DNA from: Silvanigrellaceae bacterium
GTDB lineage: Bacteria > Bdellovibrionota_B > Oligoflexia > Silvanigrellales > Silvanigrellaceae
Assembly: GCA_049423385.1 (NCBI GenBank)
Contig: JBMSQQ010000099.1
Coordinates: 1-12,353, forward strand
Direction of reading: 5' to 3'
Length of the DNA stretch: 12,353 nt
Part shown: positions 1 through 12,353 of the stretch, piece by piece
How positions within the stretch are numbered: position 1 is the first letter of the stretch
Layout: every line of letters starts with the position of its first letter
The notes under the pieces: model-generated
Told to the model about the DNA's origin: nothing
What the model saw: the letters and a program-made list of their open reading frames with translations, nothing else
Database searches by the model: none
Program-made: the position numbers and the translations under genes

Positions 1-1571
1 AAGTGAAGTTTGCTGCACCAGAACAACGGATTCATCTCTGACAGCGTGTCGCCATAAGCGCGTTTCCATGAATCACTCATCAAGGTCGACAATTCATCAG
101 GAGACAAAGTGCGCTCGCTGCGTTTTTCGTAGAATGACTTTTCAAACCAAAAACGGGCAGGAATGTTCAACAGGAATGCTTCTGCACTGCCCAAATCGCC
201 CCACAGCACTTGCCGCTTTTCTTCGGCAGACCTGGCCTTCTTCAACAACACGTCACTCACCACGGTTTCCGCAAAAATACTCGCCGTCTCGGCAAGCGTC
301 ATCGGATAATAAGTTTCCGGAAGTGGCAGATCACGCATGACCCAATTGTGAAATGCGTGACCCAATTCGTGGGCCAGGGTTCCAACGTCTTCAAGGCTTC
401 CCTTGTACGTCATGTACACCCGTGGGGTGCGCGATTTGGCAAAGCGCGTGCAATAGGCACCGGGCCGCTTGTTGTTGCTCACTGAACCTTCGATCCAACC
501 GTTGCGCACCATCACATCGACAAACTCACCCATCTCGGGATCAACATCGGCAAACGCGCTGCGCACAAGACCAATGGCTTCGTCGAAGGAAATTTTTGTT
601 TCCACTTCCGAAGGTGCAGGCGCAAAAAGATCCCAAGGACCCAGAGCCGGCAATTTCATTTCCTTTGCCTTGATGCGCACAGCTTGTCGGCCGATCTCGG
701 CATTGCCTTCGACAACCTGAATCATCGCATCAAGCGTGCTGCCGGTGATGTGATTCGAATGGAGCGGTTGATCCAAAAACTGGAGCTGCTTTTTGCCGCT
801 GCGCGTGCGGTAATTGTCCAGCCGCCAACCTGCCAGGGCGTTGAGGATGGAAGCACAGGATTCCTTTTGGGTTTCCCACGCACTGTTGATTCCGCGAAAA
901 GACGCCCGACGCTCTTCCGGGTCGGCACTCTGCAGCCCACCTGCGGCCCGCGCCAATCCCATGCTTTCGCTTTTCCCATTGTATACAACCGCGCACTGAA
1001 GCGACGAAGAAATGTTGTCGTACAATGTTCCCCAGGCAGAAGGACCATTCACAGCAAAGCGGGTGAGCAGTTTCTCTGATTCAAGACTCAACAAAAACGG
1101 CGACCACTCGCGTTCCTTGGCAATCAAGAAACGATGAGGAGCAAATTCCGCCCGAGCCAGACAAGCCGTCGCGAAAGCTTCCGGAGACTTTGTCATAATG
1201 AGGGAAAGTGACGTGACGGCCTCACCAAGCCGGGTCATTTGCTGACGCAACACGGCCTGCATTTGCCGAGCCTGAGCATGTCCTCCATCAACACTCAACA
1301 AACACGAAACAAACGTGCCGAGATTGGCACCCAAAACAAACGTTTCGTCTGCAGAGCGCCGAAAGCGGCTGGCAGCCTCGATCAATTCAATATCTTTCTC
1401 GGACAATTGTTCAACACGCTCAACTTCTGCATCGAACAAACCCGACTGTTCGATGATGCGCGCAATCGACTTGTTCAGCAGATCGAGGTCGGAAACAAAT
1501 TCAGGCGAATCCAAATCGCGATACTCTGAATTGTTGTTCCAGTGTGGTCCTTGAAAATTGTCCTGATTCAT
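1..1571 (-). CDS. pepF: Oligoendopeptidase F (peptidase family M3B), 3' end truncated by the window edge
   Basis: Absent from the ORF track because it has no stop codon in the window. Manual translation from ATG 1571 gives MNQDNFQGPHWNNNSEY...KRPGAYCTRFAKSRTPRVYMTYKGSLEDVGTLAHELGHAFHNW...YPMTLAETASIFAE...FWCSKLH. HELGH zinc motif at 357-371 and the AETAS third-ligand motif are M3B-typical. Start, a middle segment and the 3' part were checked and share one frame; not every codon was read. Confidence 0.93.
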   Translation of the reverse strand, partial: MNQDNFQGPHWNNNSEYRDLDSPEFVSDLDLLNKSIARIIEQSGLFDAEVERVEQLSEKDIELIEAASRFRRSADETFVLGANLGTFVSCLLSVDGGHAQARQMQAVLRQQMTRLGEAVTSLSLIMTKSPEAFATACLARAEFAPHRFLIAKEREWSPFLLSLESEKLLTRFAVNGPSAWGTLYDNISSSLQCAVVYNGKSESMGLARAAGGLQSADPEERRASFRGINSAWETQKESCASILNALAGWRLDNYRTRSGKKQLQFLDQPLHSNHITGSTLDAMIQVVEGNAEIGRQAVRIKAKEMKLPALGPWDLFAPAPSEVETKISFDEAIGLVRSAFADVDPEMGEFVDVMVRNGWIEGSVSNNKRPGAYCTRFAKSRTPRVYMTYKGSLEDVGTLAHELGHAFHNWVMRDLPLPETYYPMTLAETASIFAETVVSDVLLKKARSAEEKRQVLWGDLGSAEAFLLNIPARFWFEKSFYEKRSERTLSPDELSTLMSDSWKRAYGDTLSEMNPLFWCSKLH

Positions 1572-1625
1572 TTTGTTCCATTCTTTTATCTGTATTTTTC
1601 GTCGAGGTTCGGCTTTCGACCGGTC

Positions 1626-3194
1626 TTACGGTCTTGGAAGACGCATTTGTTCTGGATTGAAGCGGAAATCGATTCCACGGAATGTCATGTCGAGACGTGG
1701 TGTGTCGAGCGAGTCTCGACCATTCTCTGCACGACACTGTGGACGTGGCATGCCCGTGCGGGCCAGGTATGTTTTCCATTGGGCAGCGCGAAGCTCCGCA
1801 GACACTTCGCGCTCAACAACGATGGAACGGAAAACGTTGAAACTTGGTCGTGGTGTGCGGTGCAGCTCATTTGACCTGTCAACAGACAAGAGTCCGAACT
1901 TGGGACAATAACCATCTGCCCATTCCCAGTTGTCCGACAGCGTCCAGAAAAAATAGCCATCCACGGGCACGCCTGAATCCATCGCGAACTTCACCGCTGC
2001 CAAATGCTCAACAAGATAGGCTCCGCGCAGAACGTCCGTGGAATCGGAAATACCATTTTCCGTGACCACAAAACTGAGTTCGTTGCGCTCTTTTTTGCGG
2101 GAAATTTTCTGAACGTTGTAGCGATGATTGTATTCAACCAACAAAAGAGCCAAACCGGCGGGAAAAACAGCCCGGCCGGATTCGCTGTATTCGGCCCGAT
2201 CCACAAACGCCGCACCCAGTCCCTTGACGACTTCCTGCCCGTAATAATTGATTCCCAGAAAATCGAGCTTGCCTGCAGTTTTATCGGTGAAAACAAATTT
2301 TGAAATAGAATCAAAATACCTGGCAGACGGCCAGTCAAACCAACTTGCTCCAATATTGAAGCTGATGTTGTGGGCCAATCCGACCCGTGCCGGTTGTCCA
2401 TGCTGAAATGGATTCGTGGCGGAAGCCTTCGCGCGATCGAAAGCATGAATCATGTCGTAAATGCGATTGTGCGCCTTCGCGATGTTTTCGAGCGAAGCCC
2501 AATAGGCTCCTCGCACAACCAATGGAACCGATATCAATCCACCCAAACGCTGTTTTCCGCCGGGCGGCCAAATGCCTGCAACATCCGAGAGAAGGGCAAA
2601 TACAGTCGGTTCATTGAAGGTGATCCATTCATCAACCAGTCCCGAACATTCGCGCACAACGTCTTCGGCGAACCGCACAAAGGCATCAGAAACTTCTGGA
2701 TTCACCCAGCCACCCTTCTCAACCGCCCAGCCGGGCAACGAGTGGTGAAACAGAGTGACCACAGGTTCCATCCCGCGACCACGAATCATCCGAAGGATTT
2801 CCTTGTAACGCATCAAAGCCTGCTTGTTTTGAATTCCGGCAGGACAATTTCCAGCCTCGCCACACCTGGCGCTTCCGGGTTCGTTGGGAACAAGACGCCC
2901 CCAATCCAAGGCGAGGCGAAGTGTCTTGACTCCTGATGCCTGAGCCCAGTTGAGTTCGGTTTCCGGTTCGCTCCAGAAGCGCAATCGCTCTTCCGGATTG
3001 TCTGCGTTTTTCCAGGCCGCAACCCCACCTGCACGGGCGAATTCCACCCAGGAATCCTCGAGTGCATCCTCACTGTGCGCAGGCGCGGTTGCGAGCCCAA
3101 AGACAAATGGTTTGTCTTTGAACGAAATGCTTTGCGCAGACGCTGGCAAAGACAAAACTGTAAGCAACATGATGAGGCTACGGACCAATATCAT
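1626..3194 (-). CDS. Glycoside hydrolase family 1, SFR2-like, with predicted Sec signal peptide
   Basis: GH1 catalytic motifs TFNEP (2607-2621) and VTENG (2052-2066), plus TLFHHSLP and WTLSDNWEWADGY. Start moved from the track's TTG 3299 to ATG 3194, which has SD-like GAGAGG upstream and begins MILVRSLIMLLTVLSLPASA-QS (hydrophobic core, AxA cleavage site). Confidence 0.92.
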   Translation of the reverse strand: MILVRSLIMLLTVLSLPASAQSISFKDKPFVFGLATAPAHSEDALEDSWVEFARAGGVAAWKNADNPEERLRFWSEPETELNWAQASGVKTLRLALDWGRLVPNEPGSARCGEAGNCPAGIQNKQALMRYKEILRMIRGRGMEPVVTLFHHSLPGWAVEKGGWVNPEVSDAFVRFAEDVVRECSGLVDEWITFNEPTVFALLSDVAGIWPPGGKQRLGGLISVPLVVRGAYWASLENIAKAHNRIYDMIHAFDRAKASATNPFQHGQPARVGLAHNISFNIGASWFDWPSARYFDSISKFVFTDKTAGKLDFLGINYYGQEVVKGLGAAFVDRAEYSESGRAVFPAGLALLLVEYNHRYNVQKISRKKERNELSFVVTENGISDSTDVLRGAYLVEHLAAVKFAMDSGVPVDGYFFWTLSDNWEWADGYCPKFGLLSVDRSNELHRTPRPSFNVFRSIVVEREVSAELRAAQWKTYLARTGMPRPQCRAENGRDSLDTPRLDMTFRGIDFRFNPEQMRLPRP

Positions 3195-3270
3195 GAAACC
3201 TCTCAAACACGGCCGAACATCAAATCCAAAACCCAGGCCATCCGAAGATCGAAAACCCCGGAAGCTGCGG

Positions 3271-3299
3271 AGACTATTGCTTTGTATTGGCCTCGTCAA
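3271..3299 (-). promoter_or_regulatory. Candidate sigma70 promoter for the GH1 (and pepF) genes
   Basis: Minus strand TTGACG (3299-3294), 17-nt spacer, TAGTCT (3276-3271) in the 137-nt gap between the photolyase stop and ATG 3194. Confidence 0.55.
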
Positions 3300-3331
3300 C
3301 GACCAATATTCAACGATATTTTCTTGTGATT

Positions 3332-5023
3332 TTAGACAGATAACCTACCAAGCCAAGCCTGCATCCTGAGCTTTTTTTGCGCCGATGCCGTCGACATGCT
3401 GCGCACCAGCCCAAAGGGTTCACGCGCCGGAGGCCAAGGTCTGTCGTATTTTCCAAGGCACCAATAGATCCCCGTATATGAATTCGGATCACGTCCATCG
3501 AGAGAGTACTTGTTGTTGAGGTACTCCATGCGCTGCAAGGCTTCCTCGGGTCCGTTGGACCAGCGAACGATGCCCTTGCCCCAGAGCATCCGCATGTAAT
3601 TGTGAATCACTCCCGTGCGCAACAACTCACGTTGCGCAGCATTCCAAACCGGATCCGGACTTTGTCCCGCCTCGAGCTTCTCAAGCTCAACCTGACGCGA
3701 ACTTGGCGGAGTGAATTTCCGCAGGGTCTCGGCTGCCCAGTTTGGAACAAGTTGCAAACTCCCCAATGCGATTCCCGAACGATAGGCATAGTGTGACATG
3801 TTCTGTCCCAGCTCACGCCAGGTGACGAGTTCATCGATGAATTTGCCGGCAGATGTTTCAGCATGAATCTGCTCCGCACTTTCAACGCCCATGCGTTTTG
3901 CGGTCTCCGCCAGAATCGTTCGACTGTGGATCATTCCAAAATGCAGCCAAGGAGAAAGGCGTGAGGAACAAGCCTCATCGGGATGATTTCGTTCCTCTCC
4001 ATATCTTCCAATGTCATTTTTCAAGAATTGTTGCAGGCGTTTCAATGCCGGCGCTTCCCCACCCAGGAAAACGGAACTCCCAAAAACGCTGGGGCTGACA
4101 CGAGCAAAGGCACTGATGGCCCTGCCATATTCAAGCGCATCAAAATTTCGCGTGCCGACCGTGTCACCCAGCAGCAATTCGCCATCCAAAGCCAGCTTGC
4201 GATCAAAGACAAGACGCTCTGCAATCATGCTCTCAATGGCAAGTTTTTCGCGCATGGCAGTGGCAATATAAGGCTTCAATTTTGGCCTTATGAATCGCGC
4301 GGCAGCTTCAACCTTGGCGTATTTGAAGAGCGGAACCAAACCACAATCATCCACCAGAACAAACGGCGCCTCGGCAGCCTTTTTCTCGGTGAGCCGCTTT
4401 GAACGCAATGCGATGTCGGGAAAAATGTAAAACGTGGCCCAATCACAAACGACCGCAGAAGCCCTTTCGAGCAGCTTCGCGACGATTTGGGAATTGCGAA
4501 CCTGTGCCGGCTCACTCAACAAACCGGTCGTGAAAGCCTTCTCGGGAAGCAAGCTCGAATCAATCACCGCCGACACGTTTTTTTCCGGGTCGACACGCGG
4601 ATCGGCTCCCTGCGGCACGAAGATGTAACCATCCAGCTGCGCAGAGTTGTGTGATGCTCCCTGACCGACAAAAGAATGGACCCGCTCACTCGACCACGGC
4701 GCATTGCCCGACATGGCCTCAATCACCAATACCGGCTTTTTAAGCCATTTTGAAAGAACGCCCGCAACAGCAAGCCCGGCGTTGTCGCTCGAACGCCTTT
4801 GGACGGTCATCAGATAAACAACGTAGTCGCCTTCGACAGGCTGGGAACGCGCTGCTTTGTTCAGCACCGAGGCCAGTTTGAGAGCATCCGCAGGGGCTGA
4901 AGTCCAGGAAGTGAGGGGCTGCGGATCTCGCGCATCGCCATCACCAAAAACCAACACGCGGTCGAGAAACAACCCACGTTCAGCCAATTCCCCGCAAAAA
5001 CGCTGCGCCTGTTGATTGCCCAT
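3332..5023 (-). CDS. phr: Class II CPD (deoxyribodipyrimidine) photolyase
   Basis: Class II C-terminal signature DPVWNAAQRELLRTGVIHNYMRMLWGKGIVRW...YLNNKYSLDGRDPNSYTGIYWCLGKYDRPW...FGLVRSMS, SRLSPWLHFGMI, and N-terminal VVYLMTVQRRSSDN. Start set at ATG 5023 (AAGGA upstream); the track's TTG 5104 overlaps the divergent aroC start. Confidence 0.92.
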   Translation of the reverse strand: MGNQQAQRFCGELAERGLFLDRVLVFGDGDARDPQPLTSWTSAPADALKLASVLNKAARSQPVEGDYVVYLMTVQRRSSDNAGLAVAGVLSKWLKKPVLVIEAMSGNAPWSSERVHSFVGQGASHNSAQLDGYIFVPQGADPRVDPEKNVSAVIDSSLLPEKAFTTGLLSEPAQVRNSQIVAKLLERASAVVCDWATFYIFPDIALRSKRLTEKKAAEAPFVLVDDCGLVPLFKYAKVEAAARFIRPKLKPYIATAMREKLAIESMIAERLVFDRKLALDGELLLGDTVGTRNFDALEYGRAISAFARVSPSVFGSSVFLGGEAPALKRLQQFLKNDIGRYGEERNHPDEACSSRLSPWLHFGMIHSRTILAETAKRMGVESAEQIHAETSAGKFIDELVTWRELGQNMSHYAYRSGIALGSLQLVPNWAAETLRKFTPPSSRQVELEKLEAGQSPDPVWNAAQRELLRTGVIHNYMRMLWGKGIVRWSNGPEEALQRMEYLNNKYSLDGRDPNSYTGIYWCLGKYDRPWPPAREPFGLVRSMSTASAQKKLRMQAWLGRLSV

Positions 5024-5097
5024 GAGCCATTTTCCTTTACTCTTGAGGTGGCCCTCGTCTCGGGCTAGATCAACCACAATGTGAAACGGGGCGGACG

Positions 5098-6240
5098 ATG
5101 GCAAGTCAAATTGGGGTTATTTTCAAGGTCAGCACATTTGGTGAATCCCACGGACCAGCGGTTGGCTGCGTTGTCGACGGTTGTCCTGCCGGAGTTCCGC
5201 TCGACACGAAAGTTATTCAAGCCGAACTGAATCGCCGCAGACCAGGGCAAAACAAATTCACCACGGCGCGCAATGAGCCCGACACATGCAAAATACTTTC
5301 GGGTGTGGAAAACGGAATCACGCTCGGAACACCCATCGCAATCGTCGTGGAGAACAAGGATGCACGCCCCGCTGACTATTCAGACTCGCAATCCATCTTT
5401 CGTCCAGGCCACGCCGATTACACGTATCACGTGAAATTTGGAGTCTCGGCCCGCAGTGGTGGTGGCAGAGCCAGCGCCCGCGAGACGATTGGCCGTGTTG
5501 CAGCGGGAGCCGTCGCCAAGCAGATGCTTAAAAAAATCTGCGGAGAGAAAATTGCGGTTCATGCCTGGGTTCAGCGCATCGCCCATATCGATTGTGGAAA
5601 CGTGACCCGGCCATTGCCCACTGACTCCATTGAGTCCTCTGATTTGAGAACACCGCATCCGGAAGCTGAAGCCAAAATGAAGGAACACCTCGAGAGCCTG
5701 ATGCAGGCTGGTGACACTGCAGGTGGATTGATTCGCTGTGTGGTTGAGGGTGTGCAAACGGGCTGGGGCGAACCCGTCTTCGACAAACTCGAGGCAGAAT
5801 TGGCAAAAGCCATGCTGAGTCTTCCTGCGTCCAAAAGCTTCGAAATCGGTTCAGGGATTGCGGGCACATTCAGATCGGGTTCCGAAGAAAACGATGCGTT
5901 CATCCAATCCGACAGCGGCAAGACAATCACCCGCACCAACAACAGCGGTGGCATCCAGGGTGGAATCAGCAATGGCATGGACATTGAGTTTTCCGTGGGA
6001 TTCAAACCGGTCTCATCCATTCGACAAGCACAGGACTCGGTTTCCAAAGATGGCAAACCCCAAAAGCTGGAGATTCAAAAAGGCCGGCATGATCCCTGCG
6101 TCCTGCCAAGAGCCGTGCCGATTGTTGAAGCCATGACCTGGCTCACGTTGGCTGATCACGCACTGCGGGCTGCACTCAACCGAGTTGATTCGCTGGCAGG
6201 TTTCATGACTTCAAATCATCAAATGCAGAGTCCATCATGA
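5098..6240 (+). CDS. aroC: Chorismate synthase
   Basis: Signatures STFGESHG, RRRPGQ, RPGHADYT, GGGRASARET, TNNSGGIQGGISNG, GRHDPCVLPRAVPIVEAM. Confidence 0.98.
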   Translation: MASQIGVIFKVSTFGESHGPAVGCVVDGCPAGVPLDTKVIQAELNRRRPGQNKFTTARNEPDTCKILSGVENGITLGTPIAIVVENKDARPADYSDSQSIFRPGHADYTYHVKFGVSARSGGGRASARETIGRVAAGAVAKQMLKKICGEKIAVHAWVQRIAHIDCGNVTRPLPTDSIESSDLRTPHPEAEAKMKEHLESLMQAGDTAGGLIRCVVEGVQTGWGEPVFDKLEAELAKAMLSLPASKSFEIGSGIAGTFRSGSEENDAFIQSDSGKTITRTNNSGGIQGGISNGMDIEFSVGFKPVSSIRQAQDSVSKDGKPQKLEIQKGRHDPCVLPRAVPIVEAMTWLTLADHALRAALNRVDSLAGFMTSNHQMQSPS

Positions 6241-7223
6241 GCCAGCGCGTTGATGCGATAAAATTCATATCCGAGTTGCAGTCGGCGAAGGAAAACCCGC
6301 GGCTCAAGATAGTCCTCACCGACAACTCGCTCATCCGCAAATTGATTGCAGACAGGCTTCACAGGCTTGCGGGTGTGCGTCCTCAACTCTTCTCCGGCAA
6401 GTCTGCAGTTCAGGAAGCAGTGGAATCATTGTCAACAGGAGATCTGTTTGGCGAGCCTGCTCCAGCCTGGATCGAACTTTCCGAAAAAATGAGCGCGAAA
6501 CAATGGACGGAAGCTGCGGGACAATTCTCTCTCCTCAGTGAACCTGCGCGCCAGGAATTGTTTGTCCTGGCACCTGCTGCCAATCGGCATGGCGCACCCG
6601 AGGCCAAGGCACTGCCATGGAACGCGGAAGTTTTGGTGATTTATGAACCACAGCGTTCGGAAGGGCTCGAGATCCTAGCGATGCTCGCACCCAGGCATGG
6701 ACAAGTCATCAGCCAGGCCGGAAAATCGCAAATCCAACAATGGTGCATTGCCGCCTACGAACACTACAGTGCAGATCTCGAAGCTTGCGACCTTCATTTT
6801 GAACGGATGGCAAAGGGGCATCTTGCGTTCGAAGCTGCTTTTGTAGCCAAGACCAGCCTCGATGCATTCGATCTCGTCGAGGCATTCTCCACTGGCGACA
6901 TCAGCCTAGTGCATCTGCGCATGGCTCAACTTGAGCAGACTGGCGAAGACACCAGCAGTATTCTGTCGGTTTTTGCCTATACCGGACGCCAGGTTGTCGC
7001 ATTTCAGTCTGCACTGGCCAAGACAGGGAACGTTCGTTCAGCTCATGAGCAGGTTAAAACCCCTTACCCTTCCCAAGCCCGTATTGAGCGTCTGGCGAAA
7101 CTTGTGTCGACAGACAAATGGGCCCGTTTTTTTCTGGCAGCAGCGGAACTTGAGCTGCGTTGTCGAAACCAGCGCGACGCCCACAGTTGGCTGGCTGTCG
7201 AGCTGACTGGCCTTCTCTCCTGA
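6237..7223 (+). CDS. holA: Probable DNA polymerase III delta subunit (diverged)
   Basis: 328 aa, ATGA overlap with aroC. HolA-like elements: ESLSTGDLFG (SLF-type clamp-contact motif), DAFDLVEAFSTGD starting the C-terminal domain, and a helical C-terminus ending AAELELRCR...WLAVEL. Similarity is weak, so the call is tentative. Confidence 0.62.
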   Translation: MSQRVDAIKFISELQSAKENPRLKIVLTDNSLIRKLIADRLHRLAGVRPQLFSGKSAVQEAVESLSTGDLFGEPAPAWIELSEKMSAKQWTEAAGQFSLLSEPARQELFVLAPAANRHGAPEAKALPWNAEVLVIYEPQRSEGLEILAMLAPRHGQVISQAGKSQIQQWCIAAYEHYSADLEACDLHFERMAKGHLAFEAAFVAKTSLDAFDLVEAFSTGDISLVHLRMAQLEQTGEDTSSILSVFAYTGRQVVAFQSALAKTGNVRSAHEQVKTPYPSQARIERLAKLVSTDKWARFFLAAAELELRCRNQRDAHSWLAVELTGLLS

Positions 7224-7274
7224 AATCTGATTCAATTGAAGGCAAGCCAAGTTTGAAAAGAGGTTGAACCGCGC

Positions 7275-8753
7275 ATGCAAACAGATGGTCAGGAAGTCTC
7301 AAAAACATTGCGTGTCCTGCAAAACATCAGGGTTTACCTGGTTGAAGACGATCTCCCCACGGCTCGCGTCTACCAGAAGCTCCTTCAGGATGCAGGTGCC
7401 ATCGTCGAACACTTTGCCACCGCATCGTCATTTCACGATCGCATGAAAAACAGCGACGAATGGGAAGGCCATGACTCCCTGCGTCCACAACTTGTGCTTG
7501 TCGACCTGATCCTACCGGACGGTTCGGGATTGGAACTTATCGAACTGTGGCACAAACGCTGGCCACACATTCCGGTGATTGCCATCACGGCCTATGCAAC
7601 GGTCGACACCGCGGTCACCGCCATGAAAGCCGGCGCGTTTGATTTTCTTCGCAAACCGATAGAACTGGAAGACCTTGTCCTGGGCATGCAAAAGGCCCAG
7701 CAGCACGGGGAACTGTTGCGCGAAAACAAATCCCTGAACCATGCCGTGCATATTCTGAGCATCGCCCAGACTTTGGCAGGAGTTTCCGAAAAAAAGGCGC
7801 TGCTCAAAACCTATCTCAAGCTCATCACCCGTGAGATCAAAACGAGCGAAGGGTTCTCGTTCTTTTTCGATGCCAACCGCTCCTATCCCGAACTTCTTCT
7901 GGATTTGAGGCAAGCGGGCCAAGGCAGAACCGAACCCCAGGAAGTCATCCAGCAGTCGTTGTCGCCCCTCATTCGAAACAGGGAACCGGTGCCCGAAAAC
8001 TTCGCTGAAGTGGACTCCGTGACTCTCATGCAGCCAAACATAATCGCCGCGAACCAATCTTCCTTCGTCGTGATTGAATTCAAGAGCCCCACCGGCAACA
8101 GCGGCTTCATTGCCCTTTCCAAGGAAGGACTTGCTCAACAAGCGTTGCTTGATGCCCTGCATCAAGTCATGCCGATCACCATGCAGGCAGCTCGCACGTT
8201 TCAAAATCTGGATGTGGCAACATCGCTTTCATTGGTCGACGAACTCACAGGCTTGTACAATCAACGCTTCATGGAAGTTTCGCTGTCGCGGGAAGTGGCA
8301 CGCAGCCAAAGGTACGGAAGCCCTGTCTCACTGCTTTTCCTTGATCTCGATCGTTTCAAATCGATCAACGACACCTTGGGCCACGTCGTTGGCAGTCAGA
8401 TGATCAAGGCCGCCGCAAAGACAATGCGTGATCTCATACGTGATTCGGATCAACTCTTGCGTTATGGCGGCGATGAATTCTGTGTCATTCTGCCAAACAC
8501 AACGCTCGAAGGTGCACACATCTTGGCAGAGCGCATCCGCTGTGTCTTTCATGAAAAGACTTTCAACCTGAGCGATTCAACCGGCGTGACAGACGCCAAC
8601 AAACTGAACATCACCACGAGCATCGGGGTTGCCTGCTTTCCGGAATCGGCACAAACGGTTCAGGAACTCGTCAAGGAGGCGGACGCTGCGATGTATGCAG
8701 CAAAGAAGGCTGGAAAGAACTGCGTGAGTCTTGCACGCACGCAAGCACTTTAG
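7275..8753 (+). CDS. Response-regulator dinucleotide cyclase, REC-middle domain-GGDEF, Hypr/GacA type (candidate 3',3'-cGAMP synthase)
   Basis: REC: VYLVEDD, LVLVDLILPDGSG (phosphoacceptor Asp), ITAY, FLRKP. GGDEF: DELTGLYN, DLDRFKSINDTLGHVVGSQ, I-site RDSD (8439-8450), GGDEF (8466-8480), ADAAMYAAKKAGKN. Ser (AGT 8394-8396) replaces the canonical GHxxGD Asp. Confidence 0.9.
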   Translation: MQTDGQEVSKTLRVLQNIRVYLVEDDLPTARVYQKLLQDAGAIVEHFATASSFHDRMKNSDEWEGHDSLRPQLVLVDLILPDGSGLELIELWHKRWPHIPVIAITAYATVDTAVTAMKAGAFDFLRKPIELEDLVLGMQKAQQHGELLRENKSLNHAVHILSIAQTLAGVSEKKALLKTYLKLITREIKTSEGFSFFFDANRSYPELLLDLRQAGQGRTEPQEVIQQSLSPLIRNREPVPENFAEVDSVTLMQPNIIAANQSSFVVIEFKSPTGNSGFIALSKEGLAQQALLDALHQVMPITMQAARTFQNLDVATSLSLVDELTGLYNQRFMEVSLSREVARSQRYGSPVSLLFLDLDRFKSINDTLGHVVGSQMIKAAAKTMRDLIRDSDQLLRYGGDEFCVILPNTTLEGAHILAERIRCVFHEKTFNLSDSTGVTDANKLNITTSIGVACFPESAQTVQELVKEADAAMYAAKKAGKNCVSLARTQAL

Positions 8754-9832
8754 ATGGTCTCCTGCGACTCTTCTTCACTGGCCCGATTGTTGAACTGAAT
8801 CAACAACTCGGACAAGGAACGGGAGGTCTCTGCGGTAAAATTGATGAATGACACGCCATGCCAATTCATTTGACCAACGATTTCAACCCATCTGACCTCG
8901 CAGGTCACGTTGGAAAGGCCTTTGCTCACCAACAACGAGTTCCAATCCTCTCGACCTGAAGTGATGGTGACGTTGATTTGTTCCTTTCGGGCAAATGCAG
9001 ACGGGAACTCGAGGCAAAACCCATTTTCCGAAAAATCCACAACCCGGCCTGAAAGTCCTTCACGTGTGACTGCATTGAGCGGCACATGACACAACCATGG
9101 AATACGAGGAGAAGCGCGCTTTGAGCCGGTTCGCACCAGGCGAAGAGCGCCTTTCAGAAGCTCCGCATCATTTCCAAATGGATTGCAATCCCATGCTTCA
9201 AACAAACCTGCCTGATGCTTCATCTGAAGGTAACGACGCCCCCAGAGTGCACTGACTCCGAAATCCAGCGGTTTGCCGTGATCATCTATAATGGTTTTGA
9301 CCTTGGGGCTCACCAAAACCCGAAAAATATCGGCTGCACTTTCCAGACGCTTTGAGAGGTTGACGGTCTCACCAATCAGCGTCACATCCGGATGCACATC
9401 ATCGGCGAGACTCAAATCCCCCATCAAAACAGGGCCGGCATTGATGCCGATGCGCACAGGCAGAGCGTGCCATCTTTTATGGTCCTTTTCATTGGGCGAC
9501 GTTTCAGAATCAAGAAAGCGCTTGGCCAATTCACGTTGAATTTGGATGGCGGCAGCAATGGCCGACATGGATGCCTCGGCAAGATAACTTTCCTCGTGTT
9601 CGCGAGTGCTGTCGTAAAAGTAACACAAAAGACCGTCGCCCAGTGTCTTGTTGACTTGTCCATGATGCGAACGAACAATCTCAGCGATGCGGCGCAGGCA
9701 CAGCCTGAGTTCAGAAAAAACAGTCGCGACGGATTTTTTCCCGGAAATTCGTGAAAAACCCTCGACATCGACAAACATGACCACCGCCTTGATCTCGCGC
9801 GGTTCGATTCCAAGCTGGGTTATATTCGTCAT
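8750..9832 (-). CDS. Class III adenylate cyclase fused to a C-terminal PilZ domain
   Basis: Cyclase motifs VMFVDVEGFS, NKTLGDG, VRIGINAGPV, DVTLIGETVNLSKRLES. PilZ motifs RASPR (9104-9118) and DFSENG (9020-9037) 22 residues apart, then CEVRW and HGVSF. No transmembrane segment seen. Confidence 0.9.
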   Translation of the reverse strand: MTNITQLGIEPREIKAVVMFVDVEGFSRISGKKSVATVFSELRLCLRRIAEIVRSHHGQVNKTLGDGLLCYFYDSTREHEESYLAEASMSAIAAAIQIQRELAKRFLDSETSPNEKDHKRWHALPVRIGINAGPVLMGDLSLADDVHPDVTLIGETVNLSKRLESAADIFRVLVSPKVKTIIDDHGKPLDFGVSALWGRRYLQMKHQAGLFEAWDCNPFGNDAELLKGALRLVRTGSKRASPRIPWLCHVPLNAVTREGLSGRVVDFSENGFCLEFPSAFARKEQINVTITSGREDWNSLLVSKGLSNVTCEVRWVEIVGQMNWHGVSFINFTAETSRSLSELLIQFNNRASEEESQETI

Positions 9833-9835
9833 AAA

Positions 9836-9877
9836 GGGCTCCCTGGAGTTGCTACCATGCTACTGCCCGGGGAGCCC
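9836..9877 (-). promoter_or_regulatory. GC-rich inverted repeat covering the cyclase SD sequence
   Basis: Arms gggctccctgg (9836-9846) and ccggggagccc (9867-9877). On the minus-strand RNA the 3' arm CCAGGGAGCCC contains GGGAG and is followed by UUU-AUG (start at 9832). Confidence 0.65.
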
Positions 9878-9903
9878 AATTTGCAATCAACGAAAACGAT
9901 TGA

Positions 9904-10725
9904 TTACTGACGGATTTTGCTGCGCAGTTGTTTGAGTTTGGCAGCCGCCTCAAGATGCCGAGATTCAAGATCGGCAAGATGTTTTTCGGCCTTCCCTGGA
10001 TCTTCCGAACTGGTGAGAAGCAAACCCAGATGCCCTTCCATTTCATTCAGCTGAAGCTGCTGGCGCGAAAGAATCTTGGCGGCCTTGAAAAGATCGCTGT
10101 CTGCAACCGAATTTTCGGCAGCAGGAACAGGCGCAACCTTGCTGCTGCTGTTGGCTGTCGAGGAGTCGCTTGCCGACGAAAGTTCAGGCTTCGCTGCAAC
10201 AACGTTTGCCGATGCCACTGCATTGACTGGAGACGTTTGAGCTTGCTCCTGTGCAAGCCCCTGGGTCGGCGAGGCTTGAACAAGATCGTTCGTCACTGTG
10301 CTTTGTGACGACTCGTTGGAGCCCATCTGGGATTGCAAAGCAGGCTCATCCGATGTGGACTTGCTGGTTGCTTTGGTCGAATCCGACAACGACAAGATTG
10401 TGCGAATTGTTTCAACTTCAGGCGAGTCGGATGTGAGCCGCCCGGTTCCAATAGCGAACCAGAGAGAACCCAAAATCGTCAGCAGGAATCCGCGCATCAG
10501 CCAACGTCCGGGTCCAACGCGGGAGCTTCGGAAATTGTCAGTAGCCTCTGCAAACTGGCTCATCGCATAGTCAAACCTGCTCTTGGCATTTTTGCTCGTG
10601 GCCCGCGACGAACCTGCGAGAATGGAATTTTGTGGCAACGACAACGGAACCACATTGGATTTGATGTTCTTGTCGTTGTTTCTGATCTCGTCAGGGCCAA
10701 AAGACATGGGAAATTGAGAGTTCAT
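9904..10725 (-). CDS. Hypothetical bitopic membrane protein with Ser/Thr/Ala/Gln-rich linker and helical C-terminal domain
   Basis: 273 aa from ATG 10725 (GGAGG at 10739-10735). One hydrophobic segment WLMRGFLLTILGSLWFAIG (about 10447-10503), a low-complexity middle, and a heptad-like C-terminus (LSRQQLQLNEMEGHL...LADLESRHLEAAAKLKQLR). No family recognised. Confidence 0.75.
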   Translation of the reverse strand: MNSQFPMSFGPDEIRNNDKNIKSNVVPLSLPQNSILAGSSRATSKNAKSRFDYAMSQFAEATDNFRSSRVGPGRWLMRGFLLTILGSLWFAIGTGRLTSDSPEVETIRTILSLSDSTKATSKSTSDEPALQSQMGSNESSQSTVTNDLVQASPTQGLAQEQAQTSPVNAVASANVVAAKPELSSASDSSTANSSSKVAPVPAAENSVADSDLFKAAKILSRQQLQLNEMEGHLGLLLTSSEDPGKAEKHLADLESRHLEAAAKLKQLRSKIRQ

Positions 10726-10750
10726 GGCACAGGTCCTCCGAGGCCATGCT

Positions 10751-10767
10751 TGCAAAATCCGTGCCAG
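10751..10767 (-). promoter_or_regulatory. Sigma54 (RpoN) -24/-12 promoter
   Basis: Minus strand CTGGCACGGATTTTGCA matches YTGGCACGRNNNTTGCW with exact GG-N10-GC spacing. Predicted +1 near 10740, just before the SD of 9904..10725. Confidence 0.8.
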
Positions 10768-10908
10768 AAACACGCCTTGCCAATAAACCGCAAATATTCA
10801 TAAACATTGAGGTTTAATTCAAAAACCAAACCCAATCCGCGAAAAACTCGGAAGAAGTGGGTAAACAGTGTAAAGAAATTGTTCAGTCGAGCAGCAGGGG
10901 AATCCGAG

Positions 10909-11226
10909 ATGCAGCCCAGGATGAAAACACAAATCGAAGAGTTGATCAGCCGACACATTGAACCCGAACACTTCGAGGTCACCGACGAAAGCTGGCAGCA
11001 TGGCGGAGGCCCGGAGGCACAAAGTCATTTCAAAATCGTCGTTGTTTCAAACCGATTCGTTGGACAAAAATTGCTGGCGCGACACAGGGTCGTACAAGCC
11101 ATTCTTGCCGACATTGTTGCGCAGGTCAGGGCGATTTCGCTGCACACCCTCACGCCGGAAGAATGGCAAAACGCAGCAGAGAACAACGTGAACTTCCGCT
11201 CACCGGGATGCCACAACAAAATGTAG
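10909..11226 (+). CDS. bolA: BolA family protein
   Basis: EVTDESWQH, SHFKIVVVSNRFVG, ARHRVV, LHTLTPEEW and SPGC follow E. coli BolA. Start set at ATG 10909 (AGGGGA upstream); ATG 10921 is an alternative. Confidence 0.93.
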   Translation: MQPRMKTQIEELISRHIEPEHFEVTDESWQHGGGPEAQSHFKIVVVSNRFVGQKLLARHRVVQAILADIVAQVRAISLHTLTPEEWQNAAENNVNFRSPGCHNKM

Positions 11227-11251
11227 GTCGTGGTTGCGATGCCTCGATGAC

Positions 11252-11620
11252 TCACTTCATTCGTGACGTCAATGCACCCTTCTCATGTTCGGCAACCATG
11301 TCCGAATTTCCGCCAATCAAAACACCGTTGACAAAAATCATCGGGAATGTCGAAAATCCCGTCCACATCTTCAACGTCACTCGTTCATTGTACTGACTGA
11401 AATAGCTTCCAAACTCGAGATATTGAAATGGAATGTTCCAGCGGGTGAGATTCTTGATTGCCTTCTTGACGAAGTAGTTCCCTCGCATGCCAACAACCAC
11501 AACCTTGTTTTTTTGAATCTCCTGCTCCACTTTTTCGACAACTTCCGGATGAAATTTTTCAAGTGACGTTTTCAGTTCAGAAGAAACTCGATCGGCGGGA
11601 AGAACTTTTCTGAATGACAT
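11252..11620 (-). CDS. Glutaredoxin-fold protein lacking any cysteine
   Basis: NKVVVVG, LKMWTGFSTFPMIFVNGVLIGGNSD and KGAL match the monothiol Grx C-terminal half (TFP cis-Pro, GG kink). The active-site position reads GMRGNYF. SD-like GAGGG upstream. Confidence 0.88.
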   Translation of the reverse strand: MSFRKVLPADRVSSELKTSLEKFHPEVVEKVEQEIQKNKVVVVGMRGNYFVKKAIKNLTRWNIPFQYLEFGSYFSQYNERVTLKMWTGFSTFPMIFVNGVLIGGNSDMVAEHEKGALTSRMK

Positions 11621-11647
11621 TGCAGGTACCCTCAGAATTGAAAAAGC

Positions 11648-11687
11648 AAAAAAAAACCTCCGAGACGCGCCCGGAGGTTTTCTTTTT
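11648..11687 (-). terminator. Intrinsic terminator after tRNA-Ile (possibly bidirectional)
   Basis: Minus-strand RNA CCUCCGGG-CGCGU-CUCGGAGG followed by U9 (A-run 11648-11656). The plus strand has TTTTCTTTTT after the same stem. Confidence 0.9.
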
Positions 11688-11692
11688 GAAGA

Positions 11693-11769
11693 TGGTGGGT
11701 CTGGGCTGAGTTGAACAGCCGACCTCGTGCTTATCAGGCACGCGCTCTAACCACCTGAGCTACAGACCC
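11693..11769 (-). tRNA. tRNA-Ile (anticodon GAT), CCA encoded
   Basis: GGGTCTG TA GCTC AGGTGGTTA GAGC G CGTGC CTGATAA GCACG AGGTC GGCTG TTCAACT CAGCC CAGACCC ACCA; 77 nt, all four stems pair. Confidence 0.98.

Positions 11770-12353
<584 letters not shown>

Follow-up and report, generated by a model that had tools for sequence, protein, structure and literature searches.

Whether a bacterium carries a secreted relative of plant SFR2, what such an enzyme would do, and what it says about the origin of SFR2 were the questions raised by a gene in the window, the whole 12,353-nt stretch of Silvanigrellaceae DNA analysed here. SFR2, which protects the chloroplast in freezing, is the textbook example of a GH1 'hydrolase' with the activity of a lipid glycosyltransferase. 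The GH1 enzymes of bacteria typically stay in the cytoplasm, so that one that is exported and disulfide-bonded is unusual. The sampling of SFR2 described in PMC11525325 covered land plants and streptophyte algae only, and according to PMC8065580 no SFR2 orthologue is known in unicellular algae; in the available sections of both papers SFR2 is treated as a streptophyte protein. No study of bacterial SFR2 homologues or of SFR2 transfer was found in the open-access literature searched; in a paper containing both 'SFR2' and 'horizontal gene transfer', the available text did not connect the two terms. Bacterial homologues are already labelled 'galactolipid galactosyltransferase' in some databases.

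The SFR2-like GH1 gene lies on the minus strand at 1626..3194 (ATG 3194-3192, stop 1628-1626) and encodes 522 aa plus the stop; it was recognized from its translation, the Pfam GH1 match, the scores against plant SFR2 and dN/dS. A GAGAGG at 3199..3204 (minus strand), 4 nt 5' of the ATG, was Shine-Dalgarno-like by consensus resemblance. The longer frame from TTG 3299 was not used by orthologues, whose protein models began at the same Met. In a scan of 1400-3500, a single promoter-like site (3356-3329) was found, with a chance expectation of 1.4, and the terminator-like sites were weak. Comparison with a 90%-identical orthologue gave a dN/dS of 0.044, and the gene is under purifying selection. 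In a listing of sequencing runs, the matches were seven DNA runs from two studies, with no RNA run listed.

Pfam analysis assigned residues 30-461 to GH1 (PF00232, 161.8 bits against a cut-off of 22.6, E 2.4e-47). The AF2 model had a pLDDT of 89.3 and a pTM of 0.90, and its top Foldseek matches were all GH1 barrels with the (beta/alpha)8 fold. The acid/base E195 of the FNEP motif (2610..2612, minus strand) and the nucleophile E379 of the TENG motif (2058..2060, minus strand) were invariant in alignment A1 and common to at least 6/7 outgroup GH1. The -1 subsite (H150, N194/E195, Y318, E379, W417, E424/W425) was likewise present in at least 6/7 outgroups and is essentially canonical GH1. The intact NEP and TENG motifs, the dN/dS, the model and the fold match suggest that the protein is catalytically competent. 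It scored below every NCBIfam equivalog cut-off (BgaS 180 vs 475; BGL 178 vs 478.5). The best structural match was LacS, the Sulfolobus solfataricus beta-glycosidase (1uwr, E 2.3e-29, TM 0.67-0.72, 26% identity). Archaeal-type GH1 such as LacS share the retaining mechanism, and BgaS was the best NCBIfam match; however, their sequence match amounted to only about 131 bits, neither the C-terminal extension of the SFR2 type nor the diagnostic residues described below occur in them, and they are cytoplasmic broad-specificity hydrolases.

The SFR2-like motifs listed in the preliminary description were all found in the translation: FGLATAPAHSED (32-43), VAAWKN (58-63), ERLRFWSEP, KLDFLGINYYGQEVV, EYSESGRAVFP and DNWEWADGYCPKFGLLSVDR, together with the C-terminal tail RPQCR...LDTP...DFRF (residues 484-512). 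The plant counterparts, given there for Arabidopsis, were found in SFR2 of Coffea, Carica, Ranunculus, Wollemia and Selaginella, five genera that do not include Arabidopsis, as FGLATAPAHVED, NVAAWHN, ERLRFWSDP, KLD[YF]IGINYYGQE, EYSESGRGVYP, DGYGPKFGLVAVDR and DWRF. Named plant SFR2 proteins matched the 522-aa protein with 402-408 bits (ident 42-46%, covering 83-94% of the query), against 150 bits for the best of 193 matching PDB GH1 sequences. In a library of 1.84 billion proteins, the scores of full-length SFR2-like representatives ran from about 524 to about 250 bits, and those of ordinary full-length GH1 lay at about 150-170. The likeness to plant SFR2 is far beyond chance.

A residue was taken as clade-diagnostic when 93% or more of 68 SFR2-like rows, and no more than 1/7 outgroups, had it. 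All 19 such residues were present in the 522-aa protein, which is itself part of the source alignment; they include F32, D43, R70, H151, E321, E335, Y336, R341, K432, R440, R484, R488, D509 and R511. The streptophyte clade I SFR2/GGGT (EC 2.4.1.184) belongs to the same GH1 subfamily, with the same catalytic Glu pair and clade-specific residues. That enzyme moves galactose from MGDG onto galactolipid acceptors, which yields oligogalactolipids and DAG, and is further marked by a hydrophobic patch beside its active site. In four trees, rooted against 7-16 divergent GH1 and E. coli BglA with no characterised archaeal sequence included, the SFR2-like clade containing the protein stood apart from other GH1, with support of 99 (FastTree, 132/148 rows), 100 in two trees, and 100/100 (68/75 rows). 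In none of them did the protein group with ordinary GH1 outside that clade. The bit scores, the trees, the diagnostic residues and the C-terminal extension bear out the initial identification of a bacterial SFR2 homologue with a signal peptide rather than a generic GH1, and we hold with high confidence that the protein is a secreted SFR2-clade GH1.

At the N-terminus, hand reading of the sequence predicted a Sec signal peptide in residues 1-20 (3135..3194, minus strand), with R5, a hydrophobic core of about 11 residues (a heuristic reading) and P-A-S-A|Q, the cut falling at A20|Q21 after A-S-A. The same layout was seen in 19/20 genus-level homologues; the 20th, P0019, had a hydrophobic N-terminus that the motif pattern missed. 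The AF2 model placed a low-confidence helix (2-13) here, apart from the barrel. The protein is thus predicted to be exported, and the claim of a cleavable signal peptide in place of a membrane anchor agreed with these observations; plant SFR2, in contrast, is anchored by its N-terminus in the outer envelope of the chloroplast. Export signals differ among bacterial SFR2-like GH1. The majority carry a Sec signal peptide, and some a lipoprotein signal together with a C-terminal domain of about 200 residues or an N-terminal TM anchor without the Cys (Spirochaetota-labelled MAGs), and the leader was absent in six loci labelled Bacteriovoracaceae or Halobacteriovoraceae.

Two cysteine pairs were predicted to form disulfides. 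C430 (DGYCPKFG; 1905..1907, minus strand) and C487 (RPQCR; 1734..1736, minus strand) covaried across 211 sequences: both were Cys in 188, neither in 22 (G/W, G/Y, G/-, L/T, A/T), and a single Cys occurred in 1. The pair was present in 175/189 homologues with a hydrophobic or lipobox N-terminus, and missing in the six leaderless Bacteriovoracaceae-/Halobacteriovoraceae-labelled forms, the TM-anchored spirochaete form and the seed-plant forms. Thirteen of the 22 sequences classed as 'no leader' kept it, by a crude classifier under which some were borderline or possibly truncated gene models. C111 and C117 lie in a short insertion, PGSARCGEAGNCPAG (2844..2864, minus strand); their columns were both occupied by Cys in 82/211 sequences and both gaps in 102/211, and the pair was missing from plant and TM-anchored forms (alignment A1). 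Seed-plant SFR2 lacks both pairs: G stands in place of C430 and Y in place of C487, and the short Cys-bearing insertion that follows beta-3 in the Silvanigrellaceae protein is absent. A DsbB gene and an adjacent DsbA-like gene were located on contig C17 of the genome.

The long loop of plant SFR2 before VAAW (Loop A) had been described as missing, and this was confirmed: no insertion was present at its site between R53 and A54 (3033..3038, minus strand; alignment A1, columns 142-218), and the FGLA-to-VAAW spacing was 26 residues, against 87-101 in seed-plant and 217 in one liverwort SFR2 (87-217 in plant clade-I-type SFR2). Loop A, inserted in plants between beta-1 and the VAAW segment, is reported to be crucial for transferase activity (PMC11525325 and PMC11155703, citing Roston 2014, in their available sections). 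The clade II SFR2-like proteins of bryophytes and ferns, for example MpGGGT2 of Marchantia, likewise have a short Loop A region, and expression of this paralogue gave no TGDG according to the available text of PMC11525325. Because Loop A is absent and the short-loop MpGGGT2 made no TGDG, a plant-like processive transferase is disfavoured. MpGGGT2-type proteins are eukaryotic and reported there as weakly cytoplasmic, whereas export is predicted for the bacterial protein. Selaginella P0118 had a 28-residue spacing and C/C at both covarying positions, as in the bacterial proteins; the short loop, together with a place in the tree next to clade-I plants, suggests that it belongs to clade II.

The C-terminal extension of the SFR2 type (residues 462-522; 1629..1811, minus strand) was modelled by AF2 as a helix (466-477) and a hairpin (483-488/495-504) followed by DFRF, with block pLDDT values of 83-97 up to residue 510. 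R484, R488, D509 and R511 of this extension are clade-diagnostic. The tail past residue 455 was at least 57 residues long in 68/68 SFR2-like rows and 12-32 in 7 outgroups. Plant SFR2 has the same RPxxR...LDxP...D[WF]RF extension, but runs on for 40 or more residues, whereas the Silvanigrellaceae protein ends about 10 residues after DFRF without the last part of the plant region. Of Arabidopsis residues 550-580, the LDxP...D[WF]RF part was present, by a tentative mapping anchored on E267/E429 of Arabidopsis SFR2. This mapping also used the cotton/Arabidopsis offsets quoted in PMC11155703, whose available text reports that the 550-580 region is needed for transferase activity.

Little could be drawn from the gene's neighbours, which were oligopeptidase F, a photolyase-like gene and chorismate synthase. 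The order aroC / photolyase-like / SFR2-like / pepF was kept within the genus only. Clustering of 561 flanking ORFs from 80 loci gave generic neighbours (ABC ATPases, DTW, sigma factor, glutathione peroxidase, APH, OPT, FadB-like) and no operon logic, so the neighbourhood was rejected as a clue to function. Neither at the gene's own locus nor among recurrent neighbours elsewhere was a lipid- or sugar-related clue found, and no sugar transporter or kinase was seen near SFR2-like genes at this or the other loci.

The proposal that we favour is an exported, disulfide-stabilised retaining beta-glycosidase/transglycosidase of the SFR2-like GH1 type, acting non-processively on glycolipid headgroups and vertically inherited; as a whole it is evenly poised between holding and failing. 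The Sec system would export the protein, signal peptidase would cut after Ala20, and DsbA/DsbB of the cell would close C430-C487 and C111-C117. The C430-C487 bond would pin the C-terminal extension of the SFR2 type onto the loop beside the sugar-binding NWEW motif. E379 would then attack a beta-linked galactosyl or glucosyl donor, with E195 as acid/base, and either water or an acceptor's sugar hydroxyl would resolve the glycosyl-enzyme. The likeliest substrate would be a beta-glycosyl lipid of the cell's own envelope or of phototroph or prey membranes, and the enzyme would be expected to hydrolyse it or to make single transfers, not to build oligogalactolipids processively. Galactolipids of algae or cyanobacteria, suggested earlier, are putative substrates. 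A beta-glycosyl lipid and a non-processive reaction are proposed because the nearest characterised relative acts on galactolipid headgroups at a membrane surface, and because the clade residues and C-terminal region are kept while Loop A and the anchor are absent. The substrate class is suggested by homology alone and the reaction outcome is putative; this combination of glycolipid substrate and non-processive action falls just short of an even call. The only characterised members of the SFR2 clade are galactolipid enzymes, according to the available sections of PMC11525325. One SFR2-like protein, P0125, a single sequence on one 4.9-kb contig, carried a fused lipid acyltransferase/lipase domain of the LCAT type (PF02450, 2.7e-33). 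A search of the 90.6%-complete genome for two families, the MGDG-synthase-type PF06925 and the GT21 PF13506, found neither, and an endogenous galactolipid is therefore unsupported; a glycolipid synthase of the GT4 type would have escaped this search.

The same features could also belong to a soluble beta-glucosidase/galactosidase of the periplasm or the extracellular space, used to scavenge beta-glycosides or oligosaccharides in soluble form and kin to SFR2 by descent without acting on lipids. The essentially canonical -1 subsite, the absence of both membrane anchor and Loop A, and the failure to find a glycolipid synthase with PF06925 and PF13506 are consistent with this, as is the beta-glucosidase-type hydrolysis by AtSFR2 itself in vitro described in the available text of PMC8065580. 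However, the bacterial proteins have 19 clade-specific residues and the C-terminal extension in common with galactolipid-acting plant enzymes, the plant C-terminal region being reported as needed for transferase activity (PMC11155703, available sections); neither a sugar transporter nor a kinase lies nearby, and the clade member P0125 carries the LCAT-type lipid enzyme fusion. We regard scavenging as unlikely, though a serious competitor.

A genuine GGGT (EC 2.4.1.184) like plant SFR2, producing oligogalactolipids and diacylglycerol in the bacterial envelope or on foreign membranes, was judged quite improbable. The JGI label 'galactolipid galactosyltransferase', an automatic one, was attached to 4/120 listed homologues (P0043, P0051, P0079, P0083), and the protein shares with plant SFR2 the two catalytic Glu, the clade residues and the greater part of the C-terminal region. 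Against this, the protein lacks the Loop A reported as crucial (PMC11525325; PMC11155703 citing Roston 2014; available sections), the short-loop plant paralogue MpGGGT2 yielded no TGDG (PMC11525325, available text), the 90.6%-complete genome yielded no gene of the MGDG-synthase type, and, by the tentative Arabidopsis mapping, the last plant part is missing beyond the roughly 10 residues past DFRF. The protein is probably not a processive oligogalactolipid synthase.

The trees also bear on where SFR2 came from. The plant-containing clade was nested in a mainly bacterial radiation (successive nodes 98/84, 100/91 and 98/99), and the gene therefore bears on the origin of SFR2. This clade was separate (support 95 in two trees; 81/83 in another) and did not enclose the Silvanigrellaceae gene. 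The rows clustering with plants were P0077, P0084, P0092, P0132-P0137, P0140 and P0141, and of the homologues only P0080, from a marine eukaryote transcriptome, and those from plants are known eukaryotes. An AU test did not reject 'all 52 bacterial rows one clade', a group defined after a tree was seen (p 0.151 under LG+G4; p 0.111 under the PMSF mixture). These tests allow bacteria and eukaryotes as two sister groups and so do not fix a direction of transfer; the earlier suggestion that the gene may inform the origin of SFR2 or reflect gene transfer was only partly borne out.

A recent transfer from a plant to the bacterium, or plant/algal contamination of the bin, is hardly credible: the similarity to plant proteins is high, but identity to them is only 42-46%, relatives occupy at least 129 loci in bacterial species genomes, and the plant-containing clade is separate, with the bacterial gene outside. 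The GC content of the gene (52.8%) matches the contig (52.4%) and genome (51.4%), orthologues were present in 11/12 genomes of the genus, and an oligopeptidase F gene flanked all orthologue loci examined except L010 and L019; synteny and trees contradict such an event. Within the favoured proposal, the gene would have been inherited vertically in this genus of Silvanigrellaceae-type bacteria (NCBI label Bdellovibrionota). An ordinary GH1 whose SFR2 likeness is a chance set of family-wide motifs is practically untenable, for although many of the quoted motifs overlap GH1-wide ones (NEP, TENG, NYY) and 47 positions are common with outgroups, the bit-score gap, the 100/100 clade support, the 19 diagnostic positions, the C-terminal extension and the NCBIfam scores under all equivalog cut-offs contradict it.

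A more specific history can be put forward tentatively, as possible but on balance rather doubtful. The SFR2 subfamily would have arisen in bacteria, in a radiation of mostly exported, disulfide-bonded GH1 centred on Bdellovibrionota, and would have passed once to eukaryotes, founding the SFR2 clade of streptophytes and wider eukaryotes, from the crown group that holds the Silvanigrellaceae gene and a TM-anchored spirochaete form. Plants would later have gained Loop A and lost the disulfide on facing the cytosol. Even without the loop, the bacterial enzymes would already target headgroups of galactolipids or other beta-glycosyl lipids of phototroph or prey membranes, and they would represent the ancestral minimal form of a glycosidase that became a lipid-remodelling enzyme.

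This bacterial radiation offers a concrete, testable proposal for the source of the plant SFR2 gene, and the enzyme of the freshwater, predatory-type Silvanigrellaceae a simple bacterial model for how plant SFR2 arose and works. As a sister or parent group, its members are natural variants, without Loop A and differing in export signal, disulfide state and leader type, for asking what turns a glycosidase into a galactolipid transferase. Should the protein be an ordinary soluble glycosidase, the evolutionary point stays and the functional interest falls. The SFR2-like family is mostly bacterial: a scan of bacterial species-representative genomes gave at least 129 SFR2-like loci, 26/116 genomes of the own phylum carried the gene, and 50/80 kept loci had Bdellovibrionota labels. 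The Silvanigrellaceae protein is one member of these uncharacterised bacterial SFR2-like GH1 (Bdellovibrionota, Elusimicrobiota, some Spirochaetota). That these enzymes are concentrated in predatory lineages is a hint of action on glycolipids, whether foreign or of the envelope. The ESM Atlas gave the same picture of family and taxa.

The genome bin holding the window comprised 3.47 Mb in 183 contigs and was 90.6% complete, the window being the entire contig C99. The SFR2-like gene was an open reading frame of 522 codons that ran from 3194 to 1626 of the minus strand, and the hexamer GAGAGG was read from the sequence 4 nt 5' of its ATG on that strand. The frame stayed open upstream as far as a TTG at 3299; the start Met of the orthologous protein models was the ATG and not this TTG. 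The GC content was 52.8% for the gene, 52.4% for the contig, and 51.4% for the genome. By the usual signs this is a working gene, because the catalytic residues were intact, there were no internal stops, dN/dS was low (0.044 against a 90%-identical orthologue, with a dS of 1.5, which is close to saturation), and orthologues were found in 11 of the 12 same-genus genomes, the 12th being only 70% complete.

Pfam analysis revealed a single GH1 domain (residues 30–461) with a modest score of 161.8 bits. The protein fell under all curated NCBIfam cut-offs (BgaS: 180 vs. 475; BGL: 178 vs. 478.5), and ordinary full-length GH1 proteins scored 255–340 bits with these two models. The best of 193 matching GH1 sequences in the PDB reached 150 bits, and the Sulfolobus solfataricus enzyme about 131 bits. 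Among 5.8 billion clustered proteins searched, named plant SFR2 scored 402–408 bits (identity 42–46%, query coverage 83–94%); the plant matches were SFR2 of Coffea, Ranunculus, Carica, and Selaginella, and homologues from Wollemia, Calypogeia, and Catharanthus. When 1.84 billion representatives were scanned exhaustively, 9,923 matched at E ≤ 1e-3 and just 426 at E ≤ 1e-30; among full-length representatives, scores lay between about 250 and 524 bits for SFR2-like proteins and at about 150–170 bits for ordinary GH1.

In a FastTree phylogeny of 148 rows with E. coli BglA as the root, 132 SFR2-like rows were separated from the 16 remaining GH1 rows with a support of 99. Each FastTree clade was then thinned to one or a few rows, and E. 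coli BglA, L093, P0227, and P0243, as the longest branches, were dropped; this gave a 75-row subset, in which the split was supported by 100 with IQ-TREE (LG+G4) and by 100/100 in a full search (LG+C20+F+G4). The window protein grouped with four same-genus orthologues at 100/100. Judged by these supports, it belongs firmly to the SFR2-like clade; the proposal in the preliminary description of an SFR2 homologue rather than a generic GH1 was thus borne out at 99 to 100/100, and every peptide motif cited there was found in the translated protein.

All plant rows and one marine eukaryote transcript formed a single 16-row clade (95 in the quick trees, 81/83 in the full search). The outgroup-rooted nodes spanning this clade and that of the window held 65, 55, 48, and 43 rows, with supports of 98/84, 100/91, 94/89, and 98/99; the rows excluded at them were labelled Bacteriovoracaceae, Bdellovibrio-type, Elusimicrobiota, or otherwise as bacteria. 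The best tree joined the plant-containing clade to a sister group of 12 rows, which comprised the window genus, transmembrane-anchored spirochaete forms, and two Silvanigrella-type relatives; the join was weak (50/89 and 58/80). Forcing the 52 bacterial rows into one clade was not rejected in two AU tests (p 0.151, delta lnL 30.7; p 0.111, delta lnL 21.7). On the tree supports and this unrejected constraint, a nesting of eukaryote SFR2 inside bacterial sequences is favoured but not proven, and the window gene as the specific sister of plant SFR2, which would depend on the weakly supported join, is not shown.

Across 68 SFR2-like rows, 82 positions were conserved at ≥93%, and 47 of these were common to at least six of seven outgroups, including NEP, TENG, NYY, and the NxEW sugar-binding motif. 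Nineteen of the 82 were clade-diagnostic, being found in no more than one of the seven outgroups, and the window protein carried all 19: F32, D43, D47, R70, P77, H151, G319, E321, E335, Y336, R341, E396, D427, K432, R440, R484, R488, D509, and R511. The last four lay within a C-terminal extension, which measured at least 57 residues in every SFR2-like row and 12–32 in the outgroups. AlphaFold2 modelled this extension as a confident helix and beta-hairpin (whole model: pLDDT 89.3, pTM 0.90). The nearest solved folds were archaeal-type beta-glycosidases, with that of S. solfataricus first at 26% identity.

Unlike plant SFR2, the window protein had an N-terminus that reads as a Sec signal peptide, with R5, a hydrophobic core of about 11 residues, and then P-A-S-A|Q. 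The pattern was printed in 19 of 20 genus-level homologues; the 20th was hydrophobic at its N-terminus but missed by the pattern. Loop A, the insertion between the FGLA and VAAW segments of plant SFR2, was absent, as had been noticed from the sequence: this interval was 26 residues in the window protein, compared with 87–101 for the seed-plant proteins and 217 for that of a liverwort.

The mature protein had five cysteines (111, 117, 183, 430, and 487). Among 211 non-identical SFR2-like sequences, positions 430/487 were C/C in 188, without Cys in 22, and with one Cys in 1. The Cys-less groups were seed plants (G/Y), N-terminally anchored proteins matching two Spirochaetota-labelled MAGs (G/W), and six loci labelled Bacteriovoracaceae or Halobacteriovoraceae whose frames began at the barrel with no leader. 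A crude classifier assigned a hydrophobic or lipobox N-terminus to 189 sequences, 175 of which had the pair, vs. 13 of the 22 sequences assigned neither. Because the pair tracked leader type, C430-C487 is read as a predicted disulfide, present in exported enzymes and lost facing the reducing cytosol. The genome encoded DsbB, with a DsbA-like gene adjoining. The C111/C117 pair sat in a short insertion and was present in 82 of 211 sequences, both columns being gaps in 102.

The early-branching leaderless genes L050, L054, L055, L056, L058, and L059 (G/W at C430/C487; G/gap in L059) carried Bacteriovoracaceae, Halobacteriovoraceae, or generic Proteobacteria labels. They look like cytoplasmic forms, since they lack a leader peptide and the cysteine pair is replaced. 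In the proteins matching Spirochaetota-labelled MAGs (P0025, P0029, P0031, P0033, P0035, and P0036; loci L025 and L026), the layout was plant-like: a transmembrane anchor stood at the N-terminus, a conserved VLA.F-type segment preceded the barrel, the Cys pair was missing, and the tail ran beyond DWRF. These proteins joined the window genus at 87–91 in the quick trees and 88/85 in the full search.

The only characterised SFR2-clade members act on galactolipids, and in homologue P0125 (943 aa, BLASTP identity 44%, signal-peptide-like N-terminus) the SFR2-like GH1 domain was joined on its C-terminal side to a lipid acyltransferase/lipase domain of the LCAT/PDAT type (PF02450, 2.7e-33); together these point to a lipid substrate. 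The fusion, seen in one sequence on a contig of 4.9 kb, apparently links the clade to lipid metabolism. Ranked first on these pointers is an exported retaining glycosidase or transglycosidase that would act non-processively on beta-glycosyl lipid headgroups; a periplasmic glycosidase of soluble substrates is ranked second. A true plant-like GGGT is ranked third: the window protein stopped about 10 residues past DFRF, though the C-terminal region required in plants is presumably largely present, as mapped by Arabidopsis numbering. Against a processive transferase, Loop A, absent here, and the C-terminal region are both reported to be needed for transferase activity (PMC11525325 and PMC11155703, citing Roston 2014), and PMC11525325 describes a short-loop Marchantia paralogue, MpGGGT2, that made no TGDG and was not located at the envelope. 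The 90.6%-complete genome, searched for two glycolipid-synthase families, gave no match to PF06925 (MGDG-synthase-type) or PF13506 (GT21 family).

Bacterial SFR2 homologues are already visible in databases, tied to SFR2 by automatic annotation only, because the JGI pipeline labelled four bacterial rows among the matches listed as 'galactolipid galactosyltransferase'. Full-text searches of an open-access library found no paper that dealt with such homologues or derived SFR2 from a transfer; in the plant literature, SFR2 sampling was limited to streptophytes in one study (PMC11525325) and an orthologue was stated to be absent from unicellular algae (PMC8065580). What appears new is an architectural variant of a known enzyme kind, predicted to be exported, disulfide-bonded, and loop-less.

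Of 116 genomes from the window's phylum with a completeness of 80% or more, 26, in 10 of 50 genera, had a match at E ≤ 1e-60; none was found at this threshold in the 12 genomes of one well-assembled genus belonging to the window's family. A pattern scan of species-representative genomes gave 152 stretches with 129 confirmed relatives, of which the best 80 were kept, all from metagenome-assembled genomes or uncultured isolates. By label, these 80 were 50 Bdellovibrionota (Bacteriovoracaceae 23, Pseudobdellovibrionaceae 7, Silvanigrellaceae 5, Halobacteriovoraceae 4, Oligoflexaceae 1, unplaced 10), 15 generic 'Proteobacteria/Pseudomonadota bacterium' (several being the window's own genus by kinship), 5 Elusimicrobiota, 2 Spirochaetota, 1 Bacteroidota, and 7 without phylum. 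Orthologues labelled Silvanigrella or Silvanigrellaceae shared 69–72% identity and the same synteny.

Many lipoprotein-type SFR2-like proteins of 670–750 aa had a C-terminal extension of about 200 residues without a Pfam match (P0023, P0026, P0034, P0038, P0041, P0057, P0058, and P0065; loci L023, L028, and L094-L096), and such copies occurred also in genomes of the window's own family. In P0123 (1057 aa), a putative signal peptide and about 500 residues with FG-GAP/VCBS-type repeats preceded the SFR2-like domain.

The SFR2-like gene was followed downstream by oligopeptidase F and preceded upstream by a photolyase-like gene and then chorismate synthase on the opposite strand. This order was kept within the genus only, recurrent neighbours at other loci were generic, and the comparison gave no functional clue. 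The directly upstream protein (590 aa; 3332–5104, minus strand) had no Pfam match even at E 0.01; its residues 243–587 matched PDB entries for class II CPD photolyases (8oet, 1.8e-50; 2xry, 1.1e-49). Because the first ~240 residues were without a match, the protein may be a photolyase that has diverged or has an N-terminal extension. Two further ORFs had no Pfam match: one of 328 aa (6237–7223, plus strand), which adjoins chorismate synthase in same-genus loci, and one of 289 aa (9904–10773, minus strand). A response-regulator-GGDEF diguanylate cyclase gene (7275–8753, plus strand) converged, with a 4-bp 3' overlap, on a gene for an adenylate/guanylate cyclase domain fused to PilZ (8750–9832, minus strand), so that a predicted c-di-GMP maker adjoins a cyclase bearing a c-di-GMP-binding-type domain.

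Follow-up and report, generated by a model that had tools for sequence, protein, structure and literature searches.

A Hypr-type GGDEF gene and a convergent cyclase-PilZ gene in a freshwater Silvanigrellaceae genome: a conserved neighborhood with a possible one-protein link from dinucleotides to cAMP

The window analyzed here, a stretch of 12,353 nucleotides, comes from a freshwater Silvanigrellaceae genome and contains two signaling genes arranged tail to tail (Table 1). A preliminary description of this DNA had named them a REC-GGDEF gene and a cyclase-PilZ gene; the coordinates it gave were exact, and the Pfam domains concerned all score above their curated cut-offs. The junction between the two genes reads cttTAGatggtc. 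Gene 1 terminates with TAG (8751-8753) and gene 2 with TAA, the complement of 8750-8752, giving the 4-nt overlap of the reading frames that had also been described. The exact overlap varies among orthologous loci. Stop-to-stop distances in 13 loci, a count that includes some single assemblies filed twice, were -48 (five loci), -4 (two), +2 (one), +25 (one), +33 (two) and +114 (two), the 3' ends thus overlapping in 7 of 13.

The gene directly upstream of gene 1, across a gap of 51 nt, is a housekeeping neighbor and not a kinase gene, and the Pfam scan of the window contained no kinase gene either. The protein encoded upstream of gene 2, 71 nt away, shows 28-56% identity across orthologous loci and has a single hydrophobic helix, a region rich in Ser and Ala, and a helical C-terminal tail; its gene is possibly co-transcribed with gene 2. 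A promoter and terminator scan of positions 6900-10900 returned counts at or below the shuffled expectation, the Rfam scan of the window returned just a 16S end and one tRNA, and the holders among the sequencing runs listed were 11 DNA runs and 0 RNA runs.

Table 1. Features of the convergent gene pair and its flanks, in window coordinates.
Feature	Position	Strand	Basis
holA-like (DNA polymerase III delta) gene	6237..7223	+	NCBIfam TIGR01128, E 2.4e-11, below cut-off
Gene 1: receiver / middle domain / GGDEF protein, 492 aa	7275-8753	+	ORF, Pfam
Receiver domain, phospho-acceptor Asp77 (codon 7503-7505)	7332..7679	+	Pfam Response_reg 20-135
GAF-like middle domain, residues about 150-320 (lead only)	7722..8234	+	AF2 secondary structure, Atlas
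GGDEF catalytic domain, Hypr signature	8232..8720	+	Pfam, family alignment, structure match
TTAG, overlapping stops of convergent genes 1 and 2	8750..8753		Sequence reading
Gene 2: soluble class IIIb cyclase-PilZ fusion, 360 aa	8750-9832	-	ORF, Pfam, folds
PilZ domain, residues 238-345	8798..9121	-	Pfam, invariant motifs, fold
Cyclase homology domain, residues about 12-222	9167..9799	-	CyaB 3r5g alignment, fold
289-aa fast-evolving protein, upstream same-strand neighbor of gene 2	9904..10773	-	ORF

The receiver of gene 1 (Response_reg, E 3.4e-20) possesses the phospho-acceptor Asp, the acidic pair, the Thr/Ser and the Lys of a phosphorylatable domain, as had been claimed: Asp77 and Lys127 are invariant among 20 family sequences, while Asp25, Asp26 and Thr105 are nearly so, and fold matches reach Z 19-21. 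At the other end of the protein, the GGDEF domain (Pfam, residues 320-482, E 1.3e-46) was aligned with the family, and the sequence DLDRFKSINDTLGHVVGS puts Ser374 (8394-8396), within the motif GHVVGS, at the place of PleD Asp344. The signature motif at residues 398-402 (8466-8480) is GGDEF and not GGEEF, and residues R389-D392 form an RxxD I-site. Gln330 (8262-8264) lies 44 residues ahead of Ser374 without a gap and provides a non-Arg residue at what we take to be the cross-dimer place, since PleD R300 lies 44 residues before D344 and the Tyr304/Ser348 spacing of GmGacA agrees. Ser374, Gln330, the GGDEF motif, R389 and D392 are invariant in all 20 family members, so that the Hypr serine of the preliminary description is strengthened by Gln330 and GGDEF. 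The closest structural match of gene 1 is the Hypr GGDEF domain of Geobacter (6d9m; Z 24.3, rmsd 1.9, 161 residues aligned, 45% identity).

In Hypr GGDEF enzymes a Ser substitutes for the Asp, the combination of Ser with GGEEF being inactive, and the product is mostly cGAMP when the cross-dimer position holds Tyr, Ser, Ala or Gln, while an Arg leads to more c-di-GMP, according to a study in eLife (2019). Ser/Thr at the PleD Asp344 place is represented by Ser347/348 of GacA and Ser214 of Bd0367, and an S214D exchange in Bd0367 is reported to abolish cGAMP synthesis. Because Ser374, Gln330 and GGDEF are all present, the enzyme encoded by gene 1 should make 3',3'-cGAMP plus some c-di-GMP. Gene 1 is an orphan response regulator whose GGDEF domain is of the Hypr type. 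GacA of Geobacter (PDB 5VS9/6D9M) and Bd0367 of Bdellovibrio bacteriovorus, the latter from the phylum Bdellovibrionota like the source of gene 1, share with gene 1 a receiver-regulated GGDEF domain that has the Ser, the non-Arg residue, GGDEF in place of GGEEF and the RxxD site. Gene 1 differs from both in an additional lineage-restricted domain of ~170 residues between receiver and GGDEF, in a cross-dimer residue that is Gln and not Tyr, in the presence of two paralogues in the genome, and in that its product is predicted from sequence. The second paralogue, on contig C46, is 48% identical, and its neighborhood holds TPR, hydrolase and SLT genes but no kinase, cyclase or PilZ gene. The gene 1 family was found in Silvanigrellaceae alone, in searches that included a profile search of 1.84 billion proteins; with its receiver, orphan domain and Hypr GGDEF it brings Hypr enzymes to this family of bacteria in a new architecture.

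Pfam, searched with E values up to 10, matched the middle domain neither in the gene 1 protein by itself nor in any of the 20 family members, its profile found no match among PDB sequences, and the same profile recovered from 1.84 billion proteins just six cluster representatives, none of them tied to a known family. Its secondary-structure order in the AF2 model is GAF-like, and GAF clusters in the Atlas lie at 0.91, which is a lead only; fold searches with the whole model were dominated by receiver and GGDEF matches and barely probed this domain. The assignment of the middle domain as a GAF thus stays a lead. The pair might also work in reverse, with cAMP made by gene 2 binding the GAF-like domain of gene 1 to activate cGAMP synthesis and the dinucleotide feeding back through PilZ. 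Precedent exists: GacB of Myxococcus xanthus, a GAF-GGDEF protein, is activated by cAMP through its GAF domain (EC50 about 79 nM) and inhibited by c-di-GMP, so that a connection of cAMP with cGAMP signaling is established, and XC_0250/XC_0249 of Xanthomonas couples a cyclase with a cNMP-sensing GGDEF protein. GacB resembles gene 1 in that a sensor domain precedes a Hypr GGDEF domain, whereas gene 1 adds a receiver and its middle domain is not recognizable as a GAF by sequence; the known link runs from cAMP to cGAMP. We consider the reverse arrangement very improbable, given the sequence searches just described, the retention of the middle domain by GGDEF orthologues in genera without gene 2, and the 11 other cyclase domains of the genome.

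The cyclase domain of gene 2 (Pfam Guanylate_cyc, residues 16-183, E 1.2e-14) aligns with P. aeruginosa CyaB (3r5g) at D22, K62, D66, T151, N158 and R162. In terms of class III cyclases, D22 and D66 correspond to the metal ligands, K62 and T151 to the substrate pair, and N158 and R162 to the transition-state residues. The AF2 model (mean pLDDT 85.2) matches CyaC 1wc1 (Z 21.7) and CyaB 3r5g (Z 21.5), and the fold matches also include 6yii, an ATP-binding protein that resembles class III cyclases. Gene 2 shares with the class IIIb enzymes CyaB of P. aeruginosa and CyaC of Spirulina the fold, the Lys/Thr pair, the two metal Asp residues, the Asn and the Arg. Unlike them it has no MASE2 or other N-terminal sensor, but a C-terminal PilZ domain. 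Among the 12 cyclase domains of the genome it diverges most and has the lowest Pfam score (55.6 bits), and its orthologues lose the metal Asp.

That loss is extensive, and the catalytic residues are not conserved across the gene 2 orthologues. At the place of the second metal Asp, D66, four of 12 genus genomes have D, seven have N and one has E; of 24 family clusters, five have D, 11 have N, one has E and seven have G, and 7 of these 24 have Q/H-G-Q at K62-D66-N158. In one clade, 46% identical, three catalytic residues are gone, with the PilZ motifs invariant and the GGDEF neighbor unchanged. Independent losses of D66 are suggested by the codons, since a single base change leads from D to E or G but two are needed from N. 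The low Pfam score, the N and E orthologues and the Q/H-G-Q clusters suggest that the cyclase-PilZ family may be drifting to a non-catalytic role, and the cyclase activity of gene 2 is doubtful. The orthologues with D66N, D66E and dead sites form a ready natural series for the change from enzyme to pseudo-enzyme.

One interpretation is that gene 2 encodes a dinucleotide receptor whose cyclase-like domain does not, or no longer does, synthesize cAMP, and which might instead be a nucleotide-binding or dimerizing output module, or the C2-like half of a heterodimer formed with a different cyclase of the genome. Besides the repeated loss of D66, this would fit the N and E forms, which retain K62, T151, N158 and R162 in the manner of a C2-like subunit, the stronger conservation of PilZ than of the cyclase core, the match to 6yii and the presence of 12 cyclase domains in one genome. 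Note, however, that all six catalytic residues are complete in the source genome and in three close species, and that every outgroup paralogue has Asp at the D66 place; we regard this interpretation as rather unlikely, though one to be taken seriously.

A role as a Pycsar-type anti-phage cyclase was also considered. The PADLOC PycC model PDLC00734 matches gene 2 (E 5.8e-19) and cytidylate and uridylate cyclases occur among its fold matches (Z 16-19), but matches to the PycC model are expected, since the class III fold is common to both. None of the neighboring genes encodes an effector with a cNMP-binding or TIR domain, gene 2 sits within a stable housekeeping block across the genus, and the K62/T151 pair agrees with that of the adenylate cyclase CyaB. 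Pycsar cyclases are not known to be fused to PilZ, and the chance that gene 2 belongs to this class appears close to negligible.

The PilZ domain of gene 2 (Pfam, E 1e-08) carries both the RxxxR element, in KRASPR (K238-R239-x-x-x-R243), and the (D/N)xSxxG element on the barrel, in DFSENG (D266-x-S268-x-x-G271), and R239, R243, S268 and G271 are invariant in 24 of 24 family clusters. The PilZ region gave nothing significant against PDB sequences, and the assignment was settled by the fold search: YcgR (5y6g) matches with Z 12.7, rmsd 3.0 and 113 aligned residues, and the fold agrees with c-di-GMP-bound YcgR, PP4397, Alg44 and BcsA. The intact catalytic and ligand motifs ascribed earlier to gene 2 are thus indeed present in the source genome. 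In every orthologue the PilZ part is better conserved than the cyclase core. Because D66 is lost in most genus genomes while the PilZ motifs stay invariant, the conserved core of gene 2 is, on this pattern, putative dinucleotide sensing and not cAMP synthesis. Since the motifs are canonical, the ligand is most likely to be c-di-GMP, or dinucleotides bound promiscuously; for the same reason there is no sequence support for the proposal that this PilZ is a cGAMP receptor.

YcgR, Alg44, BcsA and MrkH share with gene 2 the RxxxR and D/NxSxxG elements and the barrel (Z 10-12.7), and in all of them, as in gene 2, PilZ adjoins the domain that it presumably controls; the difference is that the output domain of gene 2 is a nucleotide cyclase. 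The literature searched contained no described cyclase-PilZ protein and no cGAMP-binding PilZ, although the PilZ survey of Galperin and Chou (2020) may list the architecture. The likely ancestry is indicated by uncharacterized proteins of Oligoflexia of about 780 aa, present in the source genome (contig C20) and most relatives, whose cyclase and C-terminal region are homologous to gene 2 (27-34% identity). All eight long paralogues have CHASE2 and a cyclase domain together with the homologous C terminus. They have a periplasmic CHASE2 sensor and membrane helices, their RxxxR positions are mostly non-canonical in the alignment, and Pfam PilZ exceeds the cut-off in one of eight, whereas gene 2 has lost the sensor and its PilZ is canonical. 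Gene 2 looks like a truncated derivative of these CHASE2-cyclase-PilZ proteins, which are common in Oligoflexia, and PilZ-gated cAMP synthesis within the gene 2 protein is plausible in the source genome. Known cross-talk between c-di-GMP and cAMP follows mostly indirect routes or the opposite direction, for example in Bd1971 and GacB; a soluble cyclase-PilZ protein of 360 aa with a complete catalytic set offers a small system, easy to purify, in which direct dinucleotide control of cAMP synthesis could be examined.

The preliminary description had further proposed that genes 1 and 2 are functionally coupled and that synteny would speak to this. Of 12 other genomes of the genus, 10 keep the adjacency, one has the pair split (G007, where the two orthologues lie at least 3.9 kb apart with other genes between them) and one is not decided; the pair is also adjacent on a divergent metagenome contig (L095) that has the dead-cyclase form. 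However, an eight-gene block of mostly housekeeping genes, from a photolyase-like gene to a glutaredoxin gene, is equally syntenic across the genus, and positional orthologues of the GGDEF gene in other genera (aroC-holA-GGDEF; G019, G015) have no cyclase-PilZ gene beside them. Because the whole block is conserved too, and within one genus, the adjacency adds no extra information. The linkage could still exceed chance, as the pair is kept even where the cyclase is dead on L095 and the 3' ends often overlap. Nothing beyond inherited gene order joins the pair into one pathway, the case for a linked two-gene system is weak, and the coupling as proposed is not supported. A complex prediction with both full-length proteins and alignments scored 0.00 in two runs, which is no verdict either way.

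These observations bear directly on a dedicated relay, in which phosphorylated gene 1 would make cGAMP as the specific ligand of the neighboring PilZ domain and thereby switch cAMP synthesis. The kept adjacency and tight convergence would suit it, as would the presence of two Hypr-type enzymes among the four GGDEF proteins that are intact in the genome, so that cGAMP may be a major dinucleotide; the literature surveyed yielded no protein receptor or effector for Hypr-made cGAMP. The housekeeping synteny, the partnerless GGDEF orthologues beyond the genus, the split in G007, the canonical c-di-GMP motifs of PilZ and the loss of catalytic residues from most cyclase orthologues in a neighborhood that is still kept all argue against it, and we think such a relay speculative and improbable. 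A closed two-messenger loop, in which a cGAMP-receptor PilZ gates cAMP and cAMP acts on the GAF-like domain of gene 1, the cyclase of sister species having decayed to a sensor or pseudo-enzyme, has in our estimate a very slight chance of being correct.

The reading that we prefer, and to which we give about even confidence, is that genes 1 and 2 are convergent, separately transcribed and adjacent by inherited order, and that gene 2 encodes a one-protein link from dinucleotides to cAMP. Phosphorylation of Asp77 by some kinase, perhaps combined with ligand binding to the GAF-like domain, would let two GGDEF domains meet, and the gene 1 dimer would then produce 3',3'-cGAMP and some c-di-GMP under feedback through the RxxD I-site. 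Gene 2 would be a soluble, truncated CHASE2-cyclase-PilZ descendant whose constrained part is the dinucleotide pocket of PilZ. Because no residue of the class IIIb catalytic set is missing in the source genome, a dinucleotide on PilZ probably modulates the output of cAMP from the cyclase homodimer. The domains, motifs, folds, gene order and residue losses are shown by the analysis, whereas the enzyme products, the binding of ligands, the gating and any coupling are inferred from them.

The inventory of the genome, which is 90.6% complete, comprises five GGDEF proteins (two Hypr-type, two canonical and one degenerate), eight PilZ, 12 cyclase, six cNMP-binding and four HD-GYP-type domains, and no EAL domain. 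Under the preferred reading, each of the four GGDEF enzymes that are intact, gene 1 among them, could supply the ligand of gene 2. A search of the genome for GEMM-I riboswitches (RF01051) gave no match, a negative that carries no information because the control likewise matched in 0 of 14 genomes. RxxQ or RxxN after the HD-GYP motif, at a provisionally placed selectivity position, occurs in none of the four HD-GYP proteins of the genome; three have RxYK there and one has RSYH, a lead only.

The GGDEF gene (gene 1) is predicted to encode a Hypr-type enzyme, of the subclass that makes 3',3'-cGAMP, and carries every Hypr mark open to testing. Two Pfam domains were detected in its product, Response_reg (residues 20-135) and GGDEF (320-482), and Ser374 occupies the place of PleD Asp344 within the motif DLDRFKSINDTLGHVVGS. 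According to a 2019 study (eLife 2019), the Hypr serine is functional with GGDEF only, not GGEEF, and 94% of diguanylate cyclases have Arg as their cross-dimer residue; Hypr enzymes in which this residue is Tyr, Ser, Ala or Gln yield mostly cGAMP, those with Arg more c-di-GMP. In gene 1 the motif is GGDEF and the cross-dimer residue is Gln330, 44 positions before the serine. Both residues, the GGDEF motif, I-site R389/D392 and receiver Asp77 and Lys127 were invariant in all 20 gene 1 family members (19 genomes). The Hypr assignment made in the preliminary description is therefore better supported than it was there, Ser374 being joined by Gln330 and GGDEF. The AF2 model (mean pLDDT 82.9) matched the Geobacter Hypr GGDEF structure 6d9m best (Z 24.3, rmsd 1.9, 161 aligned, 45% identity). 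In Bdellovibrio Bd0367 the equivalent S214D change is reported to abolish cGAMP synthesis.

The middle domain of gene 1 (residues 150-320) gave no Pfam match in any of the 20 family members and no sequence match in the PDB, and was represented by only 6 clusters among 1.84 billion proteins. Its predicted helix/strand order in the AF2 model is GAF-like, and a language-model Atlas placed it near GAF clusters (0.91), a kinship that may be taken as a lead only. The architecture, a Hypr GGDEF with an orphan domain, is new.

Gene 2 is assigned as a fusion of a class IIIb cyclase with a canonical PilZ domain (Pfam Guanylate_cyc 16-183, PilZ 238-345). The cyclase aligned best with P. aeruginosa CyaB (3r5g). 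In the model (mean pLDDT 85.2), residues 9-222 matched CyaC (Z 21.7) and CyaB (Z 21.5), and residues 237-358 matched the c-di-GMP-bound PilZ structures of YcgR (Z 12.7), PP4397, MotI, MrkH, Alg44 and BcsA. The motifs had been described as intact, and in the source genome (G000) D22, K62, D66, T151, N158 and R162, which we take to have catalytic roles in class III cyclases, were indeed all present, together with PilZ motifs K238-R239-x-x-x-R243 and D266-x-S268-x-x-G271. Outside the genus, this short form occurred in only a few metagenome clusters; at a minimum of 45% identity there were 23 clusters in all. Beyond this form, the closest relatives are ~780 aa long and combine CHASE2 and membrane helices with a cyclase and a PilZ-like end, and the short gene therefore looks like a truncated derivative that has lost the sensor. 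CHASE2 and cyclase were found in 8/8 long relatives examined; PilZ was detected at E up to 0.01 in four of these and above the Pfam cut-off in one. No described cyclase-PilZ protein was found in the literature searched, although an earlier mention of the architecture, for example in a survey of PilZ domains, is possible, and no PilZ shown to bind cGAMP was found in the passages covered.

The two halves of the fusion differ in conservation. At the D66 position, the 12 genus genomes covering the site carried Asp in four (G000, G012, G010 and G003), Asn in seven and Glu in one; counts for the 24 family clusters were D 5, N 11, E 1 and G 7, and in the seven G-type clusters K62 was also replaced, by Gln or His, and N158 by Gln. 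All outgroup paralogues had Asp here, and in the cyclase-PilZ tree the Asp clade was sister to one Asn clade, within an unresolved base. The simpler explanation is that an ancestor with Asp lost D66 repeatedly, since Glu and Gly codons lie one base from Asp and two from Asn. PilZ residues R239, R243, S268 and G271 were invariant in 24/24 family clusters, and the PilZ part exceeded the cyclase core in conservation in every comparison (54-57% vs 33-41% in the clade that has lost the K62, D66 and N158 residues). With D66 variable and the PilZ residues invariant and better conserved, this pattern points to dinucleotide sensing as the constrained function of the family. Synthesis of cAMP by gene 2 is plausible in G000; across the family, these substitutions indicate, it is not the common denominator. 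Set beside both the losses in relatives and the full residue set in G000, a cyclase domain that is non-catalytic, or active only in heterodimers, is an unlikely alternative, if one to be kept in mind.

The ORFs were found exactly as first described, sharing a 4-nt stop-codon overlap (TTAG). Genes 1 and 2 were adjacent and convergent in 10 of the 12 other genus genomes, whole in eight and cut by a contig end in G003 and G008. In G006 each gene lies at a contig end, compatible with adjacency; in G007 the two are separated by at least 3.9 kb over two contigs, and among the ORFs in between are one with a START domain and one for a PP2C/SpoIIE phosphatase. The arrangement was also kept in L095, a metagenome contig from the clade with the dead cyclase site (cyclase-PilZ 46%, GGDEF 73% identical), and stop-to-stop distances across loci ran from -48 to +114 nt. 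However, the whole block (photolyase-like, aroC, holA, GGDEF, cyclase-PilZ, 289-aa gene, bolA, glutaredoxin-like) is kept in the same loci, so the adjacency is no more telling than for aroC or bolA. Moreover, other genera of the family have GGDEF orthologues, at 42-51% identity and each with the Ser and the Gln, without a cyclase-PilZ partner, and G019 and G015 retain the aroC-holA-GGDEF order without it. Given these observations, a dedicated relay from gene 1 through the gene 2 PilZ to cAMP is improbable. The Hypr, cyclase and PilZ assignments of the preliminary description stand, but the coupling is not supported in the form proposed: judged from gene order, the pair is ordinary synteny with an attractive but speculative relay story. 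Each gene is worthwhile as a single biochemical target.

Features of the window and of related loci
Feature	Location	Strand	Details
Upstream flank			pepF, GH1 glycosidase, class II photolyase-like gene, aroC, holA-like gene
Photolyase-like gene	3332-5104	-	590 aa
Gene 1	7275-8753	+	492 aa
Gene 2	8750-9832	-	360 aa
Downstream flank			289-aa gene, bolA, glutaredoxin-like gene
289-aa gene	9904-10773	-	
tRNA	11696-11769	-	after 16S part
16S rRNA gene, 3' part	11915-12353	-	Rfam model positions 1093-1533; contig end inside gene
Gene 1 paralogue	G000 contig C46:14787-16337 (L122 4788-6338)		receiver / orphan-domain / GGDEF; 48% identical; same Ser, Gln, GGDEF
HD-GYP protein	L120 391-1437 (G000 contig C175)		RSYH after HD-GYP motif
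G007 intervening DNA	L116 3766-6594 (contig C210) + L117 1-1081 (contig C40)		~6 small ORFs

The G000 draft (3.47 Mb, 183 contigs, 90.6% complete; the window is contig C99) encodes five GGDEF proteins, namely gene 1, its C46 paralogue, two canonical enzymes with Asp, Arg and GGEEF, and a degenerate fifth, so that half of the intact enzymes are Hypr-type. TPR, alpha/beta hydrolase and SLT transglycosylase genes neighbour the paralogue, with no kinase or PilZ among its neighbouring genes. The genome also has 12 class III cyclase domains, 6 cNMP-binding domains, 8 PilZ and 4 HD-GYP-type domains; no EAL domain was found in these 3.5 Mb.

What the analysis shows is the domains, motifs, folds and evolutionary pattern; beyond these we infer a mechanism in which a kinase would phosphorylate Asp77 and the GGDEF domains would pair; no kinase gene is present in the window. 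The paired domains would make cGAMP and some c-di-GMP, under I-site feedback. The cyclase-PilZ protein would bind a dinucleotide, which any of the four intact GGDEF enzymes may supply, via PilZ and alter the output of its own cyclase dimer. The opposite direction, from cAMP to a GGDEF enzyme by analogy with GacB, is very improbable, and a Pycsar reading of gene 2 scarcely credible.

The three HD-GYP proteins other than that on C175 carry RxYK, at what we take, like RSYH, to be the selectivity-motif position. At that presumed position none of the four had RxxQ or RxxN, which have been linked to phosphodiesterases specific for cGAMP. GHxxGS also occurred in GGDEF proteins of only 348-455 aa from other families of Oligoflexia (L041 from G027, L042 from G031, L044 from G036). 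In a motif search, Ser was present in all 24 rows with a motif match, so GGDEF proteins of the Ser type seem to be common in the class.

Residues 210-586 of the photolyase-like protein matched TIGR00591 (E 8.6e-77, below cut-off), and its N-terminal extension of ~200 aa matched no family; its gene and aroC are divergent, with starts overlapping by 7 nt. The 289-aa gene shares the strand of the cyclase-PilZ gene and lies 71 nt upstream of it. The very fast-evolving product of the 289-aa gene (28-56% identity within the genus) combines a single hydrophobic helix with a long Ser/Ala/Thr-rich stretch and a helical C-terminal tail. The closest public MAGs, labelled Silvanigrella, Silvanigrellaceae or Oligoflexia, came from fresh water, which puts the genome in Bdellovibrionota, Oligoflexia, Silvanigrellales by their labels. 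Since the contig ends within 16S, followed by a tRNA, the window abuts an rRNA operon.
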